Shown here: in pieces, positions 1-33,936 of the stretch
How positions within the stretch are numbered: position 1 is the first letter of the stretch
How the letters are laid out: every line of letters begins with the position of its first letter
UHGV virus genome: UHGV-0334900
DNA from: a virus
Direction: 5' to 3' (one strand)
DNA: 33,936 nucleotides
Notes under the pieces: model-generated
Told to the model about the DNA's origin: nothing
Seen by the model: only the letters and a program-made list of their open reading frames with translations
Databases searched by the model: none
Program-made: the position numbers and the translations under genes

Positions 1-293
1 AAACGAGGCGGTAGGCATCACGCAGGGCTTTCTTCCATGGTTCCCCGGTTACTTCGTCAAGGCAATCAATAGCTCGGCGGGGAAAACCGCGGTCAATCAG
101 GCCAAGGCGTTCGTATGCCGCTCGGCGTTCTTCTTCCCGCTGCTTTTCAGCAGCCAGCGCTTCCGCTTCCAGCTCTTCAATGCTTCTTCCGTCGTCCTCG
201 GCAAGAAGGGTGATGGATTCCAGGAGGCTTTCAAGATTTACTCCTTTCAGTCCTCCCTGGGGTTTAATGGGTTCGTCAATCTTTCCAGAGGTC
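1..293 (-). CDS. Hypothetical early-region protein, 5'-partial at the window edge (ATG at 293-291)
   Basis: Open minus-strand frame from ATG at 293 to beyond position 1. Translation reads MTSGKIDEPIKPQGGLKGVNLESLLES...EKQREEERRAAYERLGL... It is co-oriented with the early operon and its start overlaps the stop of 276..1043. It is not in the ORF track because it is truncated. Confidence 0.35.
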
Positions 294-1043
294 ATCTCTT
301 CTTGATGGTTTAGTCGTTGATTTTGTCGGGGTTCCCGCGGCATTGGCGGGTTTCAGACCGGGCGCGTCCGCATTGTTCCGGGCCCAGGTGGCAGCGTATT
401 GGCGAGCCATGGGCCGCCAGTCCGCCAGGGGAACGCCGTGCCTGTTCCTCCATCCAACGGCGGCCTGCTCATTGAAAAACCGTTCCGCGCACCGGGTCAG
501 CTCGTCTCCGAGCGGGTGCAGAGCCTGGGCGGCCATAAAGCGGTCAACCTCGGTAACGTCCTTCGGAAATTGGCAAACCTCGCGCCCGGTTGTAGTTGTA
601 GTAGTATTATTATCTTCTCTTCTCTTCTCTGGTAACGGTTTTTGTAACGGTTCAAGCGTTACATTTTCGTTACATGTTTTTGCAACTCGCTCATGATGAG
701 CTTTTCTGCTATTCGCGACACGGCGGTTCGTATTGGCCCTATTCTTGGCGGATTGGCCGTTGTGGCGGTCAAAATTGGGGATTGAAAGGAGGCCCTCGCG
801 TCCATTCAACCAGCCGACTTTGACAAGCCCAGCGGCGAAGCCGGGGCAGAATACGAGACGGTCGAGAAACGAATTTGTAACGGTAATGGCGTTACCAGAA
901 ACGGATTGTTGATCAGCCCAAATCCAAAGGCGAAGCAGCTTGCCGACAACGGCATCCTGATCAATTCCAAGGATGCCGGCCAGCTTCACCACTTCGGGTT
1001 TGTCCGGTGTCGTGTGTTCCACCTTGATCCAGTCTCCGGCCAT
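276..1043 (-). CDS. Phage replication initiation / replisome-organiser protein (Phage_rep_org_N / DnaD-like N-terminal domain)
   Basis: N-terminus MAGDWIKVEHTTPDKPEVVKLAGILGI...GKLLRLWIWADQQSVSGNA matches the conserved W-I-K opening and helix pattern of phage replisome organisers. Central T-rich linker, C-terminal basic region. Position in the early operon beside the methyltransferases. Confidence 0.55.
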   Translation of the reverse strand: MAGDWIKVEHTTPDKPEVVKLAGILGIDQDAVVGKLLRLWIWADQQSVSGNAITVTNSFLDRLVFCPGFAAGLVKVGWLNGREGLLSIPNFDRHNGQSAKNRANTNRRVANSRKAHHERVAKTCNENVTLEPLQKPLPEKRREDNNTTTTTTGREVCQFPKDVTEVDRFMAAQALHPLGDELTRCAERFFNEQAAVGWRNRHGVPLADWRPMARQYAATWARNNADAPGLKPANAAGTPTKSTTKPSRRDDLWKD

Positions 1044-1055
1044 ATCAAAAAAGTG

Positions 1056-1526
1056 TCAGTTGGGGGTTGTAGATTTCATAAAGACCAGGAAGACGGTCTT
1101 CCCGCGGCGGTGTCCGAACAAAGGTTCATGGCTGGCCAGTTTCAGAACTTCCGCGGTTGAAACCTGATCCTCGCACCACTTGAACACCAGAACGCCGCCC
1201 GGTTCCAAAACCCGGAAACACTCCCGGAAACCGGCCTTCAAATCCTCCTGCCAAGTCTCCCTGTCCAGTTTTCCGTATTTCTTGGCCAGCCAGGACGATT
1301 CCCCGGCGTGAATCAGGTGCGGAGGGTCGAACACGACAAGGCGAAACGCCCCGTCACTGAAAGGCATGGCCCGGAAGTCTCCGACGACATCCGGCTTGAT
1401 TTCCAGAGTGCGCCCGTCGCAAAGCGTGTGTGTTTCCTCCCGGCGGTCCATGAACACCACGTCAGGATGGCGGCGGTCAAACCAGAACATGCGGGAGCCG
1501 CAGCAGGCATCAAGCACAGGCTTCAC
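1056..1526 (-). CDS. DNA amino-methyltransferase (N6-adenine or N4-cytosine), small phage-type orphan MTase
   Basis: Motif I-like LDACCGSRMFWF (AdoMet binding). Catalytic motif IV VVFDPPH (a DPPY/DPPH variant). 156 aa. Start overlaps the stop of the upstream C5-MTase by 4 nt (1523-1526). Confidence 0.7.
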   Translation of the reverse strand: MKPVLDACCGSRMFWFDRRHPDVVFMDRREETHTLCDGRTLEIKPDVVGDFRAMPFSDGAFRLVVFDPPHLIHAGESSWLAKKYGKLDRETWQEDLKAGFRECFRVLEPGGVLVFKWCEDQVSTAEVLKLASHEPLFGHRRGKTVFLVFMKSTTPN

Positions 1527-2293
1527 TTGCCCTCCTTTCCTTCTTGGAATCTGCCAAGCAAAACCCGGAATGCAGTTGCCGCCACTGCAGGAACTTGCCC
1601 GTTGCCAAGGGCTTTAAGCTCGTCCACTTCTGGGGCCACCCCATCATCAGGGCGGCGAAAGACGCTGACACACACATCCCCCTGACTCGCTTCCCACCGC
1701 TCCTGACATAGAGATATGCCAAGTAATCTTCCAAATTCCCTTTTGGTTTGCCTTCCTCCGCTCTCTTCCAACACAGTCCATGTTTGGCGATACATGCACG
1801 CATGGTGGGCAAGAATCCATATTCTGGCTCGATGATGGGGTAATCCAACGGCATCAGCTCCCAGCACACACCATTCTGCATCGTACCCGATTTCGGCAAG
1901 ATCACCGAGGACTCTGGCAAGTCCTCGTCCCACAAGCAAAGGTGAGTTTTCCAGGAATGCGAATTCCGGTCGTATTTCATTGATAATTCGGTGCATTTCC
2001 CGCCAGAGGCCGGAGCGGGCGCCGTCAATGCCGGCGCCTTTTCCTGCGGCTGAAATGTCCTGGCACGGGAAGCCTCCAGATACCACGTCAACAAGGCCGC
2101 GCCACGGTCGTCCGTCAAAGGTGCGTACGTCATCCCAAACCGGGAAAGGCGGGAGTAAGCCGTCATTTTGTCGGGCGAGCAGTACGCTTGCGGGATAGGG
2201 TTCGAGCTCGACGGCGCAAACAGTGCGGAATCCGAGCAGCGAGCTGCCAAGTATGCCTCCACCAGCGCCCGCGAAAAGATGTAGCTCATTCAC
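1523..2293 (-). CDS. DNA (cytosine-5)-methyltransferase
   Basis: Motif I LFAGAGGG (FxGxGG). Motif IV GGFPCQDIS (the PCQ catalytic Cys). Motif VI FLENSP (ENV). A GTG start at 2293 overlaps the TGA stop of 2290..2616 (GTGA coupling). The alternative frame 1510..2289 has none of these motifs. Confidence 0.85.
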   Translation of the reverse strand: MNELHLFAGAGGGILGSSLLGFRTVCAVELEPYPASVLLARQNDGLLPPFPVWDDVRTFDGRPWRGLVDVVSGGFPCQDISAAGKGAGIDGARSGLWREMHRIINEIRPEFAFLENSPLLVGRGLARVLGDLAEIGYDAEWCVLGADAVGLPHHRARIWILAHHACMYRQTWTVLEESGGRQTKREFGRLLGISLCQERWEASQGDVCVSVFRRPDDGVAPEVDELKALGNGQVPAVAATAFRVLLGRFQEGKEGK

Positions 2294-2616
2294 TCCCCCT
2301 CCTTTCTCGGCTCCCAGTTGACAGCAAATCCCTCGTTGATGCAGGGGTTACAAACAACCGGCACGGGTTTAATATTTTTGTAAGCGCAGTTGTGGCAATC
2401 GCGATGGATTAAAGGCACCCACGCCCGGCATGCGGCTCGTTTCTTCCATGCGTCCCTAATGGCATCTTCAACGCCGTACATTAGCCGGGGATCTCCGTGG
2501 TAATCACTACATTCTCCCAAGCATTCCGTGAAACGCATGAGGCTTTTTCGTTCTTTCAGGACTCCACGGGCTTCTCCGTACTCGTAGTGGGCTTTTTGCT
2601 CTGGCGTCAGTTTCAT
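2290..2616 (-). CDS. Cysteine-rich hypothetical protein (putative zinc-binding), co-transcribed with the MTases
   Basis: 108 aa with 9 Cys, including CLGEC, CRAW, CHNC and CNPC spacings. Stop and start are translationally coupled to its neighbours on both sides. Confidence 0.45.
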   Translation of the reverse strand: MKLTPEQKAHYEYGEARGVLKERKSLMRFTECLGECSDYHGDPRLMYGVEDAIRDAWKKRAACRAWVPLIHRDCHNCAYKNIKPVPVVCNPCINEGFAVNWEPRKEGE

Positions 2617-3029
2617 GCGAGCCTCCTTTCTAAGATGTCTGCTTGCTCGTCAGTAAGGTACTGCCAAGACTGCGGCGGGCGGGTCATGCCGATGTCAGAG
2701 AGCGGCACTGTGGAAATCCTCACGGGGTCTTGGATGCCCCAGACATAGCAAGGCAGGTAATTCCGCAGGTGCTCTTCCGTCACGCAAGCTTGCTTCATGG
2801 TCCATTCTAAAATTCCCTTTGGTGGATATGGTCGAAGTCCAGCAGTGACAACTAAACGGCACTTGCCGATGATGCCCCGTGTCCCGTACTGGCCGGATTC
2901 ATAGAGCCACAGTGTGACGGAGTCGCCTTTGTTGAGGCGTGGCGCATTTTTACGCAGTTCCCACCCCTTTTCGCCGGACAAAATTTTCTCGGAGAAAGGC
3001 CGCCTGACGGATAAGAGGATGTTAATCAT
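2613..3029 (-). CDS. ASCH-domain (PUA-like) protein
   Basis: N-terminal FSEKILSGEKGWELRKN resembles the ASCH core (ILsGeKtvElR). 138 aa. Sits between RusA and the MTase block. Confidence 0.5.
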   Translation of the reverse strand: MINILLSVRRPFSEKILSGEKGWELRKNAPRLNKGDSVTLWLYESGQYGTRGIIGKCRLVVTAGLRPYPPKGILEWTMKQACVTEEHLRNYLPCYVWGIQDPVRISTVPLSDIGMTRPPQSWQYLTDEQADILERRLA

Positions 3030-3414
3030 TGATCCCTCCTTTCAAACACGATTTCCACCTTGCCGGCGTGGGCCAGGTCATGCACGCGGTCAATCCCGGC
3101 GCAATCCAGCGTCCGGTCGTCAATGCCCAGGGCTTTGCAAGCCCGTCCAGATACGCCTTGCAGCGCGCCAGGCAATTATCCGCGTCCGGCTTCGGTCCCT
3201 TGAAAAACCAGACCACCCGGTAATGCGTCGGTTGCATCCTCCGGCCATTCAGGGCTTCACAAGTCCTGCCCCAGGCTATATTCCGGGCGCGGCTCTTGGC
3301 AGCCGTCTTTTTGTACCCGGCTACAACGGCCCCCCTCTGTGTGAGGGGAGTCTTGGCGTTGGGCGAAAGTTCCCGCGGCGTGTGGGGCAAGGTAATGGTT
3401 AGCGTGGTCATCAT
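3022..3414 (-). CDS. rusA: RusA-family Holliday-junction resolvase
   Basis: LTITLPHTPRELSPNAKT matches the RusA N-terminal ITLPwPPs-NryW block. PDADNCLARCKAYLDGLA matches the RusA catalytic Asp region (DLDNLxKaxxDAL). 130 aa. Confidence 0.75.
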   Translation of the reverse strand: MMTTLTITLPHTPRELSPNAKTPLTQRGAVVAGYKKTAAKSRARNIAWGRTCEALNGRRMQPTHYRVVWFFKGPKPDADNCLARCKAYLDGLAKPWALTTGRWIAPGLTACMTWPTPARWKSCLKGGIND

Positions 3415-4628
3415 GCCTCACCTCCTTCCACTTCCTTCACGGATCCCTTCGTGGTTTTCGATTCGCCATACTCCGCCAGCAACTGCCGCAGCCATTCGCG
3501 GCTGGCCTTCGTGGTCGCCTTCGGATCCGCCGCTTTACGGGCCGCGTGAACCAGTCTGTCCAATTCCGTGATGCCGACCTTGCAGCACCCGGCAAACGCT
3601 TCCGCCGTCACCTCGTCCGGGAACTCGGCATTCAGCGCGGAAAACGCCCCGGAAGGATCCGTCACCGTGAAACTGGTGCGTCCGGGCGCCATCTCAAAAC
3701 CGGGAATCAGGCCGGCGGCCACATCCTGTTCAAACCGGTAATCCACAGCAGCCGCCCATTTCTTTGCCGTCTTCGCCAGGTGGTAAGCCTGAACCTTCTC
3801 GGCAGGGGAAAACAGCTCCCACTTATCCCGGTCCGTAGCAATCAGGGAGGCCTGCTCCACCATGGCCGCGGCCTCGTGGCACACCGCCTTGGCCCGGCAA
3901 TACCGGCAGGCGGCCTCGCTGCAATAGCGCGGGGCATCCGGGTCCACGGCAGCCCTGGCGACGGCAAGAGAATCCTGTTCGGCCTGGCTAATTGCCTCGT
4001 CATCGTAAAACGTAACAGATGCCGGACCAGCCACCCGCGGCTGGATGATAGCCGCGTAAATGCCGTTGTAAATAATCCCCTCTTCATTGGCTTTTTGGGC
4101 CGCCAGCGGAACCAGGGCTTCAAGCTGACGGTTGGCCTCGGCTGAATCCACATCCACGCGGCCAAACTTCCAATCCAGTACCAGAAGATCCGACCCAACT
4201 CTGAACAGTGCGTCCCACTGTCCGGAATACTCGCCCCCTTCAATCCAGTCGGACAAGAAACGGCGTTCTTCGGTGGATACAAGAGAAAAAAAAGCATCGG
4301 GATAATCCAGGATCTTCTCTTTCACACCATTCAGCAGACGCAGAGCACGTCCACAAAGCTCCACCTGCTCATGATTCAGCTCGGCAGACTCATACTCCCG
4401 GCTATTCAGAAAATCATGCCAGGAAAACCCCATTCCTTCTTCGGCTGCATCATCCTTCAAAAGAAGATACTCCATATAGCGGTGCAACAGCGTGCCTTCT
4501 GCGGCAGCCTCGGAACTCTCATCGGGACAGGACTTCTCCATCGTAAACGAGCCGGGGCATAAAGCCAGCCGTCCAAATGCGGACGCAGAGGGCAGCCCTT
4601 TACGTACATCTTCAACAGTATCGGTCAT
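3411..4628 (-). CDS. PD-(D/E)XK / Cas4-like recombination exonuclease (DUF2800-like)
   Basis: D-x(n)-LVLDWKFG nuclease core (the D...E/D-x-K motif). Cys cluster C24 plus CSEAACRYCRAKAVC typical of Cas4/RecB-family Fe-S nucleases. Lies immediately downstream of RecT, the classic exo+annealase pair. Confidence 0.65.
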   Translation of the reverse strand: MTDTVEDVRKGLPSASAFGRLALCPGSFTMEKSCPDESSEAAAEGTLLHRYMEYLLLKDDAAEEGMGFSWHDFLNSREYESAELNHEQVELCGRALRLLNGVKEKILDYPDAFFSLVSTEERRFLSDWIEGGEYSGQWDALFRVGSDLLVLDWKFGRVDVDSAEANRQLEALVPLAAQKANEEGIIYNGIYAAIIQPRVAGPASVTFYDDEAISQAEQDSLAVARAAVDPDAPRYCSEAACRYCRAKAVCHEAAAMVEQASLIATDRDKWELFSPAEKVQAYHLAKTAKKWAAAVDYRFEQDVAAGLIPGFEMAPGRTSFTVTDPSGAFSALNAEFPDEVTAEAFAGCCKVGITELDRLVHAARKAADPKATTKASREWLRQLLAEYGESKTTKGSVKEVEGGEA

Positions 4629-4643
4629 GTTGTCGTCTCCTTC

Positions 4644-5609
4644 CTATCCGATAAAGGGTTGCAGCTTGTCAGGATTGGCCGCCAGCTTTTCCATCTGGGC
4701 GGCATTCATCTCATGCCAGCTCTTCACCTTGTTGCCGCTGGCCTTCGCAATGGCTGCGTTCAGTTGCTCTTCCGTACAGGAAAGAGCCTCCATCAGCCGG
4801 ATGTGGGGCGGCGGAACTTCTACGTCGCCTTTGCCGGGAACCTCCGCGTCTCCCAGCTGCCGCGGGGAGTCAGCAACCTTCTCGGCATCCACAACGTCGC
4901 CCCCGGAAATCTCCCTGGACTTGAACAGGGGCGGCTTAATATCCGGCTGGCTCTTGCCGGCAATATCTTCCGCCTCTCCCTCCACGCTCAACCCGTTCAG
5001 GACTTCCGGGCACTCCGTCCGGGCGAAAAACGCCGCAGCCCTGTACCTGTACATCAGTTCCGGCATGGTGGCCCACTTGCTACCGTTCTTTTCCAGCCAT
5101 TTTTCTTTCTTCGCCATTTCTTCCGTCACCCATACGCCGCGGCACTCTTCGCCGGTTTCCTTCTTCGTGGCCACCAGGCGCATTTCGACCAGCCTTTCAC
5201 CAGCGCGGCGTTCCTCGAACTTGATGCCGGTAAACTTTCCGCAGGTCTGGATAAGAGCAATGGCGAACTTGCCCGACCAGGAAGGAGTCCCATGGACCAC
5301 GTAAAGGTTCTGCATCACCATCAGCGGATCCATCCTCAGCCGTAAAGCGGTATTGATAGCGATAAAGCAGGAACCGGGGTTGTTTTGGTAGGCAGCCGGA
5401 ACCATGCTGGAGGAGGCAAGCATTTCGGCGGCCTGCGTCGCCATCTGGAACTGTTCACTGTTAGCAAACGCTCCCAGAACGGACAGTTGCTGTCCTTGCT
5501 CTTGTAAAGTCAGGGATTCTGTTGTAGGGGTATTCATGTTATTGGTATTCACATTCATGTTATTGATAACAGGCCGGGAGTCAGGGCCAACTGACCCCGG
5601 CCAACTCAT
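4644..5609 (-). CDS. recT: RecT/Red-beta family single-strand annealing protein
   Basis: Core MVMQNLYVVHGTPSWSGKFAIALIQ plus a basic/acidic C-terminal tail. Low-complexity N-terminus (NNMNVNTNNMN). Paired with the downstream nuclease. Confidence 0.7.
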   Translation of the reverse strand: MSWPGSVGPDSRPVINNMNVNTNNMNTPTTESLTLQEQGQQLSVLGAFANSEQFQMATQAAEMLASSSMVPAAYQNNPGSCFIAINTALRLRMDPLMVMQNLYVVHGTPSWSGKFAIALIQTCGKFTGIKFEERRAGERLVEMRLVATKKETGEECRGVWVTEEMAKKEKWLEKNGSKWATMPELMYRYRAAAFFARTECPEVLNGLSVEGEAEDIAGKSQPDIKPPLFKSREISGGDVVDAEKVADSPRQLGDAEVPGKGDVEVPPPHIRLMEALSCTEEQLNAAIAKASGNKVKSWHEMNAAQMEKLAANPDKLQPFIG

Positions 5610-5666
5610 TGTTTCCTCATACCGTGAGGGCGGGACGGTTTTTCCAAGCCGTCAAAAGCTTTTCAG

Positions 5667-6047
5667 TTAAAAAAGGTTTTTGAGCAGGAGGAAAATTAAG
5701 AAGAGGAATGTTCCTCCGGCAGTAACCAGTCCACACCAGAAAATCAGGTAAGCGAGGATTTTGGTAATCCGGGGCCCTGATTGGGCGGCTTGGGTGTAGT
5801 TCCAGCAGCGCTCCGCTTCGTCCGGGATGCCGTTGAGGCGTTCCCTGGCGCATAACGGGCACAGAAAGCGCGCGGTGAATACGCCGTCCTGATGGTCTCC
5901 TACCAGGGACATCCATGATGTCGAGGCTTTCAGCGGCGCCGCGCACATGTAGCAGCGCGTCGTCTTTGCGGGGTGCGGGTTGTTGGTGATCGTTTCCACC
6001 ATCCCCTTGAAGGGGCCCCGGTCAATGATGTGTTGATGTGTGGTCAT
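5667..6047 (-). CDS. Hypothetical zinc-ribbon protein with C-terminal transmembrane anchor
   Basis: CYMC...CPLC pairs (a 4-Cys ribbon). Very hydrophobic C-terminus ILAYLIFWCGLVTAGGTFLFLIFLLL. Confidence 0.4.
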   Translation of the reverse strand: MTTHQHIIDRGPFKGMVETITNNPHPAKTTRCYMCAAPLKASTSWMSLVGDHQDGVFTARFLCPLCARERLNGIPDEAERCWNYTQAAQSGPRITKILAYLIFWCGLVTAGGTFLFLIFLLLKNLF

Positions 6048-6355
6048 TTTCTTTTGTTAGTTAAGTATTTTTCCACGTCTTCCATGTTATAAAGGGTTCC
6101 TTTTCCGACTCCTTCCAGCCTTCTTACATTCTTCCCCGCCCGTGCCAGGATGTTATCCATCTGCCGGGAGGAAATGTCATAATAATTGGCTAATGTAGAG
6201 CTTTTAGCGTATTTCTTTTCGATTGCTCCGAAAATGGAAACGGAAGACGATTCAGGCGTAGAAGGAACAGGCGTTGTTGCCAGCTCCCGCAATACTCCGG
6301 CCAGCGTTTCCAGCGCGGTCGCAAGGGTGGTCATGGTTGTGTCGTTTTCGCTCAT
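6044..6355 (-). CDS. Excisionase/AlpA-family HTH DNA-binding protein (early regulator or Xis-like)
   Basis: C-terminal STLANYYDISSRQMDNILARAGKNVRRLEGVGKGTLYNMEDVEKYL matches the winged-helix Xis/AlpA pattern (Y..vS..ti.r...g..p..r.G....y...dv..wl). Confidence 0.5.
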   Translation of the reverse strand: MSENDTTMTTLATALETLAGVLRELATTPVPSTPESSSVSIFGAIEKKYAKSSTLANYYDISSRQMDNILARAGKNVRRLEGVGKGTLYNMEDVEKYLTNKRK

Positions 6356-6486
6356 GTTCGTTCTTCTGAATTGGCCGCCCGGACGGGGTTCCCCGCGCCT
6401 GCCAGACCGTATTACTCTATATACCTATTGATGTTTTGGTTTTGGTTTTAGGCCCCACCTGGGCCGGGCGATTGGTTAAAAGTCAG

Positions 6487-6654
6487 TTAGTCGTCGTAGT
6501 GTCCGTCCGGGTTGTAGCATTGGGGAGCGTGGTCAAAATCCCACTCATCGATTGCCTGCTCTATCTGCTCCAGGAGTCCAACCGCGACACCGTAGGAAAT
6601 AGGTTCGCCGTCCACCCGAATGCACCGGTCTTCGTCGTCGTATTCAATGGTCAT
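6487..6654 (-). CDS. Small acidic hypothetical protein (55 aa), not in the ORF track
   Basis: ATG at 6654-6652 to TAA at 6489-6487. Translation is MTIEYDDEDRCIRVDGEPISYGVAVGLLEQIEQAIDEWDFDHAPQCYNPDGHYDD. Start overlaps the stop of 6644..7000 by 11 nt. Lies in the AT-rich cassette. Confidence 0.25.
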   Translation of the reverse strand: MTIEYDDEDRCIRVDGEPISYGVAVGLLEQIEQAIDEWDFDHAPQCYNPDGHYDD

Positions 6655-7000
6655 TGTTTTCGGAGGGTTGAGATTTATTCACCAAGTCGAAAAACTCGTC
6701 TATTGGCACGGAGGGTAATAATGCGCCAGGCTTGGGTTCAAGGCTCAACCCAAGCAGACGCCGGGCTATGTAAATATGCCCTGCGTATTTCGCTCGGAGA
6801 ATTTTATCTTCGGAGTCGCCAGAGATGTAATAAGGAGAGGTGTCCTCGTGAGTTTCGACTTTAAGAATTTTATCCAGCTCAATGAGCAGATCGACGATGC
6901 TTTTACCCTTTTCCATGATTAGTTCAATTTCTGTTGATTGTTTTTCTGCGAGATCCAATAAACCGTTTTTAATTATTACTTCCGGGTATTTCTTATTCAT
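6644..7000 (-). CDS. Hypothetical protein in a low-GC moron-like cassette
   Basis: 118-aa ORF with AT-rich codon usage, unlike the flanking genes (about 58% GC). No recognisable motif. Confidence 0.45.
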   Translation of the reverse strand: MNKKYPEVIIKNGLLDLAEKQSTEIELIMEKGKSIVDLLIELDKILKVETHEDTSPYYISGDSEDKILRAKYAGHIYIARRLLGLSLEPKPGALLPSVPIDEFFDLVNKSQPSENNDH

Positions 7001-7086
7001 AATTGTTTAACGTCCATCTAAATTTGATATGATAAGCATCAAAAAAACGATAATGCCGCCCAGAAGAATTAGAAGCACGTCACCAT

Positions 7087-7419
7087 TCATAACTCGTTAT
7101 TATTTTTAACCTTCGTCCTAGTGATTCTCGTCGTTCCTGACACGATGATTTGTCCTCCATCCGGTTTATAAATCACATACCCATATATTGGAATATCTCC
7201 CCTAGATCCCATCCTGAACGCCTCAACACAGTTTGCATATCCCGTTGCAAAAACAACATCGGGAATGCCGTTCTGTTCAATTTTAATTTCCCATGTTGGT
7301 GTCTCTTTTTTAGGGGCTTTTTTCTGATTATCGGCTTGTTTAACAGGTTGAGGCTCGGAACCCTGATCGCAACCTGAAAGAACAAGCCCGGACAAGACGA
7401 GGGCGAACAGAGCTTTCAC
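7087..7419 (-). CDS. Small secreted lipoprotein, candidate superinfection-exclusion protein. The track ORF 7087..7473 is probably over-extended
   Basis: Lipobox LVLSG-C preceded by hydrophobic VKALFALVLSGLV. In-frame GTG at 7419 is preceded 6 nt upstream by GAAGGAGGT, the only strong Shine-Dalgarno seen in the window. The mature part is rich in basic residues and Pro. Confidence 0.55.
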   Translation of the reverse strand: MKALFALVLSGLVLSGCDQGSEPQPVKQADNQKKAPKKETPTWEIKIEQNGIPDVVFATGYANCVEAFRMGSRGDIPIYGYVIYKPDGGQIIVSGTTRITRTKVKNNNEL

Positions 7420-8216
7420 TTCTTCACCTCCTTCTGTTCGGTTTTCTTCCCAGTCATCCGCTTCAACAGCCAAACTTGACCCTTGGGCGTCAGATACGGA
7501 GTTGCTTTACTTTCCGCTCTTCCGCTCGCGTGTTGGATAATCCGGTAGCTGACACGGAAACGACCGGCTTCCACATGTTCCTGTGACGGGACGTTGCGGC
7601 GATTGCCAACCTTCCCGAGAATGCCTTCATTGCGAAGCAGCTCAAAAAGACGGTTCTGTCCGATTTCCCTTCCATTCTGCGCAAGGACCTTGGCAAATTC
7701 TCCTATCAGCATGCAGCCTTCGGAAACTTCCACGCTCTTTCCGAATTCCGTGTAGGGCGCGTCCTCTTCTATCTTCGCTTCAAGAGACTTCCTCTTGTCC
7801 TGTTCATCTTTGAGAGCTTGGAAGACTTTAAGTGCGTTCTCCGGCTTGGAAATCAGTTCAAGAAGTTTCTCGCCTGTGGCGTAGATGCCGTGTTTGCGTA
7901 TCGTCGGGAGGACTTCTTCAGTTACCCACTTCTTGAACTTCTTCGCCTCCGGCTTGCGGGAGCGGAGAATCAGAGAGTAGAGACCGGATTCGTTGATGAT
8001 GAGAGGTGCGCGACCTCCGTTTTGAGCAACCCCTATACTATAGGGGTTCACTTTATCAATCTCATCATCTTCCAGAATCGCACGCAGGTTATCGGTTCGA
8101 AGATCCAGCGCGTCACAAACATCCTTGGCGACAAACCAGGGTTCGTTGTTGATGATGACTGTCCGGACAGAACAGCCAAGCGCGGCATTGTTGAATGGTA
8201 CTATGTTGTTGTTCAT
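7416..8216 (-). CDS. Phage antirepressor (Bro-N domain plus KilAC/ORF6C-like C-terminal domain)
   Basis: N-terminal FNNAALGCSVRTVIINNEPWFVAKDVCDALDL matches Bro-N (F.f....vR.....gepWFvakDva..Lg). The C-terminal region is KilA-C-like. Second gene of the leftward early operon, facing the repressor. Confidence 0.75.
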   Translation of the reverse strand: MNNNIVPFNNAALGCSVRTVIINNEPWFVAKDVCDALDLRTDNLRAILEDDEIDKVNPYSIGVAQNGGRAPLIINESGLYSLILRSRKPEAKKFKKWVTEEVLPTIRKHGIYATGEKLLELISKPENALKVFQALKDEQDKRKSLEAKIEEDAPYTEFGKSVEVSEGCMLIGEFAKVLAQNGREIGQNRLFELLRNEGILGKVGNRRNVPSQEHVEAGRFRVSYRIIQHASGRAESKATPYLTPKGQVWLLKRMTGKKTEQKEVKK

Positions 8217-8221
8217 GTTGT

Positions 8222-8413
8222 TTATCGGTTGAAGGTTTTGGTTTGCTTCGGCTGCGTTTTGCTGTCGGTCGCATCATGAGCCAAGATGCGGAGGGTCTGA
8301 ATAATGGCCTCGCTCAGTGGCAAGTTGTCCCTGACTGAAAGGGCCATGACTGACCCGCTAGCCTTAGGAGACTCAGCGAGTTTTTGGATTGGTACTTGGA
8401 TGGTATCTATCAT
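8222..8413 (-). CDS. Small hypothetical protein at the Cro position (first gene of the leftward early operon)
   Basis: 63 aa, immediately downstream of the divergent promoter region and opposite the cI-like gene. No clear HTH motif was recognised. Confidence 0.3.
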   Translation of the reverse strand: MIDTIQVPIQKLAESPKASGSVMALSVRDNLPLSEAIIQTLRILAHDATDSKTQPKQTKTFNR

Positions 8414-8544
8414 GGGTGTGTGATGATTTGGTTGGTTGATGCCCTCTTTTTATCATTGTTTGATTGTAGAGCAAGACAAAAATATCACTGTATGCTTGTT
8501 TTTTTCATCTTGCTTGTGTCATTAAACGATGATAATACATCGGC
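8414..8544. promoter_or_regulatory. Divergent lysogeny-switch intergenic region (putative PR/PRM-like promoters and operators)
   Basis: 131-bp AT-rich spacer between the divergently transcribed minus-strand 8413 ORF and plus-strand 8545 repressor gene. Direct repeat TGCTTGT at 8493-8499 and 8511-8517, 18 bp apart. GCAAGACA at 8471-8478. Confidence 0.4.
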
Positions 8545-8922
8545 ATGCACACAAAAGAAGAGATAGATCAATGGCTTAAAGACATCGGAAAAACCCGGCA
8601 ATGGTTGGCGGACCAATGCGGAGTGAAATACCTAGTTGTCAACAACTGGTTTTCCAAAAGCCGCACTATCCCCAAAAAGGCTCTGATCATTATTGACAAC
8701 CTAATGAACCAACCCCAACCTGCCGACGATAGCCAAATCTCTATCGCTGATCTTGATATCAACCTCAAGGTCTCGCATGATAAATTCCTCGAATTCAATA
8801 ATTATGCGAAAGCCTGCGGCATGAATATCGTGGACTGGATTATTTACGTCTTGGAATATGCAGGAGACAATAAAGAACTCCTTATGAAACGGTTACAGGA
8901 AGAGAAAAACAAAGGGGAATAA
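8545..8922 (+). CDS. XRE-family HTH repressor (cI-like prophage repressor)
   Basis: HTH TRQWLADQCGVKYLVVNNWFSKSRTIPKKAL (Q..LA...GVs...vs.We.g...P.). Divergent from the early operon, co-oriented with the integrase and followed by a hairpin terminator. AT-rich codon usage. Confidence 0.65.
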   Translation: MHTKEEIDQWLKDIGKTRQWLADQCGVKYLVVNNWFSKSRTIPKKALIIIDNLMNQPQPADDSQISIADLDINLKVSHDKFLEFNNYAKACGMNIVDWIIYVLEYAGDNKELLMKRLQEEKNKGE

Positions 8923-8935
8923 TTCATTCCCCTTT
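8904..8935. terminator. Hairpin terminator shared by the convergent cI-like gene and a small minus-strand ORF
   Basis: GGGGAAT-AATTC-ATTCCCC perfect 7-bp stem followed by TTTCTTCATT on the plus strand, preceded by AAA (bidirectional potential). Overlaps both stop codons. Confidence 0.5.
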
Positions 8936-9070
8936 CTTCATTCCTTTTGAAATATTCTCCAAGATCCTTTTCGTGGTTCTCCGGCAACCTTCAATAATGC
9001 CGAGGCGGAAACAAGTGAACCCGAACAGGACGGCCAGCAAGAAAAACACAAGCATTACGTTACCTGACAT
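8924..9070 (-). CDS. Small hydrophobic peptide (48 aa), candidate small membrane protein or type-I-toxin-like. Not in the track (under 60 aa)
   Basis: ATG at 9070-9068 with AAGGG 8 nt upstream. Translation is MSGNVMLVFFLLAVLFGFTCFRLGIIEGCRRTTKRILENISKGMKKGE, one TM helix plus a basic tail. Convergent with cI and shares its terminator. Confidence 0.25.
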   Translation of the reverse strand: MSGNVMLVFFLLAVLFGFTCFRLGIIEGCRRTTKRILENISKGMKKGE

Positions 9071-9344
9071 GAACGTAACCCTTTCTTGCTGAAAATTTAT
9101 CTCCTAATTCGCTAATGATTAAAGCGTTACAAATGCGGGGGGGGTATGATTTCCAGTTTTTCATGAGATTTGATGTCTTATGACGCTGGTAAGACGTTTT
9201 GTCATCAATTTCCCGTTCACCGGATGACAAGTCATGACGTTTCCTGAAACGCCGAAAAGGATTGCCTAACGGGTAAAATGTGATATAAAAGGCACGTATT
9301 CAGATTCCTGACTACTTCCTTTCTTTTTATTCATTCTTTTCCGT

Positions 9345-9372
9345 CCGCGTCGGGAGACGCGGGCGGTTTTTT
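9345..9372 (+). terminator. Rho-independent terminator (plus-strand sense) with no annotated upstream plus-strand gene
   Basis: CCGCGTC-GGGA-GACGCGG stem-loop followed by GCGGTTTTTT. It lies 420 nt downstream of the cI-like gene, which has its own terminator, so it may end a small non-coding transcript from 8923-9345. Confidence 0.5.
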
Positions 9373-9478
9373 ATCCTCGCAGGGTTCATTTTTTCTGTGT
9401 CATGATATGTCAACCTTTACATGAAGCTTCCGACGGAGTAATAAACGGTGCGGCTTTCCGGCAGTGCTATACGGTATG

Positions 9479-9668
9479 CTGTACATGTGGCCCGCTAAAA
9501 GTTTATGGACAAGAGACTAAATCCCGTACGCGATGCCAATTCTCGTCAGCACGTGACGGAATGCCCCTTGATTTTCCTACCTTTTGCGCAGTTTTGAGCG
9601 CACCTGAAAGCGCCTGACAGAAAAAAGCGCCCTGTACATGCGGCTGTACATTGTCTAAGGACTGTACA
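9479..9668. promoter_or_regulatory. Four CTGTACA (palindromic TGTACA core) repeats upstream of int. Candidate Int/regulator binding sites
   Basis: CTGTACA at 9479-9485, 9632-9638, 9644-9650 and 9662-9668. The last three fall within the 42 bp preceding the int ATG (9674), at 12- and 18-bp spacing. Confidence 0.3.
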
Positions 9669-9673
9669 GCACT

Positions 9674-10861
9674 ATGGCAGGCATCATCAAACGCAATAAC
9701 AAATGGGTGGCCGTCTTCCGCTCCCTGGACGGCAAAGAGCTTCGGAAAACCACCGGCATCGACGTGGTTCCCAAGGCTCTGCTTCCGGGAGCCAATAAGA
9801 AATCAATCATGTCCCAGAATGAAGCACGGGCGCGGCTGGTGGCCCAGGAGATGGAGAAAGAAGCCCGGTACGGGGTTTTCGACTTGGACAAGGTGAAGGC
9901 CATTGCCGGGGACCAGGCCGGCGTGCTGAAAGCCACCATGAACGGCATGACGTTAACCCGGTTCCTCTTTGACTGGCTGGACGGGAGGAAAAACAAGAAG
10001 CGGGCCTATGAGCGGGACGGCATGGCCGTCCGCAGGCTTCTGGCGTTCCTGGGGGACCGGCGGAATATGCCGCTGGCCGCCCTGAATAAAGGGATGGCGA
10101 AGGATTTTGTAGAAACGGAATTGGAGCGCGTTTCCGCCGGAACCGTCATCCGCTATGTGTCCACGCTCTCCACCGCGTTCAATGCCGCTGTAGACCGGGA
10201 GATTCTTCCCCGGAATCCGTTCCGGGGCGTCATGCCTTCCCGGGCGGACCACCAGGCGGAAAAGCAGCTGCGCGGCGCGTTCACGATGGAGGAAGTGAAT
10301 ACCATCATTGAACGGTTCCCGGATGAATGGCCGGATCTGGTGCGGGTGTGCCTCTACACCGGAGGCCAGCGCCTTGGAGACCTGGCGACGCTGAAATGGG
10401 AGCAGATTGACCTGAAGCACTCCTTCCTGTTCATGACCACGCAGAAGAGCCGGCGCCGCATGAACAAGCCGATCATCCAGCCCTTGAAAGAGGTTCTGGA
10501 AAGGCGTCTGCTCAACCGGGTGAATGATTACGTGTTTCCCCTGTCTGCGCTTCGCCATGCCCATGCGGGAGGGCGTTCGGACAAGCTTTCCACGGAGTTC
10601 ACGACATTGTTGAAAACGTACGGAATCATCCGGGAGATGCCCGGGGAAGTGAGAGGCGACCGGCACCGTCTTTCGGAAAAGAGCTTCCACAGCTTACGGG
10701 CGACCGCCGTGACCGTCCTGCGCCTGGCAGGGGTGTCCCCGGATTTGTGCCGCTTCATTGTCGGACACGACTCCGAAGAGATTGAGCGGGTGTATTTCCG
10801 CCCGGATTCGGCGGACGTTCAGGATGCGATGAGCAAGATTGCCGTCGGCTTGGCCCGTTAG
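9674..10861 (+). CDS. int: Tyrosine recombinase / phage integrase
   Basis: Catalytic-domain residues R in QRLGDLATLKWEQIDL, HSLRATAVTVL (the H-x-x-R box), and HDSEEIERVYFR (tyrosine nucleophile region). Preceded by a SAM-like N-terminal domain. 395 aa. Confidence 0.9.
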   Translation: MAGIIKRNNKWVAVFRSLDGKELRKTTGIDVVPKALLPGANKKSIMSQNEARARLVAQEMEKEARYGVFDLDKVKAIAGDQAGVLKATMNGMTLTRFLFDWLDGRKNKKRAYERDGMAVRRLLAFLGDRRNMPLAALNKGMAKDFVETELERVSAGTVIRYVSTLSTAFNAAVDREILPRNPFRGVMPSRADHQAEKQLRGAFTMEEVNTIIERFPDEWPDLVRVCLYTGGQRLGDLATLKWEQIDLKHSFLFMTTQKSRRRMNKPIIQPLKEVLERRLLNRVNDYVFPLSALRHAHAGGRSDKLSTEFTTLLKTYGIIREMPGEVRGDRHRLSEKSFHSLRATAVTVLRLAGVSPDLCRFIVGHDSEEIERVYFRPDSADVQDAMSKIAVGLAR

Positions 10862-10873
10862 CCTTCCTTCCCT

Positions 10874-10914
10874 AAGACGATCATGTTGTTGACATCAACA
10901 AGATGATCCGTCTT
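10874..10914. terminator. Imperfect 19-bp inverted repeat between the convergent int and glycosyltransferase genes (bidirectional terminator or candidate att core)
   Basis: AAGACGATCATGTTGTTGA | CATCAACAAGATGATCCGTCTT. It fills the whole 33-nt convergent intergenic region and overlaps the GT stop codon. No T-run. Confidence 0.35.
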
Positions 10915-11650
10915 CTTCCTTGTGGAACCGGTAACGGTACAAGGCGTCCATGGCGCGGGCGCGTTCGGATTTGGGAATGTTCGTAGGGCGAGGGTTGCCG
11001 AAGGTGACCATCCAGAAGCCGGCGTATTTTTTCGGCGTTACGGCAATGCTGAACCAGTTCCAGGCCGTCCATTTCCCTTCCCGGTTGAAGGGCGTCCAGG
11101 GTTCGTCAAGCCTGATCCGCTCCGGGGGAAAGAGGCCCTGGATGGTCCGGCAGATCGTCAGGTCTTCGGGAGCGAGCGCGGGGATGTCAGCCTGCATCAG
11201 TTCCTCCGCCGCCAGTCTGGCCGCCCGTCCGCTGATTGCGTAACACGGCCCATAGGCGGAGCGTTCGGACGGGTGGCTGGGGACCTGGTAGCCGGAGGCG
11301 TGCAGAGCCAGCCCGTTGCGCTGCATGTCACGCACCCATCCGCCCGACAACAGGAGCGTATCCGAGTCGATTTTGACGATGACGTCATTTTCTTCCGCTT
11401 CCCCGGCCAGCGTGGAAATGATGCCCCGGACGCATTCCGGGCCGCGCAGGTTGCCGTTCCTTGTCCAGCCGGTTTGACAATACCTTGCCCCGGTTAACAT
11501 AAGGACGGATCTGACGCGTTCAGGAAGCGGAGCGGCGCTGTCGTCCACAACCGTAATGACGGCTTCAGGGAGGGCCGCCGCAGCGCACCGGACGCAGACG
11601 AGGGCTTCATCCGCGTCTCCGGCATAGGTGAATAAATAGATTCTGATCAT
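10895..11650 (-). CDS. GT-A-fold (family-2-like) glycosyltransferase, candidate lysogenic-conversion gene
   Basis: N-terminal Rossmann-like strand with VITVVDDSAAP (the DD nucleotide-sugar motif) and IVKIDSDTLL (a DxD metal-binding motif). Last gene before int, the classic position of O-antigen-modifying gtr genes. Confidence 0.5.
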   Translation of the reverse strand: MIRIYLFTYAGDADEALVCVRCAAAALPEAVITVVDDSAAPLPERVRSVLMLTGARYCQTGWTRNGNLRGPECVRGIISTLAGEAEENDVIVKIDSDTLLLSGGWVRDMQRNGLALHASGYQVPSHPSERSAYGPCYAISGRAARLAAEELMQADIPALAPEDLTICRTIQGLFPPERIRLDEPWTPFNREGKWTAWNWFSIAVTPKKYAGFWMVTFGNPRPTNIPKSERARAMDALYRYRFHKEEDGSSC

Positions 11651-11658
11651 GGTGTTTG

Positions 11659-13803
11659 TTAAGCTGGTCCGTAGGGGTAGAAGGTTCCTCCGAAGACGGG
11701 TATCTGGATCATTCCCAGCGCGTATTGCGTCACCTGGTCGTCTTCGATGTCGGCTATCAAAAAGGAATAGTCGAAGTTGACACCCGGTTTTTCTTCGGCC
11801 AGCCTGATAGGATAGACGGTCCCCGGGATGCCCGAGACGTCAACGCCCGTCAATTTGGCGTCCTGGTCGAAGTGGACGTTGAGCCATACTTCCCCGCTGG
11901 TTTGGGGGATCGTTACCCACGAGGAACCGGAACCGCCCCCCTGCGGGTATTTGCCGAGCAGCGAGCCGTTCAGGTAGAGCGCGCCGGGCTTCATTTGCGC
12001 CCCGGTGATGGCCCCCTCCGTATCTTTCTGCAAGCGCACTTGGAAGCCGTATTCCGGCGCGGGCGTGGATTCTCCCGTGGATTTGGTGATGTGCTGGCTG
12101 ATGGTGGGGGATTCCGGCTTGGGGTCAAAGCCGTATTCCGTCGATTCCGGCGCCCCCTGCATGTTTTCCAGCGTGGAGGATCTGCGTGACGTGGCATTCA
12201 CGCGCTTCAATTCTACCCATTCTTCAATCCCCAGTTGTTCCGGCGCGCCGTAGGACAGGGAAATCACGTTGGTCTGCAGGTCTCGGCTCACCGTCTGAAT
12301 CATGGTGTTGATGTTCTGCCAGGCGGGGTTGCCTCCCAGCAGCGAGACGCGCCGGCCCATGTATTGCCGCGTCTGCGCTTCTCCCAGCGCGACAAAGGAA
12401 ATAGAGCCGTCCCAGGGCAATTCCTGCATGGATTCCCACACCGTTTTGGCAATGTCCCCATAGGGCACGCCTTCCGAGGGTTGGGGCGATTCCCCTTCTT
12501 CCGGCCCGTTGGAGGGCTGTTCCCCGTTGTAGATGCCGTCAATGGGGTAGCTCGCGTAGGGGCGGTCCATGGTGACCAGATCCACCGAGAATTCTTCCCA
12601 GAAGCAGGGCACGCCTCCCAGCGTTCCCACATTTTTGAATTTCTCCCTCCACTTGGCAGGCGCGCTTTCCGGGATGGCGAGACGCTGCTTGACGGTAGCG
12701 TTGCACCATTGCGGGCGGAGGGATTTGGTATGAATTTGCCCGTCCGTCAGTTCATAGCCTGTGGCGGAGGTGTTGTAGCCTCGCGGCTTGTCTTCCTCCG
12801 TTCCGTCCCAGGGCTTCCCGGTGATGGTCGGATCCTGGTCATAGACGGCGATGGACCCTACATCTTTCATCCACGGGAAATGATGTTGCCAGAAACTGTT
12901 GATCATGTCGTTCTGGTCAATCCTGGTCCCCGTCACTTTCATGCGCTGGTAGGACAGGCTGCCGGCCCTGGTTCCCTGCACCGGCTGCGGATCTTCTACC
13001 GGCTCCCCCGTAGAACTGTATTTGGAATAAAAGAAGTCTACTGACGTACGGTAAACAATGGAGTGCGGCAAGGTCGGGTCCCCGTCTTCCGGGTATTTGG
13101 ACAGGTAGGAGACGCGGTAGCCGTTGCTTCCGGTCGTTTCCGCGATAATCGCCACGCAGGGCGGAACGAGGTCGCCCCGGGGGATCAGGGAGACGTCCAT
13201 GGACTTGACCGTCGCCGTCGGCTGCAAGGGAAGCGCAATGGGCGTCAGGGCGTCATAGTCCGTGATGATGAGCTTGGGGCGCGCTTCGCTGTAGTCGTAG
13301 TACGAGACCATCCGGGGCGACCAGCGGCGGATGGATTGAAGGAGGCTTCCCAGCGTATCGCAGGAGGCGTTCCACGGAATCAGCATCTTGTCATCGCTGA
13401 TGCGCAGCTCGTAGTCCGCCGGGTGGTGCTTGGCGAGATTCAGCACCCGGGAGAGTGCGGAAGAAATGCTTATCTTGGGGATGATTCCGTCCCCTCCGCT
13501 GACTTTATTCCACATGGAAAAGACCGGCTTCCATTCGGAATCCAGCGCAAAGCAGTTGTCCAGCCAATACCAGGGATCGGAAAAGACGATTTTCCAGGCA
13601 CGGGATGAGCCGCTGTAGGTCTTTTCGATGCTGGAAACGAGGCCGGAAAGAATGGTGTTCCCGTTTTGGGAGATGGTGACGGTATCGAACTGTTGGAAGG
13701 GCAAGACCTCCCCCAGCGTGCGGACGGGATAAACCGCGGTGATGGCGGAGGCGGAAAAGCTTTGCTGGTCGTGGGTCAGGCTCGACGGCTTGAGGGCCAG
13801 CAA
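11659..13803 (-). CDS. Large distal tail / baseplate-hub protein (Dit/Tal or host-specificity J-like)
   Basis: 714 aa, immediately downstream of the tape-measure block. Rich in Gly/Pro/Trp and beta-rich segments. C-terminal Gly-rich stretch QGGGSGSSW. Confidence 0.5.
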   Translation of the reverse strand: MLALKPSSLTHDQQSFSASAITAVYPVRTLGEVLPFQQFDTVTISQNGNTILSGLVSSIEKTYSGSSRAWKIVFSDPWYWLDNCFALDSEWKPVFSMWNKVSGGDGIIPKISISSALSRVLNLAKHHPADYELRISDDKMLIPWNASCDTLGSLLQSIRRWSPRMVSYYDYSEARPKLIITDYDALTPIALPLQPTATVKSMDVSLIPRGDLVPPCVAIIAETTGSNGYRVSYLSKYPEDGDPTLPHSIVYRTSVDFFYSKYSSTGEPVEDPQPVQGTRAGSLSYQRMKVTGTRIDQNDMINSFWQHHFPWMKDVGSIAVYDQDPTITGKPWDGTEEDKPRGYNTSATGYELTDGQIHTKSLRPQWCNATVKQRLAIPESAPAKWREKFKNVGTLGGVPCFWEEFSVDLVTMDRPYASYPIDGIYNGEQPSNGPEEGESPQPSEGVPYGDIAKTVWESMQELPWDGSISFVALGEAQTRQYMGRRVSLLGGNPAWQNINTMIQTVSRDLQTNVISLSYGAPEQLGIEEWVELKRVNATSRRSSTLENMQGAPESTEYGFDPKPESPTISQHITKSTGESTPAPEYGFQVRLQKDTEGAITGAQMKPGALYLNGSLLGKYPQGGGSGSSWVTIPQTSGEVWLNVHFDQDAKLTGVDVSGIPGTVYPIRLAEEKPGVNFDYSFLIADIEDDQVTQYALGMIQIPVFGGTFYPYGPA

Positions 13804-13854
13804 GTCATTGATGGTGATGTCGTGGTTCCTGCTGTTTGTAAAATGGTTAGTTGT

Positions 13855-14307
13855 TTATTTCTTGTCGGCGATCTTTTGGAGCAACGTCAGAACCTTTGCA
13901 CACCAGAAACAGCCAAGGCAGGAGAAGGCCCCGGAAACCAAGTAAATAAAGCCTATTTCGGTTTGCTTTTCTTCTACATTGTTACAAAACAATATAAATC
14001 CAGCAATGAGGGCAATTATGCCTACAAAACGAAATATACCTTCAACTGTTCGGAAAAGTTCTAGAAAAAGTTCTGCATCGCTTTTTTGCGTTTCCAGTTG
14101 CTTATTCAGTTCTTGTTTTTTCTCTAATAGCATTTCTTCTCTATAATGCTTATACACACTTCCAAAAGAAAACCACTCTTGCCCGCCTTCAGGGCAAACA
14201 AGAGTTTCTCTGTTGATTTCGCCCGCATCAAAACGTTCTGCAAGTTCTTCAAGAGAGTAAGGCCCCTCAGCATTGTTTGAGTTGGAAGCGACGTAATAAT
14301 TAATCAT
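13855..14307 (-). CDS. DUF4339/GYF-like-domain membrane protein encoded on a low-GC insert (moron) inside the tail module
   Basis: N-terminal EGPYSLEELAERFDAGEINRETLVCPEGGQEWFSFGSV matches the DUF4339 pattern (GP.s.eeL......G.i...TlVW..Gm.eW....v). Two C-terminal TM helices. The surrounding region 13830-14350 is strongly AT-rich compared with its flanks. Confidence 0.5.
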   Translation of the reverse strand: MINYYVASNSNNAEGPYSLEELAERFDAGEINRETLVCPEGGQEWFSFGSVYKHYREEMLLEKKQELNKQLETQKSDAELFLELFRTVEGIFRFVGIIALIAGFILFCNNVEEKQTEIGFIYLVSGAFSCLGCFWCAKVLTLLQKIADKK

Positions 14308-14353
14308 AGTGGTATGGTGCTATAAACCGGCGTTAGTGCAAGCCTAAAAGCTG

Positions 14354-16216
14354 TTAAAAGCCTCCGGCAAGCCGGTTTATCCCGGTTTGCAATCTTCCGT
14401 TGCCCTTCTGTACTATTTTCAAGATTTCCTCGAATTTAGCATCTACATATTTTTTTGTATCTGCTTGCACGGCATTTACCTTGCCGGCCTGTGCTGTTGC
14501 TATGGTTTGTAAATAATCCATCAATTTTTTTGCGTATTGTCCATTTTCTCTCAATACGTTTTCCATAACATCAAACACGCCTTGAAGCTCGCTGGGGTCG
14601 ATTTCCGTATCTTTGTCCGAAATGCTTTCCGCAAGGCGTTTCTTCCCTGCATTCAAAGCTTCGCGGGCAGCCGCAATCCGGGCGCGTTGCTGGGCGGTAG
14701 GATGCTCGGGAACGCCTTCAAGAGTAATGCCGCGGATCATCGCCTGCTGCCTCTCGGCGGTCTGCTTTTGAGCCTCCCTTTCGGCCCGTTCACGAGCCTT
14801 CTTTATTTTTTCTTCATTTCTTCGGGCTTCCTCTGCTTCTTCCCTGTCTCTTTTCAAGTTAAATGATTTAACCTTGCCGGCGTCTATTTGGTTTTGAATA
14901 GCGTCGATTTGTTCCATGTTTTTGATAGATGCTTCGGTCGAAACCATTGCATCCCCCAAAGAACCGGCTTTCTCCGTTAAATCATCAAACTGTTTTTTCG
15001 CGGCGTCCGTATTCTTCTGAAACTCTTCTAATGCATCTGATGCTTGTTTGAAGCGACTGCTTATGTCAGTTCCTTGTCTATAGTCGAATTCAAGATTTAC
15101 GCCGCCGGCTCTTAACGAATCCTGATATTCTTCCAATCTAGATTGGACAGCATTGCCTTCTTCTTGTGCTGCTGAACGAGTAGCTAAAAGACGTTCTTGC
15201 TTTGCTTGAAGTTCTTCAAGCTTTTCTCTATATCTTCTGCCTTCGGAGTTAGGAACCCTTGCTAGAGATGAAGTTTTATATATTTGATTATTTAGATCAT
15301 CGTTTTCCGCCGTAATCTTATCTATCCTCCGTTGAACGCGTTCTTGCTGCTGCAAAAGTCCAAGAATATTTTGAAGAGAAGGAAGGTTCCCTTGCTTGAA
15401 CTGCATATCAAAAGCATGAGCTTCCGCGGCATCTCGGGCCTTGACTGCCTCCGCAAGCTGTTTGCCAATATCCATATAGTTAGCCTGCTCCACGCCTAAA
15501 TCACGATTGCGGATTTTCTGGTCCAGATTCTGATCAACCATCATGAGGCCGTAGTCCCGCTGCCTCTTGGTGATTCTTCCTTCCTGGTAGTCATTTTCCA
15601 AGTTGACGCGGTCAAGTTCCGCCTGGCGTGTATCAACGCCTTTCTGGCGGGCCGCTTCCTCCCGTCTCAAGCGAATTTGTTTTTCAAGCTCTTCCGTCTG
15701 ATATTCAAATTCCCGGGTAATGCCCTTTACATAGTTTTGATACTCTTCATTAACGGTCTTGGTGCGTTCTTGCTGGTTGAATTCCTGCAAAGCCTGATAA
15801 CTTGCCCGGATAGCCTGACGAGAAGCTTCGGCAATCTCTTTGCTATGCTCCTTCATTTTTTTGGCGAGATCCGCCGACTTGTCTTCCGTTTTTCCCATCC
15901 AATCGTAAAGCTTCGCCCCGGCGAGGACGGCAAGCGACATCGCGCCGGCCAGACCTGCGCCGCCTCCGAATCCTATCACCAGCCCGGGAATGTTGTTCAG
16001 GATGCCCTTGATGCCGTACTGCACGTCGTCCATGAAATAGGCGACTTGCAGCAACCCCTGTCCCATGTTCTTCACGCTCCTGGTTGCCTGCTGGCTCCCC
16101 TTATCAAGTTGTTCCGTCGACTTGTTCAGCGCGTCGATCTGCTGTTTTGCTTCTTCCACGCCTTTTCCGTCCAGCGTGGACTTGAGTTTGATTTCGATTT
16201 CTTTCTTGGTGGCCAT
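14354..16216 (-). CDS. Tail tape-measure protein
   Basis: 620 aa. Hydrophobic Gly-rich segment NIPGLVIGFGGGAGLAGAMSLAVLAGA near the N-terminus, followed by about 500 aa of predicted coiled coil (E/K/Q/R/A-rich heptads). Preceded by a small chaperone-like ORF. Confidence 0.65.
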   Translation of the reverse strand: MATKKEIEIKLKSTLDGKGVEEAKQQIDALNKSTEQLDKGSQQATRSVKNMGQGLLQVAYFMDDVQYGIKGILNNIPGLVIGFGGGAGLAGAMSLAVLAGAKLYDWMGKTEDKSADLAKKMKEHSKEIAEASRQAIRASYQALQEFNQQERTKTVNEEYQNYVKGITREFEYQTEELEKQIRLRREEAARQKGVDTRQAELDRVNLENDYQEGRITKRQRDYGLMMVDQNLDQKIRNRDLGVEQANYMDIGKQLAEAVKARDAAEAHAFDMQFKQGNLPSLQNILGLLQQQERVQRRIDKITAENDDLNNQIYKTSSLARVPNSEGRRYREKLEELQAKQERLLATRSAAQEEGNAVQSRLEEYQDSLRAGGVNLEFDYRQGTDISSRFKQASDALEEFQKNTDAAKKQFDDLTEKAGSLGDAMVSTEASIKNMEQIDAIQNQIDAGKVKSFNLKRDREEAEEARRNEEKIKKARERAEREAQKQTAERQQAMIRGITLEGVPEHPTAQQRARIAAAREALNAGKKRLAESISDKDTEIDPSELQGVFDVMENVLRENGQYAKKLMDYLQTIATAQAGKVNAVQADTKKYVDAKFEEILKIVQKGNGRLQTGINRLAGGF

Positions 16217-16234
16217 GGTGGTAGATGTGGAGGG

Positions 16235-16516
16235 TTATCGTTGAGCGCGGGCTTCTTCGATGACGAAAGCGGGCAGTTTCCCGGCGGTGAGGGCGTTGCG
16301 GGATTCTTCCACGCGTTTCTGCAAGGATTCCAGGATCATCATATCCCGGATGATGACGCCGAAGGCATGGGAGGGATCGACGCCGGCGGCTTGGGAGGCA
16401 GCAAAGACGCTTTCCTTCAATTCCTGCGCCGCCTGGTTCAGGTTCGGGTTCTTGCTGCATTCTTCGGCGAATTCAATGAAAAGCCGTTCTATTCCGTTTT
16501 GTTGTTGTTTGTTCAT
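16235..16516 (-). CDS. Small acidic protein upstream of the tape-measure gene (tail assembly chaperone-like position)
   Basis: 93 aa, helical and acidic, located between the Ig/BACON tail protein and the TMP as gpG-type chaperones are. No slippery sequence was identified. Confidence 0.3.
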   Translation of the reverse strand: MNKQQQNGIERLFIEFAEECSKNPNLNQAAQELKESVFAASQAAGVDPSHAFGVIIRDMMILESLQKRVEESRNALTAGKLPAFVIEEARAQR

Positions 16517-16530
16517 GATGGATTATTCTG

Positions 16531-18045
16531 TTAAGATGGGTATTCGGTGGAAGTGTAGCGGATGACGAGGGATAATCCGAACGTGCGCCCGGGAGCGTCC
16601 GCCGGCATGGGGTAGATGGCATTTCCGAGGCCGTCAAACGCCTGCGGATTGGCCAGCATGGCATGCTGCTCATAAATGCCGTTCTGGTTTTCCACGACCA
16701 GCTGCCAGTCCGAACGGATTTCCACGCCGGGAGAAAACGTCCATTTCGCGTTTCCGCCCTCTCCGGTGAAAACCGCCTCGCTGCTGGTCGCCAGAAGAGA
16801 GGCAGACCCGTTTTCCACCCGGTAAAGCGTTAACGTGCCGGAATTGGCGCTGGTGGGTTTCGTCGTGATGATTTCCTGCAGCGTCAGTCCCTTTCCTTCG
16901 GGGTTGCCTTCCGGGAAGTCCGGATAAACGTCCGAGGGAATAAACCTCCATGAGGAATAACTCATCGGATTATCCGAGTATTCCCCTCCGGGCGGGGGAA
17001 GCTGATGATTTCGGGTGACCAGTCCTGCCCTCAATACGCGGATTGTCTGTTTTAACCCGGAATCCGCCTGTGTCGCGGAAACGACGACGGAGCCGGCCGC
17101 TCCTTCATTGGGTGCCGCGGTTAACGTGAAGGACCCGTTATTTCCGTTCGTGATATCGGAGATGACAACGGAAGAGCTGGGAGAATTGGGCGTCCAGTCA
17201 ACGCTGACTTCCCCCGGGTCATAATAGGAAGTCACCTGGACCTGGTAGCTTCCGCCAGTAACGGGAACCTGTACCTGGGTTGGAGCAAGGTTGAAGGAGT
17301 AAGAGGGTTGAAGCTGACGAAATTCAACCTCAACAGTCTGTCCTGTTCCGTCCTGAATGACCTGGAGCGACATGGTCCTGTCCTGGTCTCCTTCATTGGC
17401 CGCGACGATAACCTTAAATGTCCCGTTGTTGCCGTTGACGATATCGGAAACGGTTAATCCTTCGGAAACGTCGGCAATCTGCCACCCCTGCCCTACCGGT
17501 CCAGGGCTGAACGACGATTCCACATTAATGGTGTATTCGCCTCCCTTGACGGGAACGTCGAAAGAAGAGGGCGTCACGCTGAATATCCAGTTGGAATTGT
17601 CCGGGGTCCGGTCGGTGACCGTCATGGTCAGCGTGACCAGCAGGCACAGATAGCCGTCTTCGGGAGACGGCGGAGGAACAAAGTTCTCCGTCTCAAACTG
17701 GTAGCCGGTGATGACGGCGGCAAAACGCCATTGCGGCTGGTCGGCAAATTGCAGGTACAGATACCCGTTCTGGTTGCTGGCCAGCCACAGGGCAAGATTC
17801 TCCTGCCAGGAGGCCATATCCTGATAATCCGTGAACCAGCGGTAAAACGCGATGGTGCGCTGCTCCACGGCGCTTCCCAGCCCCTGCGCGAACGCTCGCG
17901 GTCCGTCTACCAGCGACGTTTCAAATGCCTCCATGGATCCGCCGAAGCGGGGAGGCTCCGGCGTATCGTCCCAGAGGTTGAGCAGCTGGATCTGGTTGCC
18001 GGCGGCGGAAACGTAGCGCGCTGCGTAGGGGGCCTGGTAGGTCAT
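16531..18045 (-). CDS. Tail protein with two tandem Ig-like/BACON-like domains (candidate major tail or tail-decoration protein)
   Basis: Two about 90-aa repeats with the BACON/Big signature: V(P)V.GG.Y...V.S......W......S..I.NGNNG.F.V...AN.G..R......, in residues about 150-330. Distinct N- and C-terminal domains. Confidence 0.5.
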   Translation of the reverse strand: MTYQAPYAARYVSAAGNQIQLLNLWDDTPEPPRFGGSMEAFETSLVDGPRAFAQGLGSAVEQRTIAFYRWFTDYQDMASWQENLALWLASNQNGYLYLQFADQPQWRFAAVITGYQFETENFVPPPSPEDGYLCLLVTLTMTVTDRTPDNSNWIFSVTPSSFDVPVKGGEYTINVESSFSPGPVGQGWQIADVSEGLTVSDIVNGNNGTFKVIVAANEGDQDRTMSLQVIQDGTGQTVEVEFRQLQPSYSFNLAPTQVQVPVTGGSYQVQVTSYYDPGEVSVDWTPNSPSSSVVISDITNGNNGSFTLTAAPNEGAAGSVVVSATQADSGLKQTIRVLRAGLVTRNHQLPPPGGEYSDNPMSYSSWRFIPSDVYPDFPEGNPEGKGLTLQEIITTKPTSANSGTLTLYRVENGSASLLATSSEAVFTGEGGNAKWTFSPGVEIRSDWQLVVENQNGIYEQHAMLANPQAFDGLGNAIYPMPADAPGRTFGLSLVIRYTSTEYPS

Positions 18046-18051
18046 GGGCGG

Positions 18052-18587
18052 TTACTGGTTGAGGTAGTCCTTCACCCCTTCCGCAATGGCTTCGGCAATG
18101 CGGAAGGGATGGTCCTTCAAGATAGAGGCGTTTTCAGGATTGGTGATGAAGCCGCATTCGCACAGCACCCACGGGCAGCGGGTCTTTTTCAGGACGGCCA
18201 GTCCCGGGCGCGACTGCACAGTGTTGGCCCGTCCGGGCAGCAACCGGGAAAGAGGTTCCGCGATGCATATGGCAAGCCGGCTCCCTTTGACGCTTCCCGG
18301 GTAGAAACATACATGGGCGCCATGAGCCTGGGGATTGTCGGACGAATCGCAATGCAATGAAATTCCGAAGTCATAGCCTCCTTCGTTGGAGGCCTTGATG
18401 GTAGCGTTCAAGTCCTGGGCATTGGTCATCTTCGGGTAATCAATCACATCCACCCTGGCTCCCAGCCGTTCCAGCATGGGGGCGAGGCGTTCCGCGATCG
18501 TCGCCGCGACGGCGTGTTCTTCAAGCCCGTTCCCGCGGGTTCCAGTGTTGTTGGCGTGGCCTATATCAATGGCTATTTTCCTGATTA
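18052..18587 (-). CDS. N-acetylmuramoyl-L-alanine amidase (Amidase_3) endolysin. The true start lies upstream of the track ATG at 18477
   Basis: Conserved IAIDIGHANNTGTRGNGLEEHAVAATIAERLAP, containing the first zinc-ligand His, is encoded in frame at 18575-18478. An AAAGGAGA Shine-Dalgarno sits at 18595-18588. There is no ATG/GTG/TTG between the TAA at 18596-18594 and 18477; ATA 18587, ATC 18584 or ATA 18575 are the only candidates. The downstream part has the ISLHCDSS and GFITN Amidase_3 blocks. Confidence 0.7.
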
Positions 18588-18796
18588 TTCTCCTTTAATG
18601 GTTGATTGTTAATATGATTGAACTTGTAAGAAAAACTTTACAGTTGGTCAGTAGTCCGCTCATCGGACGAACACAAGGCTAGCAATGGGGAAGCAGAACG
18701 CGGCAATGCCCGCCGCCGTGTCTCCGCAAGCGGCAAAAACGCCGGCCATCACGCACCCCATCAGCGGCAAAAGAACGGAAGGATTCAGCAGCTTAT

Positions 18797-19093
18797 TCAC
18801 TTTTCCAGTTTCTTTTCTATGTTTTCGATTCGGACGGCAAGCAGTTGGATCGCCTTGGCGGTCTCCACCTGGGCTTGTGTCTGCATGGTCATCAAATCAC
18901 AAAGGCGGTCATTGTGGTGACCCATGACGTCCCCGATGTACCAGCAGGCAGCGCCGCAAATGGCCAGCGAGAGCATGACGCAGGCCCAGGCGGGGAAAGC
19001 CTTGGCGAAGTCGAAGAAACGGGCCGGTACTTCGGAGAGCTTACACATGGTCTTATTTCTTGGAGGGGATGACCTGCACGACGGGCGGAACAT
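18797..19093 (-). CDS. Single-TM protein with C-terminal coiled coil (class-III-holin-like or i-spanin-like); likely starts at internal ATG 19048
   Basis: FAKAFPAWACVMLSLAICGAACWYIGDV TM helix followed by the helical segment QTQAQVETAKAIQLLAVRIENIEKKLEK. It overlaps the upstream gene in another frame and lies just upstream of the endolysin. Confidence 0.4.
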   Translation of the reverse strand: MFRPSCRSSPPRNKTMCKLSEVPARFFDFAKAFPAWACVMLSLAICGAACWYIGDVMGHHNDRLCDLMTMQTQAQVETAKAIQLLAVRIENIEKKLEK

Positions 19094-19337
19094 CCGTTTC
19101 CGGCTGGGCCTGACTGTAGGAGATATGCCCCGGTTCCAGCACCAGGCAGGAGCCGTCCTTGCATACCACCGTCTTTTCCGGCGTCACGTCCACGGAATGA
19201 CCGCAGCCAGTCACGGTGATATAGCCAGCAGCGGCCAACGCCCCGATAATGGCACCGATGACGTACTTGACCCAATTCCCCCAGCGGGCGGATGCCGCCT
19301 GCTGGGCCTTTTCAATGTCTTGTTTATTGATGTTCAT
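19053..19337 (-). CDS. Small membrane/lipoprotein-like lysis-cassette protein (holin/antiholin or o-spanin-like)
   Basis: Hydrophobic WVKYVIGAIIGALAAAGYITVTG-C ends in a lipobox-like VTGC. 94 aa. Its 3' end overlaps the next gene by 41 nt out of frame, a Rz/Rz1-style arrangement. Confidence 0.35.
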   Translation of the reverse strand: MNINKQDIEKAQQAASARWGNWVKYVIGAIIGALAAAGYITVTGCGHSVDVTPEKTVVCKDGSCLVLEPGHISYSQAQPETDVPPVVQVIPSKK

Positions 19338-19340
19338 GGT

Positions 19341-19745
19341 TTATTGTTTAGTGAAATGCTTGAAAAACTCCACGGCGGCGGGTTCCGTGATGATAAAAGC
19401 CGGGTAGTCCGAGGCTGTAAAAATCCTGCGACCTTTTGTCTCCGCATGGACGGCTTCAACAGTCAAAGACACTGCATCAATCAGTGTATAGGTTCCGTCT
19501 TCCGCAAGGGTCAGGGCATTTTTCCCCAGCCTTGCCCACACCTGAACAGCCTGCCACGGCTCCGACAATCCCACCAGCGCGGCAACGACGGCCTGCATGG
19601 CCGGTGCCTGCTCCGCTGGTATCTCGTCCTGATTAAAGCGGGCCGGAGGTCTATAACCGCCCTTGTCCTGATAAATGGGCGTCAGGGTGAATTCATCCCA
19701 CTGTCCCGGCTGGGGGAACTGAATCTGTATCTCTGCATTATTCAT
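19341..19745 (-). CDS. Hypothetical protein downstream of the tail fibre (candidate fibre assembly chaperone)
   Basis: 134 aa. Start overlaps the tail-fibre stop (ATGA coupling at 19742-19745). Confidence 0.3.
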   Translation of the reverse strand: MNNAEIQIQFPQPGQWDEFTLTPIYQDKGGYRPPARFNQDEIPAEQAPAMQAVVAALVGLSEPWQAVQVWARLGKNALTLAEDGTYTLIDAVSLTVEAVHAETKGRRIFTASDYPAFIITEPAAVEFFKHFTKQ

Positions 19746-21682
19746 GATTCTAAAGGCACGTTAATATCTTCAAAAGCCGCGGTTGCTTCGGATTCAACAG
19801 CATTGGTTCCTATCGCGTCCAACCCGTAGAAAACCGGGTTGATATTCCCCGGCTGATAGTAGGCATATTCGCCGGGCCCGGCGTAAACCGAAGCCGTTCC
19901 GCTGGTGGTGTTGATCACGTCCGTCACCCACCTGGAAACGCCGACGCCGATCTCAAAATTGGAGACGCCGCGGCAGGTGGCGATTTTGTACAGGTTATTG
20001 GTTTGCCCTCCCGTGACCATCAGCCATAGGCCTCCCAGGTTTTCATAAACGCTGCTGTTGGCAACCGTCTGCTGCTGGTAAATAATCTTGAAGACCGTCC
20101 ACGGTATGGGCTCGTTCTGCGTCGCGGGAATAAAGCTGGTCGTCGTCTTGACCTGCCACCCATCCGTGGAGTTGAGTGCGTAAATCTCACGTACGCGCAC
20201 CGTATAGCCGTTGCGGGCCGTGTCTCTCACATTGTCAAAGGTGATGTCCAGAATCTCTCCGGAATTAAAGGCCAGGTCATTCCCCGGAATGATCGTGTAG
20301 GAATCCGTGGTGAGGTCCGTCCTGATTGTTTTCGCCCCGCGCCCGATGCCCATCGTCACCTTCGCGGCTGCAGTGGCTCTCCAGACAAACGAAAAGCCGG
20401 CCCATGAAGAATAATTCCATTGGGAAGAGTGGCCTTCAAAGGGAGCCTGAATGGTGGTGTGAGCTCCCGAGGGAATACCGATGCGGGCCATCTGCCAGGG
20501 AACCGTTTTAGTAATTGTCGCCGTCCCGGTCGTGGACAGGGAGTCCGTATTCAGAAATGCGCCGGCCGTATAAATATTGGCCGCGCCTCCCATTCCTGCG
20601 GCATAAAGCCGGTTGACGCCGGATTCGCTGGTGGGAGCGCCCACAGCCAGCGGGACATTGATCCCGCCATTGGCGTTGACGGTGCTTGAAAACGTGGACG
20701 CCCCCGCGCAGTTGAAGCTGGCGCCCTGGGAAATATTCAGGATGCCGGTCTCTACCATGAATGTCCCCCGCAACCATCCGCCGTTCCTCACATCAAGGGA
20801 CTGCCAAAATCGCGTGATGCCATAAAACTGATTACCAGTCCCCGCGCTAATGGTTCCATCTGGCCGCCCTGCGATAAGTGGTCCGTTAATGGTAGCCGAT
20901 TCAGCGGTCAGGGCGCCTCCGATGTTGACGTCTCCGACGTTGGACGTCAGCGTCCCGGGCTCTCCCTTTTCCCCTTGCGGTCCCTGGGGTCCTTCCGGAC
21001 CTTCCGGGCCCTGGGGGCCCTCCGGGCCTTGAGGCCCCGCCGGTCCTGTATCTCCCTTCGGTCCCTGCTCCCCGGTTTCGCCCTGCGGCCCGCGTTCCCC
21101 GGTTTCGCCGCGTGGACCTTGCGGCCCTTCGGGGCCGGTTTCTCCACGTTCACCCTGCGGGCCTGACGGTCCCTGAGGACCAACATCCCCGCGGGGAATC
21201 GTGAAATTGAGCAGATAGTATCCCACTTCGGACCCCTTGACGGCTTCCGCGTTGGCGGGCGTCCCCGGTTCCCCGGTGGTGACCTGACCCACGGACAGAT
21301 TAAAATTCTCGGCGTACTTTTTGGCCTGCTCCGCGTACCAGGCGGCGCTGGACGCGTTGTCAAGCATGACCTGCACGCAGCCGCTTCCTTCCGGAAGCTG
21401 CACGACGACCGCGCCCGCCACGGCCTGCTGTTCGTCCGGCAAGTCCGGCGTCACCCGGCCCGAAGAAACAAAGCGTCCGTAGAGGAGCGGGCTTTCCTCG
21501 CTGCCGTCGTCCATGAAAACGTCATAGGACCACATGCCCGCGGGAACCGAAGCCCAGGAAATTACGCCGTTGCCCTCGTCATCGCGTGAAAAGCCGAACT
21601 CGGCGACGCCTGTCTTGAGACGGACAGCTCCGCGCAGGGTGACGCCGCTCATATCGACGGGATCGCCCTGAAAATCCACCAC
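19742..21682 (-). CDS. Tail fibre protein with collagen-like triple-helix repeat region
   Basis: About 26 uninterrupted G-X-Y triplets ([76 protein letters not shown]) at residues about 166-243, which corresponds to 20954-21187. N-terminal virion-attachment region and a 400-aa beta-rich C-terminal receptor-binding-like region. Confidence 0.7.
20954..21187. repeat. GC-rich (GGNCCN)n collagen-triplet DNA repeat within the tail fibre gene
   Basis: Visible periodicity of cccttgcgg/ccctggggg/ccttccgg units. It is coding, not a CRISPR array. Confidence 0.6.
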
Positions 21683-21796
21683 GCGGACGACCAGCGACTG
21701 GTTCAGCCCCGTGACGGTCCGGATATCGTATTTGCCTGCCTGCTGCCTGGGAAAAAAGAGGATGCGGGGGCGCAGCGCGCCCCCTGGTGAAACGCG

Positions 21797-22354
21797 TCAG
21801 GAACCCGGAGTCGGCGTCACGTCCTGCACATTGGAGGGCGTGAACTGGTACTTGCCGCGGTAATCCATTTCGAACTCGAACTGTGGTGAAGCAATCGCCG
21901 TGGTGTGCTCAGGGTCCTGCAGCAGGCGCAAGGCGCCATGCGCCGTTCCGACCAGATAGATCGTGCCGACGTCGTTTTGGTACCAGAAATGAAGATACCC
22001 TTCGATCTTGTTGTCGCCGCCATGTCCGACGGTGGTCGATTCCTCGCCATTAGCGGGAGGCGCTCCCAGGGCGAAAGACAGCTGGAACCATTCGGGAGAC
22101 ATGTCCGGCGTGGTGAAGGTCATCCGCTTTCCGGTCGTCGTGTTCTTGCGCTGCTGGCGATATCCCAGCGCGCCGCCGTAAAAGCGCGTCACTTCCCCTT
22201 CGACCTGGGTGGCAACGGATTGGAAAGCCCCCAAAAGCCCGAAACTCACCCAGGGCTGTTCAGGCCCGGCGGTCGGATCCGTTGGCGGAGACGTCGGAGG
22301 CGTCGGAAACTGGTCCGGCCCGGTGACGTAAGAAGCTCCCTCGTCTTCGGTCAC
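21797..22354 (-). CDS. Phage structural (tail) protein; the reading frame remains open 48 codons upstream of the GTG start
   Basis: 185 aa from GTG at 22354. The same frame is open to TAA at 22501-22499 with no ATG/GTG/TTG. Pro/Thr-rich N-terminal linker followed by a beta-rich domain. Confidence 0.4.
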   Translation of the reverse strand: MTEDEGASYVTGPDQFPTPPTSPPTDPTAGPEQPWVSFGLLGAFQSVATQVEGEVTRFYGGALGYRQQRKNTTTGKRMTFTTPDMSPEWFQLSFALGAPPANGEESTTVGHGGDNKIEGYLHFWYQNDVGTIYLVGTAHGALRLLQDPEHTTAIASPQFEFEMDYRGKYQFTPSNVQDVTPTPGS

Positions 22355-22461
22355 CTTGATGCCGTCGGGGAGGAAAATAGCCAGAACGCCGGTAATCTGC
22401 GGCGTTACGTTGCGGTTGGTAAAGGTGGGATCGTATGTAGTAGCCCTGATGCTTGAAGCGG

Positions 22462-22659
22462 TTAGTAGATGATTGTTGCCTTGCCGTCGGCTTCCAGCTT
22501 ATCGGCGAGTTCTTTCGTAACACGAATATGCGCTCCTTTCAAGAACGTTGAGCGCCCTATCCTCACTTCTTTGGCGAGAATGAGGATGTTCGTGTTGATG
22601 ACGGCGGCCTGCTCCGTCTTCTTTTCCGGTTCGGTGTTGGCTGCAGCTGCTTTGCTCAT
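22462..22659 (-). CDS. Small hypothetical structural-module protein
   Basis: 65 aa, 4-nt overlap with the upstream gene, same operon. Confidence 0.3.
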   Translation of the reverse strand: MSKAAAANTEPEKKTEQAAVINTNILILAKEVRIGRSTFLKGAHIRVTKELADKLEADGKATIIY

Positions 22660-22922
22660 TTGATGTCAACGAGGTTAAGGGTGGACAGAGCTTCCGCGAC
22701 GTTCGCGGGAAGTTCCGGGGTATCGGTTTTCATGGAGAGGCTGAGAACCAGCCCTCCGTCCAGTTCGGCGCGGGTGCGAATGACCCGCACGGCCTTCTTG
22801 TCAGTTGTTTTCTTCTTTTCGTCCGGTGCGGACGGCGTTTTGCCGGCGGTTTCGGAAGATTCGTCCGGCTTCGGGGCGCTCTTCCGCACGGCCTTCTTGT
22901 CAGTTGTTGATGCTTTGTTCAT
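22656..22922 (-). CDS. Small Lys/Thr/Asp-rich protein with internal duplication
   Basis: Contains the repeat TTDKKAVR twice, encoded by an exact 25-bp direct repeat (22785-22809 and 22884-22908), in frame and 99 bp apart. Confidence 0.35.
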   Translation of the reverse strand: MNKASTTDKKAVRKSAPKPDESSETAGKTPSAPDEKKKTTDKKAVRVIRTRAELDGGLVLSLSMKTDTPELPANVAEALSTLNLVDIK

Positions 22923-23430
22923 AGAATTCTGGCTTGGTTCTCATGTTAATATTAACCGGGACACGGTAATCCACGGTCAAAACGTTCATTTGCCGCTTCT
23001 CGCCGTCAATGATGGCGGAGGAGGAAAAACGGCCTTTGATTTTGGGTTTCATCATCGCCGGTGCGGAAAAGGGAAGAGGATTCCAGTTCCACAGGGCTTC
23101 TTCAATCACGTCCCCCACCGCCCGAAGATAATAATCAGGCGTCAGGCATGCCGCCGGGAACAGGGATGCGTTGTGATAAATGGAGGCGATGATGAAATAC
23201 TGACGCCACATCGTCGGCGCTTCCGTTTGTCCGTGCCCGTCCTGGTATTCTGCCGCGTCCCCGGGGCACACCAAAACGACGCCGTTGTTGCCCATCGCCG
23301 ACATGATGATGTCATTGGCGGCGTACTGTGGGTCGAAGGGCCGTTCGAAGATGTGGCAGTTCAGCGCTCCCAGGTTCTTCAGGCGCTCAATGATGCGCCG
23401 GCACATGGTCTGGTCGATGGAGGGGATCAT
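22900..23430 (-). CDS. Phage neck/tail structural protein (track ORF trimmed to the ATGA-coupled internal ATG at 23430)
   Basis: ATG at 23430-23428 overlaps the TGA of the upstream gene. The 35 codons further upstream in the track ORF overlap the previous CDS. Confidence 0.4.
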   Translation of the reverse strand: MIPSIDQTMCRRIIERLKNLGALNCHIFERPFDPQYAANDIIMSAMGNNGVVLVCPGDAAEYQDGHGQTEAPTMWRQYFIIASIYHNASLFPAACLTPDYYLRAVGDVIEEALWNWNPLPFSAPAMMKPKIKGRFSSSAIIDGEKRQMNVLTVDYRVPVNINMRTKPEFYEQSINN

Positions 23431-24092
23431 GGTTCGTTTCCGATGTTGGCAAGGTAGGTTTCCGCGGCGCGCTGCGCCATCCGGTCCATCGTCGGGAGAA
23501 TTCCCGGCGTGGGCGGGATCGTGACTTCGCGGCACAGCACGTAGAGCACGTCGCCCGTTCCGGCTCCCTGCCGGAACAGCTTGCGGGCCGCTTTCTTTCC
23601 GGTGGCTGATTGCGCCGTCTTGAGGATAAGGACGCCGGTCACATTGCCGTTGCGTCCTCCGTTCTTGGAGGGGATGAATTGCAAGTCCTCTTTGCGGAAG
23701 CCGGCGCTGTAAATGCTCCGGGCTCCGCCATGGCCGCGGGGTGCGTTGATGGTGGGGATGGCCAGGTTACGGATCGGGTTCCCGGTGATTTCCGAGGTGC
23801 GCCCCGTGGGGCGAAGCGGCCCGCCCAGATAACCCTGCGTGCCGATCCAGTGAAGACCGATGCCGCGCCAGGCGATGGAGACGCTGACGCCCTCGGCGGT
23901 TTCTTCCATGGTCGTGGCGTCCGCCGCGCCGTCGTAGTAGTCCTTGCCCTGCTGGCGCAGGGTTTCCTGGATGAGCAGGCTCAAGGCGACGCCGGACTTG
24001 CGGAGGGCGGTTTTGTGCCGGGCCGCGGACGGCTCCATGTCGGCAAACGCCCGGTCAATCTCGGACTGGTCGATGTGGACGGTTACAGCCAT
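23427..24092 (-). CDS. Phage virion morphogenesis / tail-completion-like protein
   Basis: 221 aa, position after the head-tail joining genes. Weak resemblance to Mu gpG-type morphogenesis proteins (the NLAIPTINAPRGHGG block). Confidence 0.3.
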   Translation of the reverse strand: MAVTVHIDQSEIDRAFADMEPSAARHKTALRKSGVALSLLIQETLRQQGKDYYDGAADATTMEETAEGVSVSIAWRGIGLHWIGTQGYLGGPLRPTGRTSEITGNPIRNLAIPTINAPRGHGGARSIYSAGFRKEDLQFIPSKNGGRNGNVTGVLILKTAQSATGKKAARKLFRQGAGTGDVLYVLCREVTIPPTPGILPTMDRMAQRAAETYLANIGNEP

Positions 24093-25219
24093 TTGGAGGG
24101 TAAAACGTAAGGGGTGAGCAGTTCCACGCGGAGGGCTCCGGCGACGTCTTCCACTTTCTTGACGTGCCCGGAATTAAGGCGCCAGGTGAATTCCCCCTCT
24201 TCCTTTGGGGAAACGGGGATATACTGGCGGGAGGACGCGGCGGCCACGTCCGCGGGCCGGGCGTACCAGACGCCTTCCGGCTCGGAGAACAGGCGGTCCA
24301 GCAGGCGGTCCAGGTAGAGGGCTGCCAGCGTTCCGGCCACGGTTCCCCCGGCTGCCGCCAGTCGGAAGGCCTGGGCCTGCCGCAAGGGGATCTCTTCCGG
24401 GAAATCCCCGGACAGGACGTCCGCCAGTTCCGCGTCCGTATAATGGCGCGTTCCGTTCGGGTCGGTGTAGGCAAAGGTGGTATTGCCGTCGTTCCCGGTC
24501 TTGACGCGCACGGCGTCTTTCAGGATGCGGCGGATCTTGTTCCTGTTGGATTCCGTCACGCCTTTGGCATTGCTTTCCAAGGTGGCGTTGAAGCTGGCGG
24601 GAGCGGGACGGACGCGCGACACGTCCAGCCCCGCCGCGCGGGCTTCTTCGGCGCCCACGGGGGCAATGTTCATGCCGGACAGGTAGTCAAAGGGCGGGTA
24701 AGGCGTGCCGAACCGCGAAAGGCGGATCCAGATATCGGAAGCCGCCAGCGCATAGCCGACGATCTCGCCGCGGATGAAGCCGGATGATACCGCTTCCGTG
24801 GCTTCTTCTTCCAGCCCGGCCCGGGCACGGTTCCAGCGTTCGGCCCAGTAGCGAGGGTCTTCCCGCCCCTGGGAGCGGTAAAATTTGAAGGCGGCCGTGT
24901 CGTCGTCCATCGTCCAGTTGTACCAGTTCCGGTAGCCGTGGGCCATGGCCGCGTTGGTTTCCATAACGACCTGGATGCGGACCCAGGAGGACAAATCCTG
25001 AATGCCTCCCTGCCCCGTCGCCGGGGGGCGGTAGCCCTGCTGGCGTAGGGTTTCGCGGATGGCGCGCTGCGCTTCCTCGTAGCTCAAGGCTCCCGAGGCG
25101 ACCTGGGACGCCTTGTCCTCAAAATCGGACAGGATGACGCCGGGTTCCACCCCGGACACGAAGAAGGCGCGTTCGGCGTAGTCGTTGGCAATCATCTCCA
25201 TTTGGGCGGCGGTCATCAT
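24083..25219 (-). CDS. Phage structural protein, 379 aa (track ORF trimmed to the internal ATG at 25219, coupled by ATGA to the DUF1320 gene)
   Basis: ATG at 25219-25217 overlaps the TGA (25218-25216) of 25216..25692. The 73-codon N-terminal extension in the track overlaps that gene. Confidence 0.4.
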   Translation of the reverse strand: MMTAAQMEMIANDYAERAFFVSGVEPGVILSDFEDKASQVASGALSYEEAQRAIRETLRQQGYRPPATGQGGIQDLSSWVRIQVVMETNAAMAHGYRNWYNWTMDDDTAAFKFYRSQGREDPRYWAERWNRARAGLEEEATEAVSSGFIRGEIVGYALAASDIWIRLSRFGTPYPPFDYLSGMNIAPVGAEEARAAGLDVSRVRPAPASFNATLESNAKGVTESNRNKIRRILKDAVRVKTGNDGNTTFAYTDPNGTRHYTDAELADVLSGDFPEEIPLRQAQAFRLAAAGGTVAGTLAALYLDRLLDRLFSEPEGVWYARPADVAAASSRQYIPVSPKEEGEFTWRLNSGHVKKVEDVAGALRVELLTPYVLPSKWL

Positions 25220-25692
25220 CGGTAGGTGCTTCGCATGGGGTTGAACCAGGGGCGGCGCGTGTAGCGCGGCATCATGTAGGCGGGATCCGCGGGCGCGGAT
25301 CCGTCCACGCTTTCCGGCAGCATGTCCCCTTTGGCGTAGAGCGCCAGCATCGCGTCCGCCGATTCGGCGGCCTTCTGGCGCGTCTCGGTCAGGTTGAGCT
25401 GGTAGCGCAGGTAGAGCTGCCGGATAATCAGCGGCCATGCCAGGGACCGCATGCTTTGCGGAATGTCGTACATGCCGCTGTTTTGTAGGGATTGCCGCAG
25501 GGCGAGGTTGTTGGCCAGCGCCCCGCGGATGGTCATGCAGACATCGTTGACCGCCTCCATCATGACGTCCCGGTAGTCCAGGCTGCGCTGCTCCCCGGCG
25601 GTCACCAGGGCGGCGCGTTCGGCGGTGTTGAGGCCGAGCAGCCGATCGGCTTCGTCGGTGGAAATCGTGGACCAGGCAGGAAAGGCGGACAT
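25216..25692 (-). CDS. DUF1320 / Mu gp36-like head-tail connector protein
   Basis: 158 aa, helical. LAWPLIIRQLYLRYQL and the N-terminal ADRLLGLNTAERAALVTAGEQRSLDYRDVMMEAV resemble the gp36/DUF1320 family. Immediately downstream of the capsid gene. Confidence 0.45.
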   Translation of the reverse strand: MSAFPAWSTISTDEADRLLGLNTAERAALVTAGEQRSLDYRDVMMEAVNDVCMTIRGALANNLALRQSLQNSGMYDIPQSMRSLAWPLIIRQLYLRYQLNLTETRQKAAESADAMLALYAKGDMLPESVDGSAPADPAYMMPRYTRRPWFNPMRSTYR

Positions 25693-25711
25693 GATGGAGG
25701 CGGGGTTGGGG

Positions 25712-26452
25712 TTAATCGCCGGTGGCCGTCGCGTCGATGCGGACGATGGCGCCGGGGTTGGTCAGCTTGGTCAGCGAGTAGACGCGGTTGGTGACGAGCG
25801 TCAAGGCCGGCGTCGGCTTGTATTCGGTGATGACTTCTCGGCGAAGCTTGCCGGAAAGCCCGAAGGTTTTGACGGCGGAGGCATCGAACTGCGTCGGGGA
25901 GTCTTCTTTGTACAGGACGTAGACTTCGTTTTCCATGATCGTCTTCGCGTCGCCGGAAGCGTCGCGGTACGGCATGGACGCGATGTAAATATCCCGGATA
26001 GGACGGATCAGAGCCATGCGAAGAAGGTCTTCGTTGAACAGGCCGACGCTGTTGAAGGAAACCACCTGACGCGCGAGCGTGTTGGAGCGAAGCAGCTGCC
26101 ATGCGTTGATGCCGAAGACAATCGTGTTCGGCATGTGTCCGGTTGCGGCATTGATGGACAGGATCGCCTGGTCCAGATCCGCCAACGGGTTTTTCTGCTG
26201 GTTGGCCCAGTCGCCCATCCCGGAAGCGGCCGGAAGCTGGCTCATCAGAAGCTTGGCGCGTTCGTATTCGTACGACGTCACAAACTGGGATTCGATGAGT
26301 TTGTATTCCGCCAGGGTGATGGCCTGCGCCTTTTCCCGGTTGACGCCCAGCAAGGCGTCAGGGATGGGCAGCGTCAAGCCGTAGCCCTGAAGGGTGTCGG
26401 TTTCGTTTCTGCCGCGAAGGACGGTCTGGCGGGGAGGTTCGCCCGGTCCCAC
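25712..26452 (-). CDS. Major capsid protein (possibly longer; its frame is open 73 codons upstream of the GTG start)
   Basis: Position after the protease/scaffold and decoration genes, size and beta-rich composition. 246 aa from GTG at 26452. The same frame has no stop back to the TAA at about 26656 and no canonical start in that stretch. Confidence 0.55.
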   Translation of the reverse strand: MGPGEPPRQTVLRGRNETDTLQGYGLTLPIPDALLGVNREKAQAITLAEYKLIESQFVTSYEYERAKLLMSQLPAASGMGDWANQQKNPLADLDQAILSINAATGHMPNTIVFGINAWQLLRSNTLARQVVSFNSVGLFNEDLLRMALIRPIRDIYIASMPYRDASGDAKTIMENEVYVLYKEDSPTQFDASAVKTFGLSGKLRREVITEYKPTPALTLVTNRVYSLTKLTNPGAIVRIDATATGD

Positions 26453-26672
26453 CTGGATGGGCTGGACGGTGAAGGCCGATTCCGTGTCCCAGACCTTGTA
26501 CTGGAAATTCAGGTCATAGACCGGGACGATCGGAGCGATGCGGCTGATGATGGAGTTCTCTTCGGTGTTCCCGGACCCCGCGGAATAGGAGGTCAGGACA
26601 TCGGTGAACTGAACGGCGGAGCAAAATGGAGTAGCCCTTGTTCTTGGTCTTTCTGTTGGTTAGGGTTAATAG

Positions 26673-27104
26673 TTAGGCTGCGGCAACCTGGTAGGACGGG
26701 ACGAATCCGATTTCCACAAGGCCCTTTTCCCACTTGGCATGAATAACGCGGGCATAGACGGTTTCTCCGCTGGCGGCGGCCTTCCATGTCCCGTTGGCCG
26801 TGATGGTGACGGGCGTTCCGGAGTTGATGGTTCCGGGCGTGTCGGATAGAGCCACCTTGATGAGGCCGGCATACATGCCGACGAGCGCGGCGACGCAGGT
26901 CCCCTTGTTGGGCTGTCCCTGCAGGACGACGCCGAGCAGCTGCTCCTGCGTGGGGATAGCGGACAACGGAGTTCCGACAAATTCAGGGATGTCGGGATTT
27001 GCGGTCAGCGCCACGACGGTTCCTTCCTGTCCGCACAGGTCAACGCCTTCCGGGGCGTTGAAATAGACGATGGCGCTTTTCTGGGTTACGTTGAGTGATG
27101 GCAT
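26673..27104 (-). CDS. Head decoration / cement-like protein
   Basis: 143 aa, Gly/Thr/Val-rich beta protein encoded between the protease/scaffold and the MCP, as lambda D-like or DUF2190 proteins are. Confidence 0.35.
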   Translation of the reverse strand: MPSLNVTQKSAIVYFNAPEGVDLCGQEGTVVALTANPDIPEFVGTPLSAIPTQEQLLGVVLQGQPNKGTCVAALVGMYAGLIKVALSDTPGTINSGTPVTITANGTWKAAASGETVYARVIHAKWEKGLVEIGFVPSYQVAAA

Positions 27105-27126
27105 TGGGTTTGATCAGGTTGAATAA

Positions 27127-28239
27127 TTAACGTTGGGCGGAGACGATGAAGCCCTCTTCGGTCGCCTTCTGGTAGGCGTCATAGCGCTTCATGCCTTCCT
27201 TGATGAGTTCGTTCACACGGTTGTTGAATCCGTCAATGGATTCCTTCTTGCGGAACGGATCAGGGGGATTCAGCGTCGCGCGGCGGTTCAGAGGCGTCCT
27301 TTGCGGAAGCTTCTTCTGCTCCGGCTGCTCCTGTTTCTGCGGGCCCGCCTGGCGGTTGAGCGCGCGGATAAAGGCGTTCAGCGCGGCGGGGCTTTCCCGG
27401 AGAGAGTTTTTCAGCTCTTCCCGGCGTTCTTCCGTGAATTCCTCGCGTTCTTCCTCGTCCAGCGCGTTTTCGTACGTGCTGACGGCGTCGTCCACTTCGG
27501 CGTTCACGTGGTCTTTCTCACGCTTTTCCAGCGAGAGCAATTCATCAAGTCGTCCGAGGATCGCCCTGCTCATGTCGTCGGTGCCGTCAAATTCGACATC
27601 CAGCTTGTCAAGCAGGGAATCGAACAGGGCCCGCTGGGCCTTGTCCATTTCCTTGGACGGATATTCTCTATCGTCGTTGTCCATATTGGTGTTCTGGGTT
27701 GTTTCCCCCTCTTCGGGGCTTTTGGGTTCGCCCCCGACCTCGTCGGAGGCGGGGGAAGTCTGTCGGTTGACCAGAGGCCGCTTTCCCTTGATGCGTGGAC
27801 GGTTGGTCAGGGCAAAGCCGGTCAGGCGTGACGGTCGGTAAACTCCGTCCGTCAAGGTCATCCCTTCGCCATATTCGGTGGATGATTGCGTGTATTCCTT
27901 GTCCTGCAGCATCTTTAGGCCGCGCGGCGTCCATTCAATGAACCCGTAGAGTTCTAGCGTGCCGGAAGGGTCGCGGTAGGTGTCCAGCCTCTTGAGCCAT
28001 CCGAGGGCCCGAGTGTCGCGGGAAAGGTCGTGGCTCAGGTGGTCGCCGTCGATGAGCATCCCTGGGCCGTCAAAGGTGCGGTCGTTGAAGTCGTCCACCA
28101 TGTCCTGGACGGCCTGCTCGTCGATGCGCAGCACGGCGGGTCCTTCGCCGTAGTCGACGTCATGGTCTCCGCTCTTCTCGACGTGGAACCAGCCGTTGGC
28201 GGGTCGGGACAGGTCATTGATTTGTTTCGTACTGATCAT
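27127..28239 (-). CDS. Mu gpI-like prohead protease fused to scaffold
   Basis: N-terminal ANGWFHV...LIDGDHLSH...RALGWLKRLDTYRDPSGTLELYGFIEWTPRG matches the Mu-like prophage I protein (protease) pattern. The C-terminal 200 aa is a highly charged coiled coil (EEEREEFTEERREELK) typical of scaffolds. Confidence 0.65.
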   Translation of the reverse strand: MISTKQINDLSRPANGWFHVEKSGDHDVDYGEGPAVLRIDEQAVQDMVDDFNDRTFDGPGMLIDGDHLSHDLSRDTRALGWLKRLDTYRDPSGTLELYGFIEWTPRGLKMLQDKEYTQSSTEYGEGMTLTDGVYRPSRLTGFALTNRPRIKGKRPLVNRQTSPASDEVGGEPKSPEEGETTQNTNMDNDDREYPSKEMDKAQRALFDSLLDKLDVEFDGTDDMSRAILGRLDELLSLEKREKDHVNAEVDDAVSTYENALDEEEREEFTEERREELKNSLRESPAALNAFIRALNRQAGPQKQEQPEQKKLPQRTPLNRRATLNPPDPFRKKESIDGFNNRVNELIKEGMKRYDAYQKATEEGFIVSAQR

Positions 28240-29662
28240 CGGTAAATCCTTTCATGAGGCCGGCGTAAATCATTTGCTGCAGCTGTTCATAGGCATCGGG
28301 CGGAATGAGGGCTTTTTCCGGCTCCCTGTTGGCCGCCGCCGTCACCGGAATGGGGTCCCGCGTGTCCTCGATCGACATGCCGATCTTTTCTTCGATTTCG
28401 GTCTTCTCGGGGCGGACGCCTCCGTCGGCAAGCGCGGCGATTTCCTCGGCCTTCTGCAGCGGCGTCTGGACGGTGTCAAAGGTGATGTGGAGGCGGGCCA
28501 GCGGTTCGCCGTCTCCCAGGACAAGCGGGCTGATGGCGGTGTTAAAAGCTTCGGCTACTTTGGAGCAGACCGCGGAGACGACCGAATTCCAGCTGTCCGT
28601 GTGCGCTCCCCCGGCCAGCGTGCCGGAGCCTGATTCATTCAGGACGGTCAGAGTGCCGGCCATGACAAACCGCACCTGGTCCTTGTCGGACATGTTGATT
28701 CGGGACAGGAAATAGTTTTCGTTGATGTTGGAGGCTTTCAACGGTTCTGCAGTGCAGCCGGGAGGCAGCACGATGGAGGCTCCCGATTTGAGTTCCTCGC
28801 ACGCTCGTTGCAGCGCGACCATGATGTCGGGGCTCGCGTCCTTCGGAGCCGTGATGATGGCCGGGGCGCTCCCGTAGCGGTCCATGTGATTGTCCCAGGT
28901 GACTTTGGCGTGATTCCGCTCAAAAGAGGCGCGGGTTGCCGGGAAAAGAATGGGGTTCCGGTGCTCCATGACCACGAGCGTTTCATCTTCCACGCTTTCG
29001 CCGGTGTCGACGCCGATGTAACATTGAGGGTTAAACTGCCATTCGTTCAACTCTCCGGGGCGGACCCAATAGCGTTGGGGGATGAATTCAAAGCGGCGGC
29101 CCCAGGCGTCCTCAATGTATTGGAGGTGGGCGTAACCGTAAAACATGGCGGAAGCCAGCTGCCCAAAGGCCTGCTGAAGTCCGGTGACGGAGTGATAGAA
29201 TTCTTCCAGCGCGTTTTGCTGACGCTGGGCTTCGGGGCTGTCGTCCGCCGCGTCAATCTTCCAGCCCTGCATGGAGACGCTTTCGATAAGCCGGGAATAG
29301 AGCATGCCCAGGAGACCGTCCGAGTAGATGACCTCGTCCCAGATGAGCATTTGTCGGGCAAAAGCTCCCCGCCGCGCTTCGTTCCGGGCGTCAATCAGGG
29401 TTTGCAGGTCGGCTCCCTGTAACGGATCCCAATATTCAAACCATTGGGGCTGGTTGGGCTTCCTGCTCTGTTCCGTCAAGGCTCGCCGGGTGAGTTCCGT
29501 TTCAAGCTCCTTGATTCTGGTCTCCTGTTGGGCGACCAGCTTCGGGGCGTTGAGGATATTTTTGACGGCGTTAAACCTGAGGCTAAAGAAAAGGTGGTTG
29601 CAGGGGAAGGAGTTGGACCTTCGATTCAGGGACAGGAACCCCGCGTGATACCGTTTCACCAC
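28214..29662 (-). CDS. Portal protein (Mu gp29/DUF935-like)
   Basis: 482 aa between TerL and the protease/scaffold. Overall resemblance to DUF935 portals. The N-terminal 30 aa are low-complexity and the true start is uncertain. Confidence 0.6.
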   Translation of the reverse strand: MVKRYHAGFLSLNRRSNSFPCNHLFFSLRFNAVKNILNAPKLVAQQETRIKELETELTRRALTEQSRKPNQPQWFEYWDPLQGADLQTLIDARNEARRGAFARQMLIWDEVIYSDGLLGMLYSRLIESVSMQGWKIDAADDSPEAQRQQNALEEFYHSVTGLQQAFGQLASAMFYGYAHLQYIEDAWGRRFEFIPQRYWVRPGELNEWQFNPQCYIGVDTGESVEDETLVVMEHRNPILFPATRASFERNHAKVTWDNHMDRYGSAPAIITAPKDASPDIMVALQRACEELKSGASIVLPPGCTAEPLKASNINENYFLSRINMSDKDQVRFVMAGTLTVLNESGSGTLAGGAHTDSWNSVVSAVCSKVAEAFNTAISPLVLGDGEPLARLHITFDTVQTPLQKAEEIAALADGGVRPEKTEIEEKIGMSIEDTRDPIPVTAAANREPEKALIPPDAYEQLQQMIYAGLMKGFTDDQYETNQ

Positions 29663-29715
29663 CCTGCGATTAATTACATATCTTCATATATTGATACGTT
29701 GATATATTGTCAACC

Positions 29716-31062
29716 CTAATATCTCCCGTAAGCGCGTTTTGATGACACGGGCCGGGCGTACCAGGCTCCCAGCGTCCGCGCCAGTCCGCTGTTCCGGCGC
29801 GCGTGCCAGGCCATCACAAGGGCGTCGGCCCGGTCAGGGGAACGAACGCCCCGCTTTGCCATATCTTCCTTGCTTTCAATGCGGACGCGGCCTATTGCAT
29901 CCGTCTGGAGCCGCGGCGCGACCAGCTGTTCAATCGTGTCCTCGTCAATGTCGAGGATGAGTTCTTTTTCCTCAATGGCGCGCGCCAGGGCCCGCCATGC
30001 CTGGGCTCGCAGATTGACAAAGGCTTGTGTGTCATCCGCCGGAAACCCGCCGCGGTAGGAGTGCACCGGAAAGCCCTCGGCGCGGAAGTCATCAATGATG
30101 GGGAGCCCTAGGCCGTCGCCGTCGGCAAAGATGCGGTCGGCAGAGATGCCGAGTTCGGCGGCCTTCCGGCGGAAACGTCCGCGCGCTCCTACGGTGTCCG
30201 GGTCGGACCAGTGGTCGGCGATGAAAAAACGGTTGCCCTGCCCGGCCGCAAAGACGTTTTCATCGCCTCCCGCGGCAAAGTCGAAGCCGCCGCAGGTCTC
30301 TCCGGTGTCCAGGAAGGGAGGCGGGTTGTTGACCAGCTCCATGAGAGCGCGGCGGGAAATGACGGATTGTCCGTCAAGGTCGGTGAATTCACCAAGGATG
30401 GCCGAGCGGTAGAAGGAGGACTGCTCACCATATTCTTTCTTCAGGCGTTCGGCCTTGCCCGGGTCGTTGATTTCGATGTGCGGGCAATCCTCGTATTTGA
30501 CGCGGATTTTGTAGTAGAGCGATGAATTTTTGTGAAAGCAGTCGTAGAAGGTGCCGGAATCGGCGCCCGGCGACGAGGTGATGAACGCGTGAAAGAGCGT
30601 GCAGCGGGAAACGGCGGTGAAGATGGAGTCCGGAATGGTTTTGGCCTCGTCCAGGACGTAAAAGACAGGATCCACGTCGGGCGAGATTTTTGGATGCCAT
30701 CCTTCCGCACGTCCCGCGTTGTCGGTGGAGAAACCCACGGCAAAGCCTCCCTCCGGCGTGCGGATCTCCGTCTTGTTGAAGGTCCAGCCGGAAAAGAAAG
30801 GATTGTCCATGTAGCGGCGGAGCGCGGGAAAGAGCTGCTTTTCCACCTGCATCCACGATGAGGACGTAACGGGGACCTGTCCCCGCGGAAAACAGGTGAG
30901 AAAGTACAGGATGGCGGGAGCGATGCAGTTGCTTGTCTTGCCGGATCCGTTAGGAGCGACCAGAGCCACGCTTTTCCCTCCCAGGGTCAGCTTGCCCAGG
31001 GACAACGCCTTGATGGCCTCCACCTGCCATGGATAGGGGTCAAGGCGGAGGATATGGCGCAA
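29716..31062 (-). CDS. terL: Terminase large subunit
   Basis: Walker A VALVAPNGSGKT. Walker B/catalytic VFYVLDEA. A C-terminal RNaseH-like nuclease region with conserved Asp residues. 448 aa. Confidence 0.85.
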   Translation of the reverse strand: MRHILRLDPYPWQVEAIKALSLGKLTLGGKSVALVAPNGSGKTSNCIAPAILYFLTCFPRGQVPVTSSSWMQVEKQLFPALRRYMDNPFFSGWTFNKTEIRTPEGGFAVGFSTDNAGRAEGWHPKISPDVDPVFYVLDEAKTIPDSIFTAVSRCTLFHAFITSSPGADSGTFYDCFHKNSSLYYKIRVKYEDCPHIEINDPGKAERLKKEYGEQSSFYRSAILGEFTDLDGQSVISRRALMELVNNPPPFLDTGETCGGFDFAAGGDENVFAAGQGNRFFIADHWSDPDTVGARGRFRRKAAELGISADRIFADGDGLGLPIIDDFRAEGFPVHSYRGGFPADDTQAFVNLRAQAWRALARAIEEKELILDIDEDTIEQLVAPRLQTDAIGRVRIESKEDMAKRGVRSPDRADALVMAWHARRNSGLARTLGAWYARPVSSKRAYGRY

Positions 31063-31095
31063 GAAGAAGCTGACGGGGATTCGTGTCCTGACGGG

Positions 31096-31611
31096 TTAGG
31101 GATGGAGTTTGCCGGCGATGGTTTCCAGAGCGGTTTTCTCGTCTTCCTGCAGCTGGGCGAGCTGCTCAGGGTCCAGCGTGATTTTCCGTTCCAGCGGCGC
31201 TCCGGGAACGCCGGCGACGTCCTGACGGACCCGGTCTCCGAATTTATCAGGAGCGAAGCGGGCGGCGACTTTCAGCCGGGTTTCAATGGCGAGCTTCTTC
31301 GCGGCGACGGAGGCGGAGCCGCATTCCGGGTCAAGGGCGACTTTCGCGGCTTCGTCGGCCAGCTCCTGGCAGGCGTCAATCATAGCTTCCGACTGCGCTT
31401 CCCGCGCGCGTTGAATGAGTTTGGAAAACTCCGGCTTTGTTTCACGCCAGTTCCAGACCGTCCAGACCTCCGGCATGTGGTCATCGGAGCAGATGGATTT
31501 CATGGTTTCACCGTCGGCCAGGCGGGAGGCTATCTCGGCAGCCAGTTCCTCTGTGTAGAGGCTCGGCCGCCCCGGTTTTCTTTTGGTGGTAGGTTTATTT
31601 TTCCTGCGGTT
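31096..31611 (-). CDS. terS: Terminase small subunit. The conserved N-terminus lies upstream of the first ATG (31503) without a canonical in-frame start
   Basis: KRKPGRPSLYTEELAAEIASRLADGETMKSICSDDHMPEVWTVWNW...AREAQSEAMIDA...RLKVAARFAPDKFGDR matches a widespread TerS family (GRP.kYTpEl...Ic.rla.GeslrsIc.d..mP..stvf.W...ArEaqAdalade). The GRP..YT block is encoded at 31578-31560, 5' of the ATG. Confidence 0.6.
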   Translation of the reverse strand, partial: NRRKNKPTTKRKPGRPSLYTEELAAEIASRLADGETMKSICSDDHMPEVWTVWNWRETKPEFSKLIQRAREAQSEAMIDACQELADEAAKVALDPECGSASVAAKKLAIETRLKVAARFAPDKFGDRVRQDVAGVPGAPLERKITLDPEQLAQLQEDEKTALETIAGKLHP

Positions 31612-31674
31612 CTATCATAGGAGATAACGGATATTCAAATCAAGCGCGTTGTTTGTTCTTGATTCGGGGCGCGT

Positions 31675-32211
31675 GTGTCCCAAACTTTGGTCGAGATGAA
31701 ACAATGTCCCATCTGCGGAAAGGATGTTCCTCCGCGCGCGGGCAAGCGCGACAGCGTGTACTGTTCCCGGGCCTGCCTCCAGGCTCACTATGCGGAGGCC
31801 TGGGAAACGCTCACATGCCCTGTGTGCGGGAACGTATTCCGGGCCCAAAAACTGTGGCGCCGTCAATACTGCTCTGCGGAGTGCGCCAACCGCGCCCAGC
31901 GAGGGAGGAAAATCACGTCCGCAGCGTTTTTGGAGGCCTGCCGTCATCGTGGCGTTTGGGGACCTCGCAAGCATCCGAGGACCGGGAAATTTGAGACGAA
32001 TTGCCACGCCAAAGTCTGGCGGGTGGAGTCGCCGGAAGGAGAAGAGGTAACGGCACGCAATCTCAAGCTGTACATGGTCACCCGTTTTGGCGAAACCGAA
32101 GGCAAAAAGATTTATAAACTCTTGACCTGCGCCGCCTCCCGTTTCCGCAAATCGGGAAGAGGCACGGGGGCCGGATGGCGGATCCTGGAGGCTCCATCCG
32201 TCCCGGAATAA
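31675..32211 (+). CDS. Tandem zinc-ribbon protein (two CPxCG-x(10-13)-YCSxxC modules) with a His/Cys-containing C-terminal domain
   Basis: CPICGKDVPPRAGKRDSVYCSRAC and CPVCGNVFRAQKLWRRQYCSAEC, then CRHRGVWGPRKHPRTGKFETNCHAKVW (a possible HNH-like or zinc-knuckle region). Plus strand, opposite to the flanking phage operons. Confidence 0.45.
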   Translation: MSQTLVEMKQCPICGKDVPPRAGKRDSVYCSRACLQAHYAEAWETLTCPVCGNVFRAQKLWRRQYCSAECANRAQRGRKITSAAFLEACRHRGVWGPRKHPRTGKFETNCHAKVWRVESPEGEEVTARNLKLYMVTRFGETEGKKIYKLLTCAASRFRKSGRGTGAGWRILEAPSVPE

Positions 32212-32250
32212 AAAAGGGGCGGCTTCGAAAAAAACCGCCCCTTTTTAAGG
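32209..32250. terminator. Strong bidirectional rho-independent terminator
   Basis: AAAAAA-GGGGCGG-cttcgaaaaaaa-CCGCCCC-TTTTT. A-run before and T-run after a 7-bp GC stem. Overlaps the TAA of the zinc-ribbon gene. Confidence 0.7.
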
Positions 32251-32394
32251 GAAATGGGCGTTGCCGCCCGGATGATCTTGCGATCGTTTTAATCCACAGC
32301 CCCGAAGGGCTGAACGTTCAGAAAGAACGCCTCCTCCTATCATTTTTTGATGGAGGACGACAACGAAAAAAATCTTCTTTTTTCATTTTTTCTC

Positions 32395-32423
32395 TTGCAA
32401 TACTAAACAATGTTTAGTATATT
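32395..32423 (+). promoter_or_regulatory. Sigma70-type promoter (-35 TTGCAA, 17-bp spacer, -10 TATATT) with an embedded perfect 19-bp palindromic operator
   Basis: TTGCAA at 32395-32400. TATATT at 32418-32423. The palindrome TACTAAACA-A-TGTTTAGTA at 32401-32419 fills the spacer and overlaps the -10. Preceded by an A/T-rich UP-like tract. Confidence 0.55.
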
Positions 32424-32493
32424 GACCTTGTTGACGGGAGGTAAGGGACCGAACGAAGACACAATCCAAAACCAAATCAGAAAGAACAAGACA

Positions 32494-33213
32494 ATGACTA
32501 AAAACGAATTAACAGAAATTCTCCAACTGCACGAAATGTGGCTGAACGAGGAAGAAGGCGGCGCTCAGGCCAAATTTGAAGACCTCGACCTCAGGGGGCT
32601 CGACTTTAGGGGTGCTAACTTAATCAAGGCTGACTTTAAGGACGCCGACTGTTCCGGAGTTGATTTCACAGGGGCCGACTTGAGATGTGCCGATTTCACC
32701 GGGGCCAATCTAACCGGGGCCGATTTCGCCGGGGCCAATCTGAAATGGGCCAATTTTTACAAGGCCCATGTAACCGGAGCCAGATTTAACGGGGCTATCA
32801 TAGACTGCGCCGACTTTAGGTGGGCCCGCGGGATTGTCGACCTGACCGGAGAGAAAACAGAAACACAATCCAAAAGAAAGACCAAGAAAATGAACGACAA
32901 CAAAATCATCACCACGGAAGACGGCGAAGAAATCAATCTGAGCGCGCTTGAACGCGAATTCGGCAGCTATGATTTTGAAGGACACACCTACTATGCTGCT
33001 CGCCAAATGGAATTAACCAATCGTCTTTTTGCCGGATGCTACAACGATGCGGAAGAAGGAGAGGAATACATCTCTGAATACTCCGCGCCCGGATATGACG
33101 AAAACGGCAACCCCGTGGAAATCTTCATGACTTTCACGCAGGTGAAAGGTGAAGAGATAGACCCGGAAAACCTTAACTGGTTCCAGGACTCCGACCGCGT
33201 TGAAGCCCTCTAA
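32494..33213 (+). CDS. Pentapeptide-repeat protein (Qnr/MfpA-like right-handed quadrilateral beta-helix, DNA-mimic type) with an acidic C-terminal domain
   Basis: N-terminal ELTEILQLHEMWLNEEEGGAQA, then 14 or more consecutive A(D/N)LxG-type pentapeptides (FEDLD LRGLD FRGAN LIKAD FKDAD CSGVD FTGAD LRCAD FTGAN LTGAD FAGAN LKWAN FYKAH VTGAR FNGAI IDCAD FRWAR). The track start at 32410 lies inside the promoter's -10/operator, so ATG 32494 is preferred. Confidence 0.7.
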   Translation: MTKNELTEILQLHEMWLNEEEGGAQAKFEDLDLRGLDFRGANLIKADFKDADCSGVDFTGADLRCADFTGANLTGADFAGANLKWANFYKAHVTGARFNGAIIDCADFRWARGIVDLTGEKTETQSKRKTKKMNDNKIITTEDGEEINLSALEREFGSYDFEGHTYYAARQMELTNRLFAGCYNDAEEGEEYISEYSAPGYDENGNPVEIFMTFTQVKGEEIDPENLNWFQDSDRVEAL

Positions 33214-33221
33214 CCATGATT

Positions 33222-33245
33222 CCAGGGCGGTGCATGCCGCCCTGG
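33222..33245 (+). promoter_or_regulatory. GC-rich intercistronic hairpin between the pentapeptide and HTH genes
   Basis: CCAGGGCGG-TGCATG-CCGCCCTGG, a perfect 9-bp stem with a 6-nt loop and no T-run. A possible attenuator, processing site or protein-binding site. Confidence 0.45.
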
Positions 33246-33252
33246 CACAGCT

Positions 33253-33453
33253 ATGACTATTCAAGAATTTGTTGATTGGGTCCAGTCCAGATACCATTTG
33301 CGATCCAAAACATCCGCTGTCAAAAAGGCTGCGCAGATGTTGAGAGTGACGGAAATGGCGGTGTGGCAATGGTTGGGCGGGTCCAGAAAAATGAGCCCGT
33401 CGATGGAGCTGCTGATGGAGCTAATCACCCGTCACGGATTGCCGGACGAATAG
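33253..33453 (+). CDS. Cro/YdaS-like small HTH transcriptional regulator
   Basis: 66 aa. AAQMLRVTEMAVWQWLGGSRKMSP fits the Cro/CI-type HTH (helix, turn, recognition helix ending in W). Last gene of the plus-strand island. Confidence 0.5.
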   Translation: MTIQEFVDWVQSRYHLRSKTSAVKKAAQMLRVTEMAVWQWLGGSRKMSPSMELLMELITRHGLPDE

Positions 33454-33456
33454 ACC

Positions 33457-33490
33457 TATACGAGATTCCAGGGTATACGAGATTCCAGGG
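33457..33490. repeat. Exact 17-bp tandem duplication TATACGAGATTCCAGGG x2 filling the convergent intergenic region
   Basis: Copy 1 at 33457-33473 and copy 2 at 33474-33490. The TAG of the HTH gene is at 33451-33453 and the TAG of the DnaC-like gene at 33491-33493. A third GATTCCAGGG lies at 33217-33226. Confidence 0.6.
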
Positions 33491-33936
33491 CTATTCCCGG
33501 GGATGGTAATTGATCTCGCGGTAGGATTTCCAATCACAGGTGATGATGGTGCCGCAAAGGTGGATGCGGGAAACAATGGCCGGCCCGAGTCGATCTTCAA
33601 GGGCGGCGGGGCTGTAGTTGGAGATGATGATGGTCGGTTTGCCGTTCTGGTGCCGATAGTCAATGAGCCTTTCCAGCGCGGCGCCTGCAAAGTCCGTGTC
33701 CTTGACCTCGTGATACTCGTCCAGCACCAGAAGATACGGGGCCTTGTATCGCTTCATGACATCGGATTCCGAGCCGTTGCCGTTAAACGTCTCTCTCAAG
33801 TCCATCGTGTAATCATAGGCCTTGGTATAGAGGACGCGCCTCTTTCGCCTGTACATGAGGCGTCCAAGAAACGTGCTCAATACCGTTTTCCCGGTGCCGT
33901 ATCGCCCGTTCAGTACAATAATACTCCCAGGCGTCA
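33491..33936 (-). CDS. DnaC/IstB-like AAA+ replication ATPase (helicase loader), 5'-partial (runs off the window end)
   Basis: Walker A GRYGTGKTVLS encoded at the window edge. Walker B LLVLDEY. Sensor IIISNYS. The frame is open to position 33936. Confidence 0.6.
   Translation of the reverse strand, partial: TPGSIIVLNGRYGTGKTVLSTFLGRLMYRRKRRVLYTKAYDYTMDLRETFNGNGSESDVMKRYKAPYLLVLDEYHEVKDTDFAGAALERLIDYRHQNGKPTIIISNYSPAALEDRLGPAIVSRIHLCGTIITCDWKSYREINYHPRE

What the first reader, a model, noticed from the sequence alone, without database searches (positions are those of the whole stretch)
13830..14350. Low-GC insert inside the tail gene block encoding a DUF4339/GYF-domain two-TM membrane protein
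The base composition drops sharply to an AT-rich stretch between the tape-measure gene and the 714-aa distal tail gene. This is the signature of a recently acquired moron. The product has an N-terminal DUF4339/GYF-like motif (EGPYSLEELAERFDAGEINRETLVCPEGGQEWF) and two C-terminal TM helices, and is unlikely to be a virion component. Possible roles are a superinfection-exclusion or membrane-defence factor expressed from the prophage, or a host-interaction protein.
Basis: partly seen in the sequence, partly recalled or inferred. Interest (0 to 1): 0.55.

Follow-up and report, generated by a model that had tools for sequence, protein, structure and literature searches.

The report
Membrane GYF protein beside phage tape-measure gene
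A small membrane protein gene sits next to the tape-measure-like gene in every related Akkermansia phage examined, so it is not a recent insert; it may block entry of rival phages, but that role is untested.

Summary
The ORF is real: window 13855-14307 on the minus strand, 150 aa. It has an N-terminal Pfam GYF_2 domain, a long helix and a two-helix membrane hairpin. It is AT-rich (GC 0.40, GC3 0.38; neighbours have GC3 about 0.7).

"Recently acquired moron" is not supported.
- The low-GC island runs 13802-15913. It also covers the 3' 84% of the upstream 620-aa tape-measure-like (TMP-like) gene.
- The same dip is present in all 40 related Akkermansia phage loci scored.
- A census anchored on the 714-aa gene found a GYF_2 two-TM gene in this slot in 26 of 26 close relatives. 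These fall into three sequence types less than about 30% identical. Each type is paired one-to-one with a TMP-like C-terminal type (35/35).

A second phage group has rearranged tail genes. There the gene still abuts the TMP-like 3' end, usually on the opposite strand as the last prophage gene beside the attachment site. A 13-nt upstream motif travels with it.

Best reading (confidence about 0.4): an inner-membrane protein with its own expression signal that interferes with DNA entry by phages carrying the cognate TMP-like cassette. This resembles P22 SieA or HK97 gp15. Holin, TMP-partner and unrelated cargo roles remain open. No expression or functional data exist.

The parts
13855..14307 (-). 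GYF_2 two-TM ORF, 150 aa, ATG start, TAA stop
   Evidence: ORF and translation. (Pfam GYF_2, 42.9 bits). (AF2 pLDDT 79.4). (the exact protein is indexed in 43 blocks of the collection; the three places shown have the same context).
14155..14298 (-). GYF_2 domain, residues 4-51, predicted cytoplasmic
   Evidence: Foldseek matched only GYF domains (GIGYF1/2, Smy2, GltJ 7z3c), probability 1.00. Invariant residues across 41 homologues are Y4, Y5, G15, P16, Y17 and W45.
14047..14166 (-). Charged helical linker, residues about 48-87. Its length and sequence vary between homologues.
13861..14046 (-). TM hairpin with short basic tail, residues 88-149. TM2 carries the invariant motif SGAFSCLGCFWCAKV. 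The short acidic loop and basic tail imply N-in/C-in topology (inference).
14308..14353 (-). 46-nt spacer between the TMP-like stop and the GYF start. There is no Shine-Dalgarno-like sequence. It contains the conserved motif TTTTAGGCTTGCA at 14337-14349.
   Evidence: In about 1 Mb (both strands) of related loci the motif occurs 13 times, always 42 or 44 nt upstream of a GYF start on the same strand.
14354..16216 (-). 620-aa TMP-like gene: N-terminal Gly-rich hydrophobic segment followed by a long coiled coil
   Evidence: 38% identity over 517 aa (E=2e-96) to the protein annotated as tape measure in phage Chambord. 669 homologues; every source name among the 120 listed is Akkermansia.
13802..15913 (.). 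Low-GC island (GC 0.446). It equals the exchangeable cassette: TMP-like codons about 101-620, the spacer and the GYF ORF.
   Evidence: The boundary coincides with the end of the N-terminal stretch shared between cassette types.
11659..13803 (-). 714-aa conserved downstream gene of unknown function. It forms the right flank of the cassette.
10895..11650 (-). 251-aa gene, last of the block
9674..10861 (+). Tyrosine integrase. It marks the end of the integrated prophage in relatives.
18052..19745 (-). Lysis cassette about 3.7 kb upstream in the operon: 134-aa protein, 94-aa lipoprotein, 83-aa one-TM coiled-coil protein, 46-aa two-TM ORF, Amidase_3 endolysin

Best explanation
The ORF encodes a small inner-membrane protein. 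Two C-terminal helices anchor it, and its N-terminal GYF_2 peptide-binding domain and charged linker face the cytoplasm.

It is the fixed partner of the variable C-terminal part of the TMP-like (DNA-injection) protein. The two form one AT-rich cassette that Akkermansia phages exchange as a block.

Proposed mechanism (inferred, not shown): the gene has its own expression signal and is made in the lysogen. At the inner membrane the protein interferes with the channel or entry step built by an incoming phage's TMP-like protein of the cognate type. The result would be type-specific superinfection exclusion. Swapping the whole cassette would change both the 'key' and the 'lock'.

Shown: architecture, position, universality, co-variation, orientation in relatives, and the upstream motif. 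Inferred: topology, expression in lysogens, any interaction with the TMP-like protein, and exclusion itself.
For: 1. Architecture. The GYF_2 domain passes Pfam's cut-off and has the GYF fold, followed by a TM hairpin.

2. Linkage to the injection gene survives rearrangement. Group A order is TMP-like, GYF, 714, 251 in the ten distinct arrangements seen first. Group B order is 735, 245, TMP-like, GYF.

3. Independent transcription unit in group B. In 12 of the 18 loci scored in the census the gene is on the opposite strand, convergent with the TMP-like gene, as it is in the Chambord-type prophages L003, L008-L010 and L022-L025. Where the prophage end could be read it is the last gene, next to a tRNA-type attachment site, and a hairpin plus T-run follows it.

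4. Private upstream signal. TTTT[AG]G[AG]CTTGCA occurs 13 times in about 1 Mb. Every copy is 42-44 nt upstream of a GYF start, whether the upstream DNA is TMP-like coding sequence (group A) or non-coding attachment-side DNA (group B). The gene has no Shine-Dalgarno-like sequence, unlike the amidase and 714-aa genes.

5. Diversification pattern.
- Three GYF types less than about 30% identical occupy one slot.
- Their pairing with TMP-like C-terminal types is one-to-one, 35/35.
- The flanking 504-aa gene stays up to 99% identical and the 714-aa gene 89-95% identical across different cassettes.
- The same cassette types occur on different backbones.
- L001 carries an extra orphan GYF gene in tandem.

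6. Accessory slot. Eight group B loci carry an unrelated 341-351-aa protein with N- and C-terminal TM segments and a coiled coil, at the same position and orientation. L024 and L025 add a Trypsin_2 gene behind the GYF gene.

7. Precedents.
- P22 sieA sits directly after ejection gene 16 in P22-like prophages. It has three types about 25% identical, and escape mutations map to the ejection proteins (PMC10883804).
- The HK97 gene 15 moron lies beside the tape-measure gene and blocks entry in a tail-dependent way (PMC3594210).
Against: - There are no expression data and no functional data.
- There is no similarity to any PADLOC defence model or any PHROG family, and no known exclusion protein has a GYF domain.
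- In this window the gene is co-directional with the late operon. The gaps are 46 and 51 nt, no sigma-70-type promoter was found and no terminator follows. It should therefore be made late in infection whatever else happens.
- Retention is 26 of 26 in group A. That is unlike optional morons: sieA is present in 22 of 66 P22-like phages. It hints at a function the phage itself needs.
- Almost the whole protein is predicted to be cytoplasmic, leaving only a loop of roughly 5-15 residues in the periplasm.
- The one-to-one pairing can be explained by adjacency alone, because the types share no homology in which a crossover could occur.
- The motif has only a weak resemblance to a -35 element, and no convincing -10 element follows.
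Confidence: 0.4

Rival explanations
1. Holin or lysis-timing protein. It would be a class II-like (N-in/C-in, two-TM) membrane protein that accumulates late and permeabilises the inner membrane for the cytoplasmic amidase.
For: - It has two TM helices rich in small residues and a short basic C-terminal tail.
- In group A it lies in the late operon.
- The endolysin of relatives has no signal or SAR sequence (L014).
- Neither lysis cassette has a clear universal holin. Each shows a lipoprotein plus a one-TM coiled-coil pair (spanin-like). The 46-aa two-TM ORF is present in only some relatives.
- It is the only two-TM protein besides the 46-aa ORF in this window's late region.
Against: - It lies 3.7 kb and three genes away from the endolysin in group A, and far from it in Chantilly.
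- In 12 of the 18 group B loci scored it is on the strand opposite to the late operon, and where the prophage end was read it is the last gene.
- An N-terminal folded domain plus linker of about 85 aa is atypical for holins.
- One phage carries two divergent tandem copies.
- Some group B phages carry a 350-aa coiled-coil membrane protein in its place.
- This window has a 46-aa two-TM ORF right next to the amidase.
Confidence: 0.15
2. A lytic-cycle partner of the TMP-like protein. It could be a membrane-anchored docking or holding factor for tail assembly. Alternatively it could be a self-protection factor that stops the producer cell's own membrane-active TMP-like protein from inserting prematurely. 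It would be type-matched through the GYF domain.
For: - Retention is universal in group A (26/26).
- The gene is tightly packed directly after the TMP-like gene.
- Pairing with the TMP-like C-terminal type is strict.
- The TMP-like protein has a hydrophobic Gly-rich segment.
Against: - The opposite-strand, attachment-site-proximal position in most group B phages is hard to reconcile with stoichiometric co-expression.
- It is replaced by an unrelated protein in 8 group B loci.
- L001 has an extra orphan copy.
- No known tail chaperone is an integral membrane protein (established knowledge).
Confidence: 0.15
3. Cargo that modifies host physiology or envelope, unrelated to phage entry. Its place beside the TMP-like gene would be historical.
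For: - In group B it sits at the cargo end of the prophage, once together with a Trypsin_2 protease.
- A DUF4339 protein is also listed among membrane-protein cargo genes of an Akkermansia-like prophage fosmid (PMC3861447).
- Bacterial GYF domains act in cytoplasmic protein-protein recognition, for example GltJ.
Against: - It does not explain why the gene stays glued to the TMP-like 3' end through a rearrangement and strand inversion.
- It does not explain why the types track TMP-like types.
Confidence: 0.15
4. One reading: a recently acquired low-GC moron inserted into an otherwise ordinary tail block of this particular phage.
For: GC3 is 0.38 in the ORF against about 0.7 in the flanks.
Against: - The dip and the gene are shared by every relative examined.
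- The dip extends 1.6 kb into the TMP-like gene.
- There is no empty-site relative.
Confidence: 0.03

Closest known systems
P22 SieA (inner-membrane superinfection-exclusion protein of P22-like prophages)
   Same: - It is a prophage-encoded integral inner-membrane protein.
- Its gene holds a fixed position immediately after the last DNA-ejection protein gene.
- Several sequence types only about 25% identical occupy the same slot.
- Its target is the ejection-protein conduit (PMC10883804).
   Different: - There is no sequence or fold similarity.
- No GYF domain is described for SieA, and more TM segments are described for it (one more in types B and C).
- sieA is present in only about a third of P22-like phages. 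The GYF gene is in 26 of 26 group A phages.
- SieA types did not differ in target specificity. Here the types track TMP-like types.
- Function here is untested.
HK97 gp15 (the original 'moron', a YebO-like exclusion protein next to the tape-measure gene)
   Same: - It is a small inner-membrane protein.
- It is encoded inside the tail operon beside the tape-measure gene and has deviant GC.
- It blocks entry in a way that depends on the incoming phage's tail region (PMC3594210).
   Different: - gp15 is an add-on with its own promoter and terminator, and its homologues are mostly bacterial.
- The GYF gene has no terminator in this window, is universal among relatives, shares its deviant GC with the TMP-like gene, and has no named relative outside Akkermansia or its phages.
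T5 Llp / pb5 (cognate exclusion lipoprotein encoded next to the receptor-binding protein gene)
   Same: From my own knowledge, not tested here: the exclusion gene is adjacent to the structural gene it matches, is often in the opposite orientation, is universal in the phage group, and co-varies with it as a cassette.
   Different: Llp is an outer-membrane lipoprotein that masks the receptor. The GYF protein is predicted to be an inner-membrane protein facing the cytoplasm, and its partner is a TMP-like protein, not a receptor-binding protein.
SNIPE (inner-membrane-anchored nuclease that meets tape-measure proteins during injection)
   Same: [quoted passage not shown] This shows that a cytoplasm-facing domain can reach an injecting tape-measure protein.
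   Different: [quoted passage not shown] The GYF protein has no enzymatic domain and no homology to it.
GYF domains (eukaryotic CD2BP2, GIGYF, Smy2; bacterial GltJ of Myxococcus)
   Same: It has the same fold (Foldseek probability 1.00, TM-score relative to target 0.5-0.67) and passes Pfam GYF_2. As in GltJ, the GYF domain is a cytoplasmic module of a membrane protein.
   Different: The ligand is unknown. No proline-rich partner was identified. The context is a phage.

Membership tests
Pfam GYF_2 / DUF4339 (PF14237) | Sequence match above the curated gathering score | tested here: met
   42.9 bits against a cut-off of 25.8, E=4.3e-11, residues 4-51. Seven of the eight divergent slot-mates tested also pass, at 26.4-35.1 bits; L088 has no GYF_2 hit.
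Pfam GYF_2 / DUF4339 (PF14237) | GYF fold | tested here: met
   In the AF2 model residues 1-50 have pLDDT 81-89. The top Foldseek PDB hits are all GYF domains, including GltJ 7z3c.
Pfam GYF_2 / DUF4339 (PF14237) | Binding of a proline-rich or other peptide ligand | not testable with these tools
   The conserved aromatic residues (Y4, Y5, Y17, W45) are compatible with a binding groove. No ligand was identified.
Moron (Juhala/Hendrix sense, as summarised in PMC3594210) | Present in some genomes and absent from close relatives ('more DNA on') | tested here: not met
   26 of 26 group A loci found through the 714-aa gene have a GYF_2 two-TM gene in the slot. No empty site was seen. In group B, 8 loci carry a different gene in its place.
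Moron (Juhala/Hendrix sense, as summarised in PMC3594210) | Base composition different from surrounding genes | tested here: met
   GC3 is 0.377 against about 0.7. However, the deviant block also includes 84% of the adjacent TMP-like gene.
Moron (Juhala/Hendrix sense, as summarised in PMC3594210) | Own promoter | tested here: inconclusive
   There is no sigma-70 consensus match in 13000-17000. A 13-nt motif found only 42-44 nt upstream of GYF starts travels with the gene in both phage groups. Akkermansia promoter rules are not known to me.
Moron (Juhala/Hendrix sense, as summarised in PMC3594210) | Own terminator | tested here: not met
   No terminator-like site lies between the GYF stop (13855) and the 714-aa start (13803). 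In group B a hairpin plus T-run follows the gene; I read this by eye from the sequence.
Moron (Juhala/Hendrix sense, as summarised in PMC3594210) | Expressed from the repressed prophage | not testable with these tools
   This needs RNA-seq of lysogens.
Superinfection-exclusion inner-membrane proteins (SieA, gp15, Imm type) | Homology to a described exclusion or defence family | tested here: not met
   PADLOC gave no hit. PHROGs gave no hit. Fold searches of PDB and BFVD found only GYF domains or members of the same family.
Superinfection-exclusion inner-membrane proteins (SieA, gp15, Imm type) | Integral inner-membrane location | tested here: inconclusive
   Two hydrophobic helices appear by hydropathy and in the AF2 model. 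No dedicated topology predictor or experiment was available.
Superinfection-exclusion inner-membrane proteins (SieA, gp15, Imm type) | Blocks DNA entry of superinfecting phage without blocking adsorption | not testable with these tools
   This needs phage challenge experiments.
Class II holin | Small protein with two TM helices (N-in/C-in) and a charged C-terminal tail | tested here: met
   However, it carries a cytoplasmic N-terminal region of about 85 aa, which is atypical.
Class II holin | Encoded with the endolysin in a lysis cassette and expressed late | tested here: not met
   The endolysin is at 18052-18600. Three genes lie between the two. In most group B loci scored (12 of 18) the gene is on the opposite strand from the late genes.
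Virion tail component | Similarity to known structural families, or detection in particles | tested here: not met
   There is no PHROG hit. Proteomics data for these phages were not found in the literature searched.

The most novel reading that the evidence does not exclude
Akkermansia phages may carry a two-gene 'lock-and-key' entry cassette. It would consist of the variable C-terminal region of the TMP-like injection protein plus a cognate inner-membrane GYF protein. The GYF domain would recognise that region from the cytoplasmic face and abort injection only for phages of the same cassette type.

Whole-cassette swapping, and stacking of orphan GYF genes as in L001, would drive an exclusion-and-escape race among co-resident gut prophages. 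The persistently AT-rich composition would mark a dedicated exchange module. That module would be maintained apart from the rest of the genome, rather than reflecting recent import.
Probability: 0.2. Interest if true: 0.65.

Novelty: new variant of a known kind. Interest (0 to 1): 0.4.

Why it matters
Akkermansia muciniphila is a key human gut bacterium, and its phages are almost unstudied.

If this family is a type-specific entry blocker tied to the tape-measure-like protein, three things would follow.
- It would be a new exclusion family with a cytoplasmic peptide-recognition domain.
- It would give a first function to bacterial and phage GYF_2 (DUF4339) membrane proteins.
- It would explain which Akkermansia prophages can coexist or displace each other.

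The cassette also gives a clean test bed. Natural variants have near-identical backbones and swapped cassettes.

If it turns out to be a holin or an assembly factor instead, the finding is ordinary. Either way, low GC inside a structural block was a poor indicator of recent acquisition here.

Tried and rejected
- **Structure of the 714-aa neighbour.** The single-sequence AF2 model had pLDDT 31 and was unusable. A profile search of PDB sequences found nothing. The 'distal tail' label therefore stays unverified.
- **AlphaFold database fold search.** The afdb50 library was unavailable.
- **Family scans.** PADLOC, PHROGs and NCBIfam gave nothing for the GYF protein.
- **Sigma-70 promoter scan.** It found 0 sites.
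- **Terminator-like hairpin inside the ORF (14205-14175).** It has 13 pairs, but it is disrupted in most homologues that keep the same peptide. I rejected it as a chance feature of this lineage.
- **Homology search with the TMP-like protein.** Every source name among the 120 proteins listed (all at least 78% identical) is Akkermansia, so it gave no clue to an AT-rich donor.
- **Profile searches with the GYF family.**
  - Among the 120 best hits of the word-indexed search, every source name is Akkermansia or Caudoviricetes.
  - In the exhaustive library, full-length matches are few; most weaker hits match the GYF domain alone, often as repeats in larger proteins.
  - The few distant full-length hits that carry a name are Akkermansia or Caudoviricetes.
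- **The only paper mentioning DUF4339 with Akkermansia (stlA salt-tolerance fosmid).** It concerns a different 257-aa protein. DUF4339 is merely a neighbouring cargo gene.
- **Literature on Chambord and Chantilly.** It gives only a vContact2 morphology guess, with no proteomics or transcriptomics for these genes.
- **Amino-acid composition as the cause of the low GC.** I considered that the Lys/Glu-rich coiled coil might explain it. I rejected this as the sole cause because the drop is at third codon positions.

Full report
**1. What is there**

The window looks like a complete temperate Akkermansia phage genome.
- The head genes are large terminase, a Mu-like portal, a protease/scaffold protein and a major head protein, at 25.7-31.1 kb on the minus strand.
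- Next come a collagen-like fibre gene and a lysis cassette with an Amidase_3 endolysin.
- The block 504 aa, 93 aa, 620 aa, 150 aa, 714 aa, 251 aa follows, and then a tyrosine integrase.
- Early genes (RecT, a PD-(D/E)XK nuclease, a Bro-N/ANT antirepressor) fill 0.3-8.2 kb.

The flagged ORF is 13855-14307 (-), 150 aa.
- It passes Pfam GYF_2 (PF14237) at 42.9 bits against a cut-off of 25.8, over residues 4-51.
- An AlphaFold2 model built on 41 homologues has mean pLDDT 79.4. It shows a small alpha/beta domain at residues 1-47, one long helix at 48-86 and a helical hairpin at 88-112 and 116-149.
- Foldseek against the PDB returns only GYF domains: GIGYF1/2, Smy2 and Myxococcus GltJ.
- Hydropathy finds two TM segments.
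- The acidic loop (NNVEEKQTE) and the basic tail (QKIADKK) imply N-in/C-in topology. The GYF domain would then face the cytoplasm. This is inference.

**2. The composition claim**

The segment 13830-14350 has GC 0.401 against a window mean of 0.562. That is z = -2.67, the lowest 1% of windows. The drop is at synonymous sites: GC3 is 0.377 against 0.69-0.77 in the neighbours.

The dip does not stop at the ORF. The best-scoring low-GC segment is 13802-15913. It includes codons from about 101 to 620 of the upstream 620-aa gene. A second low-GC block covers the early/lysogeny region at 6-9.5 kb.

**3. Relatives**

*First look.*
- A MAG prophage (L001; its 714-aa protein is 75% identical) has the same layout, the same dip, and two GYF two-TM ORFs in tandem in the slot.
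- Akkermansia phage DTMo-2021a (L002; 89.5% identical) has the same layout and dip, with a 135-aa GYF two-TM ORF only 23% identical to this one.
- Contexts retrieved through diverse homologues always read amidase, 404-504 aa, (93-96 aa), TMP-like, GYF, 713-718 aa, about 250 aa, integrase. The TMP-like to GYF spacer is 46-47 nt in each.

*Unbiased census.* To remove ascertainment bias I anchored a viral-contig scan on the 714-aa family.
- All 26 group A loci with upstream sequence carry a TMP-like gene followed by a GYF-family ORF.
- The divergent types tested pass Pfam GYF_2 on their own, apart from the weakest one, L088.

*Second phage group.* Group B includes Chambord and Chantilly. Its 735-aa homologue is only about 28% identical.
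- The gene order is 735, 245, TMP-like, GYF.
- The TMP-like proteins of the two groups are 38% identical over 517 aa.
- Of the 18 group B loci scored in the census, the GYF gene is on the opposite strand, convergent with the TMP-like gene, in 12 and on the same strand in 6. The Chambord-type prophages found earlier (L003, L008-L010, L022-L025) also have it on the opposite strand, as the last gene of the prophage. In Chambord it lies about 230 nt from a tRNA-like attachment sequence.
- In 8 loci an unrelated 341-351-aa protein occupies the position on the opposite strand. It has N- and C-terminal TM segments with a coiled coil between them.
- Two loci add a Trypsin_2 gene behind the GYF gene.

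*The dip is universal.* In all 40 loci scored, GC3 is 0.17-0.47 for the GYF gene and 0.20-0.52 for the last 300 TMP-like codons. It is 0.44-0.77 for the first 100 TMP-like codons. The gene is an old resident, not a recent arrival.

**4. A cassette**

- Between phages whose 504-aa protein is 98-99% identical and whose 714-aa protein is 89-95% identical, the TMP-like protein can drop to 18-34% identity and the GYF protein to 18-23%.
- The N-terminal stretch of roughly 110 TMP-like residues that the 613-628-aa forms share stays nearly identical. The composition switch falls at that same boundary.
- Clustering gives three group A GYF types paired one-to-one with three TMP-like C-terminal types, 35 of 35, plus one orphan extra copy in L001.
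- Two of the cassette types occur on more than one backbone lineage.

Adjacency, together with the lack of homology between types, can by itself explain the perfect pairing. The pairing is therefore compatible with a functional match but does not prove one.

**5. Expression signals**

- In the window there is no sigma-70-type promoter match and no terminator after the ORF. The ORF lacks a Shine-Dalgarno-like sequence.
- The motif TTTT[AG]G[AG]CTTGCA occurs once in the window, at 14337-14349.
- It occurs 13 times in about 1 Mb of related loci. Every copy is 42 or 44 nt upstream of a GYF start on the same strand. This holds whether the upstream DNA is the end of the TMP-like gene or attachment-side non-coding DNA.
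- The gene therefore moves with a private 5' element. Whether that element is a promoter is untested.

**6. Function**

Nothing assigns a function by homology.

I favour an inner-membrane protein with its own expression signal that interferes with TMP-like-mediated DNA entry in a type-matched way (confidence about 0.4). The grounds are:
- persistent linkage to the injection gene through a rearrangement and a strand inversion;
- stand-alone placement at the attachment-site end in group B;
- several divergent types in one slot;
- a stacked orphan copy;
- replacement by another membrane protein in some relatives.

The published parallels are P22 sieA, HK97 gene 15 and SNIPE.

Against this reading:
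- retention in group A is universal;
- the gene sits inside the late operon here;
- the protein faces mostly the cytoplasm;
- there are no expression data at all.

The holin rival is not negligible, at about 0.15. Both lysis cassettes show a spanin-like pair and an endolysin without a clear universal holin. Distance from the endolysin, the opposite-strand arrangement, the large N-terminal domain and the tandem duplication all argue against it.

A lytic-cycle partner of the TMP-like protein and unrelated host-modifying cargo each get about 0.15.

**7. Verdict**

'Recent moron' is wrong. 'Accessory membrane protein, possibly exclusion' survives and is better founded than before.

It is an uncharacterised family; every named member belongs to Akkermansia or to uncultured tailed phages. 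It resembles known exclusion genes in logic, not in sequence.

The persistent AT-rich island shared by unrelated cassette types is unexplained.

Noticed in passing
window 13802-15913, and the equivalent region in L001-L099: A persistent AT-rich island (low GC3) covers the variable part of the TMP-like gene plus the GYF gene. It appears in all 40 loci scored, across unrelated cassette types and two phage groups. From my own knowledge (not tested here), no Akkermansia genome is this AT-rich, so neither recent import nor amino-acid composition explains it.
   Followed up: partly
window 18478-18600 (-): The endolysin reading frame continues upstream of the 141-aa ATG ORF and encodes the conserved N-terminus (KIAIDIGHANNTG...). 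Where relatives have ATG the window has AGG. L005-L007 and L011-L013 are also called at 141 aa. This is either a non-canonical start or an inactivated amidase lacking its N-terminal catalytic region.
   Followed up: partly
window 18660-19745 (-): The lysis cassette contains a 134-aa protein, a 94-aa lipoprotein (lipobox VTGC, Pro-rich tail), an 83-aa one-TM coiled-coil protein (a spanin-like pair) and a 46-aa two-TM ORF with a lipobox-like LMGC. The 46-aa ORF is conserved at 74-91% identity in L001, L002, L018 and L020, frameshifted in L011 and not found in the other relatives searched. No clear universal holin is present.
   Followed up: partly
L001 9080-9972 (+): One relative carries two divergent GYF two-TM genes in tandem in the slot, of 140 and 150 aa. 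The second is an orphan type not paired with that phage's TMP-like type.
   Followed up: partly
L053, L054, L069, L071, L072, L076, L083, L099 (about 11.5-12.7 kb, - strand): In these group B phages the position after the TMP-like gene holds an unrelated 341-351-aa protein. It has an N-terminal TM segment, a long coiled coil and a C-terminal TM segment, and no Pfam family.
   Followed up: no
window 10895-11650 (-): The 251-aa last gene of the block begins MIRIYLFTYAGDADEA...VVDDS, which looks like a Rossmann or GT-A-type nucleotide-sugar enzyme. It has no Pfam, NCBIfam or PHROG hit. It is conserved after the 714/735-aa gene in both phage groups.
   Followed up: no
window 14175-14205 (-): A 13-pair hairpin followed by a T-run lies inside the GYF coding sequence. 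It is not conserved in homologues that encode the same peptide, so it is probably chance.
   Followed up: yes
window 29595-29668 (-): A tRNA-Arg(CCT) gene lies in the gap between the large terminase gene and the portal gene and overlaps the 5' end of the called portal ORF.
   Followed up: no
window 32410-33213 (+): A pentapeptide-repeat protein (267 aa) is encoded on the opposite strand beyond the terminase. It is possibly an accessory or anti-defence gene.
   Followed up: no
TMP-like genes of L015, L018, L020, L026 and others: The N-terminal part of the TMP-like gene also comes in alternative forms, with total lengths of 613-887 aa. In some loci (L015, L018) the longer form goes with loss of the separate 93-aa upstream gene. 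The gene is therefore mosaic at both ends.
   Followed up: no

What the first reader, a model, noticed from the sequence alone, without database searches (positions are those of the whole stretch)
18477..18596. Endolysin amidase catalytic N-terminus (zinc-ligand His) has no canonical start codon, only ATA/ATC/ATT behind a strong SD
Amidase_3 enzymes need the N-terminal (I/V)DxGHGG His as a zinc ligand. That block, IAIDIGHANNTG, is encoded in frame at 18575-18540, between an in-frame TAA (18596-18594) and the first ATG (18477). There is no ATG, GTG or TTG in any frame for about 60 nt around it. A good AAAGGAGA SD (18595-18588) sits 1-4 nt before in-frame ATA/ATC codons. This suggests initiation at a rare near-cognate codon, which would throttle lysin translation, or an error. 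Together with TerS, the MCP and a tail gene, it points to a genome-wide pattern of late genes lacking canonical starts.
Basis: partly seen in the sequence, partly recalled or inferred. Interest (0 to 1): 0.6.

Follow-up and report, generated by a model that had tools for sequence, protein, structure and literature searches.

The report
Phage initiator tRNA reads AGG starts
The lysin gene of this Akkermansia gut phage, like seven other late genes, appears to start at an AGG codon read by the phage's own initiator-type tRNA, which would be a natural reassignment of the start codon, something I found described only in engineered systems.

Summary
The Amidase_3 lysin (minus strand) has no in-frame ATG, GTG or TTG between the TAA at 18597-18595 and ATG 18477, and its catalytic N-terminus lies in that gap.

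The proposed ATA/ATC/ATT start is not supported. The start is AGG 18582-18580, seven bases after GGAG. Close relatives carry either ATG (12 contigs) or AGG (21 contigs) at this exact position. AGG alleles keep intact ORFs under purifying selection (dN/dS 0.14).

Seven more late genes (TerS, TerL, portal, major capsid, an unnamed 216-aa protein, tail fibre, a 723-aa protein) have an in-frame AGG where a start is expected. For six of them the AGG is invariant across 6-15 distinct flanking contexts.

Between TerL and portal lies the window's only tRNA (29668-29595). Its anticodon is CCU. It has bacterial initiator hallmarks: a C1xA72 mismatch (17 of 17 variants), the tRNAfMet acceptor stem and a GGG:CCC anticodon stem.

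Best explanation (about 0.8): a phage initiator tRNA makes AGG a start codon for late genes. I found no natural precedent. Engineered E. coli i-tRNA(CCU)/AGG is the best-performing orthogonal initiation pair. Public databases hold truncated versions of these genes.

The parts
29595..29668 (-). Phage tRNA with anticodon CCU and an initiator-type body. C1xA72 mismatch, G2:C71 and C3:G70, GGG:CCC in the anticodon stem, A73, encoded CCA.
   Evidence: ARAGORN. Rfam tRNA match at 50.8 bits. Sequence and fold. Across 17 variants all 20 stem pairs are paired, 8 pairs show compensatory changes, and position 1:72 is never paired. Alignment with E. coli metZ and argW.
18580..18582 (-). AGG, the proposed start codon of the endolysin amidase.
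   Evidence: It aligns with ATG in DTMo-2021a. Among close relatives 21 contigs have AGG and 12 have ATG at this position; all distant relatives have ATG.
18052..18582 (-). Endolysin CDS, an N-acetylmuramoyl-L-alanine amidase of 176 aa counted from the AGG.
   Evidence: Pfam Amidase_3 E=8.5e-30, profile positions 1-173 of 174 at residues 3-171. PHROG endolysin families. dN/dS 0.14 between AGG alleles.
18589..18596 (-). Shine-Dalgarno-like AAAGGAGA. GGAG is at 18593-18590, 7 nt before the AGG.
   Evidence: Sequence. Conserved in relatives whether the start is AGG or ATG.
18595..18597 (-). In-frame TAA that closes the amidase frame upstream.
   Evidence: Translation.
31096..31605 (-). Small terminase subunit CDS, starting at AGG 31605.
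   Evidence: Pfam Sf6_terminase positions 1-105 at residues 17-128; the first ATG is residue 35. AGG is invariant in 11 flanking contexts.
29716..31089 (-). Large terminase subunit CDS, starting at AGG 31089.
   Evidence: PHROG_2. AGG is invariant in 14 contexts with divergent flanks. The TTG at 31062 is CTC in DTMo-2021a.
28214..29578 (-). Portal CDS, starting at AGG 29578, just 3' of the tRNA.
   Evidence: Pfam Portal_Mu. AGG is invariant in 15 contexts. The GTG at 29662 that an ORF finder picks lies inside the tRNA.
25712..26638 (-). Major capsid protein CDS, starting at AGG 26638.
   Evidence: PHROG_1005 from residue 13; the first canonical start is residue 63. All 36 relative loci match from residue 2 and none has a Met there. 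AGG is invariant.
21797..22447 (-). 216-aa late protein of unknown function, starting at AGG 22447.
   Evidence: AGG is invariant in 13 contexts, 14 nt after the stop of the preceding small gene.
19742..21748 (-). Collagen-repeat tail fibre CDS, starting at AGG 21748.
   Evidence: Pfam Collagen and PHROG tail fibre families. AGG is invariant in 10 contexts, after a hairpin plus T-run.
11659..13830 (-). 723-aa late protein, probably starting at AGG 13830. This is the least certain case because a TTG lies 9 codons downstream.
   Evidence: AGG is conserved in DTMo-2021a, the only relative that covers this site.
29669..29720 (-). Conserved AT-rich element directly upstream of the tRNA (GTTGACA, 17 nt, TATATG, then GATATGTAAT). 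It may be the tRNA's own promoter or operator.
   Evidence: Conserved in nearly all relatives. It did not pass the strict sigma-70 consensus scan.

Best explanation
The amidase starts at AGG 18582-18580. AGG works as a true start codon in this phage because the phage carries its own initiator-type tRNA with anticodon CCU (29668-29595).

Proposed mechanism:
- The tRNA is made from the late region.
- Because of its C1xA72 mismatch, its tRNAfMet-like acceptor stem and the G:C pairs of its anticodon stem, it is handled as an initiator. That means formylation, IF2 delivery to the P site, acceptance by IF3 and poor binding to EF-Tu.
- It pairs cognately with AGG placed where a start codon belongs. 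For the amidase that is 7 nt after GGAG.

Eight late genes (packaging, head, tail and lysis) depend on it. Their translation is therefore tied to expression of the phage tRNA.

Shown here: the AGG positions, their conservation, the ATG/AGG interchange at the amidase start, and the tRNA's features.

Inferred: P-site initiation, formylation, the amino acid carried (Arg, Met or another), and the regulatory purpose.
For: 1. ATG and AGG occupy the same start position. DTMo-2021a has ...GGAGAATACTC ATG AAA ATA GCC where the window has ...GGAGAATAATC AGG AAA ATA GCC. Among IMG/VR relatives with the same upstream region, 21 contigs have AGG and 12 have ATG. All more distant amidases have ATG there.

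2. AGG alleles are functional genes. They span 19% nucleotide divergence with intact 176- or 193-aa ORFs. dN/dS is 0.14 at dS 0.66. The 34 codons that a start at ATG 18477 would drop show 9 synonymous against 2 non-synonymous changes. The gene tree implies at least two switches between ATG and AGG.

3. Seven other late genes have an in-frame AGG just after the upstream stop. Six of them are invariant in 6-15 distinct flanking contexts. Pfam and PHROG profiles show that the first canonical starts would truncate TerS, the capsid protein and the amidase.

4. Start-position AGG does not behave like an arginine codon. Between the window and DTMo-2021a only 9 of 23 internal AGG codons are conserved; the rest became CGN or AAG. 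No start AGG is ever replaced by CGN. No internal ATG/AGG exchange occurs in 5710 aligned codons.

5. The tRNA. It is the only tRNA in the window and in DTMo-2021a, and its anticodon is CCT. It is present in every related contig that reaches the site. Its anticodon is CCT in all 42 contigs matched when the anticodon was left free. The cloverleaf shows compensatory changes, while 1:72 stays CxA in 17 of 17 variants. The acceptor stem equals that of E. coli tRNAfMet except at pair 4:69. E. coli tRNA-Arg(CCU) has G1:C72 and A20, which this tRNA lacks.

6. Internal AGG is rarer in late genes (4.6 per 1000 codons) than in early genes (10.8 per 1000), p=0.0014. That is the opposite of what codon supplementation predicts.

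7. Feasibility. An engineered E. coli initiator tRNA with a CCU anticodon, paired with an AGG start, gave the largest induction of 12 pairs in five of six strains tested and the highest expression overall (35- to 402-fold across the strains) (bioRxiv 10.64898/2026.04.16.719103). Wild-type initiation rejects AGG through IF3 (PMC6868393).

8. This is not an artefact. The exact truncated gene calls occur on 93 to more than 1000 public contigs, including complete A. muciniphila genomes.
Against: - There is no experimental evidence: no N-terminal peptides, ribosome profiling or tRNA charging data.
- The tRNA lacks A11:U24, a conserved bacterial initiator feature; it has U11:A24.
- It has G37 and an odd T-loop (UCCAACU).
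- Some variants have only two of the three G:C pairs (A29:U41 or U31:G39).
- Which synthetase charges it is unclear. It lacks the A20 element used by ArgRS and the CAU anticodon used by MetRS (plus textbook knowledge).
- Basic amino acids on an initiator tRNA are reported to be poor substrates for formylation (my recollection, not checked here).
- TerS and TerL lie upstream of the tRNA yet also start with AGG, so the timing logic is not obvious.
- The putative tRNA promoter failed the consensus scan.
- The host's own initiator and Arg tRNAs could not be examined.
Confidence: 0.8

Rival explanations
1. AGG starts are read inefficiently by the host tRNAfMet as a distant near-cognate codon, which throttles late proteins. 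On this view the phage tRNA is an ordinary elongator tRNA-Arg(CCU) that supplies a rare codon.
For: ARAGORN types the tRNA as Arg(CCT). Phage tRNAs that supply codons are common (PMC10264068, listed). Native initiators show slight promiscuity, including at AGG (cited). The tRNA lacks A11:U24.
Against: The C1xA72 mismatch is invariant while neighbouring acceptor pairs covary. The acceptor stem is that of tRNAfMet, and the tRNA lacks A20 and an A37. Late genes use internal AGG less than early genes do. Capsid and portal proteins are needed in large amounts, which fits badly with a start codon that IF3 rejects (PMC6868393). The tRNA co-occurs with AGG starts in every contig that covers both.
Confidence: 0.1
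2. One reading: initiation at in-frame ATA 18588, ATC 18585 or ATA 18576 by the host initiator tRNA.
For: These codons exist behind a good SD. AUU, AUC and AUA are known rare bacterial starts (for example infC; textbook knowledge).
Against: The spacing from GGAG is 1, 4 and 13 nt, against 7 nt for AGG. ATC is CCC, TCC, CTC or TAA in relatives. Relatives put ATG exactly at the AGG position. The proposal does not account for TerS, TerL, portal, the capsid protein or the fibre, where no conserved ATH codon follows the upstream stop.
Confidence: 0.04
3. A start-loss mutation (ATG to AGG) in a decaying prophage, so that the lysin is a pseudogene or a truncated 141-aa product.
For: A single T-to-G change relative to DTMo-2021a. 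Public pipelines call a 141-aa protein.
Against: AGG is the majority allele (21 contigs). It occurs in three upstream contexts and spans 19% divergence with intact ORFs, at dN/dS 0.14. The 'lost' N-terminal codons are under purifying selection. The same AGG occurs at essential head and packaging genes in all relatives, including a deposited phage genome.
Confidence: 0.03
4. The conserved AGG is a minimal Shine-Dalgarno element for a start codon a few bases downstream, not a start codon itself.
For: AGG is the core of AGGAGG, and most of these genes lack another obvious SD.
Against: AGG is in frame in 8 of 8 genes, which has a chance probability of 1.5e-4. No conserved ATG, GTG, TTG or ATH codon lies 5-10 nt downstream in TerL, portal, the capsid protein, the 216-aa protein or the fibre across relatives. 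At the amidase the AGG is exchanged for ATG, and a separate GGAG sits 7 nt upstream.
Confidence: 0.02
5. A sequencing, base-calling or assembly artefact that turns ATG into AGG.
For: None beyond the oddity itself.
Against: The same calls appear in IMG/VR contigs from many metagenomes, in a GTDB MAG, in a GenBank phage record and in complete A. muciniphila genomes. Other ATG starts, including CATG contexts, are intact.
Confidence: 0.01

Closest known systems
Engineered orthogonal translation initiation: E. coli initiator tRNA with a mutated anticodon, in particular i-tRNA(CCU) paired with an AGG start (bioRxiv 10.64898/2026.04.16.719103). Related systems are the amber initiator tRNA(CUA) (bioRxiv 10.1101/2024.07.29.605542) and the engineered initiators in PMC11744186.
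   Same: An initiator-type tRNA body with a CCU anticodon. AGG sits at the start position behind an SD. The gene is silent unless the special tRNA is present.
   Different: This one is natural, phage-encoded and evolutionarily conserved. The tRNA body is not a point mutant of tRNAfMet: it has a different D arm, G37 and an unusual T-loop. It serves eight late genes. Its function is untested.
Bacterial initiator tRNAfMet (E. coli metZ/W/V/Y).
   Same: C1xA72 mismatch, G2:C71, C3:G70, G5-G7:C66-C68, A73, G29-G31:C39-C41, and a D-loop 3' half of GGUA.
   Different: The anticodon is CCU, not CAU. It has U11:A24 instead of A11:U24, A4:U69, G37, a shorter D-loop and T-loop UCCAACU. The amino acid it carries is unknown.
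Stop-codon recoding in gut phages, using phage suppressor tRNAs (PMC10879173, PMC11210395).
   Same: A phage-encoded tRNA changes the meaning of a codon. Late, structural and lysis genes are the ones that depend on it. It causes systematic mis-annotation. A role in timing the lytic programme has been proposed.
   Different: Here the reassigned signal is the start codon, not a stop codon, and the tRNA is an initiator type. There are no in-frame stops in these genes.
Rare near-cognate bacterial start codons read by the host tRNAfMet (infC AUU; sigR GTC, PMC5472188).
   Same: A non-ATG/GTG/TTG start with a likely regulatory consequence.
   Different: Those cases rely on mismatched pairing with tRNAfMet and on IF3 control, and affect single genes. 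Here a cognate dedicated tRNA exists, and the codon differs from AUG at the second position.
Phage-encoded elongator tRNAs, used for codon supply or to evade anticodon nucleases (PMC10264068).
   Same: A tRNA gene within a phage late region, typed by software as tRNA-Arg(CCU).
   Different: The mismatch at 1:72, the initiator acceptor stem, the absence of A20 and A37, and lower internal AGG use in late genes.

Membership tests
Bacterial initiator tRNA | No Watson-Crick pair at 1:72 (C1xA72) | tested here: met
   C and A in 17 of 17 variants, while acceptor pairs 4:69 and 7:66 change in a compensatory way.
Bacterial initiator tRNA | Three consecutive G:C pairs, 29-31:39-41, in the anticodon stem | tested here: met
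   The window tRNA has CGGGG/CCCUG with G29:C41, G30:C40 and G31:C39. G30:C40 is invariant. Two variants have A29:U41 and two have U31:G39.
Bacterial initiator tRNA | Formylation determinants G2:C71 and C3:G70, and discriminator A73 | tested here: met
   Identical to E. coli metZ. One variant has G2:U71.
Bacterial initiator tRNA | A11:U24 in the D stem | tested here: not met
   U11:A24 in all 17 variants.
Bacterial initiator tRNA | Anticodon CAU and charging with methionine | tested here: not met
   The anticodon is CCU in all 42 contigs matched with the anticodon left free. Charging cannot be tested here.
Bacterial initiator tRNA | Formylated, delivered by IF2 to the P site, excluded from EF-Tu | not testable with these tools
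   Needs biochemistry.
Elongator tRNA-Arg(CCU) | Anticodon CCU with C35 | tested here: met
Elongator tRNA-Arg(CCU) | Paired 1:72, A20 in the D-loop, A37 | tested here: not met
   The phage tRNA has CxA at 1:72, U at position 20 and G37. E. coli argW has G1:C72, A20 and A37.
Amidase_3 (PF01520) endolysin | Full-length match above Pfam's gathering score, including the N-terminal (I/V)DxGH block | tested here: met
   104.5 bits against a cutoff of 27, covering profile positions 1-173 of 174, but only if translation starts at AGG 18582. The 141-aa form from ATG 18477 lacks residues 1-35.
Near-cognate AUH start (infC type) | A conserved AUU, AUC or AUA at SD-compatible spacing | tested here: not met
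   The spacings are 1, 4 and 13 nt, and ATC is not conserved.
Phage genetic-code recoding (stop reassignment) | In-frame reassigned stop codons in late genes plus a suppressor tRNA | tested here: not met
   All late ORFs are free of internal stops under table 11. The only tRNA reads AGG. This is an analogy, not membership.
Engineered i-tRNA(CCU)/AGG orthogonal initiation | Translation from an AGG start that depends on the CCU initiator tRNA | not testable with these tools
   The sequence prerequisites are present. The functional dependence needs a reporter assay.

The most novel reading that the evidence does not exclude
A widespread temperate phage of Akkermansia muciniphila has naturally expanded the set of start codons. 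Its own initiator tRNA(CCU) makes AGG a start codon for packaging, head, tail and lysis genes, and so acts as a translational lock on the late programme. The proteins may begin with a residue other than methionine (possibly formyl-arginine), which would be the first natural non-Met initiation system in bacteria.
Probability: 0.72. Interest if true: 0.96.

Novelty: categorically new. Interest (0 to 1): 0.93.

Why it matters
- Start-codon identity is treated as fixed in bacteria and their phages: AUG, GUG or UUG read by tRNAfMet. A natural, dedicated initiator tRNA for AGG would break that rule.
- It would mirror phage stop-codon recoding, but at the other end of the gene.
- It would give a new way for a virus to gate its late and lysis genes, or to make them unreadable without the phage tRNA.
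- It would be a ready-made orthogonal initiation part for synthetic biology. Engineers independently found that CCU/AGG is the best-performing pair.
- Gene callers that allow only ATG, GTG and TTG truncate these genes in hundreds to thousands of public Akkermansia and virome records, and software labels the tRNA as Arg.
- The same signature (a tRNA with a 1:72 mismatch, GGG:CCC and a non-CAU anticodon, plus genes with missing starts) can now be searched for in other phages.
- The host is a species of medical interest, and a deposited phage (DTMo-2021a) makes the experiments feasible.

Tried and rejected
1. Exact-pattern scans for the amidase start region found nothing in genome contigs or viral contigs, because the spacer varies. 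A protein-guided search found the relatives.

2. I tested whether G37 of the tRNA pairs with the C that precedes most AGG starts (68 of 76 contexts), by analogy with A37:U(-1) in E. coli (PMC10018350). Phages whose tRNA has A37 still have C at -1. There is no covariation, so the idea is not supported.

3. A sigma-70 promoter for the tRNA. The conserved TTGACA-N17-TATATG element failed the consensus scan, so the promoter stays a conjecture.

4. A possible AGG start for the DNA methyltransferase at 1541. Rejected: GTG 1526 sits behind AAGGAGG.

5. A possible frameshift between the overlapping ORFs from 25692 and 25711. Rejected: the second gene starts at ATG 25219, overlapping the first gene's stop.

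6. An upstream in-frame ATG at 18663, followed by 22 codons and then the TAA, raising the idea of readthrough into the amidase. Rejected: that stretch is not conserved as coding in DTMo-2021a, and all relatives start at the SD-proximal codon.

8. Nine literature searches covered start codons, initiator tRNAs, Akkermansia phages and phage recoding. None found a natural phage initiator tRNA that reads a non-AUG codon.

Full report
**Observation**

On the minus strand, the frame that contains ATG 18477 is open back to TAA 18597-18595. It reads RRIIRKIAIDIGHANNTG.... No in-frame ATG, GTG or TTG precedes 18477. Two out-of-frame TTGs exist at 18569 and 18524.

Counted from 18582, the protein matches Pfam Amidase_3 over profile positions 1-173 of 174. 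The 35 residues upstream of Met-18477, including the DIGH histidine, therefore belong to the enzyme.

**What the start is**

The window is 84-92% identical over most of its length to Akkermansia phage DTMo-2021a (CP084202.1). At the amidase the two align without gaps. The window has AAAGGAGAATAATC AGG AAA ATA GCC. DTMo-2021a has AAAGGAGAATACTC ATG AAA ATA GCC. The codon at 18582-18580, 7 nt after GGAG, is therefore the position of the start.

A protein-guided scan of IMG/VR returned 56 loci:
- Among close relatives with the same upstream region, 21 contigs have AGG. It occurs behind three different spacers: AATAATC, AATACCC and AATATCC.
- 12 have ATG.
- All more distant amidases (44-67% identity) have ATG at the same position.

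AGG alleles span 19% nucleotide divergence, and all but one keep an intact ORF of 176 or 193 aa (L060 carries a single-base deletion). An ATG clade lies between two AGG clades, and one ATG allele is nested inside an AGG clade. That implies at least two switches. Between AGG alleles dN/dS is 0.14 at dS 0.66. The first 34 codons show 9 synonymous against 2 non-synonymous differences. The N-terminus is therefore translated and under selection in AGG alleles. This excludes both a dead gene and a sequencing error.

**The genome-wide pattern**

Aligning every late-gene 5' end with DTMo-2021a and listing the in-frame candidates shows one recurring arrangement. An in-frame AGG lies a few codons after the upstream stop, and no canonical start occurs until 9-62 codons later. 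The genes are:

| Gene | AGG position |
|---|---|
| TerS | 31605 |
| TerL | 31089 |
| portal | 29578 |
| major capsid | 26638 |
| 216-aa protein | 22447 |
| collagen-repeat tail fibre | 21748 |
| 723-aa protein | 13830 |

With AGG starts, the gaps between genes shrink to 6-77 nt, apart from the gap that holds the tRNA.

Profiles confirm that canonical starts would truncate real domains:
- TerS: Sf6_terminase positions 1-105 begin at residue 17, and the first ATG is residue 35.
- Capsid: PHROG_1005 begins at residue 13, and the first GTG is residue 63.

Across relatives, AGG is invariant at six of these starts in 6-15 distinct flanking contexts each. The codons on both sides vary. For TerL the next codons are ACA CGA, CCA TAC or AAC CAT. 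ATG-start genes keep ATG.

Early and regulatory genes use ATG or GTG. These are the replication protein, methyltransferase, exonuclease, RecT, anti-repressor and integrase.

The statistics are as follows:
- AGG makes up 0.46% of internal codons in late genes but sits at 8 of 25 start positions (p about 2e-13).
- It is in frame in 8 of 8 cases, with a chance probability of 1.5e-4.

Start-position AGG also does not evolve like an arginine codon. Between the window and DTMo-2021a only 9 of 23 internal AGGs are conserved, and the others became CGN or AAG. No start AGG is replaced by CGN in any relative. No ATG/AGG exchange occurs among 5710 aligned internal codons.

**The tRNA**

ARAGORN and Rfam find a single tRNA in the window, at 29668-29595 on the minus strand, between TerL and portal. 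Its anticodon is CCT, which reads AGG. DTMo-2021a has the same gene.

Its sequence is CGCAGGG UG GUGA AACGGUA UCAC G CGGGG UUCCUGU CCCUG AAUC GAAGG UCCAACU CCUUC CCCUGCA ACCA.

It carries the hallmarks that distinguish bacterial initiator tRNAs from elongators (textbook knowledge):
- an unpaired C1xA72;
- G2:C71 and C3:G70;
- discriminator A73;
- G29-G31:C39-C41.

Aligned with the annotated E. coli genes, its acceptor stem equals that of metZ except at pair 4:69. argW, the E. coli tRNA-Arg(CCU), has G1:C72, A20 and A37, none of which this tRNA has.

Related contigs yielded 17 distinct variants. All 20 stem pairs are always paired, and 8 pairs show compensatory double changes, including 4:69 and 7:66 in the acceptor stem. 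Position 1:72 is CxA in every variant. With the anticodon left free in the search pattern, all 42 IMG/VR contigs and the one GTDB genome that matched have CCT. Every related contig that reaches the site carries the tRNA.

Departures from a canonical initiator are U11:A24, G37, a short D-loop and a T-loop with C55. A few variants have only two of the three G:C pairs.

**Mechanism proposed**

The phage tRNA acts as an initiator that pairs cognately with AGG in the P site. AGG-start genes would then be translated only when the tRNA is present.

This is feasible. Engineered E. coli initiator tRNA(CCU) with an AGG start is the best performer of 12 orthogonal pairs across six strains, with 35- to 402-fold induction. 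Normal initiation rejects AGG through IF3.

Codon supplementation is unlikely, because late genes use internal AGG 2.4-fold less than early genes do (p=0.0014).

Three things remain unknown:
- The amino acid carried. The tRNA lacks both the MetRS anticodon and the ArgRS A20 element.
- Whether the aminoacyl-tRNA is formylated.
- How the tRNA's expression is timed. A conserved TTGACA-containing element lies upstream of it, but this failed the promoter scan.

**Host, spread and annotation**

The one GTDB representative that carries the tRNA is an Akkermansia muciniphila MAG. The tRNA lies on a 283-kb contig, followed by CCGC AGG TTT AAC, the portal start.

Exact look-ups show that public gene calls are the truncated forms:
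- the 141-aa amidase, seen on 93 contigs, with close variants on 505 and 146 contigs;
- the 135-aa TerS, seen on at least 1000 contigs, including complete A. muciniphila genomes and a 32.8-kb record labelled as a plasmid;
- the 246-aa capsid protein.

**Novelty**

Nine full-text searches found engineered initiator tRNAs and phage stop-codon recoding. None described a natural initiator tRNA for a non-AUG-family codon. The library is incomplete, so earlier work cannot be ruled out.

**Verdict**

The start is AGG, most likely read by a phage-encoded initiator-type tRNA(CCU).

Noticed in passing
window 29669-29720 (minus strand): A conserved AT-rich element sits directly upstream of the tRNA: GTTGACA, 17 nt, TATATG, then GATATGTAAT, with ATATC/GATAT inverted repeats. 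It could be a promoter or an operator controlling the tRNA. It failed the strict sigma-70 scan.
   Followed up: partly
window 18598-18659 (minus strand): The roughly 60-nt AT-rich spacer upstream of the amidase is almost identical between the window and DTMo-2021a, although the flanking genes differ. It contains a promoter-like TTAACA-17-AATAAT (18612-18584) that overlaps the SD.
   Followed up: partly
window 18661-18663 and 18595-18597 (minus strand): An ATG overlaps the TGA stop of the upstream small gene and opens a 22-codon ORF in the amidase frame, which ends at the TAA. The sequence around that ATG is not conserved in DTMo-2021a, so this is probably chance.
   Followed up: partly
window 18660-18800 (minus strand): A 46-aa hydrophobic protein lies just upstream of the amidase and may be a holin or spanin. 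It starts with GTG in the window and ATG in DTMo-2021a.
   Followed up: no
tRNA T-loop, window about 29611-29617 (minus strand): The T-loop is UCCAACU, with C at position 55 where U (pseudouridine) is almost universal. A few variants have the usual U. The D-loop is also short (7 nt).
   Followed up: partly
window 21755-21800 (minus strand): A G+C-rich hairpin (GGGGGCGCGCTGCGCCCCC) followed by a T-run lies immediately before the tail-fibre AGG start. It looks like an intrinsic terminator inside the late gene array.
   Followed up: no
window 19093 (minus strand): The ATG taken as the start of the 98-aa gene is ACG in three relatives. The true start is probably elsewhere, for example ATG 19048.
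   Followed up: no
whole window; integrase at 9674-10861 (+): The integrase sits in the middle, and early and late genes all run on the minus strand around it. The window therefore looks like a complete, circularly permuted phage genome of about 34 kb. A near-identical TerS is deposited on a 32.8-kb A. muciniphila 'plasmid' (BBP49621.1), which suggests an extrachromosomal form.
   Followed up: partly
window 1056-2289 (minus strand): Two adjacent, overlapping ORFs both hit DNA methyltransferase families. The downstream one matches only profile positions 51-203. This may be a split or rearranged methyltransferase gene.
   Followed up: no
L060 (IMGVR_UViG_3300045988_154619), amidase start region: This one relative has a single-base deletion a few codons after the AGG, which breaks the amidase frame. 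It is the only damaged allele seen among 33 close relatives.
   Followed up: no

What the first reader, a model, noticed from the sequence alone, without database searches (positions are those of the whole stretch)
32410..33213. Phage-borne pentapeptide-repeat (Qnr/MfpA-like) protein on a counter-oriented moron island, a candidate DNA-mimic
A 14-or-more-repeat pentapeptide beta-helix protein with an acidic C-terminal domain is encoded on the plus strand, between the replication and packaging modules of a phage whose genes are otherwise on the minus strand. It has its own promoter and is insulated by terminators. Known pentapeptide-repeat proteins (Qnr, MfpA, AlbG) act as B-DNA mimics that protect or inhibit type II topoisomerases. 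In a temperate phage, this could be an anti-defence factor against host DNA-targeting systems, a lysogenic-conversion gene giving tolerance to gyrase poisons (quinolones, microcin-like toxins), or a superinfection-exclusion factor. I do not know of this arrangement in any characterised phage, but I cannot check that here.
Basis: partly seen in the sequence, partly recalled or inferred. Interest (0 to 1): 0.78.

Follow-up and report, generated by a model that had tools for sequence, protein, structure and literature searches.

The report
Phage pentapeptide-repeat gene in swappable operon
The pentapeptide-repeat protein is real, but it is a short, non-Qnr type fused to a second, very acidic small phage protein, and it is one of several interchangeable cargo genes in a self-regulated accessory operon of Akkermansia phages that looks like an anti-defence locus but has no known function.

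Summary
The ORF is real, and its N-terminal half is a confident pentapeptide beta-helix (Pfam E=6.8e-23; AF2 pLDDT >90; 18 repeats).

Three points in the finding need correcting:
- **Start codon.** The likely start is ATG 32494, giving 239 aa.
- **"Acidic C-terminal domain".** This is a separate gene family (module A, 107 aa, net charge -20) that is usually standalone. Here it is joined in frame because the stop codon between two cistrons is missing, and the linker is a second copy of the ribosome-loading leader.
- **Insulation.** The ORF is the first gene of an operon that ends in a conserved 66-aa Cro-like HTH gene. The promoter carries a perfect 10-1-10 palindrome between its -35 and -10 elements.

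Across more than 25 related Akkermansia-phage loci, the promoter, leader and HTH stay constant while the cargo changes (A, PRP+B, C+A, N::A, PRP::B, PRP::A). The palindrome co-varies with the HTH variant. This is the acr-aca type of architecture.

Qnr/MfpA membership fails. Family HMM scores are far below cutoff, the helix has only 4.5 coils, there is no dimerisation helix, and the repeat region has a net charge of -2.

The most likely role is an autoregulated host-inhibitor or anti-defence cargo. That role is inferred, not shown.

The parts
32211..32246 (.). Bidirectional intrinsic terminator (AAAAAGGGGCGGCTT / AAACCGCCCCTTTTT). It separates the upstream Zn-ribbon gene from the operon.
   Evidence: I2; dG -19.7, z -3.2; conserved in L005 and L008
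32395..32423 (+). Sigma70-like promoter, TTGCAA-17 nt-TATATT
   Evidence: the same promoter is found in L001-L017 and L019-L022
32400..32420 (.). Perfect 10-1-10 palindrome ATACTAAACA-A-TGTTTAGTAT in the promoter spacer. It is the putative operator of the downstream HTH protein.
   Evidence: I5; unique in the window, with 0 expected by chance. The dyad is kept through changes on both arms in L009 (TACTATTCA-A-TGAATAGTA) and in L063/L064 (TTACTATAAA-T-TTTATAGTAA), which carry divergent HTH proteins.
32431..32493 (+). Conserved, unstructured, A-rich 5' leader and translation-initiation region. It is annotated in databases as the first 28 codons of a 267-aa ORF but is most likely untranslated.
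   Evidence: RNA fold z=-0.02; leader length is 57, 62, 63 or 65 nt before the same ATG in relatives
32494..33213 (+). PRP::A fusion ORF, 239 aa (corrected start)
   Evidence: the identical fusion appears in independent contigs L001 and L019, and a 95%-identical form exists as P0002
32500..32544 (+). N-terminal capping helix (residues 3-17, motif ELxEILxxHxMWL), shared with many phage pentapeptide-repeat proteins
   Evidence: phrog_7713 2.1e-21
32563..32832 (+). 18 pentapeptide repeats (residues 24-113), forming a right-handed beta-helix of about 4.5 coils
   Evidence: omega 0.31 against L007
32854..32889 (+). Disordered basic linker TETQSKRKTKK. At the DNA level it is a second, degenerate copy of the leader. 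In L005 the same place carries a TAA stop and an intergenic spacer.
   Evidence: pLDDT <50 for residues 121-134; repeats D4/D5; alignment
32890..33213 (+). Module A: a 107-aa, highly acidic small-protein family (net -20, pI 4.05) that is usually a standalone gene starting at this ATG. It has its own beta-rich fold with no known structural relative.
   Evidence: omega 0.14-0.24
33222..33245 (+). GC-rich hairpin (CCAGGGCGG-TGCATG-CCGCCCTGG) without a U tract, between module A and the HTH gene
   Evidence: dG -20.9, z -2.9; conserved with a G-U change in L009
33253..33453 (+). 66-aa Cro-like HTH protein, the last gene of the operon and the putative autorepressor (Aca-like by position)
   Evidence: weak Pfam YdaS/P22_Cro/HTH_23 hits; phrog_35 transcriptional repressor 8e-4; best PDB profile hit is the Cro-like repressor Gp39 (2hin), E=0.036; at least 90% identical behind every cargo type
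33457..33490 (.). Two perfect tandem 17-bp repeats, TATACGAGATTCCAGGG, at the convergent junction with the DnaC-like gene. Function unknown.
   Evidence: (D2)
31675..32211 (+). Neighbouring + strand gene of the island: a 178-aa double Zn-ribbon protein, HNH-endonuclease-like
   Evidence: phrog_1271 2e-11; Zn-ribbon Pfam hits

Best explanation
The ORF is cargo of a small, self-regulated accessory operon at a recombination hotspot between the packaging and replication modules of temperate Akkermansia phages.

**Operon layout.** A sigma70-like promoter has a perfect dyad operator in its spacer. It is followed by a 63-nt unstructured leader, one to three small acidic cargo cistrons, and a conserved 66-aa Cro-like HTH gene. 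Each cargo cistron is preceded by a copy of the same translation-initiation sequence.

**This phage.** Two cargo cistrons have become one reading frame because the stop codon between them is absent. The first is a short pentapeptide-repeat protein (PRP, 122 aa). The second is the polyanionic module A (107 aa). The linker is the old intercistronic leader, so A may also be made on its own from ATG 32890.

**Inferred mechanism.**
- The HTH dimer binds the palindrome and represses its own operon, as Aca proteins do.
- The cargo proteins are stoichiometric inhibitors or decoys of host factors, most likely defence or DNA-handling proteins.
- Module A is the more plausible nucleic-acid mimic. The short beta-helix is more likely a protein-binding scaffold.

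**Shown here:** the fold, the fusion anatomy, cargo swapping, purifying selection, and operator/HTH co-variation.

**Inferred only:** repression by the HTH, translation from 32494 and 32890, and any anti-defence activity.

My confidence per step is: architecture about 0.9, fusion origin about 0.85, autoregulation about 0.7, and an inhibitor or anti-defence role about 0.4.
For: **Constant frame, variable cargo.** In L001-L022 and L063-L064 the promoter, leader and HTH are kept. The cargo is A alone, N-domain::A, PRP+B, C+PRP+B, C+A, PRP2+PRP::B, or PRP::A.

**Fusion anatomy.**
- L005 has GCT-TAA where the window has ACA-GAA and L007 has GTT-GAA.
- The linker repeats the leader (D4/D5).
- A is mostly standalone, with clusters of 303, 142 and 54 member sequences, against 23+41 for the fusion.

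**Two independent modules.** pTM is 0.55, the linker is disordered, and A folds alone at pLDDT 88.

**Purifying selection.** Omega is 0.31 for the PRP and 0.14-0.24 for A.

**Operator.** There are three perfect dyads with a conserved outer TACT/AGTA and compensatory inner changes. Each is paired with a different HTH recognition helix: TEMAVWQWL, REITVWQWL or SDILVWKWL.

**Cargo character.** All cargo modules are small (85-122 aa), acidic (pI 4.0-5.1) and without enzymatic or membrane signatures.

**Accessory status.** The isolated Akkermansia phage DTMo-2021a lacks the island.

**Published paradigm.** In acr-aca operons, variable small genes are followed by an HTH that binds the operon promoter (PMC6765145 and PMC9410906; PMC13551039).
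Against: - No cargo module matches any known anti-defence, defence or toxin family in Pfam, PHROGs, NCBIfam, PADLOC, the PDB or BFVD.
- The HTH shows no detectable homology to Aca proteins with solved structures.
- Aca-regulated operons can carry cargo other than anti-defence genes.
- There are no expression data. The promoter is only a consensus match, although it is conserved.
- The operon shares its strand with the CI-like repressor and integrase genes, which fits lysogenic expression (a defence or conversion gene) equally well.
Confidence: 0.5

Rival explanations
1. The protein is a Qnr/MfpA/AlbG-like B-DNA mimic that binds gyrase or topoisomerase IV. It would give the lysogen tolerance to quinolones or gyrase poisons, or modulate host topoisomerases for the phage.
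For: It shares the pentapeptide fold with Qnr, MfpA, AlbG and McbG, with weak HMM and Foldseek similarity. The whole fusion is acidic, net -24. The neighbouring Zn-ribbon protein has a very weak YacG (gyrase inhibitor) Pfam hit, E=0.03.
Against: - Family HMM scores are far below cutoff: Qnr 29.6 against 240, MfpA 28 against 360.
- It has only 18 repeats (about 4.5 coils, roughly 90 residues), against chains of about 180-220 residues for MfpA and Qnr.
- It has no C-terminal dimerisation helix. The review read (PMC10886550) describes that helix as typical of these proteins. Here a disordered basic linker follows the repeats instead.
- The repeat region has a net charge of only -2.
- The PRP is dispensable at this locus and is replaced by unrelated cargo in sister phages.
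- McbG and QnrB did not act as anti-BREX mimics when tested (PMC7261183), so the fold alone does not imply anti-defence mimicry.
Confidence: 0.07
2. The operon is a prophage-encoded defence or superinfection-exclusion (lysogenic conversion) operon. It would be expressed from the prophage under its own HTH regulator and protect the lysogen against other phages.
For: - It is on the same strand as the CI-like repressor and integrase, with its own promoter and an upstream terminator.
- The locus is hypervariable, as expected for conflict genes.
- Bacterial homologues of the PRP module occur fused to TIR domains: P0053, P0101, P0117.
- Aca-type regulators can also control factors used against competing phages.
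Against: - There is no PADLOC hit.
- All cargo modules are 85-122 aa and acidic. I saw no transmembrane-like segments or enzymatic motifs, which is more typical of inhibitors than of effectors.
- Relatives of module A sit in arrays of tiny early-type ORFs of large lytic-looking phage contigs (L023, L025).
Confidence: 0.2
3. The operon is a toxin-antitoxin-like module. The cargo would be a toxin and the 66-aa HTH its antitoxin and autorepressor, with the toxin gene first, as in HigBA or MqsRA (gene order from my own knowledge).
For: The HTH gives weak hits to YdaS and to the spr1629 repressor/antitoxin models. It is the second gene and there is a dyad operator in the promoter.
Against: - The same HTH (at least 94% identical) follows at least six unrelated cargo combinations, including A alone, PRP+B and C+A. 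This does not fit cognate toxin neutralisation.
- The 66-aa protein is only a DNA-binding domain.
- The cargo proteins are acidic and lack any toxin fold.
Confidence: 0.04
4. The fusion is a non-functional accident, or an assembly or annotation artefact. Only A, translated from the internal ATG, or neither part, would matter.
For: - The fusion depends on a single codon (GAA against TAA).
- The fused form is the minority.
- The linker keeps the internal initiation region and its ATG.
Against: - The fusion is found in independent assemblies (ENA, Logan, IMG/VR: L001, L019, P0001, P0002). It persists across 5% divergence with both halves intact.
- A second, independent in-frame fusion, PRP::B, exists in L007.
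- Both halves are under purifying selection.
Confidence: 0.1

Closest known systems
acr-aca (anti-CRISPR / anti-CRISPR-associated) and related Aca-regulated anti-defence operons of phages
   Same: - One to three small, fast-swapping genes of unknown fold sit directly upstream of a conserved small HTH gene in one operon on a mobile element.
- An inverted repeat lies within the operon promoter.
- In relatives, the regulator family also heads a second adjacent cassette operon (L005, L020).
- Literature: PMC6765145, PMC9410906, PMC13551039.
   Different: - The HTH shows no detectable homology to solved Aca proteins. It belongs to a narrow family of 16 clusters, all apparently from Akkermansia-phage-type elements.
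- No cargo matches a known Acr or anti-defence protein.
- The 5' UTR is unstructured, unlike the Aca1 and Aca2 RNA motifs.
- Every cistron carries the same portable initiation sequence, which seems to serve as the recombination joint.
- No inhibition of any defence system has been shown.
Short cyanobacterial-type pentapeptide-repeat proteins (Alr5209 family, PDB 6omx)
   Same: It is the best NCBIfam hit (88.4 bits) and the best structural match relative to target length (TM 0.70, 118 columns). Both are a short single-domain right-handed quadrilateral beta-helix of about 120 residues.
   Different: The score is below the family cutoff of 125 bits. Here the protein is phage-encoded and fused to an unrelated acidic module. 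The function of Alr5209 itself is unknown.
Qnr / MfpA / AlbG / McbG topoisomerase-protecting pentapeptide-repeat proteins
   Same: Same repeat type and beta-helix fold; both are cytoplasmic and acidic overall.
   Different: - It has about half the number of coils.
- It has no dimerisation helix and I saw no Qnr-type loops.
- The repeat surface is near neutral.
- HMM scores are 8- to 13-fold below cutoff.
Polyanionic DNA-mimic anti-restriction proteins of phages and plasmids (Ocr, ArdA, Arn)
   Same: Module A is small (107 aa), extremely acidic (24% D+E, pI 4.05), phage-borne and encoded in variable or early regions. This is a resemblance of composition and context only.

Membership tests
Pentapeptide-repeat superfamily (Pfam PF00805 clan) | Tandem A(D/N)LXX-type pentapeptides scoring above the Pfam gathering threshold | tested here: met
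   80.3 bits against a cutoff of 20.2, E=6.8e-23; 18 repeats in register
Pentapeptide-repeat superfamily (Pfam PF00805 clan) | Right-handed quadrilateral beta-helix | tested here: met
   The AF2 model has pLDDT 86-96 with one bridge per 5 residues. Foldseek matches 48 PDB chains at E<=1e-3, and those listed are pentapeptide-repeat-containing proteins. This rests on a prediction, not a solved structure.
Qnr / MfpA topoisomerase-protecting PRPs | Score above the curated family HMM cutoff | tested here: not met
   penta_rpt_Qnr 29.6 bits against 240; mfpA 28 against 360; all Qnr subfamily models are at or below 27 bits against cutoffs of 425-500
Qnr / MfpA topoisomerase-protecting PRPs | A long helix (chains of about 180-220 residues) with a C-terminal helix that mediates tail-to-tail dimerisation into a DNA-sized rod (feature as described in PMC10886550) | tested here: not met
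   About 90 residues of repeats (4.5 coils). After the repeats comes a disordered basic linker (pLDDT <50, residues 121-134) and then an unrelated domain.
Qnr / MfpA topoisomerase-protecting PRPs | Strongly electronegative, DNA-like surface | tested here: inconclusive
   The repeat region has 13 D+E against 11 K+R, net -2. With the N-terminal helix the net is -8. The surface map could not be computed.
Qnr / MfpA topoisomerase-protecting PRPs | Binds gyrase or topoisomerase IV and protects against quinolones or other poisons | not testable with these tools
   Needs a supercoiling or cleavage assay and MIC measurement.
acr-aca-type (Aca-regulated) anti-defence operon | Variable small genes immediately upstream of a conserved HTH gene in one operon on a mobile element | tested here: met
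   Seven cargo arrangements sit in front of an HTH that is at least 90% identical across L001-L022.
acr-aca-type (Aca-regulated) anti-defence operon | Inverted repeat in the operon promoter that the HTH binds (autorepression) | tested here: inconclusive
   A perfect 10-1-10 dyad lies in the -35/-10 spacer and is unique in the genome. The dyad is preserved through compensatory changes that track HTH variants. Binding itself was not tested.
acr-aca-type (Aca-regulated) anti-defence operon | Regulator belongs to a described Aca family | tested here: not met
   A profile search of the PDB at E<=10 returns the Cro-like repressor Gp39 (2hin) and P22 C2, but no entry named Aca. Pfam gives only weak YdaS, P22_Cro and HTH_23 hits. 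Dedicated Aca HMMs were not available.
acr-aca-type (Aca-regulated) anti-defence operon | Cargo inhibits CRISPR-Cas or another defence system | not testable with these tools
   No homology to any characterised inhibitor.
Type II toxin-antitoxin module | Cognate toxin-antitoxin pair: a conserved toxin partner, and an antitoxin with a neutralising domain | tested here: not met
   The same 66-aa HTH-only protein follows unrelated cargo sets. The cargo proteins are acidic and have no toxin-family hit.
Alr5209-family PRP (NCBIfam NF052603) | Score above the equivalog cutoff | tested here: not met
   88.4 bits against 125, although it is the nearest structural neighbour.

The most novel reading that the evidence does not exclude
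Akkermansia phages carry an integrase-free gene-cassette system. Every cargo cistron would bring the same ~30-nt leader/initiation sequence, which doubles as the recombination joint. This would let PRP, A, B, C and N modules be shuffled, and sometimes welded into bipartite proteins, under one new Aca-like repressor family. On this reading PRP::A is a two-part counter-defence protein: a short beta-helix adaptor tethers an Ocr-like polyanionic decoy (module A, a family with 172 clusters at 50% identity and no described function or fold) to a host DNA-targeting immune complex.
Probability: 0.15. Interest if true: 0.7.

Novelty: new variant of a known kind. Interest (0 to 1): 0.45.

Why it matters
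Akkermansia muciniphila is a key gut commensal, and very little is known about its phage-host conflicts.

This locus offers a compact, testable set of at least six uncharacterised small proteins (PRP, PRP2, A, B, C, N). They are flagged by the same guilt-by-association logic that uncovered many anti-CRISPRs, together with a new small HTH/operator pair that has natural specificity variants.

Module A is a widespread phage protein family, with 172 clusters at 50% identity and no Pfam model or structural relative. Assigning it a function would annotate many phage genomes.

The finding also corrects an easy over-interpretation. A pentapeptide fold by itself does not make a Qnr-like DNA mimic.

Tried and rejected
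**Searches that found nothing useful**
- PADLOC gave no hit for PRP::A, module A or the Zn-ribbon protein, and only a weak chance-level RmrA hit (E=0.0027) for the HTH.
- Pfam, PHROGs and NCBIfam gave nothing on modules A, B, C, N, or on the 93/94-aa and 196-aa proteins, beyond HTH hits.
- The afdb50 fold library was unavailable.
- Cluster look-up of distant module A relatives returned only 'hypothetical protein'.
- Rfam scan of the whole window found only a tRNA.
- The genome-contig scan with PRP::A found only distant Micavibrio pentapeptide proteins and no Akkermansia representative genome.
- Literature searches for phage pentapeptide proteins as DNA mimics, anti-defence factors or anti-CRISPRs found no characterised example.

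**Ideas rejected**
- A structured regulatory RNA in the 5' leader: rejected, z=-0.02.
- The 66-aa HTH as the phage's main Cro: rejected, because a separate CI-like/divergent-gene/Ant/integrase region lies at 7.4-10.9 kb.
- A toxin-antitoxin reading: rejected, because one HTH serves many unrelated cargos.
- The 267-aa annotation starting at 32410: rejected (see the observation check).
Full report
**1. What is in the sequence**

The + strand ORF 32410..33213 exists. Its N-terminal half is a bona fide pentapeptide-repeat region. Pfam Pentapeptide scores 80.3 bits (E=6.8e-23), and Pentapeptide_3 and Pentapeptide_4 also exceed their cutoffs.

I ran an AlphaFold2 model of the 239-aa form with a 41-sequence alignment.
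- It has an N-terminal helix (residues 3-17).
- Next comes one beta-bridge every five residues from about residue 27 to 112, with pLDDT 86-96.
- Residues 121-134 form a disordered stretch (pLDDT <50).
- A separate beta-rich C-terminal domain follows.
- pTM is 0.55, so these are two independently folded modules on a flexible tether.

The repeats can be written in register as 18 pentapeptides, about 4.5 coils. Foldseek against the PDB returns pentapeptide-repeat structures.

**2. The genome around it**

The window is a circularly permuted, roughly 33.9-kb temperate phage genome.
- It encodes an integrase, a CI-like HTH, an Ant anti-repressor, RecT, an exonuclease, two DNA methyltransferases, a replication initiator, a DnaC-like loader that runs across the window ends, an Sf6-type terminase small subunit (terS), and further packaging and head genes on the - strand.
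- The terS-terL stretch is 87% identical to Akkermansia phage DTMo-2021a.
- The isolated phage DTMo-2021a lacks the whole island next to terS, so the island is accessory.

**3. Corrections to the observation**

- **Start codon.** A transcript from that promoter cannot include it. The stretch 32431-32493 is a conserved leader. Its distance to the first cargo ATG is 57, 62, 63 or 65 nt in relatives, so the frame is not conserved. In L002-type loci the gene is called from the downstream ATG. The likely start is therefore ATG 32494 (239 aa).
- **Terminators.** The upstream terminator is real and strong (32211-32246, dG -19.7, z -3.2). Downstream there is only a GC hairpin without a U tract (33222-33245). 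A co-oriented 66-aa HTH gene (33253..33453) follows, so the ORF heads an operon.

**4. The 'acidic C-terminal domain' is a separate gene**

A database search with the whole protein found three kinds of relative:
- full-length fusions (P0001, P0002);
- proteins that are only the PRP half (P0003 and P0004, ending ...NLSEEKA);
- many proteins that are only the C-terminal half.

A search with the C-terminal 107 aa found it mostly as a standalone 107-aa protein starting at the internal Met (MNDNK...). Clusters hold 303, 142 and 54 member sequences, against 23+41 for the fusion. I call this protein module A.

A DNA alignment of six loci shows the junction.
- L005 reads ...GAGAAAGCT-TAA-ACACAAACCAAACAC-ATG (stop, spacer, next gene).
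- L007 has GTT-GAA at the same place.
- The window has ACA-GAA, followed by ACACAATCCAAAAGAAAGACCAAGAAA-ATG.

The window's linker (TETQSKRKTKK) is, at the DNA level, a second copy of the leader that precedes the first ATG (repeat families D4/D5). So PRP::A is two cistrons read as one because the stop is absent. The internal initiation region and ATG 32890 are still intact.

L007 carries an independent in-frame fusion of the PRP to a different second gene, module B.

The fusion is not an assembly error. It recurs in ENA, Logan and IMG/VR contigs, and in a 95%-identical variant.

Both halves are under purifying selection. Omega is 0.31 for the PRP and 0.14-0.24 for A.

**5. The locus is a cassette operon**

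I compared L001-L022 and L063-L064.

Constant across these loci:
- the promoter;
- the leader TTGACGGGAGGTAAGGGACC...AGAAAGAACAAGACA-ATG;
- the terminal HTH gene. In L001-L007 and L009-L022 it is a 66-70-aa protein, at least 90% identical except in L007 (76%) and L009 (55%). L008, L063 and L064 carry a 311-337-aa multi-HTH regulator instead.

Cargo combinations between leader and HTH:
- A alone;
- an unrelated N-domain fused to A (201 aa);
- PRP (122 aa) + B (102 aa);
- C (85 aa) + PRP + B;
- C + A;
- a paralogous PRP2 (113 aa) + PRP::B;
- PRP::A (window, L001, L019).

Each PRP, PRP2, A, C and N::A cistron is preceded by the same ~25-30-nt A-rich initiation sequence. Module B has a shorter related one. 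That sequence is the obvious homology for exchanging cassettes.

Some relatives carry a second such operon upstream, with its own promoter and leader. It encodes a 93/94-aa protein and a 196-aa acidic-domain::HTH fusion.

All cargo modules are small and acidic (pI 4.0-5.1; module A has net charge -20). None has a hit in Pfam, PHROGs, NCBIfam or PADLOC.

**6. The regulator and its operator**

The promoter spacer holds a perfect 10-1-10 palindrome, ATACTAAACA-A-TGTTTAGTAT (32400-32420). It is unique in the genome, with zero expected by chance.

The central base varies (A or T) among loci while the arms are kept.

Loci with divergent regulators have different but still perfect dyads, with the outer TACT/AGTA conserved.

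| Locus | Dyad | Regulator | Recognition helix |
|---|---|---|---|
| window type | ATACTAAACA-A-TGTTTAGTAT | 66-aa HTH | TEMAVWQWL |
| L009 | TACTATTCA-A-TGAATAGTA | 55%-identical HTH | REITVWQWL |
| L063 / L064 | TTACTATAAA-T-TTTATAGTAA | multi-HTH protein whose last module is 65% identical | SDILVWKWL |

Compensatory change on both arms that tracks the HTH variant is what a dimeric repressor and its operator would show. Binding itself was not tested.

The HTH is Cro-like only at the margin. Pfam gives YdaS and P22_Cro at E about 0.01-0.03, and the best PDB profile hit is the Cro-like repressor Gp39 (2hin) at E=0.036. Its family is narrow, with 16 clusters. It is not the phage's main lysis-lysogeny switch, which lies at 7.4-10.9 kb.

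The 5' leader has no stable structure (z=-0.02).

**7. Comparison with what is known**

The architecture is that of acr-aca and other Aca-regulated operons. These have small, rapidly exchanged genes upstream of a conserved HTH, and the HTH binds an inverted repeat in the operon's promoter and represses it (PMC6765145 and PMC9410906; PMC13551039).

The same literature cautions that Aca-regulated cargo is diverse and mostly unannotated. The analogy therefore supports a 'conflict or accessory cargo' reading more firmly than a specific anti-defence activity.

Membership in a described Aca family was not demonstrated.

**8. Qnr/MfpA membership fails**

- The NCBIfam Qnr model scores 29.6 bits against a cutoff of 240, MfpA 28 against 360, and every Qnr subfamily model is at or below 27 bits.
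- The helix has about half the coils.
- It lacks the C-terminal dimerisation helix that the review PMC10886550 describes as typical.
- The repeat region has a net charge of -2.
- The nearest relatives by HMM and by structure are short Alr5209-type proteins of unknown function (88.4 bits, below the cutoff of 125; TM 0.70 on the target).

Phage pentapeptide proteins with the same N-terminal helix (ELxEILxxHxMWL) are common but uncharacterised. They fall in seven PHROG families and occur in 18 further viral contigs from unrelated phages, where they carry various C-terminal extensions.

**9. Module A**

- A profile search of 1.84 billion representative proteins finds 172 clusters at 50% identity. 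Most are 80-150 aa, and some sit at the C-terminus of longer acidic proteins.
- The ten longer members I scanned have no convincing Pfam domain, and sources name the members looked up only 'hypothetical protein'.
- Distant members sit in phage contigs among runs of tiny ORFs. One sits directly upstream of an HTH_3 gene (L026).
- By charge density it resembles polyanionic mimics such as Ocr and ArdA. That comparison is from my own knowledge and covers composition only, with no homology.

**10. Verdict**

- **Best reading (overall confidence about 0.5).** PRP::A is a stop-loss fusion of two interchangeable cargo genes in an autoregulated, Aca-like accessory operon of Akkermansia phages. It probably encodes stoichiometric inhibitors of host factors.
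- **Rivals.** These are a prophage defence or conversion operon (about 0.2), a functionless fusion (about 0.1), a Qnr-like gyrase mimic (about 0.07) and a toxin-antitoxin module (about 0.04).

It is a new variant of a known kind of locus, of moderate interest. Its main value is as a compact source of candidate anti-defence proteins and of a new regulator/operator pair in phages of an important gut bacterium.

Noticed in passing
window 29595-29668 (-): A tRNA-Arg (anticodon CCT) gene sits between the portal and large-terminase genes (Rfam 50.8 bits; ARAGORN).
   Followed up: partly
window 33457-33490, and 33211-33227: Two perfect tandem 17-bp repeats, TATACGAGATTCCAGGG, lie between the convergent HTH and DnaC-like stops. 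A degenerate third copy lies just before the HTH gene, so GATTCCAGGG brackets that gene. The repeats are conserved in related loci. Their role is unknown; they could be a recombination joint, iterons or something else.
   Followed up: partly
window 31675-32211 (+): A 178-aa protein with two CxxC...CSxxC treble-clef zinc ribbons. It hits phrog_1271 'HNH endonuclease' at 2e-11 and gives a very weak Pfam hit to the gyrase inhibitor YacG (E=0.03). It is the other + strand gene of the island and is replaced by other genes in some relatives.
   Followed up: no
window 33491-33936 joined to 1-295 (-): The DnaC-like helicase-loader gene runs over the window end into its start. The window is therefore a circular permutation of a complete, roughly 33.9-kb phage genome (compare L001 and L002).
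   Followed up: partly
L073 (Akkermansia phage DTMo-2021a, CP084202): This cultured Akkermansia muciniphila phage shares the terS-terL region at 87% identity but has no + strand island and no leader motif next to terS. It is a natural island-minus comparator.
   Followed up: partly
L005 2766-3659; L020 1858-2838; L067-L070: A second cassette operon sits upstream of the first in some relatives. It has its own promoter with an imperfect dyad (seen in L020, L068 and L069), a leader, a 93/94-aa protein (phrog_8389), and a 196-aa protein whose acidic N-terminal part is fused to an HTH homologous to the 66-aa regulator.
   Followed up: partly
L008 4447-5460; L063/L064 2763-3698: In these loci the 66-aa regulator is replaced by 311-337-aa proteins built of about four tandem HTH modules. 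The last module in L063/L064 is 65% identical to the window's HTH. Their promoters carry different dyads.
   Followed up: partly
window 1056-1526 and 1510-2289 (-): Two adjacent DNA methyltransferase-like genes (phrog_954 at 3.6e-80; phrog_1008 at 6e-7) lie in the replication module. This suggests the phage also counters restriction by self-methylation.
   Followed up: no
L032-L048 (viral contigs from unrelated phages): Pentapeptide-repeat proteins with the same N-terminal helix motif carry various other C-terminal extensions. One is a Cys-rich ...CPExGxFxGFKKA...IPADAKRSSA... domain shared by L036, L038 and L048. Several lie next to HTH_3-type genes. In L038/L039 two such genes are tandem.
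   Followed up: no
window 33222-33245: A GC-rich hairpin (dG -20.9 kcal/mol, no U tract) follows module A in each examined locus where A is the last cargo gene (window, L002, L009 with a G-U change, L021; related hairpins in L008 and L063). It is absent after module B. It may be an RNA-stability or processing element that travels with the A cassette.
   Followed up: partly

Follow-up and report, generated by a model that had tools for sequence, protein, structure and literature searches.

The palindromic promoter at 32395–32423 of the window (the whole 33,936-nucleotide stretch of virus genome UHGV-0334900 that was analysed) is best read as a self-repressed promoter of accessory genes in phages of Akkermansia, in which a new family of small XRE/Cro-type regulators would serve a familiar design. 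It is rather probable that a sigma70-type promoter here carries an operator within its spacer and is occluded by a dimer of the product of its operon's own last gene, a 66-aa helix–turn–helix (HTH) protein referred to below as HTH66.

In the proposed mechanism, host RNA polymerase would start at approximately G32430 and transcribe in order a 64-nt leader, a set of variable small acidic accessory genes (here a pentapeptide–Cmod fusion) and the 66-aa HTH gene. The accessory cassette and HTH66 would be made from one transcript, and HTH66 would accumulate until its dimer bound the 21-bp palindrome at 32400–32420, covering the spacer and the edges of both hexamers. The bound dimer would block polymerase, a form of promoter occlusion and negative autoregulation. 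This would give a burst of operon expression after infection, followed by a low, self-limited level, including in the prophage.

The phage genome and the plus-strand island

The window is a complete, circularly permuted temperate phage genome of approximately 34 kb. Completeness and circularity follow from a DnaC-like gene that is split by the window ends (residues 100–246 at 33934–33494 and residues 1–98 at 295–2) and from relatives that are contiguous across the 33936/1 junction. The same sequence is present as the human-gut metagenome contig ENA UADP01000051, while a blastn search of 31600–33936 against the phage GenBank collection gave no match. The host is Akkermansia muciniphila, as indicated by the NCBI and UniRef names of proteins that cluster with the integrase and with the 66-aa HTH protein. 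A. muciniphila is a prominent gut commensal; to our knowledge, very little is known of the regulation of its phages. Protein-family scans gave the following temperate-phage gene assignments.

276–1043, minus strand: replication initiator
3411–4628, minus strand: exonuclease
4644–5609, minus strand: RecT
7416–8216, minus strand: BRO-N/KilAC antirepressor
8545–8922, plus strand: HTH regulator of 125 aa at the CI position
9674–10861, plus strand: tyrosine integrase
28214–29662, minus strand: Mu-type portal
29716–31062, minus strand: large terminase
31096–31503, minus strand: small terminase (TerS)

The early and late operons both lie on the minus strand, and between them is a plus-strand island that carries the palindrome promoter. 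The order within the island is zinc-ribbon gene, terminator, promoter with palindrome, leader, pentapeptide–Cmod ORF, GC stem-loop, HTH66 gene and 17-bp repeats. The elements from the terminator onwards are as follows.

32211–32246, either strand: bidirectional intrinsic terminator AAAAAGGGGCGGCTT / AAACCGCCCCTTTTT, an inverted repeat with an A-run and a T-run
32366–32394, plus strand: A/T-rich tract resembling an UP element, upstream of the −35 hexamer
32395–32400, plus strand: −35 hexamer TTGCAA, in which TTG alone is invariant among relatives
32400–32420, symmetrical: putative operator of class A, 21 bp, a perfect 10+1+10 palindrome ATACTAAACA-A-TGTTTAGTAT
32401–32417, plus strand: spacer of 17 bp, read directly
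32418–32423, plus strand: −10 hexamer TATATT, with T1, A2, T5 and T6 invariant in all operator classes
32430, plus strand: predicted transcription start G, placed by spacing seven bases past the −10 hexamer and preceded by T
32430–32493, plus strand: leader of 64 nt, A-rich, unstructured and non-coding, conserved across all operator classes
32494–33213, plus strand: cassette ORF, a pentapeptide–Cmod fusion
32494–32889, plus strand: pentapeptide-repeat module (Pfam Pentapeptide, E=4.5e-23)
from ATG 32890, plus strand: Cmod, an acidic module of 107 aa (pI 4.05)
33222–33245, plus strand: GC-rich stem-loop CCAGGGCGG tgcatg CCGCCCTGG, −20.9 kcal/mol
33253–33453, plus strand: HTH66, a basic XRE/Cro-type HTH protein of 66 aa, last gene of the operon
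33457–33490, no strand assigned: tandem 17-bp repeat TATACGAGATTCCAGGG in two copies, between the convergent HTH66 and DnaC-like genes

The zinc-ribbon gene (31675–32211) is optional. It is missing from several class A relatives, and its product was rejected as a binder of the palindrome on this ground; in relatives without it the promoter is divergent from terS and approximately 160–400 bp away. The terminator at 32211–32246 ends this optional gene and insulates the promoter from both directions. It is found in most relatives and is absent from L007.

In the window, the pentapeptide and Cmod modules are fused in frame via a second copy of the leader (ACACAATCCAAAA at 32863); in relatives they are separate genes. 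Relatives have between one and three cassette genes, from a pool of at least five families, namely pentapeptide, Cmod, F10 (85 aa), F13 (102 aa) and a 94-aa N-terminal module, and the five cassette modules scored have pI values of 4.05–5.2. Except for the pentapeptide module, the cassette proteins gave no Pfam, PHROG or PADLOC match, and comparison with known anti-CRISPR and anti-defence proteins revealed neither homology nor a fold match. The structural model of Cmod (pLDDT 83) has no PDB match above a TM-score of 0.28, and its only viral structural match is an uncharacterised Salinivibrio phage protein. A role of the cassette as a defence system was rejected, as PADLOC gave no meaningful match.

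The stem-loop at 33222–33245 sits between the cassette stop codon and the HTH66 start, a position occupied by a different GC stem in other lineages. It may attenuate or stabilise the transcript, and could stop part of transcription short of the HTH66 gene. The 17-bp repeat, present in one, two, four or six copies in relatives, forms the downstream edge of the module and abuts the end of the DnaC-like gene. The sequence beyond it varies among relatives.

The promoter, the palindrome and the conserved block

TTGCAA-17-TATATT matches the TTGACA/TATAAT consensus at nine of 12 positions. Hexamer pairs of this quality occur at background frequency (4 found and 3.0 expected from shuffles, over approximately 10 kb), so that the promoter call rests on context and conservation. 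The sequence-only reading had described a consensus-like sigma70 promoter; its boxes and 17-bp spacer stand, but 'consensus-like' overstates the match. Conservation is strong where it would be expected for a promoter of this type. CTTG of the −35 region is invariant across the 22 distinct promoter variants, as are T1, A2, T5 and T6 of the −10 hexamer; the spacer and the last three bases of the −35 hexamer vary. The −35 variants among relatives are TTGCAA, TTGCGT, TTGAAT, TTGCAT, TTGCTA and TTGATA, and the −10 forms across the operator classes are TATATT, TAACTT and TAAATT. Spacer length is constant at 17 bp, without insertion or deletion in any variant.

A sigma70-type model also suits the host. 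Transcription starts mapped by Cappable-seq in A. muciniphila show a −35 bias, a TATAAT-like bias and a pyrimidine–purine step at −1/+1 (PMC4782308).

The spacer contains the palindrome TACTAAACA-A-TGTTTAGTA at 32401–32419, which had been recognised from the sequence as filling the spacer and overlapping the −10 hexamer. This description was confirmed and can be extended from 19 to 21 bp: there is one extra complementary pair, and the palindrome therefore overlaps the last base of the −35 hexamer and the first three of the −10 hexamer. It had also been judged unlikely to arise by chance, and the counts agree. In the window, perfect palindromes of this kind (arms of 10 or more, spacer of 0 or 1) number two, whereas 500 shuffles averaged 0.07 and never produced two; approximately 6e-4 would be expected in the 282-nt intergenic region. 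The dyad symmetry is thus beyond chance, and the half-sites lie approximately one helical turn apart, as in an operator.

The site is single. No second copy of the 21-mer with up to three mismatches was found in the whole window. Half-site matches with up to one mismatch number six, against 2.0 expected, but two of the six are the site itself and two of 100 shuffles also reach six. The palindrome and half-site search gave nothing in the immunity region and no copy of the site upstream of terS.

Relatives were collected by querying viral and metagenome collections with the promoter, the pentapeptide protein and the leader, which gave approximately 100 locus entries; some contigs were fetched repeatedly. 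In these entries the site occurs in four versions. It forms part of a conserved block of approximately 110 bp, consisting of a T-run, TTG, the palindrome, TAnnTT and the 64-nt leader. In all relatives the block begins at TTTTTTCTCTTG (32386–32397 in the window) and runs to the ATG. L006 and L007 have unrelated sequence upstream of TTTTTTCTCTTG and are identical from there on. At the other edge, the first gene past the leader is swapped among relatives, with the breakpoint exactly at the ATG. One to three variable small acidic ORFan genes follow the block, with the HTH66 homologue last wherever downstream sequence was fetched. Judged by this arrangement, the promoter and operator travel with the cassette and the HTH gene as a single inherited module.

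Relatives also settle the coding start. An ORF of 267 aa could be read from ATG 32410, inside the palindrome, but was rejected as coding owing to a 1-nt indel in relatives including L001; the true start of the cassette ORF is ATG 32494. The leader upstream of it has a fold z-score of 0.19 and no Rfam match.

Operator classes and recognition helices

The spacer occurs in four versions at a fixed position between the invariant TTG and TA..TT, with no change in length. The recognition helix of the HTH gene at the end of the operon is listed with each.

Class A, 58 locus entries: operator TACTAAACA-W-TGTTTAGTA; recognition helix always LRVTEMAVWQWL
Class B, 32 locus entries: operator TACTATAAA-T-TTTATAGTA; recognition helix MMRVTEDAVWKWL or ILRVSDILVWKWL
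Class C, 7 locus entries: operator TTCTAATCATTGAATGATA; recognition helix LMKVKEITVWEWM
Class D, 4 locus entries: operator TACTATTCA-W-TGAATAGTA; recognition helix LMKVREITIWQWL or LLKVEEITVWQWL

In classes A, B and D the palindrome is perfect (up to 10+1+10) and its centre is the same. These classes differ at half-site positions 6 to 8, and each change is mirrored in the opposite arm. Class C is a palindrome of 6+1+6 only, shifted by 2 bp. Classes C and D have in common the inner operator core TCA-W-TGA and the helix motif EIT(V/I)W.

Covariation between the arms was measured by treating them as pairs in the 22 distinct sequences. Complementary pair-by-sequence cells amount to 88.2%, against 77.1 ± 1.7% in shuffles, and the covariation score is 0.261, against 0.080 ± 0.021; in neither case do any of 500 shuffles reach the observed value. 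Sliding the partner column lowers complementarity to 35–44%. Four of the 10 pairs (15–23, 16–22, 17–21 and 9–29) switch between two complementary types by changing on both sides. From this comparison it appears clear that the symmetry has been kept by selection while the sequence changed, with few independent evolutionary events behind the numbers. The suggestion of an operator placed within the promoter gains from these results, as the boxes are invariant in 22 variants and three spacer versions are palindromic with symmetrical double changes.

HTH66 (pI 9.4) has an XRE/Cro fold. Its AlphaFold2 model is a four-helix bundle (pLDDT 89), and its fold neighbours are the P22 c2 N-terminal domain, DdrO, HigA2, YdaS, N15 Cro, Aca10, Aca7 and C.BclI. 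As the E-values are 0.17–1.9, these matches show the generic XRE/Cro fold only. A profile search against all PDB chains gave a single match, 2a6c (E=0.029), and the sole Pfam hint is a weak match to YdaS. The family is small: it comprises seven clusters in a set of 5.8 billion proteins (90% identity) and 48 representatives in one of 1.84 billion (50% identity). Wherever a locus entry reaches far enough past the operator, it includes an HTH66 homologue, which stands by itself or forms the first or last module of a larger multi-HTH protein. Distant members of the family (P0009, P0012 and P0013; L185–L188) have no comparable upstream palindrome, or too little upstream sequence.

The operator class tracks the recognition helix of the operon-terminal HTH gene, with a single exception, L224, from contig 8557 of ERZ779880, which has a class D operator and a class A-type HTH. 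Because the leader stretch of approximately 75 nt is nearly identical across classes, this locus could have arisen by true recombination there or by chimeric metagenome assembly. If L224 is real, operator–HTH specificity is looser than proposed. In addition, the class B operator is paired with two rather different helices.

Some relatives encode a protein of 311–314 aa with four HTH modules, in a class A version (L195 and L210) and a class B version (L171 and L173). Helices 1 and 2 are identical between the two versions and helix 3 differs at one residue, whereas in the last, HTH66-type helix five of nine positions differ. At the level of sequence, this protein is a natural control for the operator–helix association. 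The association is also bounded. The next gene downstream, the DnaC-like gene, is common to 15 class A and seven class B loci, at 85% identity or above, and the class B contig IMGVR 3300045988_177191 encodes a CI-position protein that is 89% identical to that of the window, with three substitutions in residues 1–57. As neither the DnaC-like gene nor the CI-position repressor tracks operator class, the linkage stops at the HTH gene. Tight linkage (<1.5 kb) does, however, join the operator to the cassette and the HTH gene, and Cmod alleles also follow class, so that part of the operator–helix association reflects inheritance rather than function.

We propose a joint divergence of operator and recognition helix that has produced at least four specificity classes. 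Autoregulation by the downstream 66-aa HTH protein, one of the possibilities raised from the sequence, is supported by operator versions that each have a different recognition helix. The cI-like repressor had been put forward as an alternative binder, and here the evidence is against it: the CI-position HTH is near-identical in a phage with a different operator version, and this repressor was rejected as the binder for want of covariation with the operator.

The palindrome might nevertheless be read by another regulator of the phage, such as the CI-position repressor, which would place the operon under the lysis–lysogeny switch. The HTH regulator encoded by 8545–8922 occupies the classic divergent CI/Cro position beside the antirepressor operon, and lysogeny repressors are known to silence accessory promoters in other phages. 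We consider this unlikely, given the class B contig described above, several near-complete class A genomes that gave no close homologue of the CI-position protein, and the absence of palindrome and half-sites from the immunity region, in which several sites would be expected for a repressor of the CI type. It is likewise improbable that HTH66 binds the palindrome but activates, or acts mainly elsewhere, for example on late genes, with the operator as a feedback tap. The location of the operon, with the early operon (DnaC-like) on one side and the late operon (TerS) on the other, would suit such a role, as would the divergence from terS in relatives that lack the zinc-ribbon gene, a common position for a late regulator. 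In the window, however, terS lies approximately 900 bp away, beyond a terminator, and the genome has no further copy of the site, upstream of terS or elsewhere. We know of no route by which a dimer seated between the −35 and −10 hexamers on an optimal 17-bp spacer could activate. MerR-type activation by spacer distortion was excluded because the spacer, at 17 bp, is already optimal and not over-long (MerR-type activators require spacers of 19–20 bp); in addition, HTH66 is XRE-type rather than MerR-type.

There is a slim chance that the binder is a transcription factor of the host, for example a TetR-family repressor, which would couple the operon to host physiology. An identical 19-bp palindrome, TACTAAACA-S-TGTTTAGTA, lies 40–65 bp upstream of TetR-family genes in Dyadobacter, Runella, Chitinophaga, Larkinella and Spirosoma, where it overlaps a promoter box. 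These are Bacteroidota hosts rather than Akkermansia, however, and the genome scan with ACTAAACANTGTTTAGT gave at least 120 matches in unrelated taxa, close to what chance would give for a 16-base pattern searched across 596 Gb. A host factor is also unlikely because closely related phages that share one host species have three to four different palindromes at this site, in a promoter that is conserved elsewhere. That the symmetry serves a nucleic-acid hairpin, for example in an antisense or read-through RNA, and not a protein, is very improbable. Either strand can form a 9-bp stem (−6.6 to −7.1 kcal/mol; z-scores −3.0 to −3.3), and compensatory changes in the arms would preserve a hairpin too. 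The stem is, however, A/T-rich and weak, has no Rfam match, and lies upstream of the predicted start, within the promoter spacer. Furthermore, the 8+8 core of class A is invariant in sequence, not merely paired, across the 58 locus entries with the single exception of L210 (ACCAAACA), while its central base flips between A and T, as expected for the uncontacted centre of a dyad. Core invariance and the flip at the centre fit a protein site better than a hairpin. We infer that the promoter fires and that HTH66 is the protein that binds, as a dimer, and represses it.

Comparison with known systems

The autoregulatory TetR-family operators of Cytophagia and Chitinophagia have the same 19-bp palindrome TACTAAACA-N-TGTTTAGTA, over the downstream promoter box of the regulator's own gene. 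These regulators consist of TetR_N and TetR_C_33 domains, unlike the 66-aa XRE-type HTH66, and belong to another phylum, with a TAnnTTTG promoter. The shared palindrome is most likely a convergence. The scan with ACTAAACANTGTTTAGT also yielded side observations on TetR and on Marinomonas.

The toxin–antitoxin systems HigBA, MqsRA and YdaST share with this locus a small XRE-HTH gene downstream of a partner gene and palindromes in their own promoter, and HigA2, MqsA and YdaS are among the top fold neighbours of HTH66. They differ in that the upstream partner is inconstant here, with combinations of pentapeptide, Cmod, F10, F13 and the 94-aa module, and the partners are acidic, unlike RelE/HigB-type toxins, and have no PADLOC or Pfam toxin match. 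A type II toxin–antitoxin system has a constant toxin gene adjacent to the regulator; here, the adjacent gene varies and its product is acidic.

The resemblance to the Cro and CI proteins of lambdoid phages (lambda, 434, P22 and N15) lies in the all-alpha Cro/XRE HTH and in a dyad operator of 17–21 bp over the −35 and −10 hexamers. The best fold matches of HTH66 include N15 Cro and the P22 c2 N-terminal domain. As in the lambdoid immunity classes, related phages carry alternative operator–repressor specificities in which the outer bases are conserved and the inner bases vary. In contrast to the several operators found between divergent repressor and cro genes in a lambdoid switch, there is a single site here and no tripartite OR/OL array. 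It lies approximately 10 kb from the divergent regulator pair at 8222–8922, outside the immunity region, and would control an accessory operon that is antiparallel to the early and late operons.

In acr–aca operons, dimers of autorepressors such as Aca1 and Aca2 bind inverted repeats that overlap the strong acr promoter, and a prophage makes enough Aca to keep this promoter repressed; small, variable, mostly acidic ORFans come first and a conserved small HTH gene comes last (PMC6765145; PMC13551039). The gene order, the position of the operator in the promoter and the turnover of the cassette are the same in the present locus. There are also differences. HTH66 has no sequence match to Aca proteins with solved structures, 2a6c being its sole PDB match, and so by sequence falls outside the Aca families that these structures represent; its likeness to Aca10 and Aca7 is at the level of the generic fold only (E 0.8–1.9). 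This locus has one operator, not two. The cassette proteins resemble no known anti-CRISPR or anti-defence protein, and only their size and acidity fit. By analogy, then, the resemblance is one of architecture and logic.

A tentative extension, which we hold to be possible but doubtful, is that HTH66 represents a new Aca-like family marking an anti-defence locus, that the pentapeptide protein (a possible DNA mimic), Cmod, F10 and F13 are new inhibitors, and that the four operator–helix classes are naturally orthogonal pairs. If so, the targets could be CRISPR-Cas, restriction–modification or BREX, and the four classes would supply orthogonal repressor–operator parts for a species with few tools. 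Under the main model of a self-repressed accessory promoter, this would be the first defined promoter–operator–repressor unit for this group of Akkermansia phages. The HTH66 gene together with the palindrome could then serve as a guilt-by-association marker for accessory or anti-defence genes in Akkermansia prophages, and the matched operator–repressor variants as possible orthogonal switches. The significance would rise if the cassette genes proved to be anti-defence genes or the operator–repressor classes orthogonal. The locus offers a clean natural example in which operator and recognition helix change together while the surrounding promoter stays fixed. The design principle is already well known; what appears to be new is a small XRE/Cro-type regulator family that carries the logic of acr–aca operons.

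Structures flanking the HTH66 gene

HTH66, the 66-aa XRE/Cro-type HTH protein, is encoded last in the operon, and its gene lies between two non-coding features.

33222-33245: GC-rich stem-loop, CCAGGGCGG tgcatg CCGCCCTGG (-20.9 kcal/mol), between the stop codon of the cassette (the variable genes that precede HTH66) and the HTH66 start
33457-33490: two tandem copies of the 17-bp unit TATACGAGATTCCAGGG, in the gap separating HTH66 from the convergent DnaC-like gene, directly past the stop codon of HTH66

The stem-loop ends seven bases before the HTH66 ATG. It is kept as a structure, not as a sequence, across lineages; in others its position upstream of HTH66 is occupied by a different GC stem, GGGGCGGC / GCCGCCCC. 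This element may act in transcription attenuation or in mRNA stabilization. Amongst relatives with class A and B operators (two of the four versions of the promoter spacer), the 17-bp unit is present in 1, 2, 4 or 6 copies. Past the repeat, the sequence varies from one of these relatives to another, and the repeat therefore marks a recombination boundary. The array could possibly also represent iterons or a protein-binding array.

In some relatives (L151, L171, L173, L195, L210, L157 and L166), the HTH66 module itself is amplified or fused. One form, a protein of 311-314 aa, contains four HTH modules, and another, of 434 aa, has an HTH66-like domain at its N terminus and many HTH_23-like repeats after it. 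In L005 and L006, a 196-aa paralogue is located 5' of the promoter.

Leader duplication and cassette fusion

The leader segment ACACAATCCAAAA occurs twice in the window, at 32459-32471 and 32863-32875, and both copies are followed by AGAAAGA..CAAGA.AATG, ahead of the ATG codons at 32494 and 32890, respectively. A separate leader copy seems to accompany each cassette as it moves. The pentapeptide gene here has lost its stop codon, and its reading frame continues across the second leader and on into Cmod, the 107-aa module encoded from 32890; the same pentapeptide-Cmod fusion is found in several other contigs.

Immunity region, second palindrome and tRNA

Several TATCAYTG-like and TGATGAT motifs are present at 8414-8544, the divergent region separating a 63-aa gene (8222-8413, minus strand) from the regulator in the CI position (8545-8922). 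These may be immunity operators, and ATCATTGAATGAT, the class C operator found in related phages, is similar to them. The BRO-N/KilAC antirepressor coding region (7416-8216, minus strand) contains, at 8028-8048, the window's second perfect 10+1+10 palindrome, AACCCCTATA-C-TATAGGGGTT. The chance improbability of this palindrome equals that of the promoter palindrome at 32400-32420, and no additional half-sites of it are present in the window. The phage also encodes a tRNA.

29598-29668, minus strand: tRNA gene (Rfam tRNA, 50.8 bits), flanked by the genes for the large terminase and the portal

Palindrome matches in other bacteria

At ten Marinomonas loci (L024, L046, L048, L102, L107, L110, L119, L121, L123 and L128), from at least nine species, GACTAAACAATGTTTAGTC lies within a near-identical non-coding block of ~90 nt. 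No ORF is present at the expected position beside the block at these ten loci; an RNA gene is one possible identity of the block, a conserved regulatory site another.

A palindrome identical to that of the phage promoter, TACTAAACA-S-TGTTTAGTA, is located 40-65 bp 5' of a conserved TetR-family gene in Dyadobacter, Runella, Chitinophaga, Larkinella and Spirosoma (L053, L062, L114, L076, L083, L129, L038, L044, L136 and L127). The L129 and L114 proteins were the two scanned, and both match TetR_N and TetR_C_33. The upstream palindrome overlaps a promoter box, TAnnTTTG. It looks like an autoregulatory operator that belongs to another regulator family, in a different phylum.
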